DNA from: Torpedo marmorata
Lineage: Eukaryota
Direction: 5' to 3'
DNA length: 64,000 nt
Assembly: GCA_977017645.1 (NCBI GenBank)
Contig: OZ360240.1
Coordinates: forward strand, 14,198,001 to 14,262,000
The notes under the pieces are model-generated. The model worked only from the letters and a program-made list of their open reading frames with translations, did not search any database and had not been told where the DNA came from. This document shows, one piece after another, positions 1 through 64,000 of this stretch (its first letter is position 1; every line of letters begins with the position of its first letter). Position numbers and translations under genes: made by a program.

Positions 1-204
1 TACAGGATACAGTTCATCAATGCCACAGCCTGTGGGAAGAAGCTATTTCCCAGCCTGGCAGTCCTTAATTTGATGCTCCGGTAACTCCTTCTTGGTGGTA
101 GTGGAAATTAATACAAGGAATACTCAACTTAGAAGTTATTGTTAGTTCTGAGTTAGTGCATCGGTATCATTTTTTTGTACAAATAAAAAGTTAAAGAATC
201 TTAC

Positions 205-239
205 TTCAATGATAACCTTGATGGACCAAACTCCATACC
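205..239 (-). CDS. BAIAP2: BAIAP2/IRSp53 coding exon (~exon 13), GMEFGPSRLSL
   Basis: 35-bp segment with ccag| acceptor and |gtaaga donor; phase 0 follows ...PGFSQ; resembles human GLDDYGARSMS exon. Confidence 0.8.
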
Positions 240-1669
240 CTGGAAAGAACAAGACAAATCATTAATGGAATGCCACTAGATGTTGACATCAATGCTTACA
301 ATTTATTCATTTGCAAATATACAGCATTACCAACATTCATTAATAATGAATCAGAACTGGCATTAAATTCCCCAAAGCTCAAAATTGCTTCAGCTTTCAT
401 ATTGTGCAACCCATCCACCACATAAACACACTGTCCAGTTTTCAAACATAAAGTCCTTACAACAGTAATGTGGTGTGGGACCAGTTCATTTCTTTCAGTT
501 TCGACAAATATTGTCTAGAATACGAGGAGGGCTCGTGACTATTTCGTGTCAATGGCCTTTTAGGTCTATCTGACTAGGCTGGCAGGAGTCACTGATACAA
601 GTTGTTGCCTAAATACACAATAAGCTTATGACCTAGAAACATAGATTAAGAGGTTTGCGCAGTGTATGGCTCCACTGTAAGAGATTACTAGGTTGTAATT
701 AAAGCCTCAAATTTCAGCTTGAATCTCATGCCAATTTGTTTGAAACCCAGCTACAAACAATTTAATCTCCTGCTAGATTATATATTACTGATTCAATAAC
801 TTTGCTCTTTAGATGACAATCATTGAGGAGCAAATCCTCTAGGCAAGTACACTGTTTGAAGAGTGACTGAAGATGATGTTTGTTATTTTAGTTCTTTTTA
901 AAGAAAAGAGCTGCAAGAAAATAAAAAGCATTTGATGTTTTTAATTAAGTCTCTCTATTTGTCTACATTTACATATGCATTAATGCACATCAAAACAAGA
1001 GTTTCTTGTTAGATGACATGTTATAATATAAATGAAACTTGCTCTTTTAAAATTTCAGAAATATATCATCAAGATCAGTTGCTTTTTTCCCCACCAACAC
1101 ATTATAAAATTATCAAGGAGAGCAAAAAGCTACCTCTGTTTGGACAACAAACTTTCCTCCCCAAGTTACAAAATGACTGCAGTTAACTAAACAAAATTAC
1201 TGTTCAGGCTAGTAGCTGCTGAATTTTAATGAAGGGGCGGTGGCAGCAAGCCCACCCCATTCTACTGTGAACAAAGAGCAGTGAAAATCTCTCCCTCAAA
1301 ATGTTGAGGACACTGGGCCAGTTGAAAATTTCAAACTTGGGGCACTTTTTAAAAAAAAAAACAGTTTTAAAGGATACAGCTCCAAGCAGGTGTTTGGGAT
1401 TAAGCCATGATCACCTTGAATGGCAGAACAGACGAGGAACTGAATGGCTTTTTAATTTATTAATTCATAAGACGTAAATATTGTCATTATTTGCCCTGTC
1501 TTGAGAAGGCAGTTAACAGTCATCTCCGTTATTGGATATGGAGTCACATACTGGCTGGGCCAAGTAAGGTTAAATTTCTTTTCTTCAAGTACTTCAGTGA
1601 ACCAGATGAGTTTTTACAAAATCTGTTTGAGACTAGCATTTTTTTAAAAAAAATTAATCGACAATTATT

Positions 1670-1980
1670 TAGAACCATAGAACATTACAGCACAGAAACA
1701 GGCCCCTTGGCCCTTCTACTCTGTGCTGAACTATTTTTCTGCCAAGTCCCACTGACCTACACCCAGTCCATAGCCCTCCACACCCCTCCCATCCATGTAC
1801 CTGTCCAAATTTTTCTTAAATGTTAAAATTGAGGCCGCATTCACCACTTCAGCTCATTCCACACTCTCACCACTCTGTGTGAAGAAGTTCCCTCTAATGT
1901 TCCCTTTAAATTTTTCCCCTTTCACCCTTAACCCATGTCCTCTAGTTTTTAGCTTACCCAATCTCAGTGGAAAAAGCTAT
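1670..1980 (-). mobile_element. CR1-type LINE 3' fragment
   Basis: Matches recalled chondrichthyan CR1 3' end (ccatagaacattacagcacagaaacaggccc...ctcaccactctgtgtgaagaag). Confidence 0.6.
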
Positions 1981-2049
1981 TTTTAATTTAACTTCTTGAG
2001 TTCAAGTTTTAAGGCAGCCGTGGTGTGATTCGAACTTATGCCTCTAGAT

Positions 2050-2425
2050 CAGCGGTTTTCAAACTGCCCCCATAAACTCACATTCCACCTTAAGGAATCC
2101 CTATGCCATAAGTGCTCTGTGATTGGTAAGGGATTGCTTAAGGTGGTATGTGAGTGGGAAGGGAAGGTTGAGAACCATTGCTCTAGACCCAATTGTTACT
2201 GAAATATTTTGCTTGAGAAAAATTGTCATTGGCCCATTTCCTTTGGAGTTATGAAACCGTGCACATAATGAGTCAATTAGGTACGATTAAAACAGTGGTT
2301 TTCAAACTTTTTCTTTCCACTCACACACCACCTTAAGCAATCCTTTAACTAATCACAGAGCACTTATGGCATAGGGATGGCTTAAGGTGGTATGTGAGTT
2401 CAGGGGGGCAGTTTGAAAACCACTG
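2050..2425. mobile_element. hAT/Charlie-like composite MITE (376 bp)
   Basis: TIR CAG(C/T)GGTTTTCAAACTGCCCCC; perfect 8-bp TSD ctctagat (2042-2049, 2426-2433). Confidence 0.9.
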
Positions 2426-2690
2426 CTCTAGATGAATGACCCAGATCTCAGACAACCACTACACTCCCCAGTTCCATTGTCCTTTTATCTCTGTAAAATT
2501 ACATTTGATTATTCTGTTATTTTAAATACAAAGCCTAAATTTAAATTAATTTTGCCATATGCCGCCGAGTTTTTTGCCCACTTTCTCCTACAGGAAATCC
2601 ATGGAATTTTAAATTGGTCCAAATGTATAATGTTTACCGATACTGTTAGTGTCAAAATTAAAATGCCCTCCAGTGTATGATTTTAAATAC

Positions 2691-2859
2691 CTGTGAAAAA
2701 CCTGGCACCACCATGCTGTAGGGTCTGAGTTTGAAAGTACTTGCAGCGGATGGAGGACGAGAAGTCATTCTTAAAGGAGAGTTGTAGTCAGGTGGAGGAA
2801 TGGAAAGATCTTCTTTCTGTAGAAGGTTCCCTGTGCTGCTGCTTTTTGTGTGGTTCAAA
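2691..2859 (-). CDS. BAIAP2: BAIAP2 exon (~exon 12), LNHTKSSSTGNLLQKEDLSIPPPDY...PYSMVVPGFSQ
   Basis: 169 bp, tag|...|gtattt; KSSSTGNLL and PPPDY WW-binding motif typical of IRSp53. Confidence 0.95.
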
Positions 2860-2960
2860 CTACAGGCAGAAACAGGGACACACAAGTTAAAACCAGTTTA
2901 TTCATCAAGCATGTGCCCTTTTTAAAGTAAAGTCAGTGAAGGAAAGCAACAAACAGAATA

Positions 2961-3487
2961 AGGTTGAGTACCCCTTATCCGAAGTTCCAAAATCCGAAAT
3001 GCTCCAAAATCCGAAACTTTTTGAGCGCTGACGTGACACCATAAGTGGGCGCCAGTTTGTTACCAACCATCGTCACCACCACACCTACGTGCATTACTCA
3101 CTGTTTTTTGCCATCCAGCAGAATATCTAGTATTTGGTGCTGCATTTATCTTCTTTTGTAAGCAGAGATCAAGTTTTTTTTGGTAAGTACAAAACTTTAT
3201 TTTCATGTGAAATCTGAAATTCATCTCCACCTAAAATGCCATGTTTGAGTGTAACATGACCAGCAACATTATTGTGTTGAAAAAAATAAAATACAGTGTA
3301 NNNNNNNNNNNNNNNNNNNNNNNNNNNNNNNNNNNNNNNNNNNNNNNNNNNNNNNNNNNNNNNNNNNNNNNNNNNNNNNNNNNNNNNNNNNNNNNNNNNN
3401 NNNNNNNNNNNNNNNNNNNNNNNNNNNNNNNNNNNNNNNNNNNNNNNNNNNNNNNNNNNNNNNNNNNNNNNNGGGGTACTCGACCTG
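2961..3487. mobile_element. Tigger/pogo-family non-autonomous DNA transposon (Tigger4/Zombi-like), spans an N gap
   Basis: TA-flanked TIR aggttgagtacccc / ggggtactcgacctg; repeated tccgaa motifs. Confidence 0.75.
3301..3472. other. Assembly gap (N run)
   Basis: 172 N bases. Confidence 1.
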
Positions 3488-3675
3488 TATTTGAAATACA
3501 AAAGGGTTGATGCCGAACATTCAAACATACAATTGTCCTCATGAAGTCCATCACAGAAGTTGGATCCTGACCATCTGCTCAAGACTTGGCCTGATCACAA
3601 ATAATTAGGGTGACATGATGTGCAATACTGAGGAAGTGTGGCATGGTTTCAGATGTCCTTTTGCATTTAAGACTT

Positions 3676-3965
3676 AGGGTGACATGGTTAGCGTCGCAGT
3701 TAGTGCAATGCTATTACAGTACCAGCGACCCAAGTTCGAATCCGGCGCTGTCTGTAAGGAGTTTGTACCTTCTCCTCCTGTCAGCGTGGGTTTCCTCCGG
3801 GTGCTCCGGTTTCCTCCCACCCTTCAAAACTTACCGGCGGCTGTAAGTTAATTGGGGTATTTGGGCAGCATGGGCTTGTGGGCTGGAAGGGCCTGTTACT
3901 GTGCTGCATGTGTAAATTTAAAAATTAAAATAAAATAAAATTTTAAAAATAATTTAAAATATTAA
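3676..3965 (+). mobile_element. tRNA-derived V-SINE (HE1-like)
   Basis: tRNA-like head, V-domain gtgggtttcctccgggtgctccggtttcctcccac, AT-rich tail. Confidence 0.85.
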
Positions 3966-4349
3966 ACGGGTTGCTTCTGCTCCCTCTAGTGGAGATTTTT
4001 AAAAATGCCATGACATTATACCAAGTCACAGCCAATAATCATCCTTCACCACTAATTGGACTGGATCAACTGCTTAATTGGCTGTGCCACTCAACACCAC
4101 CTGGAGTTAAAATTGCCCACCGTTTATGATGGTTTTTTAAAAAATTCAAAAAAACACTTCTCTAATCTTGCATCAGAACAATTTCAATGGGAATTGTGGA
4201 CAGGCAGACATGAAACAATGGGCTGCCAAGTTCTATTTTCTCCAAAAAAAAATTGTGTAATTTATTGCTGGGAGTTGTTGCATTTTTAGATGTTTTTAGT
4301 GTATTTTAATGAGATTTTAAATATAATTCGATCTATGTTAAATGGTCTT

Positions 4350-4720
4350 ACATCACCCTGGACTCCACCTCTTCTCGCTGCTACCTTCGGGAGAAGGCAC
4401 AGGAGCCCAGTCCAGCACCTCTAGGTTCAAGAACAGTTTTGTTCCCCCAAAGACAGGTTCTTGATCCTCTCCTTACTACCCAAATCATAAACTACTCTGA
4501 TGCTGCAAAAAGGCCTGTCTGCACTTGTGAAACATACTTTTTTTTTCTTGCATTACTGCGACTGAATATTATCTATCTTTTATATTTATAATCTCCTTCT
4601 GTCTAATAATTTAATGGAATTAAATTATTTTTTAATTTTTTTAACCAAGTACCTGTAAGAATGTACCTGCAAGTACGAATTTTGGTTGAACATGTGTATG
4701 ACGATAAACTTAACATCATT
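4350..4720 (+). mobile_element. Rex1/Babar LINE 3' fragment
   Basis: Similar to the 3' region of the element at 57617-58349. Confidence 0.55.
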
Positions 4721-6051
4721 ATCAAATAGTTTAAATCATATTTAGACATTTTAAAAAAATGTCTAAATAATGTTTTATTTTACAATTAGGAGGTTGGTTT
4801 ATTTAGATAATCACAACGAATATGTTTCAATATTAGAATATGAGGTGAAGTTCTCAAAGGATTTTCTATTTTATTCGAGTATTGTGTATAAGACAATATA
4901 CAAATCATATGATTCATATTCTGCATTGTATTATATAAAAGTTATGTAACTAATATCTAAACAATATATAACGTAATATTTCTCTCGACCAAATTAATAA
5001 AAATCTTTTTAAAAGAAAAAAATTATGAAAACATCCTATACTCATGGCGAGCAAAACTGGGGAGCATCAATCCATTCTGAGGCATTTGAGAGGAAGAGAT
5101 TCCTCCATACATTGACAGAGGACAGGTTGCAAGGCCAGGAAGTAAGGATGCATCAGCCAGCAAGACACAAGCCTATACTGATGCAGAAGGAGAACAGGAC
5201 TTGGTCCCCGACCTGGTTATTAACATACTTTACAATTATGGGGGTTTGATATGTGCAAAATGGCTGCCATGTGTCTTACATTATAATGGTAGTTGTCCCT
5301 TCTTACTTGGTTTGTCCCTTATGACCTTACTGCTAGTAAAGTACCATCCCCCAGGTTGTGAAAAGTACTATACACATGCAAACTTTCCTATTTAAAACTG
5401 GATTTTTACAGCAGACAAAGGGATTGAGTTAATGCCTTCAGTTCACTTTCCAGCCTGAATCCCTGATCAACAAGAAAAAGAACCACGCAAGTGCACCACA
5501 TAATCGAAAGCAATGGCAGATCACTTCCATGCTCTTGAAGTCAACTTTCCTACAATTATTCTTTTTGTAATCTAGGCTGTTACCAAGGAGGATAATTTCC
5601 ACAGCAAGTCTCAAGTTATTTGGTTAAAAAAAAAACACACTTTTAAAAATAAGGGATGCTCAAGTTGAAACAACAGCTAATCAACAGCACAGGAAGAAAT
5701 TGCTAAAACAGATTCTAGGTATCAAGAGATGTAAAGGACTGGAAGATGCATTAAGAGAACAAACTTGCAGGTACCTTAGCATGAAAATCATCAGTGGCTC
5801 AATTTATACAACACTGGCACTAACATGTTGTCCCACCACATTACCAGACCCTGTTCATTTGTCTGAGCATCTGATAAAGTTTCCAGAATATTATTTATCT
5901 GACTATAAGGGATGTTTGTTCAGGAAGAGTGCCAAGATGGTGAAAAATAGTCCCATCTTAGCCACCTAGTGCAGTGTCAATCGAGTTAAACTAATCATCA
6001 AACTAAACCATTTGGTAACTTGATAATCTAGCATAATAAGCATATCAAAAT

Positions 6052-6323
6052 ATAAATTAAATTAAAATTTTAAATTTTGACATACAGCACTGTAACAGGC
6101 CATTTTGGCCCTACGAGTTCGTGCCGCCCAATTTACACCCCATTAACCTACACCCTGGTACATTTTTGAAAGGTGGGAGGAAACCGGAGCCCCCAGAGAA
6201 AACCCATGCAGACATGGGGAGAACGTACAAACTCCTTACAGACAGCGCGGGATTTGAACCCAGGTCCAGTCCCGATCGCTGGCGCTGTAAAGGCGTTACG
6301 CTAACCGCTACGCCAACCGTGCC
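6052..6323 (-). mobile_element. Full-length V-SINE
   Basis: Head ggcacggttggcgtagcggttagc, V-domain, (aaatt)n-like tail. Confidence 0.9.
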
Positions 6324-6441
6324 GGTTCCATTATTGTCACGTAATACTACATTTATAATGTAACATACATGAAATTCTTTAACTTTGTCTACCGTAAGGA
6401 AGACAGAGAGTCGCTACTTTGTCCAGCGCCCCTCACAGAAA
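6324..6441 (-). mobile_element. SINE 3' tail shared with the 5S-derived SINEs
   Basis: Near-identical to the tails of the copies at 28.7, 29.6, 36.1 and 56.8 kb. Confidence 0.9.
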
Positions 6442-6443
6442 TG

Positions 6444-6516
6444 AGGCCCCAGCGAGGAACGAACTCGCAACCCCTGGTTTACAAGACCAGTGCTCTAACC
6501 ACTGAGCTATGGAGCC
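6444..6516 (-). tRNA. tRNA-Thr(UGU) copy, probably retroposed, serving as the head of a SINE-like chimera
   Basis: GGCTCCATAGCTCAGTGGTTAGAGCACTGGTCTTGTAAACCAGGGGTTGCGAGTTCGTTCCTCGCTGGGGCCT folds into a full cloverleaf with anticodon TGT; A58 replaced by T. Confidence 0.9.
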
Positions 6517-7164
6517 ATCTCATTAAATCAACAATTACGTAAAAGAAACCATTTAACACAGATTTATGTTTTTAAAATGATGAATAACTTTTGAATGTAG
6601 CTAAAATAGTCCAATTCCTATATTGTCTCAATCTACTTGATTAAATTTAAATGGCACTTGGACAATAAAGGTGACATGATATTTTCAGCATCAAATAATT
6701 CCCAAGAATTTAGCTTGACACATCTTCTAATAGTTATCTGACACATAACAGATGATCATTTATACAACAGTCACAGAGTGCAGCAAATATGGGTTTAATT
6801 CGAGCAATGAAACAAAATGGACAGATTGTCAATCACAGCAGAAGAGGCACAGGCTCAGTGCCAAGGATCATACTAGTTCAAAAATAGGGCAAGGTAAAAG
6901 AGTAAACAACTTTCACCTGCTTCTAGATCCACCATATACGTGAATTACAAGCTATTTTTCTTTTAATCATCAAAAAAGTTTTAATCAAGTGCTTTGAAAA
7001 ACATTTATAAAGGCAACTTGAACAAATATCCACAAAGAAATTGTTTAAGGTGGATGTCGCAGACCCTGTTAAAATGACTTTGAGAGTTCATTGAGGCGGA
7101 TGTAACACACATGTTAAAAAGGCATTGAAATGTCACGACGTGGACATAATAGATCTAAAAGTAG

Positions 7165-7325
7165 AGACACGAGACTGAAGACACTGTAATCTGGAGCAAG
7201 AAAAATTGCTGGAGAAACTCAGTGGATCAGGCCACCTCAGTGGAGGATGAGGGAGGGAGATGATTGAGGTTTTGGGTTGAGGCACCACCCAAGCCGCTGA
7301 GCTCCTCCAGCAGTTTGTTTTGGCC
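7165..7325. mobile_element. Degenerate Penelope-derived terminal repeat
   Basis: tgctggagaaactcag ... ctgagctcctccagca inverted motif shared with the 63.5 kb element. Confidence 0.55.
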
Positions 7326-8014
7326 CTAAAGTTGTAGCAGACAAAGTTGGAATAGGGGATCAGGAGCATTGAGGATGAGACTTTTTTTAAGCAGATAATC
7401 ACATTAAAAATAGGACAGAAATTTCAGACAAGCGACACAAGTTAATTACTTAGCACAGAAGCCACAGCCCTCATCATTTTCTTGCAAATTTAAGTCTTAA
7501 ACTTGACTTCTGCACCATCAGCCACACTAGGAACGGAGCCAATTAAGAGGGTGTGGTGGGAGTGGAAAATTACCCAGAGAATAGATTGAACTGGAAAATT
7601 AAATCTCAAAGTGAGTGGATTATTCATCCAATCCATGAAGTGGACAGCTGCGAATAAAAAACAATTAAATGTAATGTTTCATTATCAGGATCAGTACAAC
7701 CATGAAGTTTAATTATCAGTAATAATGTCGGCACAGTTAATGTGTTGTGACTTAGAGAAATCAGATGCATCTGTTATGCTCTGCACAATATTCAGCAGCA
7801 CATAATAAAAAAAAAAGGCCTTCTCCAGGAAAGAATGCCAATTTTCATTGATTTTGGGTTTCAAGAGGAAGCGTATTGGACATCTCTGGACAATTAATGA
7901 TGTAAAATATGGATAAAGTGGAGGCACCAGGAAAAACCTACGTCAGGGCAGGTGCGGAGAAAATTAAGAAAAATATCACATCTCCAAAGATGACATTTTT
8001 AAATAGCCACTTAC

Positions 8015-8071
8015 TTGTGTAAAAGTCCACTTTGTATTATACGAGTGTAAGAGAATGGAAACCATCCACGC
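8015..8071 (-). CDS. BAIAP2: BAIAP2 exon (~exon 11), end of SH3: RGWFPFSYTRIIQSGLLH
   Basis: 57 bp, tag|...|gtaagt; RGWFPFSYTR as in IRSp53 SH3; phases compatible with neighbours. Confidence 0.95.
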
Positions 8072-8254
8072 CTAGAGATAGAATGACAGAGTCATTGGAT
8101 CATATAATGTAACACTGAATAAAAAATATCAACAACTTCTAATGTGGGCAAGCAACAATCAAGTTGATAATTCTGCAGTGCACAGAGATATTGGACTTTA
8201 ATGGAGAAAAAATTGACTTACAAAGACGTTAATGCACAGTACATGATTACTTAC

Positions 8255-8456
8255 AACCGCGTCTTTTCATTCTCGCCATAATGCCAGCCATCCTTGGCCT
8301 CCGGAACCAACAATGTGATGACATCGCCTTCACTGAAACTTAGCAGTGTACTGTTGCCTCCTGCCTGATGCGAAAAAATAGATTGTACTTTGGTTCTTCC
8401 ATTCTTTTCTAACCCAGCAGCCATTGAGCTTGATCGGGGTAATGTCCGGTTTTCAG
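8255..8456 (-). CDS. BAIAP2: BAIAP2 exon (~exon 10), SH3 domain
   Basis: 202 bp, cag|...|gtaagt; ENRTLPRSSSMAAGLEKNGRTKVQSIFSHQAGGNSTLLSFSEGDVITLLVPEAKDGWHYGENEKT. Confidence 0.97.
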
Positions 8457-8844
8457 CTGAATAGTGAAACAAACCAATATCACAAAGGGTACAAAAGTAA
8501 ACAAACAGTCTCTCGCATTTACAGAGTTTGTCAGGTAGAAGCCAATAGACTGTTTCCTCCCGCTGTAGTCCATTAAAGACAGTCAAGAAAACCTTTCTTT
8601 ACAGAGGATTTGGGATTCTCTATTGTTTAGTGTATTCAAAACCGAGACTGGTAGACCTTTGGACATCTATAGACTTCCAGGTTTTAGGCATCAGACAGGA
8701 AAATAGAAGCAGTAGGGACATATTGGAAAATATGCTGCAATTTATAGAAGAGATATGTTCAGTAGTACTGTATTAATGTGCTTTAATCCATAATTAAAAC
8801 TTCATTAATACAGTGCTACTGAACATCTTCATTTTTAGGTCCAC

Positions 8845-9235
8845 CTATTTAATGATAACAAGATTATTGTCATACACACAAGTACAATGTACATATTCAG
8901 CAAAATTCTTAATTGCTGCAGCCAGAAAGGTGCTTCGTAAAAGAAAGACTCCAACTTAAATGATCATGTCGAAGGAGATTAATAAAGTTACAATAATGCA
9001 AGAAAATAAGTGGCATTACGATAGTGCAGACAAGTCTTTTTGTGGTGCCAGAGTGGTTTATGATTATAGTTGTAAGGGGAGGTTCAAGAACCTGATAGCC
9101 TTTGGGGACCAAACTTTTCTTGAACCCAGAGGTGCTGGACTTCAGGATTCTGTGTGGGTGATGGGAGTCCTTTAGGATGTTGGCTGCCATCTTGAAGCAG
9201 TGCCTCACATCGATACCTTCAATTGATGGGAGGTA
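8845..9235 (-). mobile_element. Rex1/Babar LINE 3' fragment
   Basis: ORF remnant LPSIEGIDVRHCFKMAANILKDSHHP. Confidence 0.7.
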
Positions 9236-9889
9236 ACATGCAATTTTAGAATTGCAAGAGTTAAGCACCACCTCAGTGAACTTTAACTGAGCATAAAGAT
9301 ATCAGAAGTACTGTCATTCATATCAATACCACTGCTTGAGTAGAAGTGTTATTTATCTGTTATTTAAACTATTTCCCCAAGATGTATTCAGCAGTCTTTT
9401 GGTGAAAGTGGAGATGGCAACATCAGACAACATCTAAAATTCTTGTGATATTGGACAGTCAGCCATTGGAAAATAATTACCTCAGCATCACAACACAGTG
9501 CAGTGCAATAGAATTAAATGCAGCTATTTTTATAATGGAAAGGACCTAAAAGTTACAGTAGTGAATGATTTTAAAGTACAAATGGGATTATAATTGGACT
9601 GGTAGTGGTCTTGTGCCATAATTTAGCATTGTAAACACCACTAGATTGCCTTGCTAATTAAAGGTGACATTTCTCCCATGTAATTTCCTGACCTTGTGTG
9701 TTAAGGAAGGCAAGGGTTAAGTATATTTTGCAACCACTTTGAATCAGGTCCACACCTAGTTAAATATTTCCTATGACTAAAGAAACCTGCAAGTTAGTGC
9801 ATGACTGTTGTTCTATGTACACTTGACAACGCCGATTAAATATTTGTCCCCAGTTCCATTAGACAATGTCTAGATTATTGGTTACTCAC

Positions 9890-10091
9890 CAAACAACGGG
9901 CTGGTTTTCAAGGGCATTGCTTTGCGTGCAGGCAACGTGTTGGAATAGACATCAATTTGCTGTTTGGGAAGTTGGGGTGGTGAAGGCAGCTTTGGTTTGA
10001 CATCACGTTGAGCAGGATGCTGATGGGCCACTTGATGTGAATTGGATAGGTCACCATTAGGCACTAAAGAAACATCCTGGCCCATGATGCG
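9890..10091 (-). CDS. BAIAP2: BAIAP2 exon (~exon 9), linker with YSNTLP
   Basis: 202 bp, cag|...|gtgagt; RIMGQD...YSNTLPARKAMPLKTSPLF. Confidence 0.95.
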
Positions 10092-10589
10092 CTGAAATGA
10101 AAACAAAAAAATAATTATTTCGTCTCTTATCTTGTGTAAATAAATCTCAGCTGTTCCAAAATGCATAACTCAATTTCTTGCAGTGGTAAGGTCCAAGATC
10201 AATAGTATTCCATTACTTTCATTCAGAACAACATTTATAATGATCAGACTTCATGTCTTGCTTCACAATCATAATCCACTTTATTTATCAAATAGACAAT
10301 AGACAATATAGCAAGAATCTGGATGAAGCTTGACACATTGGAAAACTTGATACGACCCTTTCGTCACTAGTGTCCAATCAGAACAGAATAGATATACCTT
10401 TCAGTATTAGTTCAGTTAGTTAACTATACAAGCAACTTTGGATAGACATTCTTTCTCGATAAATCCAAGTACGTATCAAATCTAAAAGAAATTCTGAAGC
10501 ACTAAGACAAAAGCAGTTAATAAACATTAAACCAAATTAATTAAGTCTTGAAAGAAATCAACAGAAAGGCAACAGAGGTACCACTAATG

Positions 10590-10810
10590 CAGCCATTCTC
10601 AACATTTTTTTTGGCTATGGCCCCTTTAGGACTCTGCTCAAAGTTTATGGGCCCCCTTCCCTGTGAAGCAGTCAAGTTTACTTGGTTTCTTCTGTACTTC
10701 TTTCCTACCGACTACATAAAAAAAAGTATTATGATATCAGTCTGTGGCCCTCCCTTAAATGTTCAGTGGTCCCCAGTGGGGTGGCGTATGGCCCCTGTTG
10801 AGAATGGCTG
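10590..10810. mobile_element. hAT/Charlie-like MITE
   Basis: TIR cagccattctcaac / gttgagaatggctg; TSD cactaatg/ctctaatg (7 of 8 match). Confidence 0.8.
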
Positions 10811-11426
10811 CTCTAATGCATAGATTTTCTCTATCTTCAGTCTTCCTGGGAACAAACTGCATCGGCAGATAGCGTGAGAAAACTAGTTTATGCTTGCATT
10901 ATATTCTAATAAAAAGTATGCACAGAGTGTGCAGGCTGCAAATTAATGCAAATCCATCCTCTTGCCAATGTAGCAATATGAAATTACTTCCCTGATAGGT
11001 TTCCGTCTCAAACACTTGACGTTTGCTGTCATTTCCAAAAATTAGCTATTGGCAGGCATTATTCAAACATGATGAGGCCAGTTATTTCCCTTGCTACAGC
11101 ATTAAAGAAGCACTTGATTAAAAAAAACAAAACTGTTAGGCCAGGCCAACTGAAAGCATGTTTCATTCAGGGTAGGTAGCTCAAATAAAAGATAACTATG
11201 TTCCATTCAGATACGTCTTCTATTACTAGAGCTAAGAAGGGACTGTATGTCCAGAGAATTCACAGTAGCAATGGTGAAAGGCTGAAAAGCCTACCTACAC
11301 ATTTGTTGTTTGAATCCTGGTTCAGAACAAGTAGACTCATTACACGAGCTGCTCTAAAGTTATACATAAGAGTGGAGCACATTTGAATAGCACCCAAAGC
11401 CTATTTCTCAGGAATCCATACATCTA

Positions 11427-12296
11427 CCGTATATTTCGGCGTATAAGTCGACCCTTGAAACCATCAAAAATGTCTCAAAAAAACGGGGGTCGACTTATAC
11501 GCCAGATATACTTTTGAGACCTTAAAATCAGCTCAAAATCGAGTTCACGCTGATTCGGCGTATAAGTCGACCCCTGAAAACACGATTCGGCGTATAAGTC
11601 GACCCCTGAAAACACGATTCGGCGTATAGGTCGACCCTGGAAGCGCCTCTCCACCGCCGGCGCCGCCTCTCTACGACACCTCCCCATCGCCAGGTGCCGC
11701 CATAAACCACCCAGACATTCTACAATTGTAGAGCCCGAAGTCCCCGCTCCTACCCGGGAGAATGAGCTCCCCGCTCCTGCTTGGAAGAACGAGCTCCCCG
11801 CTCCTGCTTGGGAGAACGAGCTCCCCGCTCCTACCCGGGAGAAAGACGTCCCCGCTCCTACCCGGGAGAACGACGTCCCCGCTCCTACTCGGGAGAAAGA
11901 CGTCCCCTCTCCTGCTCGGGAGAACGAGCTCCCCGCTCCTGCTCGGGAGAAAGACGTCCCCGCTCCTGCTCGGGAGAAAGACGTCGCCGCACCTGCATCT
12001 TCCCGGCCAGAAGCGAAGGTTTTTTTTACTGTTTTTTTTACTTACCGGTACTTGCTTAATTTACAGCTTTGTTACTTGGCAATTGGGATGTTGTAACAAA
12101 TTTTGGGTTGTTGCTGGGAGGCCCAGACAGCCTGAAAATTGGGGGTCGACTTATACGCCGGTCAATGCGCAACATCTCAGGCATCGCGATTTTTGGGGGT
12201 CGACTTATACGTCGGATATACCATAAAACCATTAAATGAGGCTGAAAAAGGGGGGTCGACTTATCTGCCGGTCGACTTATACGCCGAAATATACGG
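11427..12296. mobile_element. Tc1/mariner-superfamily (pogo/Tigger-like) non-autonomous element with an internal minisatellite
   Basis: TA|ccgtatatttcggcgtataagtcgacc ... ggtcgacttatacgccgaaatatacgg|TA; CpG-rich. Confidence 0.88.
11738..11990. repeat. 27-bp GC-rich minisatellite, ~9 copies
   Basis: Unit ~ccccgctcctgctcgggagaacgagct. Confidence 0.95.
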
Positions 12297-13051
12297 TATA
12301 TTGACTTTGGTGGAATTCCCTGAACTATTAGGAAAAGTAACACCAGGTAATGCTATTGGAACATGGTCAAATCCTTTCTTTTGGGGACTACTCTCAGTGA
12401 TTGCTAGAATGCATGAAAAACTTTTATTGTGGAATATTATAATACTTGCATCTAAGTTTTAAAATCAGAACCAATGACTAAAATAGACCATAGGAATGTC
12501 TCTGACAAATTGTTCCATCTCAGGTTGCAGACAATGCGTCATTTAACATGTAATTTTCTCCATTAAAAAAAAAGCTTCACATAGGAAAACAAATCATAAT
12601 TTAAACTCTGGCTCAGTAGATACTATCCTCATCTCAAAAGATGTTTGTTTAAATCCCATCCCTGAGACAAAAAAAAATCTCAGAGCCAAAAAAAAGGCAG
12701 ATGCTGGAAATCTGAAATAAAAATCAGAAAATGCTGGAAGTATTCAAGTCAGACAGCATCTGCGTAGATAGAAACAAAGTGGAAATGCAGTCTGGTAAGT
12801 TAGTGCAGTGCAGAGGCAGCGACAGATGAGATGTTAAATCATAGTGCTATCTGCTCTCTTAAATGGATGCAAAAGACAGGACAGCAAGGAGTTATCCCAG
12901 CTGCTTTGTAATACTTAAGCCCTCGTGTAACATCTATAAATAATGATGAATGGCTGTTAGCAGTGCTGTTCGCAAGAACTTGCACTGGCTGCTGGATTTT
13001 CTCTGATGTAAATAGTAATCGCACTCTTAAAGTCATTGGATATATTACCCA

Positions 13052-13275
13052 AATCAGAATTTATTGTCATGAACATGTCACGAAATTCGTTGTTTTGCGG
13101 CAGAATTACAGGTGCAAAATTGCTATGTTACATTTTTAAAATTAGTGCAAAAGAAGAGAAAGCGAGGCAGTGTCTGTGGTTCATTGTCCATTCAAAATTC
13201 TGATGAAGAAAGGGAAGAAGCTGTTTCTGTATCGTTGGGTGTTCATCTTCAGGCTCCTGTACCTCCTTCCTGATA
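13052..13275 (-). mobile_element. Rex1/Babar LINE 3' end
   Basis: tcagaatttattgtcatgaac... matches the 57617 element tail. Confidence 0.75.
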
Positions 13276-13409
13276 CAAAAGGCACTACTGTATACAAATG
13301 CAAATCCCTTTTCAAGATTGCACGATAACCATTTTAAGTGTGTGACTGTACAGGTATGACACACTTGCCTTCAGAGATTAGAGCATAGAACAAATGAGAA
13401 AGGATATTG

Positions 13410-13900
13410 TGTTGCAACTTTACAAAACAGTGTTTAGACTGCACAGAGTTGCCAGGCTAAAGGAAGGGTGTGATTGTGTTGGACAGTGCAAAGGAGATTC
13501 ACCAGGATTTAGCCTGGGGGAGATTGGATCGGCTGGGCTTGTTTTCTCTGGAGCAAAGGAGGCTGAGAGGTGACCTGATGGACGTATGCCGAGTTGCAGA
13601 GACAGGGTAGATAGCCAAAATCTTTTTCCCATGGCAGGGGTATCGAACAAAAAGTGGCATAGGCTCAAGGTGAGATGAAGAAGTTTTAAAAAGATATGCC
13701 TTTTCAAAAAAAAAAAGTGATATCTGGAATGCAGTCAGAGGTAGTGGTGGAATAAGACACAATTACTGTGTTTAAGAGAGATGGAGACAGAAATAGACGA
13801 GGTATAGAAGGATATGGTCTGAAGAGAGGAAAATTGTATTCATGTGGATGGACATGGTGGTCCAAGGGCACATTTCTGTGCTGTATGCTTCCATAACTCA
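13410..13900 (+). mobile_element. Degenerate CR1 LINE 3' fragment
   Basis: Recalled CR1 motifs (aaggagattcaccagg, ggaggctgagaggtgacctgat). Confidence 0.7.
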
Positions 13901-14099
13901 AGAAAAGTCAAGCCTGGTTTAACTTTGCTAATTGAATAACTCTTTTCCATCCTTTCATAATTTTTTTGTTCCGCACTTCACAAGGATTTAACGAACGGGC
14001 AAGGATTTATTGTAAAAATTGCTGTGTAGTTTCAATATCAAGACATTTTTTTTTTTTTTTTTTTTAAATCACATCTTGGAATTCTTGAGAGTACAGAGA

Positions 14100-14400
14100 G
14101 CTCTGTACTCATACCACCACGTTCAGGAACAGTTGCTACTCCTCCACCATCAGACTCCTCAACAACAAACTCCATCAGGGACTTATTTAAGGACTCTTAC
14201 TTTTGCACTTTATTGATTTTTATTCTCTCTGTATTCCACAGTGTGTTTACATTTCTTTATTTGTTTACATGTGTATGTTGAGTCCGGTTTTTTTTGCACT
14301 GCAAAATAAGTGGTAATTCTGCCTCGCGGCTCGCCCACAGGAAAAAGAATCTCAGATTATATGTGATGTCATGTATGTACTCTGACAATAAATCTGAATA
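14100..14400 (+). mobile_element. Rex1-like LINE 3' end
   Basis: accacc..ttcaggaacag ... tgacaataaatctgaa tail. Confidence 0.6.
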
Positions 14401-15449
14401 CTTTGCAGCTTCGGCCATGCTGTTGAGAAAAAAAATAAGACAGTGTTTCAGATTCAAAGATCCAGACACAGGTTAGTGTCTTCATATTTCCCACAACTTG
14501 CAGTTTCTCTCTTTATCATTCCTTATCAAGCCTGTAAAGATAATGGATGTGCTGGCTATAATCTACCGAAATGTCATGCTTGCTGGTGAGGTCACAAAGG
14601 ATTGGGAAACCACAAATGTAACAATGCTATTTCAAGAATGATAGGAGACAGAAAACATGGTTGGTGCCCATCATTGGGAGAACGTTAGAATCTATTAAAG
14701 AAAGCAACAGCAGGACAATACCGATTAGAAAATCTGACAAAAGCCAAATCCCTGCAGCATTTCCTGAACTGTCAATTAAGGAGGTAAAGATAAGCTACAC
14801 TTTATTCAGAAAGGAGCCAAAAGGGAAAATGAAAAATTTGATAAACATGACATTCAGTAGTTAAATATACTGATTTACATTTTATGAATGTGCTTTCTAG
14901 TACTGTGTGCGTGAATACTCTCTCACAGTCACAAGGCAACTTTTCACATGCCTTTTTACTGGCATTCACGCATTGTGTTTATAAAAGTAATTTTGAGAAC
15001 AGTATTTCTCAATTCTTTGTAAAGCTGCCTCTCACGGCTTCACGAGTGTCTAAATTTTGTACAGTATTCTAAAATATGAGTTACTGAAGTAGGTTGGCTT
15101 CAATTCAGGATATCCATATGAAAATTGGTATCGACAACGAAAGTTATTTATCAATCGCTGAGAAGAGCTTGCATTTCTATCTGATAGAGAATGCAATTGT
15201 TGGGATAACTGCAACTAAGGGGGGGGGGGGGGGAAATACCATCATCTTCCAAAGGGGAAAAAGAATCTTCAGGGAAAATTATCTGCAAAAATCAACAGGC
15301 TTCTATAGATTCTGTTTCACATTGTGCATTTACACAAAAGGTATCCAACCCCGTATCGAATTAAGATAATGCAATAACAAGTCTTCTGTTCTGCCCATTG
15401 TGTCCATGCCAGCCAAAAATGGAAATCACTCCCACTTTCCAGCTGTTGT

Positions 15450-16615
15450 AGTCATACAGCGTGGAAACCGGCCCTTCAGCCCAACTTGCCCACACTGACC
15501 AAAATGTCCCACCTGCCTGAATTTGGCCCATATCCCTCTAACCCATCCTATCCATTTTTACTTAAACATTACAATAGTACCCACATACCCACTCCCCTCT
15601 GTGTAAAATTACCCCTCCCCCCTCATCTTAAACCTATGTCCTCTCGTTACTGATTCCCCTACTCTGGGCAAGACTCTTTGCATTCACCCGATCCATTCCT
15701 CTCAACTGTGCTCCAAGGAATAAAGTCCTAGCCTGATCAACCTCTCCCAGTAGCTCAGGTTCCAGAGCCCTGGCAATATCCTTGCAAATCTTCTTTGCAT
15801 CCTCTCCAGCTTGAGACATCTTTCTCATAGCATGGTGACCAAAACTGAACACAGTGCTCCAAGTGGTGCCTCACCAACATCTTATGCAAGTGCAACATGA
15901 CCTCCCAACTTCTATACCCAAGGCTGCCTGCTTTTTGCTCACATCTTGATGAAGGGCTCAGGCCCGAAACCTTGGTTTCCTATGTATGTTGCGTGACCAG
16001 CTGAGTTTTTCCAGCACTTTTGTGTATTAAACTACAACCACAGCATCTGCAGACCTTCTTCCTTAATTCTATACTCAGTACTCTGATGAATGAAGGACAA
16101 TGTGCCGAAAGCCTTTTGACCACTCTATCTACCCGTGATGCCACTTTCAAGGTACCATGTACCTGTACTTGTAGATACCTCTGCTCTACAACAATCCCCA
16201 GATGCCTGTCATAATGAAGTCCTACCTACATTAGATTTCCCAAAATGCAACATCTCACATTTATATGTATTAAATTCCATCAACCATTCTTCTGCTCACC
16301 TGATCAAGATCCTGCTACAATCATTGGTAACTGCCTTCACTATCTACAATACCAGACACTTCAGTGTCATCCACAAACTTGCTAATCATACCATGTTCGT
16401 TTTCATTGAAATAATTGATATAGATGACAAACAGCACTGAACCCTGTGGCACACCACTAGTCACAGGCCTCCAGTCTGAAAAACAACCTTCTACCATCAC
16501 CCTTTCTACCATGAAGCCAATTTTCTATCCATTCTGCTATCTCACCTTGGATCCAACCTTCCAGATCTGCCTACTGTGCGGAATCTTATCGAATGCCTTG
16601 CTGAAATCCATAACT
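15450..16615 (-). mobile_element. CR1 LINE fragment (RT region to 3' end), interrupted by a Penelope repeat
   Basis: ORF remnant VMVEGCFSDWRPVTSGVPQGSVL...ISKFVDDT. Confidence 0.85.
15921..16066 (+). mobile_element. Penelope-like terminal repeat inserted in CR1, with hammerhead-like core
   Basis: ttgatgaagggctcaggcccgaaac; flanking direct repeat ttctatac(c/t)ca. Confidence 0.75.
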
Positions 16616-17084
16616 GTTGGTCCATAACCAAATGTACCATGGTTCCTTGAGTACCCATACAGATGTGATGTGTTTCTATATTCACCACCCTTTCAGGCAG
16701 TGCACACCAGACCCTACTGCTTCACTGGATTCTTGCCAGCTTCTTATGTTCGCTACGAGTGGGGAAAGGGTGGTGGAATTCGCTGCAGAATTTATCACTA
16801 GTCGGCAAGATGTACAAGAATGCAGTGCTAAAGTTGAAAACAGACAAACCAGAAAACAAAATTAAAGTGCTAGAAATACTGAGCAGGTTAGGAAGCACCT
16901 GAGGAGAAACAAAAAGTCGATGTCTCAGGTAAATGGTCTTTCATCAGGATCTGAAACATTAACTCTCTCACTACTGCAGAATATTACCAGCATTCTGTGT
17001 TTTTATTTCTAATCTCAAGTATCTGAAGTTTTTCCATTTTCTGACCAGTAATACTGGTTTGGACAATGGCAGGCAAAACAGAAA

Positions 17085-17128
17085 GAGTGAGAGAGAGCAC
17101 GAGAGAGAGAGAGTGTGAGAGTGTGTGT
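17085..17128. repeat. (GA)n/(GT)n microsatellite
   Basis: Seen directly. Confidence 0.8.
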
Positions 17129-17169
17129 CCAAAACATCAATGTGATGGTGACCAATTTAGAAATGTTAG

Positions 17170-17395
17170 TTGAGGAATACTAGTGAGGATATCAAGAAGA
17201 ATTGCCTTTCTATTTTTCAGAGATGCAGGATCTTTCAGGTTTGCTGAAGATCAGACTGGGCTTCAGTTTAACATTTCATCTGCAGCACTGGGGGGAAATC
17301 AGCCCGATTTCTGTGCTCATATCTCCAAGAGTGCACTTGACCTCATAACACTTTGTCTCAGAGGTGAGCCTGCTACCTATCAAGCCATCACTGAA
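17170..17395 (-). mobile_element. Deu-domain SINE (SacSINE1/AmnSINE-like), degenerate
   Basis: Reverse strand gatgaaatgttaaactgaagcccagtctg...aaagatcc resembles recalled Deu core, preceded by a tRNA-like head. Confidence 0.55.
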
Positions 17396-17651
17396 ATATA
17401 ATTTTACATTTGTAAATGTAGACATACAGCACGGTAACAGGCCCTTCCGGCGCACGATCACGTGCTGCCCAAATACCCCAATTAACCTGCAGCCCCCGGA
17501 CGGTTTGCACTGTGTTTTGATGCCTGGCACTATCTTTTTTTTCTGTTACACGACTCTAAAAACAAATGTTTAAATTAGTAAATTAAAAATTACATCACAT
17601 GTACAATGGAATTTGACAGCTAAATCGCTGACAAAAATTATTGCTACTTAC

Positions 17652-17900
17652 AGAACTGTGACCCATATTGCTTCCAACAAAGGGTGCAAGCTCTGGTGGT
17701 ACAGGTAGAGGTTTAGCGCCAGGAATAGGATCTGATATAATCAGCCCTGATTTGGTGGTGGCAACGGGCTCAGAGATGAGGGTTCCTCCATTGCCTGAAG
17801 ACATCTGCTGCATTAACGACATTGCATGATCGGGGATTTTGGATGGATCGCTGCAGGCCTGTTGCCAACCAGGAAGCTTTTGTGTTACCATGTCCTTGCC
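17652..17900 (-). CDS. BAIAP2: BAIAP2 exon (~exon 8), IMD end plus CRIB-PR
   Basis: 249 bp, tag|...|gtaagt; GKDMVTQKLPGWQQACSDPSKIP...ISDPIPGAKPLPVPPELAPFVG. Confidence 0.96.
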
Positions 17901-19124
17901 CTATAAAAGAAAAACAATTAAAAAACTGCATTGGACAAAATCAAAATACTTTATAAACATAACAAGAAAAACAGGCAATTTTGGTCAATGTGTCAGATCT
18001 ATTAAGATAAATTAATAAAATGCTCTACTAACATTATGTTAAATAAAACTGTTTTTAGCCACTTAATTGTTTGAACATCTTTAACATTGTGTAGTTTTTG
18101 CCTGGATAACCAACAGATAACCACTGCTGGCTAAGCTACTTGTAGTGTTATAAGATTTCATATTTGGATATGTGGACAATTAAATGGCTGCAAATGAATG
18201 TTGGCACAGATGTGACAACTAGCCTCTGCAGCCCCTATTAGAAAAAAATAGTACCCCTCGCTCCTGAGCATTTCTAATAAAACCATAAATACATGTAATC
18301 ATCTGAGGACTGACTCAGAATTGCCTGCTACACATTTCAAGGTCAAATGGGCTGTTGACAATGACACGTGATTTTGTAAATGTTTAAGTGTGGCCAGCAT
18401 TTAATGCAGTAAAAGATTGTACTGTGAAAAGGAACTAATGTCTTCAGGGGAGGAGGGGACAATAGGAGATTGACAAAGAAAAAGGTAGCCAAAATTACTT
18501 GCTGTTACAGGTAAGGAAACTCATGCAAAGAAATAAGGTGTCACATTTTATTAAGGGTATTCAAAACCAAAATATCTTGTGGTTTGATTAACATGATACA
18601 AGTGGGTACTAGTGCAACTTCAAGAGCTTTCTATTGCTTATGCAGCACTATCTCCACACCACATTCACCTTAACTGTGGAATATTAATTCTTCTGGGTAA
18701 GCAGAAAGGAAATAATCCATTTCTAAACCTTGTGCTTCATGCAGTTAGATGATCTCACATAGGATGATAATAATCTCTGCCTTCCCAGATTAGAAAAAGA
18801 AATATAGTCAACTCAGGGTTCCTGCTCCAAACTTTGGGCAAAATATAAACTGATATGCATTCTTTAACAATGGAGCGCAGGTATGATGCCCAACCAAAGA
18901 GATATTGCTGGCTTTATTTGAGAAGAACTGTAAATTGAATGGCTAAATAAAGACCTACTGTCACAAGTAGAACAAACAAATTCCAAAAATTAGATGTCAG
19001 TGGAGAAGCAGAACAAAAAGAAATTGTTAATATATCTTCCGTATCTTTATTCCTCTCCGAACATTGCTGAAACGCTGCTGTGGTTGACACTAAATAAACC
19101 CAGAAGGATTTTCAAAATACTTAC

Positions 19125-19277
19125 TCTGCTATGGTACACCATGTTATTCTTGGCAACTGCACACTGCCTTTCCACCAAAAAGGAATACCGCCTACGTTCC
19201 TCGCTCAATGCCGTTTTGTATCCACTTCCAACAAAGCTCTCTAGATCAGATTGCCTTTTGCTTATGGTCTCGGTATA
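19125..19277 (-). CDS. BAIAP2: BAIAP2 exon (~exon 7), IMD/I-BAR
   Basis: 153 bp, tag|...|gtaagt; hand translation YTETISKRQSDLESFVGSGYKTALSEERRRYSFLVERQCAVAKNNMVYHSR (not in the ORF track). Confidence 0.96.
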
Positions 19278-19959
19278 CTACAGAAATGGGAAGAAGAATT
19301 GGAAACTAATTAGACGATAATGAAACAACAATGAAGGAATAAAAACTTTTCCAATTATGATTACCTGGAATGGGTTAAAGTTTGTGTATTCTAGATGACA
19401 TTTAATTTTCAATGTACATTGTTCAACATTTCCATCTTGTCAACAGAATTCTAATTGCTGTTTAGGAGCACAGCTCAAAGTGGTCATAATGAAGGAACCA
19501 CGTTGCAGTGCGGATTTTCCTGTAGAATACCCCAAATGCATTCATATGTGGTCAGAAAAATTTGGCTCAGATGATAAATATGAAAAATTGTCTGCACTTG
19601 CTACATCTATATGATAATTATCAAATGCTCCATTTCTGCGCTGCCAAAATGCAAGTTGCGTTACAATATAGAATCCAAATTTTGAAATACACAGATTGCC
19701 ATAAGTAACATAGAGTCAACTGTATTATCATAAGGATCTTCAAATACAAATTCTTGAAAGTTTTTTTTTAAATGGCAATCTATGGAATACATGGCTATTT
19801 TCTGAGGATGGTCAACTAATTTTTAATTTCATTGATTGCAATTTACAACTTTCTACAATGGGAAATAAAATCCTAACTTTTTAATTCTTAGCACAGTATA
19901 TATATTATATAGAATGCTGCAATATGTCCTCAAATGATTTATTTTAAGATTACTTCAAA

Positions 19960-20225
19960 AGCATTACTTGCTGAAAAAGATGACAATATGGAAAAAGATA
20001 GATCTTCAAATTGCTGGTTCACAGAATCCACATTTATTTAAACAAAGGATGGAACTGAAGACACGACATGATTTATTATTAACATATCCGATTGAATCAT
20101 ATTTACTTAAAATTAAGTCAAACTACTATGTACATGGTGAGAAAGTGGGGAAATTACTAGCAAATCAGATTAAACATAATTTATGTTAAACAAATGATAT
20201 CTGAGTTATAAAGGAAGATGACATA
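19960..20225 (+). mobile_element. L1-clade ORF2 fragment
   Basis: YLLKIKSNYYVHGEKVGKLLANQIK resembles L1 ORF2 (cf. YYELGERARKVLAWQLK at 48.1 kb). Confidence 0.75.
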
Positions 20226-20709
20226 TACTTTCCAATACATCATACCTCAAGTTGCATTGTAAAATATTTTCTAAAACACAAACTTTAGAGTGCTGAGATG
20301 ATGGGATACAGCAACTAAAGGTTATATTTTTACTAAATCAAAGTTACTACAATAAGCAATTGCTACTTCATAAAATGCTACAGGATGGGAGTGATTCAAC
20401 AAGCTACTTGCTGTGTTCAGTCATGAACATATCCCATCTGTGGGAGTACGAATATATAGCCCAAGTGGAAACAGACATTGCGTTAAAAGAAGTTTTAATA
20501 AAGAGTTAAGTAAACTTTAATAAGGCACTCCTAAATCTCCTTCCAAAACAAGATGATTAAGAATTGCTACTTAAAATGTGCTCTTTATTCAATGACACGA
20601 GAAGATGATTATGAAGAAATTAGAAGCAAATGCTCCTCTCTCCAGCATCTTCCATTCCAGCAAAATGTTCAGTAACACACTATACCTTTTATCTCAAGGC
20701 CTCCAACTT

Positions 20710-21745
20710 GATATATTGTACATATGCACCAAAACATTTACTTACTGCAGCTGAACAGGTAATTCATTAAAAAAAGACAACAATTGTATATAAAATTTGA
20801 ATTAAAAAGAGACAATAAATATAATAGATTGATAATAAATATTCATAGTTATCCTAATGGAAGAAAAAAGGTTAATTTGCAATAGTGAAGACAATTCTTT
20901 TGTGGTGTCGGAGCAGTCCGTGGTTAGTGTAATAAAGGAAACATCAAGAGCGTGATAGCAGTTGGAAAGAAACTGTTCATGAACATCGAGGAGCTGGTTC
21001 TTCAGGCTTCTATGAGAAGAGTATTAGTGAGAAGAGGTTATGACCAGAGTGATGGGAGTCCTTTAGGATATTGGCTGCCTTCTTGACACAGCACCTCACA
21101 TAGATGTCGACAATGGATGGGAGGTCAGAACCCGTGATGCACCTGGGTACATTTGCTACCTTCTGTAGCTTTCTGCATTCCTGAGCATTTGAATGACCAA
21201 ACCAGGCTGTGGTGCAACCTGTCAGTTTATTTTCCACACTGCATCTGTAGAAGTCTGACAGAGTACTCGATGACATGCCAATTTGAGGAGACTCCTTCGG
21301 AAGTAGAGGTGTCGGTGTGCCTTCTTCACAGTTACTTGAATGCTCTGGCTCCAGGAGAGGTCTTCTGAAATATGAACTCCCAGGTACTAATCCTCTCCAC
21401 CTCCATCCCATCAATGCAGACAGGTGATTGGTCCCTCTGCCTCCCCTTCCTAAAATCAACGATAAGATCCTTTGTCTTGGTGACGTTGAGGGAAAGATTG
21501 TTGTTCAGGCACCACCCACCCAGATTCTCGATCTCTGTTCTGTATTCGGACTCATCATCTCCAATTATTCAGCCAACAACAGTGGTGTAGTGAGCGAACT
21601 TGTAGATCGAGTTGGAACTGAACTTGGCTACACAGTCGTGAGGGAATAGAGCATGCAACCTTGGGGTGCCAGCGTTGATGGTCAGCTTGGAGGAGGTGAT
21701 GTTGCCAATTTGCACTGATTGGAGTCTGCCGATGAGGAAGTCGTA
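20710..21745 (-). mobile_element. Rex1/Babar LINE 3' part, degenerate
   Basis: Remnants DCVAKFSSNSIYKFA..TTVVG and FYRCSVEN..TGC.TAWFG..KAANILKDSHH. Confidence 0.85.
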
Positions 21746-24700
21746 ATAATTTGTAATATCACTCAACACAACTGATAGGGCACTGTGAAAGCTCCATTTA
21801 AAAGTGCCTTGATTTTACAGTCAGGTTTCAATAACTGGAATGGGAATCTGATTTATATTAAGGAGCTAATGCATAACCTGAAGTCCATGGATGACCAAAT
21901 CATGAAAACCTGAAATTTACCTCCAAATTTGCACCTGAAAAAAAGAACAGGTGACCAGATTTGAATTGTTCTCCTCATGCATTTACTTTTCGCAATAGTT
22001 TAGGAATTAGAAAAAGAATCCAAACTGGAGTCATTGATATTTGACATTCAAACAGAATTTAGTCTGATAAATTCTTGCAACTGGTAAATATCAGTACTCC
22101 AAATTAACAAATTTAACCTCAATCTATGCTGTTTCTTGTGTTATTTGTCTTAAGACTCAAGAAATACGTTCACTCAAACTATCGAATTTCATGACTTGTT
22201 CATGACAATAAATTCTGATTCTGATTCTGAATTATCGTCCTCTACATTTTCAATTTATGTTCTTGAAGTGTGAAGGAAATGCTCCTCCTGAAAATTTAAA
22301 GGGACAATGAAATACAATTGTAAAGAACCATTACCATCAGCAAGTGCATTTATGTAGTGCTTTTAGCACAGCAATATTTTCCAAAAGTGCTTCAGAAGAG
22401 TACTATCAAATAAAATCTGCACAAGGTCACAAGGCAGGCAAACAAGAGCTTTATCAAAGGGGTAGGTTTTAAGGTGGAGCTTAGAGTAAAGACATTGAAA
22501 AGCATTTTGAAATTTTATATTTTGACAAATTTCATATCCATTGGAAAAAACTATATTGAATACAAACTTCGTGTCCGTTGTAATGGATGTTATGAAAAAT
22601 AATAGCAGAGTAGGTAATGACTGAGTAAACAGAAATGTATTATACATCTAACCTTGGACAGTTGACATTTCAAGTTAAAACTGAGAAGGGAATGGAAGAC
22701 AGGCAGTATGAAAGAGGAGATGGGGAAGAGTCAGTAGGTGATAGGTGGGCTGAGGGGTGAAGGATGACAAGCAGATGGAGCCAGACAGAGGGAACGAAGG
22801 AGTGAAGTTGGGGAAGAGGCAGGAGTGACTGATGGAAACAAAGTGGAAAAGTAAATGACAGACGAAACCAGGGCTGGGGGAGGGATGGGTGAAGGTGCAG
22901 ACAGAAGTATGGTACTACCTTGTTCATGAACCCATGCAAAGAGGATTATGACTTGGCTATATATTTCTAACTTGAAACTCCCACGAGATTAAGTTTCTGT
23001 GGGATTTAGCAGTGAATAGTGGCAAGTTGATTTATATTTAAGATAAAATTATGCTTATCTTTAACCTTTCACTTAAAGACTAATTTTACTCTGATCAAGG
23101 ATGTACTTCATGATTTAACAATATTAATTGTACTTCGTAAAAAGATAAACAAACAAATCATCAGCTTTGAACCCAAATCGAGGTACATTTGGACATTAGA
23201 AATTGAAATAGTTACACTGAGGAAAATGAATAAAACTGTACAGGATGGAATGGCGAATAAGCTGGGCATAACCTCTGAGAACAAGTTTAACAGAAACAGG
23301 TTATGCAAATGCTCATCATACCTGATCGTTTGATCTCAAAACAACCCCAAGTTTTTGCTCTGAAGGGCACTTCGATTTTACCTACATTGAAATTTATAGT
23401 GGTTCTTTTAACTGGAAATTCTCGTCTATGCAAGGTTTCCTTAAACATCTTTGATCTTCAGTTGTTCGTGGAAATGACATTTTCCATAACAAACTACTGT
23501 TTTCCAATACAAATCGCATGATGAGCTGTTGCCATAGTGACAGGAACTAGGTCATACCACAAATTCTTTTCATAGCTGGGAACGGCATTACTTAAGAGAA
23601 AAAAAAACTATGGAAATCAGTTAAACTGAACAGAAACATGGCTGATACAGCGACTGCGGTTTCAGTTGAATAAAGAACGAGGCCAAGGATGAAAAAAAGT
23701 CAAATAAAACTGGCAAAGTCCTTAGCACTACCTAATTCAGCGCTCCTTCCACGAGTTATTATCCATTGTTCAGTAACTGTACAAAGATGCAACTCTTGCA
23801 CACACTGAGCCAATTAGCACTTGTATGAGTGTGATGCTGCCCTCCCCCTTCACCAATTGCACTACTGCACATTTAAAGGATGTCCTTTATAGAAGTATTT
23901 CAGGCCTTTGCCCAAATGTTTGTTCATCTTTTGATGCCTTGTATTCCAAACCAGTTTTGTTGCAATTGAGGTTCAATGGAGCAGATATACCGGTAGTCAA
24001 TTCTCCCTCCTCCTCTACATTCCAACTCATTGTATCAGTAAATTCTCCCAACTCCTGCACATTCCAATTCATTGTGTGAGTAACATCAATGTGGGAGGAT
24101 AGGAAGAAGCAATGTTTTTTTTTTAAACTTGTGTTTGGCACAAGAACTTCTGCAAAATTAGAGTATGATTTTTGAATTTTGAACTACAATTAATGTAAGA
24201 TTAACTAGATGTTTTTACAAACATCTTAACCATAGTTATCCACTGTGAACGAAACAATAAATTGGGAGTTGCAATAATAGTGCAATGAGAGCACAAATTA
24301 ATGCTCTGAGATTCTGCACATGTAATTATACAATTGAGCTATACAGTACAACATATCAGTGTAGGGGAAAAAGATGGTTGATAGGAAAATAAGCGACAGG
24401 GTGATCCATGGCAATGGTGACATGTACCCAGAAAACCCAATATCAACAATCATTTGCAGCCAATGCTACAATGGTCTTGTCCTGTCCATCCCTAATTCTC
24501 TCTTTAATCAATACCATATGTCTAGGTGATGGTGGAAGTGACATTAATCAGATTGGACAACCATGAAGCACATTTAAGCTCGTCTATCAGCAGAAAAATA
24601 AAGTGCCACTTCACGTTTTTGGGTGATGACAATTCAATTGTCAACTCCCAAAAAGCAGCTGTCAAATTTGGAGTGTTTTTACAATGAACTCGTGGACAGC

Positions 24701-25859
24701 TTCAACTCCTGGGTGAAATGGTCAAAATTTGAACTAAGTAATTCTGGAAAGCAGTCAGACCAATGCACACTGCAGCTATGAAATTGATATACATTTAATG
24801 AAAATAAAAAAAATAAAACTTTTAACAAAAAAAGCAGCATCTATTTCAACAGACAAGAAATACCTCCTGAATGGTATCTGTAAAACTAATTACCTTGTTT
24901 TTCACCAAATACAGTACTAAAATATCATCCTTTCAAATGGGTATTCAATATTAGCAAGAAAATAAATGTAGAAAGTCCATTCATTGTATCCTTGCAAATA
25001 CCACCAGTGATCACAAATTATTACTGCACATGATCCTGATTTTAAATCCTCAATTAGCTAAGGCTCTATTAAGAGGTAGGATGATGTTGTATTAGTGCTT
25101 CAGTGTGCTCTAACCCAACGACATGGGTTCACATTCACGACTCCCACATTATCTCCCAATCTAGCCATGTGAGTAGCATCAGGGAGAGAAGTAAACTGCA
25201 CATCATGAGGAAATGCCATGACATTGATTAAAATCCTTGGATGAAATAACAGTATTTGTTTATTAGGGACCTAGAGAGTCATTTTTAAACATGTCGTTCA
25301 TTATCTCCAAATGGTTCGTTCTGAAGATACAGACACATAACACAAGGGCAATGTGGTCATAGAGGGACGGACAATTTCTGGTCAGCAAACAAAAAGCTTT
25401 ACGTAATAAGGTTTTGGACATCTAATAAAATAATCAGGAAGTTTCTTAGGCCAGAAAAATACAGCAAGTTATTCTGCACATCATAGTACATACAAATAAA
25501 ACCAAAGTACAGAGAAAATTTAAACCTGGAAACGAGGGTTAAAAAGTCAAAACTTGCTAATAATGCAAGGTAACAAATTGCTACAAAGACAAAGAAAGTC
25601 ATGAGAAGGACGTGTATTAGCAGAAAGGACTGATTGGCAGAAGGTAGAATTACTCTGGGCAAATAGGTAGGTCCAGGAGGGAAAATACCAGAGAAAATGC
25701 ACATTAGGTAATATTTTTAAGTGGTCAGAACACTCAGAAAACCTTGTGTGCAGAGACGCGGGCCTTTAAATTCATTGGAGATAAAAAGTTATACAAAAGG
25801 TATAAAGGGAATCTTAATTTTAGATTGTGAATGGAATCAAAGCAAAAAATTACGCTCAA

Positions 25860-26090
25860 CTCTGTAGCGGTTAGCACAACGTTATTACAGCGCCAACGAC
25901 GCGGGTTCGAATCCGGCACTCTCTGTAAAGAGTTTGTGCAATCTCCCCGTGACCGTGTGGGTTTCCTCTGGGTGCTCCGGTTTCCTCCAACCCTTCAAAA
26001 TCGTATGGGGGTTGTAGGTTAATTGGGGTATTTGGGTGGCACGGTCTCGTGGGCCGGAAGGGCCTGTTACTGTGCTGCATGTCTAAAAAA
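25860..26090 (+). mobile_element. V-SINE
   Basis: Same consensus as the 3.7 kb and 60.6 kb copies. Confidence 0.85.
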
Positions 26091-26959
26091 TAATAAGTTT
26101 GAATATGTACTGTAAAATGTATACAAGTCACTGATAAAATTGAACAACATATTTCAGTCAGTTCATGGGTACACTAGTTTTCTTTTTAAATCTTATTTAT
26201 TAGACAAGTTCTTCCAAAATTAATTGAGAACATAACTGTGAAGGAAGAATAATAATGGCATGCTGTCAGAGTTGATTTTATTCACACTGTCCAGATTTGA
26301 CAGACTAATACCTTCAATTATAAAGGGAATCCTAGAAAAATTATTCCTAATATGTCCTTGGAACCAGCACTCCTACACTGAGCATTTAATAGATTTAAAA
26401 TGTTATGACAGCTCTCTAAAATCATTGATAATATGTACACAGCTACCAGCTGAATTGTGTATGACTCACACTGCAGTTAGTGATTTTACAATACAAGGAG
26501 CAAGTGAATGGGGTGGGGTAAAAGTACCTGTCATATTAATCATTTCAGAAAGTTACATTAGAAAAGATTGACAATACATTGATTAATTTAAGTGCATAGT
26601 TTAAGAGAAAAGGACAAGATTGCAATCATGAGTACTGACTCTTAGTTCAAAGCTGGAACATGAAGCAGTTGTTTGAATGGCTACCCATGTGATCAGATTA
26701 CTCAAGAGTTATCGATATTATTCTGAATTAATTTCACTCAATTTAGTATCTACTGTACTTACATGAAACACTTAATTTATTTTTCTATTTCTACAAATTA
26801 AAAACAATAGATTTTCTCAAATGCCTTCACGAATTTGCTACACAAATTTAATTTTTAAGATATAATTGTTACAATTCTCCCTTGTTTTGAACAAAACTTT
26901 TTTTAATATATTTTTTAAACCTGGATTCAAGTGCCTCCATCGTGAACTCAAACAGTTTG

Positions 26960-27145
26960 TAATTTAATTTAGATATACAGCACGGTAACAGTCCCTTCCG
27001 GCCAATGAGCCCGCGCCCCCCCAGAGGAAACCCACAAAGACACAGGGAGAATGTACAAACTCCATACAGACAGCGCCGGATTCGAACCGCAGTTGCTGGC
27101 GCTGTAATAGCATTGCACTAACTGCTACAGTAACTGCATTGCCCT
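26960..27145 (-). mobile_element. V-SINE with internal deletion
   Basis: Head and tail present, central part missing. Confidence 0.75.
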
Positions 27146-27959
27146 CAAGTTCTATTCACTTTCTGGAAATCTTTAACTGGCACGCCAATTGAAAGCACAG
27201 CGATCACTGGATTAAAAGAGTAGGGTGATGCATTGTAATTTGGATCATTTGCATGTGCTCTTGATTGAAGTGCTGTCAAAATTAACTGATTATTTTCAGG
27301 TGTCCCTCAAAATGAGTAATTGCAAAACAATAAAGTCGTCTTTCTTAATTTAATGTACAAATGTACATCAGTGTCCATTCAAATACACAACCAGTGACAA
27401 AATTTAGATTTAAAATGCCAGTCTATCACGCCACTTAAACGTTTTGTTTTCCCATCATTGTGAACCGCACAGATGCTGAAGTGGCTGTGGATCTGACAGC
27501 TGTGGATACCAATTAGTTTTTCAGGTTACCCTCAACACCCAGTAAGCAAAAGGTGAATTGACTGCAACTGAAAATGTATTTTTAAGCATCAAACACCAGA
27601 TTTGTCAGTCTCTGTCAATCAGAATTTCTGTTATGTACGTTTGCTTTATTAAATTGAATTTTTAGGTTAATGCAGCCTTGTATTGAAAAATAGTATTAAA
27701 TTTAATACAAGAGTCAGTGGGTATCTTTTTGTATCATTGGTCTGGGGTTCTGTTTCAAAAAGAGAAGGAAGTCACCACACAAGATGAAGCACAAGGAATC
27801 CTGCATTTTTCTTAAGAAATGCTTGGATACCACAGATTCCTTAAATAGAAGTTATGGAATTGACCAAGACAGAGGTCAGACGATGCAGTTAAATGAAAGT
27901 ATGCAATTGAAGAAAGACAACTGAACAAAGTTCAGTAAAAAGTTAGTAAAAAGGTTGAA

Positions 27960-28430
27960 GAAGCCTTGGGGTCCAAATCCACAGATTGCCACGCAGGTTG
28001 ATAGGGTAGTTAAGAAGGCTTATGGTATGCTGACCTTCTTTAGTCGGAGGATTGTTCAAGAGTCGAGGGGTAATGTTGCAGCTCTATAAAACTCTGGTGA
28101 AACTACACTTAGAATATTGTGTTCAGTTCTGGTCACCTCATTACAGGAAGGATGTGGAAGCTTTGGAGAGGGTGCAGAGGAGATTGACCAGGATGTTTTT
28201 TTTTCATTCTATCTATCTATCTATTTATTTACACAGAGAGTTGTGGGTGCCTGGAATGTGTTGCCAGGGGTAGTGGTGGAGGCTGGTACAATAGGGACAT
28301 TTAAAAGATACTTAGGCACATGGATGAAAGAAAATATGAGGTAGGGAAGGTTTCGTTTTTTGAGTAGGTTCATATAGGTCGGCACAACATCATGGGCTGA
28401 AGGGCCTGTACTCTGCTGTAATGTTCTATG
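27960..28430 (+). mobile_element. CR1 LINE 3' fragment
   Basis: MLQLYKTLVKLHLEYCVQFWSPHYRKDVEALERVQRRLTRM; (tatc)n at an internal deletion. Confidence 0.9.
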
Positions 28431-28710
28431 TTAAGCAAAATAATGTGGAAAATATTTTAAAATTTGTAGATGATAAATTATAATCTATGCACACAACGAA
28501 AATATTCCTGAGTGGTTTACAATTAGCATTAATCAGTTTTTGGCTGGGATGGGTGGAAGATGGAAGAGACTACAAGTATAAAAATAGGACATGTTGAAGC
28601 AAGTTAATGATCTTGAGAGGAAGGAACCAATGCCTTGCGGATCTAAGAGCAGTGGAGAATCAGCAGTGTTCCTGTGTGCTTCAACACGATAAATTTTAAT
28701 AAGCACATTT

Positions 28711-28947
28711 GTAAAGGTAAAGGTTCCATTATTGTCACGTAATACTACATTTAGAATGTAACATACATGAAATTCTTTAATTTTTGTCTACCGTAAGGCA
28801 GACAAAAGTCGCTACTTTTGTCCAGCGCCCCTCACAGAAACCTACAGCACCTGGTGTTCCTAGGCGGTCTCCCCTCCAAGTACTGACCAGTCCTGTGCCT
28901 GCTTAGCTTCCGAGATCAGACAATCCCAGTCGCGTGCAGGCTATTGG
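28711..28947 (-). mobile_element. 5S rRNA-derived SINE (SINE3-type), copy A
   Basis: Head tctgatctcggaagctaagcagg...gtacttggagggagaccgcctaggaacaccaggtgctgtagg matches 5S rRNA; tail ends in (TTTACC)n. Confidence 0.9.
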
Positions 28948-29487
28948 ATCTGTACATAGCCGATGTCGCCCTGCCAGTGGTGCGATAACACATCATAGAG
29001 CCATAGGATTCTCAGCAATACGTCACAGCAGCAGTACATTCTGCCAGAGTGCTTAATATGGCTATGTCCTCATAGCATCAGATACACAAGATATATTTTA
29101 TTTACCAAGTGCAGACACACATTATGACAGATCACTTCTCTTCCAAATGCTTATTTGTTGGCGTTTCTAACCCGTTTGTCCACTGGCCAACTTATTTTAT
29201 TGAAAAAAAACATTTAGATACTTTTTATACCATAAATTACAGTGGAGAATAAATAACCATGTTAATCAGCAAACTGTAATCCAAGTTTTCTTCCAGACTT
29301 AACTGTTCCAAAGCCTCTCCTCTCAACTTCCTCCAGCAGCCCTCCCATCGTCGCAACTTCTTCCAAATATTTCCAACGCGCAACTTCTAAAAATTGCCGT
29401 TGTGCTTGCTGACCTTCATTGATTTCCTGTCAGACAACGCTTTTATTTTAAAATTCTCACCCTTGTTTACACGTTCTCTCCATGGTA

Positions 29488-29733
29488 CAGCACCAATAAC
29501 CTGAATACGACTGGGATTGTCTGATCTCAGTAGCTAAGCAGGCACAGGACTGGTCAGTACTTGGAGGGAAGACCGCCTCGGAACACCAGGTGCTGTAGGT
29601 TTCTGTGAGGGGCACTGGACAAAATAGCGACCCTCTGTCTGCCTTATGGTAGACAAAAAAATTAAAGAATTTCATGTATGTTACATTCTAAATGTAGAAT
29701 TACGTGACAATAATGGAACCTTTACCTTTTACC
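29488..29733 (+). mobile_element. 5S rRNA-derived SINE, copy B
   Basis: As copy A, opposite strand. Confidence 0.9.
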
Positions 29734-30876
29734 GCCCCATTTCTGAAAAGTCTTCCTCTTCTACACTCTTTGTAATTCTCCAATTCTGCCTCACATGCAC
29801 CCTGCTATGCTTTCGGTGTACCTTTATCTCTGGAATTCCCTTCCTCAACCTCTCTGGCTTTCAATCCTCTTTTATGCTTTAAAAATCGACAAGACTGTCC
29901 ATACTATTGGTAAAATCCCCTTTTAGCTCTTTACATGGCTGTGTCAAAGCAATATTGATCACATCTCTAAAGGCAAAGTGAAACATTCTGTGTGCCAAAA
30001 GATTTATAAAAATGCATGCTGTTGTTTAACGCATCTTCCTGAAAACCAAAATGGTTTAAATTTGTGAACTAAATTTTAAATAAAATTCACACTCTGCTTG
30101 AAGGATTCCACTGAAAGGTTAATTCTATAAAAGCAATTACTATTTACAGTGCAAGTCTTTATTTAAGCCAAGTTTAGAAAAAAGAAAAACATCTTGCTAC
30201 TCCAATCAGATCACCTTTGGTGATATGCCGTGAAATTGCACCTTTAGAAGCATAGAGAACATGGCAAGACAATAGAATGTTTAAATATTTGAGAAAGTAC
30301 GAAATCAAGGCATTCATTAACTTTTGATTTACTGATCTCCATGATTTGTTGTCTAAAGCAGGCAAAATGAATCAACGGCAATTGCAATTAACATGTTGGG
30401 ATTTTTTAAATACCCTTCATTTCCTTTGATATATTGTGATCCAAAACAAATTGTCATCAGCACTCAGCAAGGAATTACGCAAAACAAAAAGGGCTCCCAT
30501 GACTGCTGCTCTAACACAAGGCCAATCAAGAAACAAGCTCCCTCCTGTGATTCAGGAGATAAATTAATCAGCCTTTTATTTAGACAGTCCAGAGAGATGC
30601 CAGGTTCAATACCCAAGCATCATTAGCAAAACAACAGCAGGCTTCAAGTTGCCTATGCTAAGAAAGAGGAAATATATCAGCTAAGGTATCTGGCTGATTG
30701 TGATGCAGCGGTTTCTCCTAGAACATGTTATTGATTCAAGGAGGTCCAGACGCATGAAATGTTACATCCATCATATTATTGAATTTATTCAAGGTGCAAA
30801 TAACGGTTTAATCTCACATGTGGATTGAGCACTGCTTCCCTGAATTTAACATCCAAACCTCAAGTGAAGTTTAGAG

Positions 30877-31024
30877 CAATCTCAATCTTTTTGGGTTGAA
30901 AGTTTATGGGCCCCCTTCCCAGTAAAGCAGTCAAGTTTAGTTGGTTTCCTCCGTACTTCTCTCCTACCGACTACATAAAAAATATTTTATGATTTCAGTC
31001 CGTGGCCCCCATTGAGAATGGCTG
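30877..31024. mobile_element. hAT MITE, deleted copy of the 10.6 kb family
   Basis: Shared internal aagtttatgggcccccttcc...cctaccgactacataaaaa; ends ttgagaatggctg. Confidence 0.75.
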
Positions 31025-31486
31025 GGCTAGAGGATTTTCAGCTCATACAACATGTAAACAGGCCATTCAGCCCATCACATTCATAGGAATCACAGAGCAC
31101 CCATCTTTCAGCACTTGGCTGAGAGCCCTCTATGCCCAGGTGATTCAAGTGCTCTTCAAAACACTCAAATGCTGTCAGTAACTCTGCTTCCACCACTCTC
31201 TCAAGCAGAATGTTCCAGGTACACACTACTTCTCGGGTGAAAAAGGTCTCCCTCAGAATCTCTTGCTCTTTTGCCTAAATCTTTGTCCTCTAATTTTATC
31301 TACCATATTCTGGGGAATAGTTTCCTGCAACTGCAATAATTCAATGCTGAGTCCAATTTCCTAATCTTGAAAGGAAGTGTTTGCATTTTTTAGTATTTTT
31401 TGAGTGAATGAATGCCTATGACCTTAATCACCATATTTTAACATTAAGTACTCCCAACAGGGTAAAGCACAGACATTAACTTAATG

Positions 31487-31694
31487 CAGGTATACCCCGC
31501 TTTACGAAAGTAGAGCGTTCCTATGAAACCTTTCGTAAGCCGAAATGGCGTAAAGCTAAGACCCATTTACTACTATTGAAGGCTATTTTAGTAAAAGCGA
31601 AAACCCATTCAAATTTCTTTCGGATAGCGAACACAGGTTTCTTCGTAAAAGCAAATTTGCGTAAAGCGAGTATTCGTAACGCGTGGTATACCTG
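31487..31694. mobile_element. Tigger-family MITE (MER82-like)
   Basis: TIR caggtatacc(c)cgc / gcgtggtatacctg|ta. Confidence 0.75.
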
Positions 31695-32089
31695 TATTCA
31701 AAAAATATATCATCCACCACTACATCAATCTACTATTTCCATCTAACAACATGACCTTCCAACTCTGTGGCAGATTACAGTAGATTTGTACAGTGCACCC
31801 ACTGTCATCAGAACCTGGACTGAACATAATTTCACAGAAGCTTCCATTACTTGAATGGGGTGAAATCTTTATTCCAATACCATCCAAGTTCCAAGGGTGA
31901 AAAGATATCATGGGCTAACCTGCAAGGTACCCAGTCTACCAAAAGAGAAAATAAAAATTAATTCCCAATTCCACCCTCACTAATACTCTCATTAATTTCC
32001 AATTAAAGTTTCCAAGAGTTTTCTTAAACATTTTGGAAACATTTTAAAGAACTGGTTACAGGAAGATCCCCTTTGGTCCAAACGCATAC

Positions 32090-32227
32090 CTGCAAATCTT
32101 TGTCTCCATATTTCTGAGGATTTCTACTTCCCTGACTCTTTTTTCTCAGTTTCTTCAGCTCTGCCTGGCATTTTTCTAGAGACTCCAATTTGGCTTTATG
32201 TTCAGCCTGGTACTTCTTCAATGTGGC
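32090..32227 (-). CDS. BAIAP2: BAIAP2 exon (~exon 6), IMD with basic KKLRKK patch
   Basis: 138 bp, tag|...|gtatgc; [46 protein letters not shown]. Confidence 0.97.
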
Positions 32228-33740
32228 CTAAAGTGGAACAAATGTAAACAAAAACGTAAACAACACCAGCCATGTTGGCAACATCAGCTCAGCAACAGGA
32301 AGGAGGCCTGAAATTGATGGTCTTTAATAAGATGGTAAGAACATGGAATATGAAGCAAAATGGGTTCAGAAAAAAAACCAACAAGAAGTAATTATGGGTT
32401 TAATATCAAAATGGTTTCAAATTAATTCACATCCTAATGGTCCGGATATACTGGTCTGCAAGCTGCATATTAAAATGTTAAACAGTTCACACCTACGAGA
32501 AAAAAATAACTCTTTTGTCTTTCCAAAATACCTGTAATTGAAATACAATAGGGCTTTGACTGATCAAGAGTACTACAGATAACTTAACCATTCAATGGGA
32601 AAGATTTGTATACAACAGAAAAACTTGAAGGAAGAATGTTAAGGAGTTTCTGTGATGCATCTTGGATGCAAAATAAATATGACCTGTTGTCGACATTTGC
32701 TTTAAATGATAATACAATATCCATCATAACACTTGTTTGTTCGTATGCATCCACAGACTACTGTCGAATGTATGTTATAAGATTTCAAAAGCAGATTCAC
32801 TGAACGATGAGAAACTCAAATTTCTCTCACTAGGTCTTTTATCAAATGGAAATAAATCAGACCAACAAAAATCAAATGTAATAATTTAATAAATCAAGAA
32901 AGTGCAAAACACAAATAAAACTTAATAGATGTCAGAATTTAACTGGGATGTGATATGAGTGAGCAACTTTGTATGCGTGCCAAATTAACTCAAATATTTA
33001 TGAATATATGAATGCAAGAATAAACTGTTCGGCCACTTACATCTGCTAAGGTCATGGCTGATCTTTTACCTCTGCTCCCCTTTCCTGTACTAACCCCATA
33101 TCCCTCAATTACCATAAATCTATCTATCTTTCTTGAAAAAAAAATTGGTGAGTGAACTTCCATAGCCCTTGAATATTCCAAATATTCACTCCCCTCTAGG
33201 TGAAGAGATCTCTTCTGTCCTGAATGGTTGATCCCTTACAAGAATGTAAATCAAACATTAACTTGGTTGCTGAATAATACAAAAAAAAGACAATAAATAA
33301 TGTGCTTACATCAACAATCAGGTGCTGTGCAAAATGTATACCTTTCATTGCAGAATGACGTTGCTACAATTCAGAATGTGGCAGCTAACTTTACATCTAG
33401 AAGATCTACCCCAAAATATTCAGCAGAAAATATTCCAGGAATTTAGTGTGGCCAAAAGATACTTGCCAGATCTCAATTCTCTTAAACCACCATTTCCCTT
33501 ATAAATTATATGGATGGCAATAATTTCAAAGCTGCAATTCAATCCTCATGGTAATTAAACTTGGAGCCTACACCCCTGCAAGGTTACAATCCTGTAATCA
33601 GTTCATACTCTCATTTTATAATGTATTTGAAAACATGCCATTTTTGCTACAATATTTCAAAATTGAAAAGTGTTTGGGTAGATTAATACATCGTTATTAA
33701 TAAAGTGGTATGACAGCAGACAACTGAGCCTGAAACTTAC

Positions 33741-33812
33741 ACTTAAGTACTTGGCGTCCAACTCAACCTTCTGCTCCAGTTGCATCAGCAACTCATTGTG
33801 AAACACTTTCAA
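33741..33812 (-). CDS. BAIAP2: BAIAP2 exon (~exon 5), IMD
   Basis: 72 bp, cag|...|gtaagt; LKVFHNELLMQLEQKVELDAKYLS. Confidence 0.97.
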
Positions 33813-34951
33813 CTGTAACAGCAAGAAAATGTCAGTTGTAGAACATAAAACATTCAATTTCAATAATGTCAAGGAAACAAGAATCCCCCTGCACACCCAC
33901 ACACGCACCCACACTGCAGAAACAGCCTTTGTACCTTGGATCCTCAGATTAGTCATGTGCAAGTGACGGTTCCCTCCTCCAAATTCAACTCCTTAAAAGC
34001 TATAATTTTACCACACACACAAGCTGTCATTCAATACTAATTAACATGGATTTTTACTCTGCTAGCAGAGACGCATACTACAATCCTATTTCACACCTTT
34101 TCTTCAAATCAAGATTGCATCTTAAGGATGCAATAGCTCAAAGGACAATAACAATTTTGATTTGTACTTAAAGCTATATTGCACACATGATTTTAAATTT
34201 CTGATTTGAATATCAAAAAGTTTAGCATAATATTTGAATGAGTATTTATTCTAGAAAAAGTACATTAAATTTAATTTTTTTTCAGCCAATAAACATTTCA
34301 CAATAATTGTAACAGATAAGTTACACCAATCACATGTAAATCATTTACAGTAGCATGGCTATTAAGTCACTGGACCAATGTCCAGGGGCCTGGACGAATC
34401 TGATAAGGGTTTGATTCCCACCATGGCAACACTACAGTTTAATTCAAGAGATTGAAGATACCTCCGTAATATAACCATGAAGCTACCAGATTGTTGTAGA
34501 ACAACAGGGAAGGGGTGGGGATCTCCAGTCCTTACCCAGTCTGGCTTGTATTTGACTCTAGATCCATTTTGGTGGCTACAGAGTGATTCCAGATCGTAAA
34601 ACGGCTGATTCTTAAATACCAGGATACAAGTATGAATGGGGAATAAATGCCAACTATGCCAGTGGCATCCATCTCCAGGGAACAAATAGGGCAGCACAGT
34701 AACTCAGCTTTTAGAGCCTCTACTTCAGACCTCCAATGGCCCAGGTTCAATCCTGATCTCCAATGCCATCTGTGGAGTTTGCAAGCTTATCTTGTGACCT
34801 TATGGTTTCCCTGGGTGACCAAGCTCCCTCACAGTTTGGTAGGTTAATTGAACACAATGAATTGCCCATAATACGCAGGCAAGTAGTAGAATCTTGGGAT
34901 AGATCATGGAAACCTGGGAAGAATAAAATGGGATTTGTGCAAGTGGGTGCT

Positions 34952-35746
34952 TCAGATCAGATACTATTTATTGTCATGTCATAAAACAGAAATGTAAGAT
35001 TACACAAAATTGCCTTTAGTCTGCCGTAAGGCAGACAAAGATTTTCCATTAGCATTGCCCGGCACCCCTTACAGTCAGAAAAAGAGAAACAAAAGCGAGT
35101 CGCCTCAGAGTCACCAGGTGTCCATGGATTCACCTCCAGTCCTCCCGCAGCCTCTGCAGCCGCACAAGACTCCAGTTCAGTTCACACCATCAGCAACCCG
35201 AGCCCAGATCCAAACCTCAGACACAATGAGGAAGCCTTCAGCGCCCAGGGCCATTCAAGAGCCCTTCTTGCCCTCAGCATCCTCTTGAATTCCAGTTTTG
35301 ATAAATGGTTCTCATGACCCAGTCTCCAGTAGCCCGCAGCCTGGTGAGAGTCCATTGACCTCAAGGCGCCAACAGCCCATGTGGGTTTATTGCCCACTAG
35401 TCACCAACAGCTCGCTGCCCATGTGTCCTTCAGCTGCAGAGCCCCTCGCTGGTCCGCCACCGTGGTCACCTTTGGGTCATCACCCTGCCTCTCTTTCTCC
35501 TGTTACTGGTGCCCTGCGCTAGTCCGCTGCTCCCCCAGAGTCTGGAACCCTTCGTGGCCGCTGCTGAACACAGGCGCCGCCATCTTGGGCCCAGACCCCA
35601 CGGTCGCAGGATTTTAAATAAAATACTGCCGGCAGTAGGACTGGGTGGTAGGACCCCTGCGGGGGAGCACTGTGTCTCCGCTCCCCGCCCTCCCAGGGTC
35701 CGCACCAGCGCCGCCGTTACAGCAGCTCCGCAGTGCCACCATTTTG
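34952..35746 (-). mobile_element. Non-autonomous retroelement: GC-rich LINE-5'-like leader plus shared stem-loop tail
   Basis: aagatggcggcgcc motif (35573-35587); tail hairpin gtctgcc-gtaa-ggcagac (35019-35036); ends catgacaataaa. Confidence 0.65.
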
Positions 35747-35927
35747 CTTGATGATTGTTGTGGACTTGGTTGACAGAAGGGACTGTTTCCATGTTGTACG
35801 ACTTGATGACAATGAAATAAATAAGAAAAACCACAGAAACCTTTACACATCTGGTATACATGCTAGTGATTTCAACTATGTCCTATATTAAACAAACACA
35901 CAGTACCTCTAAAAGAGAAATACTCAC

Positions 35928-35989
35928 CATTTCTTCAAGCTGTATCTGAATTTGCCTGTGGACCTCTGCCATCTGGAACAAAACATCTC
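35928..35989 (-). CDS. BAIAP2: BAIAP2 exon (~exon 4), IMD
   Basis: 62 bp, cag|...|gtgagt; (G)DVLFQMAEVHRQIQIQLEEM. Confidence 0.96.
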
Positions 35990-36055
35990 CTGAAAAATAA
36001 ATTGAAGCCAAAATAACTTTTCTCTCCTATTTTGGAATTGACAAATTGGGTATTT

Positions 36056-36308
36056 GGTAAAGGTAAAGGTAAAGGTAAAGGTTCCATTATTGTCACGTAA
36101 TACTACATTTAGAATGTAACATACATGAAATTCTTTAATTTTTGTCTACCGTAAGGCAGACAGAGAGTCGCTATTTTGTCCAGCGCCTCACAGAAACCTA
36201 CAGCATCTGGTGTTCCTTGGCGGTCTCCCCTCCAAGTACTGACCAGTCCTGTGCCTGCTTAGCTTCCGAGATCAGACAATCCCAGTCGTATTCAGGCTAT
36301 TGGTGCTG
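36056..36308 (-). mobile_element. 5S rRNA-derived SINE, copy C
   Basis: 5S head plus tail ending in four TTTACC units. Confidence 0.92.
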
Positions 36309-38340
36309 AGGAAGACCATTTACCATACGTTCACCGGCCAGAAACCAAGGGCCGCCCCACTTTGCAGCAGGTAATTCGTTCTCAAATGTCGATGGTTTTC
36401 AGCCTCACTCTATTGATCCATCTTATGTGCAGATGCTAAACTTTCCATTAAATGTTGCTATCTTCAGTTCTATCATTTGAAAGAATCAACCGTGGCCTTC
36501 AAAAGGTAAAGGGAAAACACTTGATGCACAATGAGCATCACAATTAAGGCAGCCATTGTACAAAAGAAGGCACATCAAACTGCTCAGTCAAATTCTAATG
36601 ACATTTAAACAATATTCTCAGATCCAATTTTTACTCCAATGTTTTTCGACCCATTTGTGTCCCCAAGTTAAAATTGCTGTTACCTATGGTCAAAAAGCTA
36701 TTGACATGCAGCCTGCAGCATTGTCACAAGTATCATCAATAGCACGCCAATTTGGGCTGGCTCACTAAAGGAGGTAGGAATTTAGGAAATCTAAATATGC
36801 AACATGGACTGTTTGGGCATCCTCAAAATTAATTCTGCCCCTTACTTTACTGAAGGTATTTTATCATTCGAGAACACTTGACCGAAATTGTGATCTAACT
36901 CCAATCAAAATATGATGTGAAGGGGAAAGAGACAAAAGAAAAGTCACCACAGCAACCACATGAAATCCTGATTCAATGCAACACTCAATATGTAGACGAA
37001 AAACTTAATATTTTGTTTAGTCATTTACAGGATGTGGCAAGAACAGTACATTTTTACCCATCCCTAATTGCCCTTGAAAGGAAATGCTGATTCAACTTCT
37101 GGAACACTTGGTGTAATAGAAATAGTTACAGTGTTATTAGTCTGAGAAATCCAAGATTTTGACTGCAACGCTGAAGGAAAAGAGATCATTTCCAACTCAG
37201 AGTGGTGTAGGACTTGAGAATTATCTCTGGGAAGTGATATGTTGCATCTTCCCACGCAATAGCAGCTCTTATCCTTCTTGTAATCCTTCATGATTTAAGA
37301 GCCTCTAAGAAGCCATGCAGAGTAGCGGCAAAACCCTTTATTCAAATCAAGACCAAAACACCTCCCACATGAATTACTGGTGTATTTCTTAACTGAGTTA
37401 CGAGTTAGTACTCGTCAGCAAACATGAAATTCCATCTGGCATGAAGGGAAACTGACCAAGGAAGTAGCTAAACGTGGTTGGATCTGTCTGTACAACCACA
37501 ACAATAATCCTTTGTTGCTGATTAAGATTCCAGCCTGTTAACTGCATTAACCCCCCCCCCCCCCACAATTCCCAGAAACTTCAATTGAACCATACTTGGA
37601 CCAGTTATGGAACGAGATCAGGATACAAGTTAACCAAAAATGACAAGTTGGCCATGTGCAAGTCAGGAGTTATGGGGATCAGGTAAGAAATGGGAGCTGA
37701 ACATCAAATCAGCCATGACCTTATTGAATGGCAAAGCAGGCTAGAAGAGCTGTGTGACTTACTCCCACTTCTACTTTTGTGCTGGTCTTACAGCAGCAGA
37801 CTTCTCTAACATTATTTGAGAGCAATTTACAACTGATGCACAGATCGCCACTCACCCCATTTCATCACCACTTTCTAAAGCAAATAACTAATTTCTGCAA
37901 AAAGTGACAATAAACGCAAGCCAATTATTTTGTCGTCAAAATAAGCTCTTCTCTCTATGGCCTGCTAAATAAACTGAACTAGTGTTTCAATATACCTCGC
38001 CCGCAGGAAAAAGAATCTCAGTGTTGTATGTGATGTCATGTATTGTATGCACTGACAATAAATCTGAAATCTGAATCTGAATATGCAGAATGTATCCACA
38101 GACTAAGACAAATTTTTAAAGCAGGAACACCAATCAAGAAATTGAACATTTGACCATCAATACATTAGTTGAATATACTTATTTAATATTCATTATAGTG
38201 TAATAGAATGTATTCATCGCATCTAAAACTTGCTTGGGCAGATAAAAAATTTGGAACATGCCTCAAACATTTCAAACTTCACAAACAGTACCCAAAATCA
38301 GCTTACAAATCCATGAAACAAAATTGAGGTCAGAGACTAT

Positions 38341-38923
38341 AGCCCTTTTTATGGTGCAACCCCGCAATAAAGAAGGCTCAATAAAAAAAAAGGTGAACTT
38401 ACTTTTTATAGTGACGACCTATATGGCGCTTCCAGCGTTGTCTTTATGCTGAGCTGTGTCGGGAGCCGGCTTCCCGATCTGAGGGAGGCGGGGCGAGTGG
38501 TGCTGTAGCGCCGCCCGTCGCCGTGAAGTCGAACATACGTGCCGAGCAATGGCCGTCTTCGTTACCCATAATCCCCCACACAGCTGGAACCGCTCTGTCA
38601 GTGCCAGCGCCAGGGAAACGCAGAGCGGTTCCAGCTGCGTGGGGGATTATGGGTAACGAAGATGGCCATTGCCATATAGATCAACTCTCCTGGGTCACGG
38701 TCATCGCGACGTCATCAGACCTCCCCTTGCCAGACGCTTTAAGCTGCTTTCTTTTTACGGAGGAGGTGGAGAGATTCTTTCCACCTCTGTGTCTTACCTC
38801 CTAGGTGTTTCGGAGTACGGCTTGCCAATCCGCCATCGGACTTTTTATGAAGGTAAGTGAGGCGACTTAAAGACAGAAATGTTCTGTCTTTACAGTCGCT
38901 TTCTTTGCACTATAAAAGGGGCT
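38341..38923. mobile_element. Non-autonomous DNA transposon (possibly PIF/Harbinger-like) with an internal long hairpin
   Basis: TIR agccctttttatggtgcaa / ttgcactataaaaggggct; CpG-rich interior. Confidence 0.7.
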
Positions 38924-39282
38924 ATTGTTGTGACCCAGCAAAATCCAACTTTAACTTTCTGAAGGTTCTTCTGGAGTCATCAGTTCTTTTCCCATTTTGA
39001 TACCATCAATTCTGTTCAAAGTGGACTCCAATATCAATGTCATTAGACTAAATCAGTTCCCCATATGGAACAGATGCTGCAGAAATCTCATCTCTCCAAA
39101 CAGAACAAGAACCATAACTCTGTTGCTGACTAATAAACACATCACTACCATTCCTCCAGTTAAACAAAACATCAGAAAACCAGATGAAGGGCTACAAGAA
39201 ACCAAACTATTAAAAAAATGACAGGAATGAAAGCAAGCATTCACCACTGCAGAAGATCAGTCTAGTGCTACATTGCGTGGCT

Positions 39283-39480
39283 GAGGGAGTGCTGGAGGCA
39301 AAGCCACGGACACTCAGTGACTCTGAGGGGACTCTCTTTTGCTTCTCTTTCTCTGGTTGTAAGGGGCGCTGGGCAATTTTTGCTGATAGCGAATCTTTGT
39401 CCGCCTTACAGTAGACTAAAGGAAATTTCGTGCAATATCACATTTTCTGTTATATTACATGACAATAAAATAATCTTGAA
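39283..39480 (+). mobile_element. 5'-truncated copy of the 34.95-35.75 kb retroelement
   Basis: gtgactctgagggactctcttttgcttctc...aaggggcgctgggcaa...gtccgccttacagtagac...catgacaataaa. Confidence 0.7.
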
Positions 39481-39975
39481 AAAATGATTCAGAAATCCCA
39501 CCTCTTCCTGGAGGATAAGCAAATGAGGGGGATCAGAAATATACTACATCACGTACTCGGAATAAATTCCTGGAGGTGCTCTAAAACTGTTGTTAGAATT
39601 AACCACTGTTGTTCCCCATAAAGGACATATTTGTTGGTCACACACTAGTTGGCCTGGGAAATATATGTAATCTCCATTGAAACTCCAATCTGGAGATTTT
39701 TTTTCTGGTACACACCCAGATCTTTCTACCACAAGAAACATTGGCAGCACTCATTACGATCAAGAATTTTCTAATATTCAATAGCACCGTAATACCCATA
39801 TATATTAAATACTCTGGCATAAAAACAATCTTGGCTTCACACATTTACCTTGTTATTAAGCATTTTGAAATCTCTCCAGCAGGATCACCCAACTCCTAAA
39901 GGCTGTGACTCCTTAAATATATTTTATTACAAGAACCTGAATGAATTTTTCTGCAAATACCACCTTCGTCTAAAC

Positions 39976-40192
39976 CAGTGGTTCTCAACCTTTTTCGTTC
40001 TAAGGCCTGCCTGGCTTCCGGCCTAACATGCCATGGCCCACTAGTGGCAATGACTGAGCAATATTTTCAAGTCAAAGGCAGCCCTGTAAGAAGCACATCT
40101 ATAACTAATTTAAAGTATTTTATTTAACATTTTTAAAGACCCACATGGCTGTGGCTCATCATGGGCCATTGGCCACTGGTTAAGAACCACTG
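39976..40192. mobile_element. hAT/Charlie-like MITE
   Basis: TIR cagtggttctcaacc / ggttaagaaccactg; TSD gtctaaac/gtctgcac. Confidence 0.75.
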
Positions 40193-40499
40193 GTCTGCAC
40201 TATGTCACAAAATGTGTTTTCTTAATTCAGAGAACAACAGTAAAAAAAAAATCCACATTATTGTCAATACCACATGCATTGTTTTCACAACAGAATTTAA
40301 ATGAATATATAGAGGCAAAATATATTAATCCAGTGTTCCAAAAGCCCAAATAAAGATCATTGGCTCTTTATATATGGAAATGGGCGTGCACTGTAGCAGC
40401 TCGTTTTGCCATCCTCTTTCAGGACTCTGCTTCATTGGGCAATATGGTAAAATGGATTGAAAACAGATTCACACAAGTACAGCCTTGCAGTTGCCATTT

Positions 40500-40990
40500 T
40501 AACAGGATAGTCTTGAGAACTGGAGAGACCACAGTTGCTCTCCTGGCCAGCCTCCCATTTTCCACCGTTTACAAACATGAGCTCATCCAAAATTCTGTTG
40601 TTCATATAACTTGCAGCAAATTCTTTTCACCTGTCATCCTTGTGATCCCTGATTTACATTGGCATCCAGCCCAACAATATGTTAATTTTAAAATGATGAT
40701 TTTCAAAGCCTTTCGTGGTCCTCGCTCTGGAACCACCTCTAGCTCCAAAACCTTGTGACTTCATGCTTCTCCAGTTTTAAAATAACCTAATTTTAGCTGC
40801 AGGCCCTTGAACTGCTTCAGCCTTCAACTCCTTCAGCTCTCTCATCCTCTAATATCCAAAGCCCATCTCTTTAACCAAGATTTTAGGCACCTGCCTCAAT
40901 AGCTTACTATGTGGGCTAAAGTGTTAAGTTTGCATGCCTTAGTACTTTATATATAGGAGATCCTACTTTAATGGAGGTTGTACTTTAGTG
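40500..40990 (+). mobile_element. Old L2-like LINE fragment
   Basis: ctcctggccagcctccc...gagctcatccaaaattctg resembles recalled L2 3' region. Confidence 0.45.
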
Positions 40991-41477
40991 CACATTGGAG
41001 ACAATGAAGTAGACTGGTAGAAATAACATGGAGCTTAGCAAAAGTGCATACAACATGGAAATATACTCTGTACTCAATCCACTGTAGCTGATTTGGTTAA
41101 AAAAAACAAGCATCAATTTTTGCATTTATGCGAAACAAAATCTAGAGCAACAGCTAATTCCAGTGAAACCAACATTGGATAATTGGAGTTATCACATCAG
41201 GTATAACACAAAACTTGTACAAAAAGGTATCAATATTCTTTCTGATATTTACCTAATGCTGTAAATGCAATCGCCAATTTAACTCTGTTAACAAGATTAC
41301 ATTTACGTTGAAATAATCCTCCTTTTTACAATACAATGAGATTATTTTCAAGATGACAGTTGTAGAGTGCAAGTCACCCTGTAAAATCTTATTTTGCTTG
41401 ATTTGGGATTTTACTGGCTGCAGATCCAAGTGATTAATGTGCTGTTCGCTGAAGTTTAAGTTTTTTAAATTAATATA

Positions 41478-41681
41478 CAGTAAAACCCCTGGTATCCAGC
41501 ACCTACGGGGATTGGTAGATGCCAGATAAGCGAGTTTTCCGGTTGCTTGAGACTGTGTATTGTGTGAATGGAGAACTAGCGGCGAGGCGTGCCAATTTTA
41601 AACTTCTGTATATTTTACCCATTTATTTTCTGGTTTTTTTTTTGCCGGTTGCTTGAATTCCGGATAACAGGGATTTTACTG
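41478..41681. mobile_element. Tigger-like MITE
   Basis: TA|cagtaaaacccctggtatcc ... ggataacagggattttactg|TA. Confidence 0.85.
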
Positions 41682-41829
41682 TATTTTAATTTTCTCAATT
41701 CTTAGCTCAAAAACATTGTACTGAAATAGATTACAGAGGGTTATGTTATATAGATCATAAATGTTGATAACACCTCAAAAGACAGGAATGATATACAATG
41801 ATTTTCTTTCCTCTTCCCATGCCGCCTCT

Positions 41830-41892
41830 CCACCTCCCCCCCTTCCCACCCCCCCCCCCCTTCCCACCCCCCCCCCCCCCCACACACACACA
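41830..41892. repeat. Poly-C / (CA)n low-complexity tract
   Basis: Seen directly. Confidence 0.9.
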
Positions 41893-44519
41893 ACTTCCCC
41901 CGATTATTTCTTGTGCACCCACAGCCATCTGGTAATTGTGTCAGCACACTTTTCAAAACAATTATCACAATTTAGCTGAATCTTCCACATGGAACACCTT
42001 TGTTGTTGGTTAATGAAGCAGGTATAAATAGAAAGTGTATCGTTGCCAAGATTCACCTTTGTTTCTAAGCAAAGTTGGCCACTCCTAAAATATACTAGCA
42101 AAAATAAACAAAGTTGTTGTTCGTTTGCTTTCCTCAAACATTACACATCTATATTTACCACTGGCTGCTCATGGCAAAAAATTAATTTCATGCTGAAATA
42201 AACCAGTTAAAAGGATTCATCACAGCAGATTTTAAAACTACCGAAGTTACAACTGGCTATACAGACCTCCACCAATTGGCTGCCAATTGCACTTGGAGCT
42301 CTGTGCCACTGCCATTTCTAAACTGCAATTAAATGGGAAAGGACAAAAGGTTGGGGAGGTGGTGACAGTGGGAGAGGAGAAAATTTACATTTCCCCAAGG
42401 GAAATTAGAAATTACAGTTAGAATTAGGGTTCAACTGGTTCCTTGAGGTGGAAATTAGAGTTTGATTCATGCGCTGAAATGTTTAGCGAACTTGAATAGG
42501 TAGATGGACACAACGCATTCTATCTTGAGTTACCTAGTAATAATAAAGACGCCTTGTGTTCACCTTGGCTTTTCTCTTATCATCCGCTGCGCAGCCACTG
42601 ACAAGACAGCTGGGTAATTTGCTGATATTGCTGCAGGATTTTGTTTAATGTGCTCTCTATTGGCCTGTGTACTGTACTGTATTACTTTAAAGAAAGCCAG
42701 CTGGCCAACCTCCCAACGCTAGAAACTAAATACAGAGAACACATTTAGAATTAGAATATATTTCTCAAACCTGGACTGAAAATGCAAAAAGCTCACATCT
42801 GGATCTTATTTCATACATAATTTATAATTTAATATTATTTAACATAATAATTACAATTTAAATTGAGAATAACTTGAGAAGGATAAATTGTGAATGTCTG
42901 TAAAATAAAGGTAAATTTTGATCTTAAGTGGATGATGAAGCACTGCAGCTGCAAAGCATGCAGAATTCAAAAGGAATTAACCCCTTTGTGATTGCAAATC
43001 AGAGGCATTTGGACAGTTTAATAATTGTTTAAAATTAAATAGTCCTATTTTGCCTTTCAAAAAAGTATAAAGCTGGATCCCAAGTCTTTTTATAAAGTAA
43101 CAATGAAATTATTGAAATCAATCACTTATTTTCTTTTTTGAAACACTACAAGCAGCATCACATAACATGATCGATGAGCACCAATATTACAATGTCAGCA
43201 GAAAGAATGACAGACTTAAAAATCTCCCAGAAACACACAAAATACTTCAAGACTTAACAGGGTAAATGCATAGTTTCCCCTGGAGAGGTGCACAAAATCA
43301 AATGGCAGTGTCTCAAATAAGAGATCAGCTATTTAGTATTAAGATGAGTCAGACTACAATGAATCATTGGAATTCTACACCCATGAAGTGCATGGAGGCG
43401 TGATCACTGAGTATAGGGAGTTAGTGCAGGAAAGTGTGCTCGTCCTTGATCTTACTTAATGACTAATCAGGTACAAGGTACCAAATGGCCTACCCCTGCT
43501 TATATTTAACTTCTTCTGAGTGAAGTGATTAACACAAGGGTGGCATGGTGGTTCCAGTGAGCATGCCAAACACATTCTGCGGTGGAACAAGAAATTGCAC
43601 GAACTCTGAACCCCATTGCAGGCATCAGCGCTGCGCTTAAGAAACCTGTATCACTTCACAAAAACAAAAATGTTTCTGAATAAAGTACAAAGACCACAGC
43701 TTGAAAAACTGGAGACACTTACAGCCACGATCTATGATGCTACATTACAAAACTTGTAAAGAACATTGAAAAGAAATCTGCCTTTTGCCATCCAATTCAT
43801 GTCCAAACATGTATTTTACCTTAATGCTTGGTAAAGTGTTGCAAGTCATAGACACAAATTAAATCTGTTTAATTGTACTTCAGTGTTACTCTTCTGATGG
43901 AAAAGATGAAGTATTCTATTTCTATATCAGCCTATAAACTTTGTCAAACAAATTGCTTTCAACAAATGCTGAGACCATATTTGAAATTCCTGAAAACAGA
44001 TATAACAAGTTGACTTCATCAAAAATAAGGAAGCCATTACATCACATTTACACGGCTTAAAATTAAAATTTTCCTTTTGGCTGCTGAAATTATTAGACCA
44101 GGTTTCTCCTCTAGAAAGATTTTATTTTTTTTTAAAAAAGGAAAGGCTTTATCTTTTGAAACTATGGAGATACACACCCAACCTTTTGTTTCACACTAGA
44201 AAAGGCAGCAGAAGCTGAATGACGTTGTGTAGTTGGAACAATGAGTTTTTTTAATTGTTTTTTTTTTAATTTTTAATAGTAGAGGAACAAAAAGCAGAAT
44301 TCACAGATTTGGAAATGTTGTATCTGAACAATTCTCCTAAAATACGTGAAAAAAGCACCAAGTTTCTTTGCTGGAAGTGGCACAACTTATGCTTCTAATT
44401 TCCATTAGAATTAAGTGCTAATCAATTATTTGAACTACACATTCATCAATGGTTGAAACTAAATTCAAATGAGTTAGGTGAATAAACAATGTTTAATTTG
44501 GAACAAAAAAAGGCACTGG

Positions 44520-44680
44520 AAATTGAAAACAAAACAGAAAATGCAGGTATTGCTCAGCAGGTCAGGCAGCATCTGTGGATGGAGAAACAGTTAACATTTC
44601 AGATCCTGGAAGACTGAATCTAATTGTTTCTACAGATTCCACCTGACCTGCTGGACGTTTCCAGCATTTTCTCCTTTTGA
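44520..44680. mobile_element. Degenerate Penelope-derived repeat
   Basis: aaaatgcagg..ctcagcaggtcaggcagcatctgtgga ... ctgacctgctgga..ttccagcatttt; similar remnants at ~12.7 and ~16.9 kb. Confidence 0.55.
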
Positions 44681-45351
44681 TTTTTAACTTGGGACACTAC
44701 GATCAGGATAAATGCGTCATTGTTACAAGCATCATAATCTCGGTCCTTGACATCTCTTTTCATAGATGCAGGAGAATATTTTTGCAGTACAATGTGCTAC
44801 TACTCCACCACCACATGACTTGAATCAAAGCAATTCTCTGAAGAATGGATTCAGCAGCAATAATTATATTGCTAAGCTTGTTCTCAATCCTGCAACTTCA
44901 TTTTCTAAGAGGATGTCAAAAAATAAATAAGAACAAAGTAAGTGAAATTCCAGCAGTTTGTTCCAACAATGAGAATGAGATTTCCCTAAATACAATATTG
45001 TTGTCACTTGCCTGGCCATTTTGTTGAATGATTTTAGAAATACTTCACTAAGCTTGTTTTGATAGATCCTACAGAGGTTACAGTTAGCTGGAATCGCCAA
45101 TATAAATCAGCACAGTATTCAGCTAATATCACCTTACTTCTACCTGGGAAATTGCAATGCACCATGTTTCATTCACATCAATAAACAAATCATTATCATA
45201 TAAAGAGATTATTAACGGGGGGGGGCGTGGCGTGATGGCGTAGGCTGGAGACGTGAGAATACACCTCTCCCACAGAATTAATTAAAAACTGTTCAAAAAA
45301 AACTTTAATTTGCTATTAAAGAATTCAAGATTGTTTGTTAACTTTTGAAGA

Positions 45352-46685
45352 ATGTCTATAAGAAAAGGGAAAGAACAAAAGTTAAAGAAAACAGTGATTA
45401 AAGAAAGCGTAATGGAAGAAGAAGTTGGGCCTACCTCCTTGATGGAGCCTCGAGGTCGGCTTCCTCTCTCTCCCAGGATGACGCAGGCGAAGTCGGCTAA
45501 GTTGACAGTAGCGCCAGCGCCACCTTCCCGGGGAGCCGGGGAAGATGGCGCTGGAGCTCAAAGGAAGACTGGAGAACTACAGAGGGAGAAAGAACAACCG
45601 CGCATGCGCAAAATGGCGTGCATGCGCGAAAAGCAACGGGAGCTCTCAACTAACGTTGACAGCCAAGGAAGAATCTATCAGTCAATTCAATACAGTGTTG
45701 GAGAAGAACTGTAATCATCAGCGGATTCGGAAGATGGAGGGAGAAAGAGGAGAGTGTATGAGGAAATGGAGAGAGAAGTAGAAAAGATGGAGGGAGAGGG
45801 ATAAGTGGAGGAGAGGAAACTCAGTTATTTCAAGGTAAACAAGAAATATCAGCTACTTTTATTCAGGCTATAAATAACTTAACAAAACAAGTGTCTACAA
45901 TGAATCAACGTATGGTATATGGATTTACAGCTATAGGCAGCAATCTTACTGAGTTTAAGGAAGAAATGAAAGACATTAAATATAATATGAAAAAATGAGC
46001 AATTGCTGTGGATAAAGTAACACTGAAAGTCCAGAAAGTTGAAAAAGAGGTTAAAGAATGTCGTGAAGAAATGGTGGATTGTAAAGATACAATGGATAAA
46101 ATGGAAGATTCATTTACAGGCTGGGAACAAAAAAGAAATGAACTTTTACAAAAAATAAATACATTGGAGAATCATAGTCGGAGAAATAATGTTAAAATTG
46201 TGGGATTGCTCGAAGATTCTGAAGGGATCAATTCAACTGAATTCTTTCAAAATTGGATTCCAAAAACTTTAGCTAGTGAAAATTTTCTAAATGGACTTGA
46301 ATTAGATAGAGCCCATAGAGATAACAGAAGGAAACCATATCCTGGACAAATGCCACACTCAGTGTTAATTAAATGTCTTCATTACCAGGATAAAGAGAAG
46401 ATACTGAGATTAGCTGTTCAAAATGCTAGAAAGAACCAAGGTCCATTGATGATCAATAAAAATAGGGTATTTTTTAATGCTGATTTAAGCGCAGCAATAA
46501 TTAAAAAATGAAAAGAATTTAACCCAGCCAAAGCAATTTTTTGGAACAAAGGATATAAATTTTCATTTAGATATCCTGCGATATTGAAGGTACAGTCTGA
46601 AGAGAATCAGTCATCTTTTTTTACTGACCATCAAGAAGCTTTGAAGTATGCTAATTCACTCCTAAATTTAAAGAAAGATCATTGA
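45352..46685 (+). pseudogene. L1 ORF1p remnant
   Basis: Coiled coil then LENHSRRNNVKIVGLLEDSEG...ELDRAHR; broken by stops and frameshifts. Confidence 0.88.
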
Positions 46686-47118
46686 TTTGATTGGGCAATC
46701 TCAAGTTATTATGGAACCGACTCAGGACTTGTTTCCATCAAGAGAGAAATTTCAAGTAACTTCAGGACAAGAAGATGTAGTCGAATTAGAGGATGATCAA
46801 GTTAACAGAGATCTTGAAAATGCTGGATTGGGATGAAGAAACAATAACAAATATTATGTAAAATCTGTTTGGGGTGTGGACTTTTTGTCTTCTCCGCACC
46901 TAACCACACGTCACCTTAGTGGCGAGGGCCACTTCCCGAACAGTAGAGGGTGGTAGTACCGGTATAAATATACCAGTATTTTTTTTTTCTTTTTTAAATA
47001 TAGTGGGGTTTTTTACTTTTTTTTATTTCTTTCTTTTCTGAGGAGATGTCAAATATATTACAAATGTGGAAGGGGGAACCAGTCTGTCGGATAGAGAGAG
47101 ACTTATTAAATATTAGAA

Positions 47119-50100
47119 ATGGCAGATAGTAAATCAATAAATGTGGTAAGTATTAATATAAATGGGCTAAATAATCTGATTAAAAGGAAGAAAACTTTAG
47201 CATATATTAAAAAATTAAGTTGATATAGCTTTTTTTTTTTTTTACAAGAGACACATTTGACAGAAATAGAACATCAGAAGTTGAAAAGAGAATGGGTTGG
47301 TCAAGTGGTAGCATCTTCATTTAATTCTAAAGTAAAAGGAGTTAAAATCTGTATTTGTCTTAATAAATTGTCAAATATATTCAGAAATGTGGACACATGA
47401 ATATATATGTGCCAAATATGGAAGGTGAACAATTTATTCAAGACTCTTTTATGCACTTGTCAGAAGCAAATGATAATATTTTAATTGGTGGAGATTTTAA
47501 TTGTTGTTTAGATCCAATAATGGATAAAACATCGAAATCAATTATTAGAACTAAAACTGCTAAAATAATTCTTACTTTGATGAAAGATTTGAATTTAATA
47601 GATATTTGGAGGAAGTTGAATCCAAAAGAAAAAAGACTATTCCTTTTATTCTTTTAGACATGATTCTTATTCTAGAATAGACATGTTTTTATTGTCATCA
47701 CAATTAGAAGAGAGGGTGACTCAAGCGCAATATAAAGCTAGAATAATTTCTGATCATTCACCTCTTTTAATGTCATGTATAATTCCAGAAAAAGAAAAAA
47801 TCATATATAGATGGAGATTTAATTCTTCCTTATTGAAAAGAATGGATTTTTGTAATTATATAAGAAAAATTCAAGAATTTTTACTGATTAACTCTAATTC
47901 GATTAATAATAAATTTATTATTTGGGAAGCTTTAAAGGCTTATTTAAGAGGTCAAATAATAAATTATTCAGCAAAAGTTAAGAAGGAATATATTCAGGAA
48001 TTGGATAATCTGGAGAGGGAGATTGAGTTTTTGGAGAAAGATTTGCAAGAAAAGGGAACAGAAGAAAAGAGAAAAAATTTAATAAAGAAAAATTGCATTA
48101 TAATACGTTACAAACATATAAAATTGAAAAATTAATTGAAAGAACTAAGCAAAGATATTACGAACTGGGAGAAAGGGCTCGTAAAGTGTTAGCGTGGCAA
48201 TTAAAGAAAGAACAAATTTCTAGAACTATAAGTCCTATAAAAAAGAATTTTAAAAAAATAACATATAAACCTCGAGAAATAAATGATTAATTTAAGGAAT
48301 TTTATTTAAATCTCAAACTGATAAAAATGAATCTAAAATTAATGAATTTTTATCTAAAATTAAGTTACCAAGATTAAATACCCAAAGTAAAAAATTTTTA
48401 GTTGCATCATTTACGATGAGAGAAGTTATTGATGCTCTTAGTTCTTTAACAAGTGGAAAGTCTCCGGGGTAGGATGGTTTCCCATCAGAATTTTATAAGG
48501 AATTTAAAGATTTATTGATACCTCCATATATGGAGGTGTTAAAACAAATAACGGAATCTCATTCTCTACCGGAAACATTTTCAAATACAATAACAACAGT
48601 TATACCTAAAAAAGATAGAGATGTGTCGAAAACAGAATCATATAGACCAATTTCATTGTTAAATGTGGATTATAAGATAATGGCAAAAATTTTAGCAAAT
48701 AGAGTGGCAAGATATTTACCAGATTTAATTCATGCAGATCAAGCGGGTTTCATTAAGAATAGATATTCAAAGGAAAATATTGCCAGATTGATTAGTTTAA
48801 TAAATGTGGCACAAAAGAAAGAGGAATTAGCACTAATATTAACATTAGATGCCAAAAAGGTTTTTGATAGATTAGAATGGAATTATTTATTTAAAGTGTT
48901 AGAAAAATTTGGTTTTGGAATTACATTTATTAATTGGATTATAACTATACATAAAGAACCCTCTGCCAGGGTGGTGACAAATGGACAAATTTCTTCAAAA
49001 TTTTTGTTGACTAGGTCAACTAGACAAGGATGTCCTTTGTCGCCAGTATTGTTTATTTTAGCAATAGAACCTTAAGCAGAATTAATTAGACAAGATATTA
49101 AGATTGTAGATATTAAAGTTGGAAAAGAAGAACATAAAATTAGTTTATTTGCAGATGATGTATTGATTTACATGACAAAACCTTTTTTTTTTAAAAACAC
49201 AATTGACTGTTTTATTGAGAGAATATGGAGAAATATCTGGTTATAAGATTAATTCTGATAAAAGTGAAATTATGCCATTGACACAAGGAGACTATAAATG
49301 TAAAGAAATTACATGATTTAAATGGTCAAATAATGGAATTAAATATTTGGGGAAAAAATAGATACAAAATTAGGTAATTTATATAAATTAAATTATTTAC
49401 CTTTATTTACTAATATTAAAAAGGATTTAGAGAGTTGGAAGGATTTACCTATAACTTTAATAGGAAGAGTAAATTGTACCAAAATGAATGTTTTTCCAAT
49501 AATCCAATACCTTTTTCAATCAATTCCTTATGAAATTCCTCAAAAATTCTTTAAGGATTTAAATTGAATTATTAGGAAATTTTTGTCGAACGGAAAGTTG
49601 GCCAGAGTAGGTATGGAGAAATTAACCTGGAATTATGAAATGGGAGGTTTACAACTTCCCAATTTTCTAAATTATTATAAGGCAGCTCAATTAAAATTCA
49701 TTAATGAAATGTTTGATTTAGAAAAATCTTCTGCTTGGATTAGAATAGAATTAAATAATATAAGAGAGGATTCGAAAGAAGCAGTTATTTATAAATGGAA
49801 TTCTAAATTATTATTAAGGGGAGGTAAAAATTCTCCTATTTTAAAACATTTGTTAGAAATATGGAATAAAGTGGATCGGGAGATAGGAGGGAAAGGGTTA
49901 ATTTCTTGTAAAATGCCTTTATATCAAAATAAACTTATCCCATTTACTATTGATAATCAATTGTTTAAAATTTGGTTTCAAAAAGGGATTAAAAAAGTAA
50001 ATGATTGTTTTGAAGCTAGTAAATTTATTACTTTTCAAAGAATGAAAGAGAAGTTTCATGTATTAAATAATACACTTTTTGCTTATTATCAAATAAGAAC

Positions 50101-50799
50101 ATTTTTAGTTGAAAAGTTAGATCATAGTTTAATTTTACCAAGACAAAGTGAATTGGAATTATTAGTTACTAATGGGGGTATAAATAAATTTATTTCTCAA
50201 ATGTATCGATGTTACAGAAAAAAATGCCTAAACCAGGAATTCATAAATCAAGATTAAAATGGGAATCAGATCTGAATGTAATAATAGATGAACATTGGAA
50301 AGAAATATTTAAACAAAGTATGACGAAAATTATTAATGTTAGATATAGGTCAGTGCAATGCAACTTTTTGCATCAATTATATTTAACGCCTAAGAAACTA
50401 AAGAAATTTAATTCAACCCTATCAGATTTATGTTTTAGATGTAATAGAGAGGAAGGCTCCTTTGTACATTCAACATGGCTTTGTCCAAGGATACATGCTT
50501 TTTGGCTGAAGGTTAAAAAGTTTTTAGACAAAGTATTAAGAATTACACTCCCAATGAATCTTATGATATTTTTGTTTGGAAATATTAAAATAATTAGTAT
50601 TAAAATGAGATTAAATATGTATGAAATAGAATTTTTGCGAATTGCTTTAGCTGTTTCAAAGAAATGCATTGCTATTACATGGAAATCTGATGTAGATTTA
50701 GGGTTAGAAAGATGGCATGCAGAACTTCATTCATGTATACCAATTGAAAAAATTACTTATAATTTACGTAATAAATATCATTTCTTTTTGAAAATGTAA
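47119..50799 (+). pseudogene. L1 ORF2p remnant (APE endonuclease, RT, CCHC)
   Basis: IGGDFN, SDHSP, YRPISLLNVDYKI, TRQGCPLSP, LFADDV, CFRC...H..WLC; several frameshifts and stops. Confidence 0.93.
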
Positions 50800-51029
50800 A
50801 GACTGTGGGTTTAAGGATTTGAGGGTCTCTCGATATCAGGTCTGGCTGGTGAAACTGTGTTCCACAATAAAATTAATGCATAGTTGTTCTTTTTTTCTTA
50901 GATTGACATTCTCCAATCACTATCCTTTTTTTTTTCGTTCTTTCTTTTTTATTAGAGTAGTAGGGGTGGGTGGGTTAGGGAGGGGGAAGGGAGGGAGGGG
51001 AGGGTGAAAATATATCGCCATATAAGTGG

Positions 51030-51554
51030 CTTTTAAAATAAGTAAGACCACTTTCAAATTGTTTCTAAGAAAAGAGGACATCACCATACGTTACTCCTGA
51101 TTAAGAAAGAAATCATCGTGAACCTCACAGTTCCGTAACCCTAACAAGATAGGGGGAAATTTGTGAACACACTCGTATGAAGACTATCTCTGAAAGACCA
51201 CTCATCAACAGACGTGTGAGTTTGAAAGAAATCGAATACTCCATTCTTGCTTTATAATAACTTCTGAATCACAATTTAAAGGGATCCTGAAGTTCAATAA
51301 AAGAAGTTGGAAACTGGACTTTAAAAATTGACTTTTTCAGATTTAAGTTTAAATTGAAATAGTTTGGACTTTAACACATACACATTTACATTTGCGCATA
51401 ATGGAGTTTAAGTTAGAGTTAAGTTTAGAGATAAGTAAGATATGTTATGTTATTAATAGTTTAAATAAAAACTATTTTTGAGTTTACCATTTTCTGGTGC
51501 ATATTCCATTGCTGTTCCTTTGTTAGTACTAACAGAGTTTGTTAGTTCGTAACA
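51030..51554 (+). mobile_element. Possible partial solo LTR
   Basis: Ends ...gttcgtaaca, with AATAAA upstream; no 5' TG end identified. Confidence 0.35.
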
Positions 51555-52290
51555 AGTACGAGTTGGAACATTTTGTTACAGTTATGCAGGAAGTTGGCGA
51601 GACTGCACCTGGAATACTGCATGCCGTTCTGCTTACCATACTATAGGGTGCGTTTAAACTAGAGAAAGTGCAGAAAATATTCTGAAGGGGGCTGGTGGGA
51701 CTGAAGGACTCGAGTTACAAGGAGAGACCAAATACACTGGGACTGTTTTCCCTGGAGTAAAGGAAGTTTGGGGGTGGGGTGGGGGGTGACCTTATAGAGA
51801 TATATAGTCATAAGGGCCATAGATAAAGGTGGATAGACCCAATCGTTACCCAGGCAGGGGAGTTTAAGACAAGGGGGGCACAGGTTAAAGGTGAGAAGAG
51901 AGGTAAAAGGGGTACCGAGGAGCAAGTTTATCCACCTAGAGAGCGGTTGATCAATGGAATATCTGCCAGAGGTGGTTGTAGAGCTGGGTACAATTATAAC
52001 ACAAGAGATTGAGACAAATGCATAGATAGGAAAGGTTTAGAGCAGTGGTTCTCAACCTTCTTTTTCTACTCACATACCACCTTAAGTAATCCCTTACTAA
52101 CCACAGAGCACCTGTGGCATCCTAAGCCATAGGTGCTCTGTGGTTAGTAAGGGATTACTTAAGGTGGTACGCGAGTGGAAAAAAAGGTTGAGAACCACTG
52201 GTTTAGAGGGATACGGGATCAACACATGGAACTAGCTCAGATCAGCATGGACGAGTTGGGCCAAAGGGCCTTTTGCCCTGCTGTACAACT
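51555..52290 (+). mobile_element. CR1 LINE 3' fragment interrupted by a hAT MITE
   Basis: gactgcacctggaatactg...gggccaaagggcc..tgctgtacaactct. Confidence 0.75.
52043..52200. mobile_element. Solo palindromic hAT MITE (monomer related to the composite)
   Basis: TIR cagtggttctcaacc; perfect TSD gtttagag. Confidence 0.9.
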
Positions 52291-53402
52291 CTCTCTAATA
52301 GTAACCATTTAACATCTGACACTTGATGCTCATTATAACATGAGCATAATTTATCTTCAATTAAGTTATAATTAACCAAATTACAATTTATCTGCATCAA
52401 CCCTGACAGATCAATTCCATTTGATAGACCAAGTGGATTGACCAGAGTGCTGCTGCATAAAACTATGGTTAATCTTACCAGCAAACTAGCTGCTAACGCT
52501 AATAAAATACGAGTACCGTAAAAGCATGCTCCTTGAGGCTCATGCAAGCCCTACTTCAGATGTCCTTCAATAAATTATGGGATTACAATGATGCTATCAA
52601 ATGGCAAATAGGAAATTAGGCCAACTAGTCCAAAGGTACTGCAGTCTATTTAGATGGCATTTACTGCAATGAAGCAGACGTTTTTTTAAATTCCTCCCCT
52701 AATTGAATGTATCACACTTCAAACAAATATGTTAGAATTCATCCAGTAAATAAGCTGCCGAAATGTAAATGTTTTATAAATGTTTGCTGAACGTGCAAAG
52801 CCCCACAGCTAGAACAATAGTAACTATGAAGTGTAGTAACCACATTTCTAACCTCATCTTCCATCTCTCTCCCCCAACATCTTCACAACTGCCTCGCATG
52901 CAAAATTTCAGTTTTGCACCATTACAAATGTATTTATGAAAGTTTCATAGTTTCTTTGTTTTGAAGAATTTTTGTAAACATTGCTCTTGTAGATATTGAT
53001 AACTAGAGATACTGTAATGGGGACTCACAGCATATTAGCCAATGATTTCACAATGCGATGCAAATAATCACTTCCTGATCTGAGATGCTTGAAGCACCAC
53101 TCAGGTGACACTATTTAATGAATAATTACGTATTCAACTCTGTGCCTGTTGAAACATTACTGTGAAAGGAAAAGGAGTTGTTTCAGTTAAAATTACATGC
53201 AAAAGGGATTTGATGTATTAAGAAATTATTTTGTTTAGGGCAGTGGATGAGGTACCAATCAGCGAGGTTACTCGGTCCTGTATATGATGGCTTTAAGAGC
53301 TTTAAAAAACAAGCTTCAAGAATGCTCAGTGTCCCAAAAGAGCACAACACCCAAACAAACGTCAAAGAATGCATCATAAGGGGCTTTAGACTTCCGTTAG
53401 AC

Positions 53403-53778
53403 CAGTGGTTTTAAAACTGCCCCCCTAAACTCACATTCCAACTTAAGCAATCCCTATGCCATAAGTGCTCTGTGATTAGTAAGGGATTGCTTAAGGTGGT
53501 ATGTGAGTGGAAAGAAAAAGTTTGAAAACCACTGTTTTAATTGTACGTAATTGATTCGTTATGTGCACGGTTTCATAACTCCAAAGGAAATGGGCCAATG
53601 ACAATTTTTCTCAAGCAAAATATTTCAGTAACAATTGGGTCTAGAGCAGTGGTTCTCAACCTTCCCTTCCCACTCACATACCACCTTAAGCAATCCCTTA
53701 CTAATCTCAGAGCACTTATGGCATTAGGGATTCCTTAAGGTGGAATGTGAGTTTAGGGGAGCAGTTTGAAAACCACTA
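53403..53778. mobile_element. Second copy of the 376-bp composite hAT MITE, opposite orientation
   Basis: Perfect TSD cgttagac; same spacer as 2050-2425 in reverse complement. Confidence 0.9.
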
Positions 53779-55258
53779 CGTTAGACTATTATCCATCTTC
53801 CCTTGGCCACCGATTCTGATATAGCAAAAAGTACCATCTGCCACAATATTATTGTAGGACTCCACAGAACACAGTATAAGAGGGATTTAGGTGGGGTGAT
53901 TCGCTCGCAAAAGCAAAAATCCAACACTTTATCCAAATAACATTCAGATTTAGTTTTTTTCCCCCAATGGAAGAGAATGAACTATGGTACTTTGATTTAA
54001 CATTTTTCAAGCTTGACACAAATTTTGTGCTGATCTGCTTCAGCAGCCGATAAAACAGTATACATCTGTGTCTAAACATTAACTCCATGTAACAAAATAA
54101 AAATGCAGTATTGGACATCATACAAAGAAAGAATCTGGCCATGCCAAGGTACTTCATACTGAAGCACAACTCCAAAAATGCAGATTCTATCCCTATTTCA
54201 CCTGGGTTTTAATTGGATGTGGAAGCAAGTCCTCTACACAGGATACTGCAGATGCTGGAATAGGTGGGAGGTGATGGAATTGCACATGGGAAGTGGGGAG
54301 AGAAATAAAAACACCTCTGCTAGAATACTGAATTTGCTAAAGACGCAAGACAGTCACCTGCCTTTCTTTTTTAAAAAAATTCCATGGTTCAGTAAGACCC
54401 TAATGTAGATCAAGCTCTTCCTTGCCATAGGATTAACAGTTAAATGTGGAAAGCAGAAATTTCTGTTGTAGTTCAAAAAGTGACAGACAAATCCCGTTAG
54501 AATTAGTATCACTCAAATTAAAAGGCAGGCAAGTAATTTAGATATTTACCTAAATTTCCCAAACTCATCTGATGTAGAAACTCTTCAATCAGTTGTTCCT
54601 TGAGTGAGTCTGGCAGATTTTTCTTTAACGTTTTTTGCCTTTACCCCAGAAATTTATGTAAGAGGGAAGACTGGATTCACAACAATTAAGTTGTGACTTC
54701 TCAACTTGATGGACTAAGCTTATTCCATTTCCAAGCTTTGTAAATATAGTCAAGAAATGAAATTTACTTTTAGAAAGAGTCTTTAAATCCATTTGACCTA
54801 CCCTCCCCCTGCTTTCCCCATGTCATTCCTGTTTAAAATGTCGATTCAACTTTTTCCATTTTTAATGAATGGTCTGTCAACTGGTAATGCAAACTTTATT
54901 TCTCTCTCCATGGCCTGTGAAAAATTACACCATATATACCAAATAGTTATTGGGACTAGGAATGTTTAACACCATTGTTTTGGTAAAATGCAGAGTTACT
55001 CTGCCAACAAATAACCACAATGCTGAAAATATAAACCCAAGAGCACAAATGGATCAGCTATTTGATTACATTAATCAGGGCAAAGAAACCGCCAAAATAT
55101 TTTGCACAATTCTATATCACTAAAGCAAAAAAAAATGAATAATTTTCAAAATGTGCTTTGTAGCTTTTTTGCCAAACTTAGTGAAATCATTCATAACTTT
55201 TGCATTAGTAATATTCATATTTTTCTTGAAAGTAATTCAATATTTTAAAATATAACTA

Positions 55259-55342
55259 CCGTATATACTCGTGTAAAAGTCGAGGTTTTTTTTTTAAAGA
55301 CCATTTTTTAACGTTAAATTTATGGGGTCGACTATTACATGG
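55259..55342. mobile_element. One end of a pogo/Tigger-like element
   Basis: ta|ccgtatatactcgtgtaaaagtcga...ggggtcgacta, related to the 11427 TIR. Confidence 0.55.
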
Positions 55343-56641
55343 TCCAAAATAAACCAAGATTGCAATGATCATTTAGAAGTGGATCTTTTTCATCTCAAAT
55401 ATTTCACCTTCCTTCTCCCCCAGTCCCAAACTTGACATCACATCACCATGTGTGATTGGACTCTGGAAACTGGCACTGGATGAGATTAACGCAATGTTCA
55501 GCTCTCAGGGTGTACAATGCATAACTGCATAGCAATTCCCACTCCAGAACAACAATCTTGTGATAAGCAAATAATTAACTGGTGCAGCAATCTAATGTTT
55601 ACCGGGGACTTTGTCACAGCAGCATGCAGGCCAGCTAAATGCACTTTAAACAAATAGCCTCAAAATATGCAACCAACGATGCCACTTATACCATTGCAAT
55701 TTGTGTACTGACCTTGGTCAGCTGCTTGTAACAAAAGGAATGTGGATTTTAAAAACTTCAAACAATATTATTCATAATTAGATCAGCAATCAAAAACATG
55801 TTATGCACTTTAACATCCAGTTGAAAGAACACGTCATGTGCCTAAGTATGCTCACGAGTTACTCTATACAAATATAGGAACAAAAACACCTGGAACTCAT
55901 CAACATCATCCACAAGATTTTCTCCATGAGGCATATAGAACCCATAAAAGATTTTTACTCAGCAAACCATTTCTTTCAGGCCTGAGGTCACCAACACTAA
56001 TGAGAATGCGTGTCTGTGTACTTCCATGGTTATTATCTACTCATCCCCTCCCCCATCTCCAACATTGCCAAAGGTTCATTGCCACCAAAATGCAAAAGTA
56101 AATGGCAACTTCCAAAATAAAAACTTTCCTTGCAGTCTCAGAAAAGAAATTTCACAACCTTAAAAATAAACCAACATTTAACAATCTCATTTTGTCTTGA
56201 CATGGGCAGAAAATGCCCCAAGGGGTTTCACAAATATTCAACAAAACCAGATGCCTTGTGAAAGTAAAGAATGGGAGTGGTGACCAAAAGTTCAAAAGAG
56301 TTTCATTACAAATAATGTTTTGAGTGGAAAGGAAGACGACTTGATAGTGAAATAAAAATGGGAGTAGAACCACAGCAAACAACGGCAGAGTATGAAGAAT
56401 TCAGCAGAGCTAAAAGTCAGACCAGAGTTTCAAACTAGGAGAGCAGAAGCAGGTACAATAGATGAGGAACAACAAGGCAGAAAAGACAACAGTCCATGCA
56501 TTTATATTTGTTTATATTCAGGTCAAGGTGCTTTGAAATCAAGAGCATTCGCCACAACAGAAATAGACTATCATTACAAAGTATGTACATACCCAGATAT
56601 GCTTAAAACACACTTGTTTGTAATCAGAAACACAAAATTAA

Positions 56642-56876
56642 CAATAGCCTGAATACGACTGGGATTGTCTGATCTCGGATGCTAAGCAGGCACAGGACTG
56701 GTCAGTACTTGGAGGGGAGACTGCCTAGGAACACCAGGTGCTGTAGGTTTCTGTGAGGGGTGCTGGACAAAGTAGTGACTCTCTGTCTGCCTTACGGTAG
56801 ACAAAAATTAAAGAATTTCATGTCTGTTACATTCTAAATGTAGTATTACGTGACAGTAATGGAACCTTTACCTTTA
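56642..56876 (+). mobile_element. 5S rRNA-derived SINE, copy D
   Basis: 5S head plus shared tail. Confidence 0.9.
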
Positions 56877-57616
56877 AATTCCAACACATCCATTACAATT
56901 GACAATAGTTACATGTTATTTCTCACACACAATGATCTGATTTATTGATGCAATCTGATGCCACAGTCTAAGATTACAGTTTAAAAACAAGTAACGAGGG
57001 TTCTAAATTACACGGCTCAGTTGAACCAGAGTCCTGCTGCACTACAAAATGTTAAGATGGTTCCCTAAAAGTATTACATCTAAGAAAGAAAAGTATCTCA
57101 AGGCATGTATGCAAACTTATTCATATTTGACAGTCAGAAAAACATGAACCTATGCCAGATAAATGCTCAGTGGACCATTGCTTGCAGTGCAATTTAATAT
57201 TTGACAAGAAAGCCTTTAACTTCAAAGCAAAATGGTTTCTACCCATTACAAATTGGGTTAATTTGATCCTCCAAGTAAATACTATGATTAGGTAGGTACG
57301 ATATTGAGATGGCAAGAAAAAAAAATGACCCCAGCACATTCCACCCTACTTGTCATTAAGCGTCCGCCTGGTTACTAATAATTAGAACAGCACCAGGTAT
57401 TGATAACAATAAATAACATGCGGGTGACAAGATGATGGAATCTACTAAAGGCAACATTTCCCTTTATTTCTAAGGTGATAAACTCATAAATACCTTAAAG
57501 TTTTAAAAAAAAAGCAGCATAGGGATTGTACCTAATGTAATCCAGCAAGGACTCCTTTCATTAAGTATGGAAGGATCAATACCTCCTGCAAAACTGCCAC
57601 ACTGGAAAGTAGATAC

Positions 57617-58349
57617 TCAGAATCAGAATCAGAATTTATTGTCATGAACAAGTCATGAAATTCGGTGTTTTGCGGCAGCATCATAGTGCAATTAACATTC
57701 ATATTAACCATCTAATGACATTACTATAAAAAAATTATAAACAATAGTGCACGAAAAGTAAGGCAGTGTCTTTGGTTCATTGATTATTCAGGAATCTGAT
57801 GGCAGCGGGGAAGAAGCTGTCCTTGTGCCGTTGAGTGCTCGACTTTAGGCTCCTGTACCTTTTTCCCGATGGAAGCAGAGTGAAGAGGGCATGGCCTGGG
57901 TGGTGGGGGTCTTTGAGGATAGAGGCTGCTTTTTTAAGACTCCGCCTCATGTAGATGTCCTCGATGGAGTGAAGTTTGGTGCCTGTGATGTCACAGGCCG
58001 AGTTAACAACCCTCTGGAGTTTACTCTTGTCCTGGGAGTTGGCGCCTCCATACCAGGCAGTGATGCAATCAGCCAGAATGCTCTCCACGGTACACCTGTA
58101 GAAGTTTACGAGAGTCTTTGGTGACATACCGAATCTCTGCAGACACCTCACAAAGTATAGCCGCTGACGAGCCTTCTTTGTGATTGCATCAACGTGGATG
58201 CTCCAGGACAGATCCTCGGAGATGTTGACACCCAGGAATTTGAAGTTCTTGACCCTCTCCACTACTGAGCCCTCGATGAGGACTGGGTCGTGTTCCCCTG
58301 ACTTTTTCCTGAAGTCCACAATCATCTCCTTGGTTTTGCTGACGTTGAG
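57617..58349 (-). mobile_element. Young 5'-truncated Rex1/Babar LINE
   Basis: Uninterrupted 182-aa ORF MIVDFRK...FKFLGVNISEDLSW...FYRCTVESIL...SFFPAAIRFLN; 3' (TTCTGA)n tail. Confidence 0.92.
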
Positions 58350-59840
58350 TTTTGCTGACTTTAATTGAACCTATCAACATATCAATTTTTATTCCACTCA
58401 ATCCAAATAGAAATCCTTCCCATTTTAACACACCTGAAAGGACTTTAAATAATTGGCTATTACTATTTAATAGTCAAATACTAGTACTTCCTAAATTTAC
58501 AACGTTTACGTTCTAGCTCGATCAAATCCCAAAAGCCACCTTTTTTTTTTAAATCAACGGCTTGTGCTCCAAGTAAAGACCAAGTTCAAAGCATAGCTTT
58601 CTTAATAACATAATTATTTAATCAGCAGTTTAGAGGCAAAAATTACTTTAATGTTCTCTATTATCTCTAATTAGAATCAAACTTGAAAGTGTGTATAAAT
58701 TAAATGGAACTAATGTAGCACAATCCAAAAATCAACCAACAATCTGATACAGGTTGAAGCAAAAAAAAATTTAATTTAATAAAATGAAGTTTGATCTAAA
58801 TCTTCAAACACTTTGTTATCCAATGACTTACATGTTAAACAGAAAACGTAAAAAGTTATTCACTGAAATGAAAGAAAAATTAAGCATGTAAACACTAAAG
58901 AACCTTGTTATTTTAACCTCTGAGCTGCAGTGTTCATTTCTGTTAAATGCAGGATGCCTATCTCTCTAGCTACAGATTTCACTCAGCTGTCATTAACAGT
59001 TTTAGCAAGACACAGCTGGAACAAAGGAAACAGTCAGTTTCTGTCCAAATGATAGGGCTTTCAAACTGTGACCCATTTTCTTATCTGCACATTTAAATCA
59101 CCAAACTTTGATGCAGTCATCACCTTTAACTTTAACAAGGTATATCAAAATGTTCACACCAAAGCACAAATTTTCTAACAGTTGTTAAGTTTCCTACAAG
59201 TATAGCCAAATGCATGAAACAAAAAAAGGCTTCCTGCCAACAAATGAACAAATCTAACCGATAATGGGAAAACACATTTTGCCAAAACCACCAGTTGGAC
59301 TGCACGTCATTTATAATTTTGACTGAAAAAAAATAGTAAAGTTCGCTGACTGCTCTTGTAGACATTGAACTATAATGATCCTTTTGTTGAGAAAGTCCAT
59401 TTTTGAAGTTTTACGAGTCAGAAAACTATAAGCAATTTAACGAGTTGCTCAATCTACACAACACAACCACTGCAGACGTCCAGAGGAAGGATGTTCTTCC
59501 AGGGAACAGAATTGTCCCCACAGGAACCAAGCTACAATCATGAACATATTTTCAGGCAGTAATAATTCATCCTGTACCACTGATTGCTTCAGTAATTTAA
59601 AATCCAGTCAAAATGAAAACTTCACAGGTGTGCCAAAACATTTAATATACTGTAGTTAGAACCTTTAATCTGTCCCAGTATAAAGCATGTGCCAAACATC
59701 TTATTAATGCAGTAAACACTCTACCCAAATCTTCAAGCAAATCTATATCCTAATTACAAAATGCATGTCATTACCTTCAAAAGCACAGTTAAAGGATACG
59801 TCCTTTAATTACAAAGTGCAAGTTTAGGGTTAATAGGTCA

Positions 59841-59935
59841 CATTGTTACATTGTACTAATCTGTAGCAATTCTTTAAATAATGATCAAATATGGGAGAAA
59901 TTTTAAATTGGTGATCATGGGGGGAGGGGGAGGAA
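59841..59935 (+). repeat. Copy 1 of a ~95-bp direct repeat
   Basis: Near-identical to 61178-61274. Confidence 0.9.
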
Positions 59936-60579
59936 GAGAAACATTTTAGATTTCTGTAATAATTGTGTCTTTTCAGTAAAACTATGAAGTGCTATTACTA
60001 TGTACTCCATTCAGGACACACTACCCATTAAATTAGCTGCAAATAAAAGGTACTGTTAGAAAAGAATTGCAACCAAAGTGGTAGATTTAAGCAATTAGAA
60101 AGACACAATTACTATAGCTGGCTGATATATTTGAGAGAGAATGCCAGGTGAAGTGAAAATAGATTCCAAAATCGAAAGCAGACAAAATGTTGTGGTGAGA
60201 AAGGCAAGTTTCTCTTCTGGTTACAATAGTCTTACCAAGTTAGTAGTTCAAAGTCATAGATTTAATTCATGAAACAGGAAGTTCAATACTATGTTTCTGA
60301 AACTAACTTTTCCCGTTTATTTGGCTAACTCGTGGTCATTTATCATTCCCTATGTAAAGATGCTATAAGGTACATAACCCAGCAAAAAGATTTCTACCCA
60401 AAACAGTATTTTTGTTTCAATTCTAATTTATTAAAGCTGCTTGAAAATTCAAGGCTGTATTAATCCTAAACCATAACTGAAAGTTTTTTTTTAAGTTAAT
60501 ATGGGATCTGACTGCCACACCTTTGCTCAACTATGGTTAATATTAAGAACTATGTGCTCTTTATAATTGTGTGCAGGAA

Positions 60580-60830
60580 TGGACAGCACGGTTAGCGTAG
60601 CGGTTAGCGTAATGTTGATACAGCGCCAACGACCCGGGTTCGAATCTGGCGCTGTCTATAAGGAGTGTGCACGTTCTCCCAGTGTCTGCGTTGGTTTCGT
60701 CTGGGTGCTCCAGTTTCCTGCCACCCTTCAGAAACGTACGGGGGTTGTAGGTCAATTGGGTGCAATTAGGCGGGACGGGCTCGTGGGCCGGAAGGGCCTG
60801 CTATCGTGCTGTATGTCCAATTTTTTTTTA
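60580..60830 (+). mobile_element. V-SINE
   Basis: Full head, V-domain and tail. Confidence 0.88.
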
Positions 60831-61177
60831 TGACAAAAATGCATCGTTCGCTATTTACATCCAGGCCTAATTGTCAACATCAAGATTTGGAAGAGATTTC
60901 CAAGAAATGGACAGCTCTTATCAATTCTGCCTTCATGTTAATATTGCATTAAAAAAAAATTAGTTTTTATGCAATCAATGAGCATTCCTCGAGCATGTTA
61001 CAAGTAATATTGCAAAGACACAAAGTAAAAAGACACTTACAATAAAGTAAATTTGGGGTTGTGAAGATAAAACATATGGTGGGAGAAGAACATTTATAAA
61101 GAAAACAAACATAAAAGGCTAAGTTGTAGTTGATTGGACTGTTTCAGATGAACAGGGAGGGAGAGGTCAGAGAAACG

Positions 61178-61274
61178 CATTGTTACATTGTACTAATCTG
61201 TAGCAATTCTTTAAATAATGATCAAATATGGGAGAAATTTTAAATTGGTGATCATTGGGGGGGAGGGGGAGGAA
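61178..61274 (+). repeat. Copy 2 of the ~95-bp direct repeat
   Basis: Near-identical to 59841-59935. Confidence 0.9.
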
Positions 61275-61641
61275 CAGGTTTTGGTAAATCTGTAGAAGAG
61301 CTCACAATGGTAAAAGAACCAAAAGATTCAAAAGTTTGAGAACATCAGTTAGAAAAAAGTTCAATTTCTCACTCAGTTAATGAAGCTCACAAGCTTAAAC
61401 GTCAAAGTTTTAACTCGTGATGAAGGGCTGGATATTAAATGAAAGCGAATACCACAGCAATGGATGGAGATTCACTTGCTGACACAAAAAATCTTGAAGA
61501 TGAGAACCTATTACTGAACGACAAATGCAAGTTATCATACATTTCATGAATAAATCAAATCTGATTTCACTAGCAAATTGCTACAAATGATTATGTATAA
61601 ATGGCAAGGATCAATACAATGATTAAATAAATTCTAGTAAA

Positions 61642-62235
61642 AACACAATGCTGGAGAAAACAGTGGTCAAACATTGTAATTTATAGAGCAAAGAAAAAGA
61701 TACAAAACCAATGTTTCGGGCTTGAGCCCTTCATCAAAGTACGAGCAAAATGTAAGCAGGTGCCCGAATAAAAATGGTAGGGGGGGAGGGGCAGGAGGAG
61801 GAGCAGAGTCCCACAGGCAGGGGGTAATAGGTGGATAAGGGAGGGAGGGAGGGAACACCAGCAAATAAGGAGGAGGGCAATGGCTCTGTGAATGGAGGGG
61901 GAAGGGGGTGGAGAGCTGGAGGAAAGAAGACGAAGGATGGGGAAGAGAGGGAGAATGGGGAGTAAGCCAGCAGAAACCAGAAGTCGATGCTAATGCCATC
62001 CAGCTGGAGAGTGCCCAGACGGAAAATTAGGTGTTGATCTTCTAATTTAATGGTGGTCTGGGTTTGACAGTACATGAGGCCATGGACAGACATGTCAGCA
62101 CGGGAATGAGTCGCAAAATTGAAATGGCTGGCCACCGGGAGATCCCTGCCATTGATGCAGACAGAGCGACGGTGCTCAGCAAAGTGATCACCCAGTCTGC
62201 GTTCAGTCTGTCCGATGTAGAGAAGGCCACAACTG
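61642..62235 (-). mobile_element. Penelope-like element 3' end (GIY-YIG C-terminus plus terminal repeat)
   Basis: CGLLYIGQTERRLGDHFAEH and SHFN..HS..DMSVHGL...EDQHLIFRLGTLQLDG; hammerhead-like core at 61713-61737. Confidence 0.85.
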
Positions 62236-63456
62236 AATAAATTCTAGTCCATTCATAGTCAGTAAATAAATAAAATAAAATACTGTTAAATAAGCATACA
62301 GCCACTTGATGTTGTAAAAGGTTCAGATATTAGTGGAAATCCTATGTGATTGATAATAATACGAACATCCTTTGTAGATTTGTTTGGTACTTGGAAATAC
62401 TGAAGTGATTCCTATTAACTTTGCCTAATACAATGCAAACTTCCACGAAATTATTGTGTATGTAACATGTCTGAAACCTCTCCTTTAAAAGCCTTTTTTG
62501 CCCGACAGCTACTTTTAAGCAATGTGTTTCCTGATGTGATAGACGGCCCGCGCTGTCAAAACAGAAAATACATGGCAGAACCACGGAGCATACAACCAAG
62601 TTTATTACATTACGCTAGCGGGAGTGAGGAATACAAAGTCGGGTAGACGGTGTCACCCTTTCTCAGTACCAAACCTCACTCAAAGAACACAGTGATTTGG
62701 TCCACCTTATATGTTACTTTTTGGCGGTACATTTCTCACAAGTTGTAAAACAGGTTTGTTTGAAGTTGATTGTTCCTGTTCCTTATTAGCATCTGTCTTT
62801 GTGGTTCTTTCTTAGGAATGTAAATTACTGACGTCAAACAGTTAATCATGTTAACAGTTAATCCCGTTTAAGTTTCGGGTCCTTACACATTTGAGGTAAT
62901 GTCTCGAGGGTTTGTCTCTAATATATATCAAACATCTTTGTTTCTTGTGTAGCTTTGGTTTCGTTCTAATTATCCAATGCTAATTATTTATCTGAAGGGT
63001 AAATCAAATCTTTAACACACAAAGTAAAGGAAGTTCTCCTAGCGTCTGACATTCCTGTGTGATATTTCTGCATTCATTTATGTGAATGGTGGTAAGTTCT
63101 GACAGATCGCTTATCAGTCTGCATATGGCAGTGGTTTCCTTTCTGTTAATATAAATACTAATTTGTCTATCTGAAAGGCTAACAAATCTTCTATCAGTAA
63201 ACATGAAACTGTGGCTTGTTTCCATTTATAGTAATGGCAATTGTCAATCTTGTATTAATCAACATAAAGCAGTGGTTCTTTTCCTTAATATTTGTCATTT
63301 CTGTATGACTTAATATAAAATCTTTTACACTGATTGATACTTCATAGCACTTGATGCTTGATTATCTTAAGAAACTGGCCAAATAGTAAAAGTTTCACAA
63401 AATAAAATAGGTAAAATTCTTGCTTACAGAAAGTTGCCAAGTACAATGAAGTTGTT

Positions 63457-63979
63457 GAAACACGAAAGTCTGCAGACACTGTGATTGCAGTAAAAACACA
63501 CCGAAATGCTGGAGGAACTCAGCCGGTCTTTTCAGTGTCTTTTGGAGACAAAGATATATTGCTGATATTTCGGGCCTGAGCCCTTCTTCAAGGAATAAAC
63601 CAGAAGCAGGAAATTTCAGAAAGTCTCAGAATTCAGACAATGCTGGCTGGGGGAGGAATCCAGACCAACAAAAGGTGTTAATTGGATATGATAAGGGACG
63701 AGGTAAGAATTTATCATATTGTGCGAAAGGAGATGGAATGGAGAGACAGAGATAGGGAAAGGGGATGGGGGAAGAAGGGAGGGAGGTGGTTTAACACCTT
63801 TTGTTGGTCTGGATTCCTCTCCCAGCCAGCATTGCCTGAATTCTGAAACTTTTGAGATTTCCTGCTTCTGGCTTATTCCTTGAAGAAGGGGCTCAGGCCC
63901 GAAATGTTGGCAATATATCTTTGTCTCCTATAGATGCTGAAAAGACTTGCTGAGTTCCTCCAGCATTTCGGTGTGTTTT
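63457..63979. mobile_element. Penelope-derived insertion with inverted terminal repeats
   Basis: Arms 63489-63681 and 63791-63982; 15-bp flanking direct repeat tacaatgaagttgtt. Confidence 0.85.
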
Positions 63980-64000
63980 TACAATGAAGTTGTTACCCTG

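Follow-up and report, generated by a model that had tools for sequence, protein, structure and literature searches.

The minus strand of the window, by which we mean the whole 64,000-nucleotide stretch of Torpedo marmorata DNA analysed here, carries at 6052-6516 a tRNA-Thr-like sequence, a SINE tail and a V-SINE-type element joined in a row. The locus raises the question of whether this is a SINE caught at birth or one member of a tRNA-Thr SINE family, and of how a T came to stand at position 58 of its tRNA head. The explanation that we consider probable as a whole combines a head swap of single origin giving rise to a family (Thr-SINE), T58 in its founder and, at this locus, a one-off capture at a V-SINE.

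Layout of the window element

The tRNA-Thr(UGU)-derived head occupies positions 6444..6516 (minus strand). ARAGORN called a tRNA-Thr(tgt) at 6443-6516 (-) and the Rfam model RF00005 matched 6444-6516 with 67.6 bits (E 1.4e-12), both in agreement with the cloverleaf originally predicted from 6516 to 6444. The T-loop reads TTCGTTC, which places a T at position 58 (window 6459, in the B box) with T59 next to it. This head had been called near-pristine with a T at 58; a second difference from the genes was found at 6469, where C48 is changed to T (compared with gene L150). In front of the head, a leader slot of 2-3 bases (6517..6519, minus strand) holds GAT in the window copy and (A)GT in many full-length copies. 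The element does not qualify as a functional tRNA-Thr gene, as it carries T58 and is followed by TTTCT only.

Directly after the head, the sequence reads CA and then TTTCTGTG. The five bases CATTT (6439..6443, minus strand) are likely the start of a pre-tRNA 3' trailer, their TTT being common to the start of the 118-nt tail (6324..6441, minus strand). The same tail is found in a 5S-headed SINE, of which the window contains four copies, at 28839-28957 (-), 29483-29601 (+), 36195-36313 (-) and about 56640-56875 (+). The window tail matches these at 91-94% and begins where it does behind their heads, as had been noticed; each copy sits directly behind a 5S-like head, and Rfam recognised 5S in three of the four. 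Four such copies in 64 kb are far above the genome-wide density of 2-5 per Mb, as estimated from flanks. The tail of the window copy has one private change, at 6356, and ends at GGAACC without the terminal (TTTACC)n, as originally described; the first bases of the TTTACC repeat are present behind the tail in 26/30 and 25/30 sampled family copies. Overall, the window copy equals the majority sequence of subfamily A (see below) except for one base.

The remaining part (6052..6323, minus strand) is a V-SINE-type element of a young subfamily with an A/T-rich run at its end, the name V-SINE being used on the strength of a motif that we take to be diagnostic. It had been described as joined from its first base, whereas about 3-4 bases of the usual GGGC start are missing. 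Its central segment resembles what we take to be the V domain. Like the V-SINE HE1 of sharks and rays, which is moved by HER1 (a pairing tabulated in PMC3747384), it has a tRNA-like head.

No coding partner LINE was found among the 30 examined of 493 matches. The tail is 69-81% like the last 110 bases of an abundant non-coding repeat of ~810 nt, present in the window at 34967-35616 (-) and 39279-39480 (+) and elsewhere at loci L123, L130 and L278. This repeat, whose start is well defined and which terminates in ATCTTGA-type repeats, is likely a non-autonomous element related to the partner LINE. Vertebrate SINE3 elements are described as moved by CR1-clade elements (PMC7245038). The window also contains minisatellites at 11552-11637, 11740-11996 and 23995-24083, with periods of 32, 27 and 42.

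A dispersed tRNA-Thr SINE family and its head/tail junction

A genome search with window 6280-6530 as query returned 39 other loci matching at 98-99% over head and tail, each stopping where the V-SINE starts in the window; the flanks were unrelated in the 29 loci that were fetched. A 31-base pattern covering the T-arm and the junction, with any base allowed at position 58, gave 528 exact matches against 0 for the control. A second pattern, in which C62 was required, gave 140 matches, and among the 100 listed 99 were Thr-headed and one was a 5S copy. A third, with the gene-like C48, gave 33 matches, corresponding to 30 SINE copies with T58, two genes and one pre-tRNA fusion. The corresponding subfamilies were named A, B and C. 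After correction for divergence we estimate a total of 1,000-1,500 Thr-SINE copies, with a firm lower bound of ~650. The idea of a unique three-part chimera, a new SINE seen at birth, which holds for the tail/V-SINE join only, is refuted by hundreds of dispersed head-and-tail copies in three subfamilies; the second option offered by the original prediction, a tRNA-Thr SINE family, is borne out by the same data.

Subfamily A has T48 in 29/30 copies, and 14/30 of its copies align from position 1. Subfamily B has C62 in 29/30 copies, with G52 in 17/30, which restores the T-stem pair with C62, and mostly C8 and C48 (C8 in 16/24 scored copies). Subfamily C keeps C48 as in the gene, and its 5' end often reads GCCCCC. 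The non-CpG divergence of the tails is 1.44% in A, 1.45% in B and 2.75% in C, values that are underestimates since the samples were picked by exact patterns. A letter of the 5S-SINE tail is retained in 6/22 scored copies of C, 1/29 of A and 0/25 of B. Because its tails are the most divergent and it has kept this letter most often, C is the oldest subfamily. Four copies (L160, L161, L163 and L167) make up a small sub-lineage: they share an ACA leader and four duplicated bases at the discriminator, which points to another source copy. Another copy (L166) is preceded by its T-arm region in inverted orientation. No other tRNA head on the Thr-SINE tail was seen among the 100 listed of the 140 matches, a search that is not exhaustive because its pattern needed C62.

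Several features of a SINE2 are present: the 5' head derives from a tRNA and has an A box as well as a B box (the latter altered at 58), the many dispersed copies start alike and lie in unrelated surroundings, and the family has a 3' simple repeat, (TTTACC)n, missing in the window copy. The 5S rRNA head typical of SINE3 is absent from the window element and present in the tail donor copies according to Rfam. No description of the family was found in the literature searched, which leaves aside repeat databases and most subscription papers; Thr-SINE is a real and young tRNA-Thr SINE family, probably uncatalogued.

The tail common to the 5S-headed copies supports the replacement of a head on a 5S-SINE tail, as had been proposed. 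The captured RNA had been thought to be a mature tRNA, with CA as a CCA remnant. Six pre-tRNA-Thr retrocopies fused to V-SINEs were found, and in two of them (L137 and L148) the trailer starts with CATTT. The 4-base leader of L137 and the greater part of its trailer recur in gene L150; the leader of L148 is AGT, as in many SINE copies. The trailers of the three true genes found start with CGCGC, TATTT (L150) and TGGAC. As none of these has a CATTT trailer, the parent pre-tRNA is deduced from the retrocopies. We infer that CA is likely the start of the pre-tRNA trailer CATTT, whose TTT overlaps the start of the 5S-SINE tail. Capture of a mature, CCA-bearing tRNA-Thr with the loss of one C at the jump would fit a CA just one letter short of CCA, as well as the m1A58 modification, which is complete in mature tRNA. 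We consider it quite unlikely, since the CATTT trailers account for all five bases without any loss, T or (A)GT precedes position 1 in many copies, CCA is absent from 45 of 46 tRNA::V-SINE fusions (see below) and C32, an m3C site of mature tRNA-Thr, is unchanged.

In the pre-tRNA reading, the reverse transcriptase of a LINE, while at work on the RNA of a 5S-headed SINE, would have jumped, likely once, to an unprocessed pre-tRNA-Thr at the common TTT, and the join would have swapped the T-rich terminator of the gene for TTTCT, presumably a weak Pol III stop. The junction TTTCT has repeatedly been swapped for C-rich variants, both in Thr-SINEs (L111, L112, L134, L140, L291 and L310) and in 5S copies (L279, L282, L284, L287 and L288); such variants would lose the weak terminator and strengthen the local hairpin.

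The exchange of SINE heads by template switch or recombination is described in PMC7245038 and PMC5499810, and hagfish SINE1-1_EBu, derived from SINE2-1_EBu, as well as CmiSINE and SacSINE1-CM of the elephant shark likewise have a new Pol III head on an existing SINE tail. Unlike those SINE2 elements as described, Thr-SINE has a head that differs from a living gene by just one or two bases and a trailer remnant that is still visible; the swap runs from a 5S head to a tRNA head, and the tail follows the head without an intervening body domain. With SINE3, represented by the tail donor in which Rfam recognised a 5S head, Thr-SINE shares the 118-nt tail, but it is devoid of 5S sequence except possibly the TTT.

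Pre-tRNA fusions and the join to the V-SINE

A pattern composed of a B box, a T-run and the V-SINE start gave 149 matches in the genome against 26 for the control. Among the 100 matches listed (L169-L268), 46 were tRNA::V-SINE fusions of many tRNA types, the types beyond the ARAGORN calls being presumptive assignments of our own. Their trailers extend over 7-30 bases up to the V-SINE motif, the tRNA is 5'-truncated in some, and ARAGORN called introns in some others (L212 and L260). Chance adjacency would need ~65,000 tRNA-like loci. Further pre-tRNA::V-SINE fusions were seen at L137, L143, L145, L146, L148 and L153. In the six Thr fusions, no 400-base flank common to a retrocopy and the compared genes was found, and insertion of V-SINEs targeted to tRNA terminators, checked in these six cases only, is less likely.

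Comparable chimeras are described as U6/L1, U6/L2, U6/Mon-1 and Alu/L1, in which a sense Pol III RNA is found at the 5' end of a retroelement as the result of one insertion (PMC4476161, PMC11838501). The V-SINE fusions are alike in that a Pol III RNA is joined in sense to the retroelement 5' end, and different in that the acceptor is a near-full-length SINE. Human tRNA/L1 chimeras are described as mostly half-length and antisense (PMC11838501), whereas in the fusions found here most of the captured RNAs are complete pre-tRNAs in sense orientation that include their trailers and, in some cases, introns.

The direct join of tail and V-SINE in the window is unique in the genome. Both parts have the same orientation and are joined directly at the 5' end of the acceptor, as in template switching. 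A looser tail/V-SINE pattern gave nine matches, eight of them with a real tail; two of these eight are Thr-headed (the window copy and L269), four have 5S heads and two have lost their head. The other joins of Thr-SINE to a V-SINE are L269 and L267. The latter (G000:C48:75793379, minus strand) has a gene-like Thr head with C48 and T58, ends with CATTTCT and is fused there to the V-SINE. It fits an RNA terminated at CATTTCT, which would be a short transcript of Thr-SINE or else a pre-tRNA scarred independently.

Two scenarios were weighed for the window join. While a V-SINE was being inserted, it may have picked up a Thr-SINE RNA at its 5' end, as pre-tRNAs apparently were picked up at dozens of loci. 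Alternatively, two separate insertions may have occurred next to each other, in which case the terminal repeat and the initial bases of the V-SINE were lost at insertion or, through a small deletion at a shared C, later on. The uniqueness of the join speaks for two insertions, as does the number of neighbours, which by a rough estimate is no higher than chance for all tails and not clearly higher for Thr tails: with 45.8 V-SINE starts per Mb (from 414 kb of flanks), ~0.57 Thr-tail/V-SINE neighbours are expected and two were seen (p 0.11, assuming ~800 intact Thr tails), and for all tails eight joins were seen against a very rough expectation of ~21. CpG bases are decayed at 6/43 sites in the V part and 0/14 in the Thr part, which would also fit insertions of different age, but the difference is not significant (p 0.32). 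For all sites, decay amounts to 8/246 and 1/193, respectively (p 0.08), the V part being somewhat more decayed; both comparisons are compatible with a single age for the two parts. CpG decay is alike in the two families (8.2% and 76/1052). No clear target-site duplication was found around the whole unit, where only a 7-base A/T-rich match lies near both ends. Against two insertions stand the same orientation and the almost intact V-SINE 5' end, as in the 46 pre-tRNA fusions, and the two further Thr-SINE joins. We favour co-insertion, because the repeat is missing, the V-SINE start is near-intact and the class of Pol III RNA fusions is large. A single co-insertion of Thr-SINE and V-SINE is thereby rated as somewhat probable, and two separate insertions as a tenable alternative that falls a little short of an even chance.

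Position 58 and the possible escape of a tRNA-like head

The three true tRNA-Thr genes found (L141, L147 and L150) all have C48, A58 and a T-run terminator (T4 or longer), so that T58 is not simply the state of the genes, which would have spoken against a reverse-transcription scar. In the SINE copies, T58 is present in 524/528 matches of the A pattern, in 98/99 Thr-type matches listed for B and in 30/30 for C. The non-T copies among the 528 comprise three A, one C and no G, where the background at other T sites predicts 2.0, 5.3 and 1.6. As these fit the background, T58 was already fixed in the source that the copies share and did not arise anew with every insertion; it is a founder change, inherited by all descendants.

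The origin of the founder change is less clear-cut. According to Hauenschild et al. (PMC4787781), the modified base m1A yields a strong T signal in reverse transcription when U comes next, and the scar fits by site and by letter, since m1A-U reads as T and U59 adjoins position 58. This A to T signature is known from sequencing, in vitro and with a laboratory enzyme (PMC4787781), whereas here it would be an inherited germline event produced by a LINE enzyme. We give roughly an even chance to the founder T58 having arisen as a single m1A58 misreading scar.

For an independent estimate, position 58 was masked in the 100 listed matches of the B box, T-run and V-SINE start pattern while these were classified. 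This blind tally of the 46 fusions gave 42 A58, two T and two G. In the V-SINEs attached to these fusions, 7.8% (mean) or ~5% (median) of A sites are mismatched, against which the four non-A cases are no significant excess (Fisher p 0.78; binomial p 0.20 for the 5% rate). A was kept in 13/14 fusions with U after position 58, the exception being L267, which is probably SINE-derived. General m1A58 scarring of retrocopies was thus rejected, the blind tally showing no significant excess. Since most fusions in it keep A58, scarring would be at most a minority outcome for the fusion enzyme and those young RNAs. T58 heads lacking the SINE tail were also considered as independent scars: of 13 matches, 12 were SINE copies whose junction varies or that contain an inversion; the remaining one (L156) is a head with C8 and T48 that breaks off after CA. 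The literature search returned nothing on m1A58 scars in retrocopies.

The rival view is that T58 arose in an early source copy by ordinary mutation, without any misreading, and was kept because it weakened the tRNA fold and let the RNA escape RNase P and tRNase Z. The tertiary pairs of tRNA are 8-14, 15-48 and 54-58, and the later changes of the family also fall at such positions (T48 in A, C8 in B), while the T stem was meanwhile restored in B. The lack of a significant excess at 58 in independent pre-tRNA fusions points the same way. Conversely, 58 is the only tallied position at which the majority head of C, the oldest subfamily, differs from the gene, and A58 to T is the very transversion predicted for m1A-U (PMC4787781). 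A looser set chosen by eye, and not blind, gave 8/54 non-A (p 0.005 against 5%, p 0.057 against 7.8%). We place this alternative just under even odds, and T58 is about as likely to have come from m1A58 misreading as from ordinary mutation. A further model, in which the sources are A58 copies with a working B box whose RNA is misread at each insertion, T58 offspring being weaker sources, finds some support in the conservation of A58 in the B box (10.1101/2025.06.09.658696) and in seven existing A58 SINE copies (among them the six loci L134, L135, L136, L142, L149 and L151, two of which are a duplicated pair). It is very improbable, as it demands more than 99% misreading to a single letter in three subfamilies, whereas A58 copies are at background level (three seen, 2.0 expected) and absent among the B and C SINE matches listed, and pre-tRNA fusions mostly keep A.

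Whatever its origin, T58 may have helped the RNA to persist as a fusion. The sequence T3CT terminates less than 10% of transcription by human Pol III in vitro (PMC3141230). With TTTCT as a weak stop, transcription from the tRNA promoter would read through into the LINE-type tail, making the fusion copyable. The B box has a conserved A at position 58 (10.1101/2025.06.09.658696). In its text, a study of the yeast TFIIIC structure names base contacts that correspond to positions 52, 53, 55, 56, 57 and 61, and not to 58 (PMC11724288; the numbering was converted here). Three subfamilies have spread with T58 although A58 is conserved in the B box, and tolerance of T58 by Pol III is plausible. The sharp 5' ends and the end of L267 at the weak terminator are indirect signs that the family may be transcribed by Pol III.

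T58 would also loosen the tRNA fold and may shield the RNA from tRNA-processing nucleases. In folding predictions (z -2.26), the cloverleaf (-61.7 kcal/mol) scores about as well as an alternative built on the junction hairpin (-63.5 kcal/mol), and the folding was given no weight as evidence. The fixed changes C8 and T48 hit tertiary pairs while the stems were kept, which suggests that the near-perfect tRNA head may escape processing; the literature search returned nothing on the escape of SINEs from tRNA processing. The full chain of events, in which m1A58 was misread once by a LINE reverse transcriptase in the germline, the fold was loosened, the RNA survived processing and a family of about a thousand copies was founded, is possible but rather doubtful.

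The head of a SINE is usually so decayed that its origin can no longer be traced. With the gene, the trailer, the donor SINE and three subfamilies found in one genome, the passage from pre-tRNA to SINE can in this case be followed almost base by base. Head exchange and chimeric insertion are mechanisms already known; it is the origin of the family that is unusually legible. In practice, about a thousand Thr-SINE copies are liable to be miscalled as tRNA-Thr(UGU) genes, ARAGORN having called a tRNA in seven of the ten copies that it was given. The family raises two testable questions, namely how a near-perfect tRNA head stays uncut from its tail and whether marks of RNA modification can be inherited through retrotransposition. 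If T58 is truly such a fossil, the pre-tRNA::V-SINE fusions of this genome would be an archive in which modification scars may be counted position by position.
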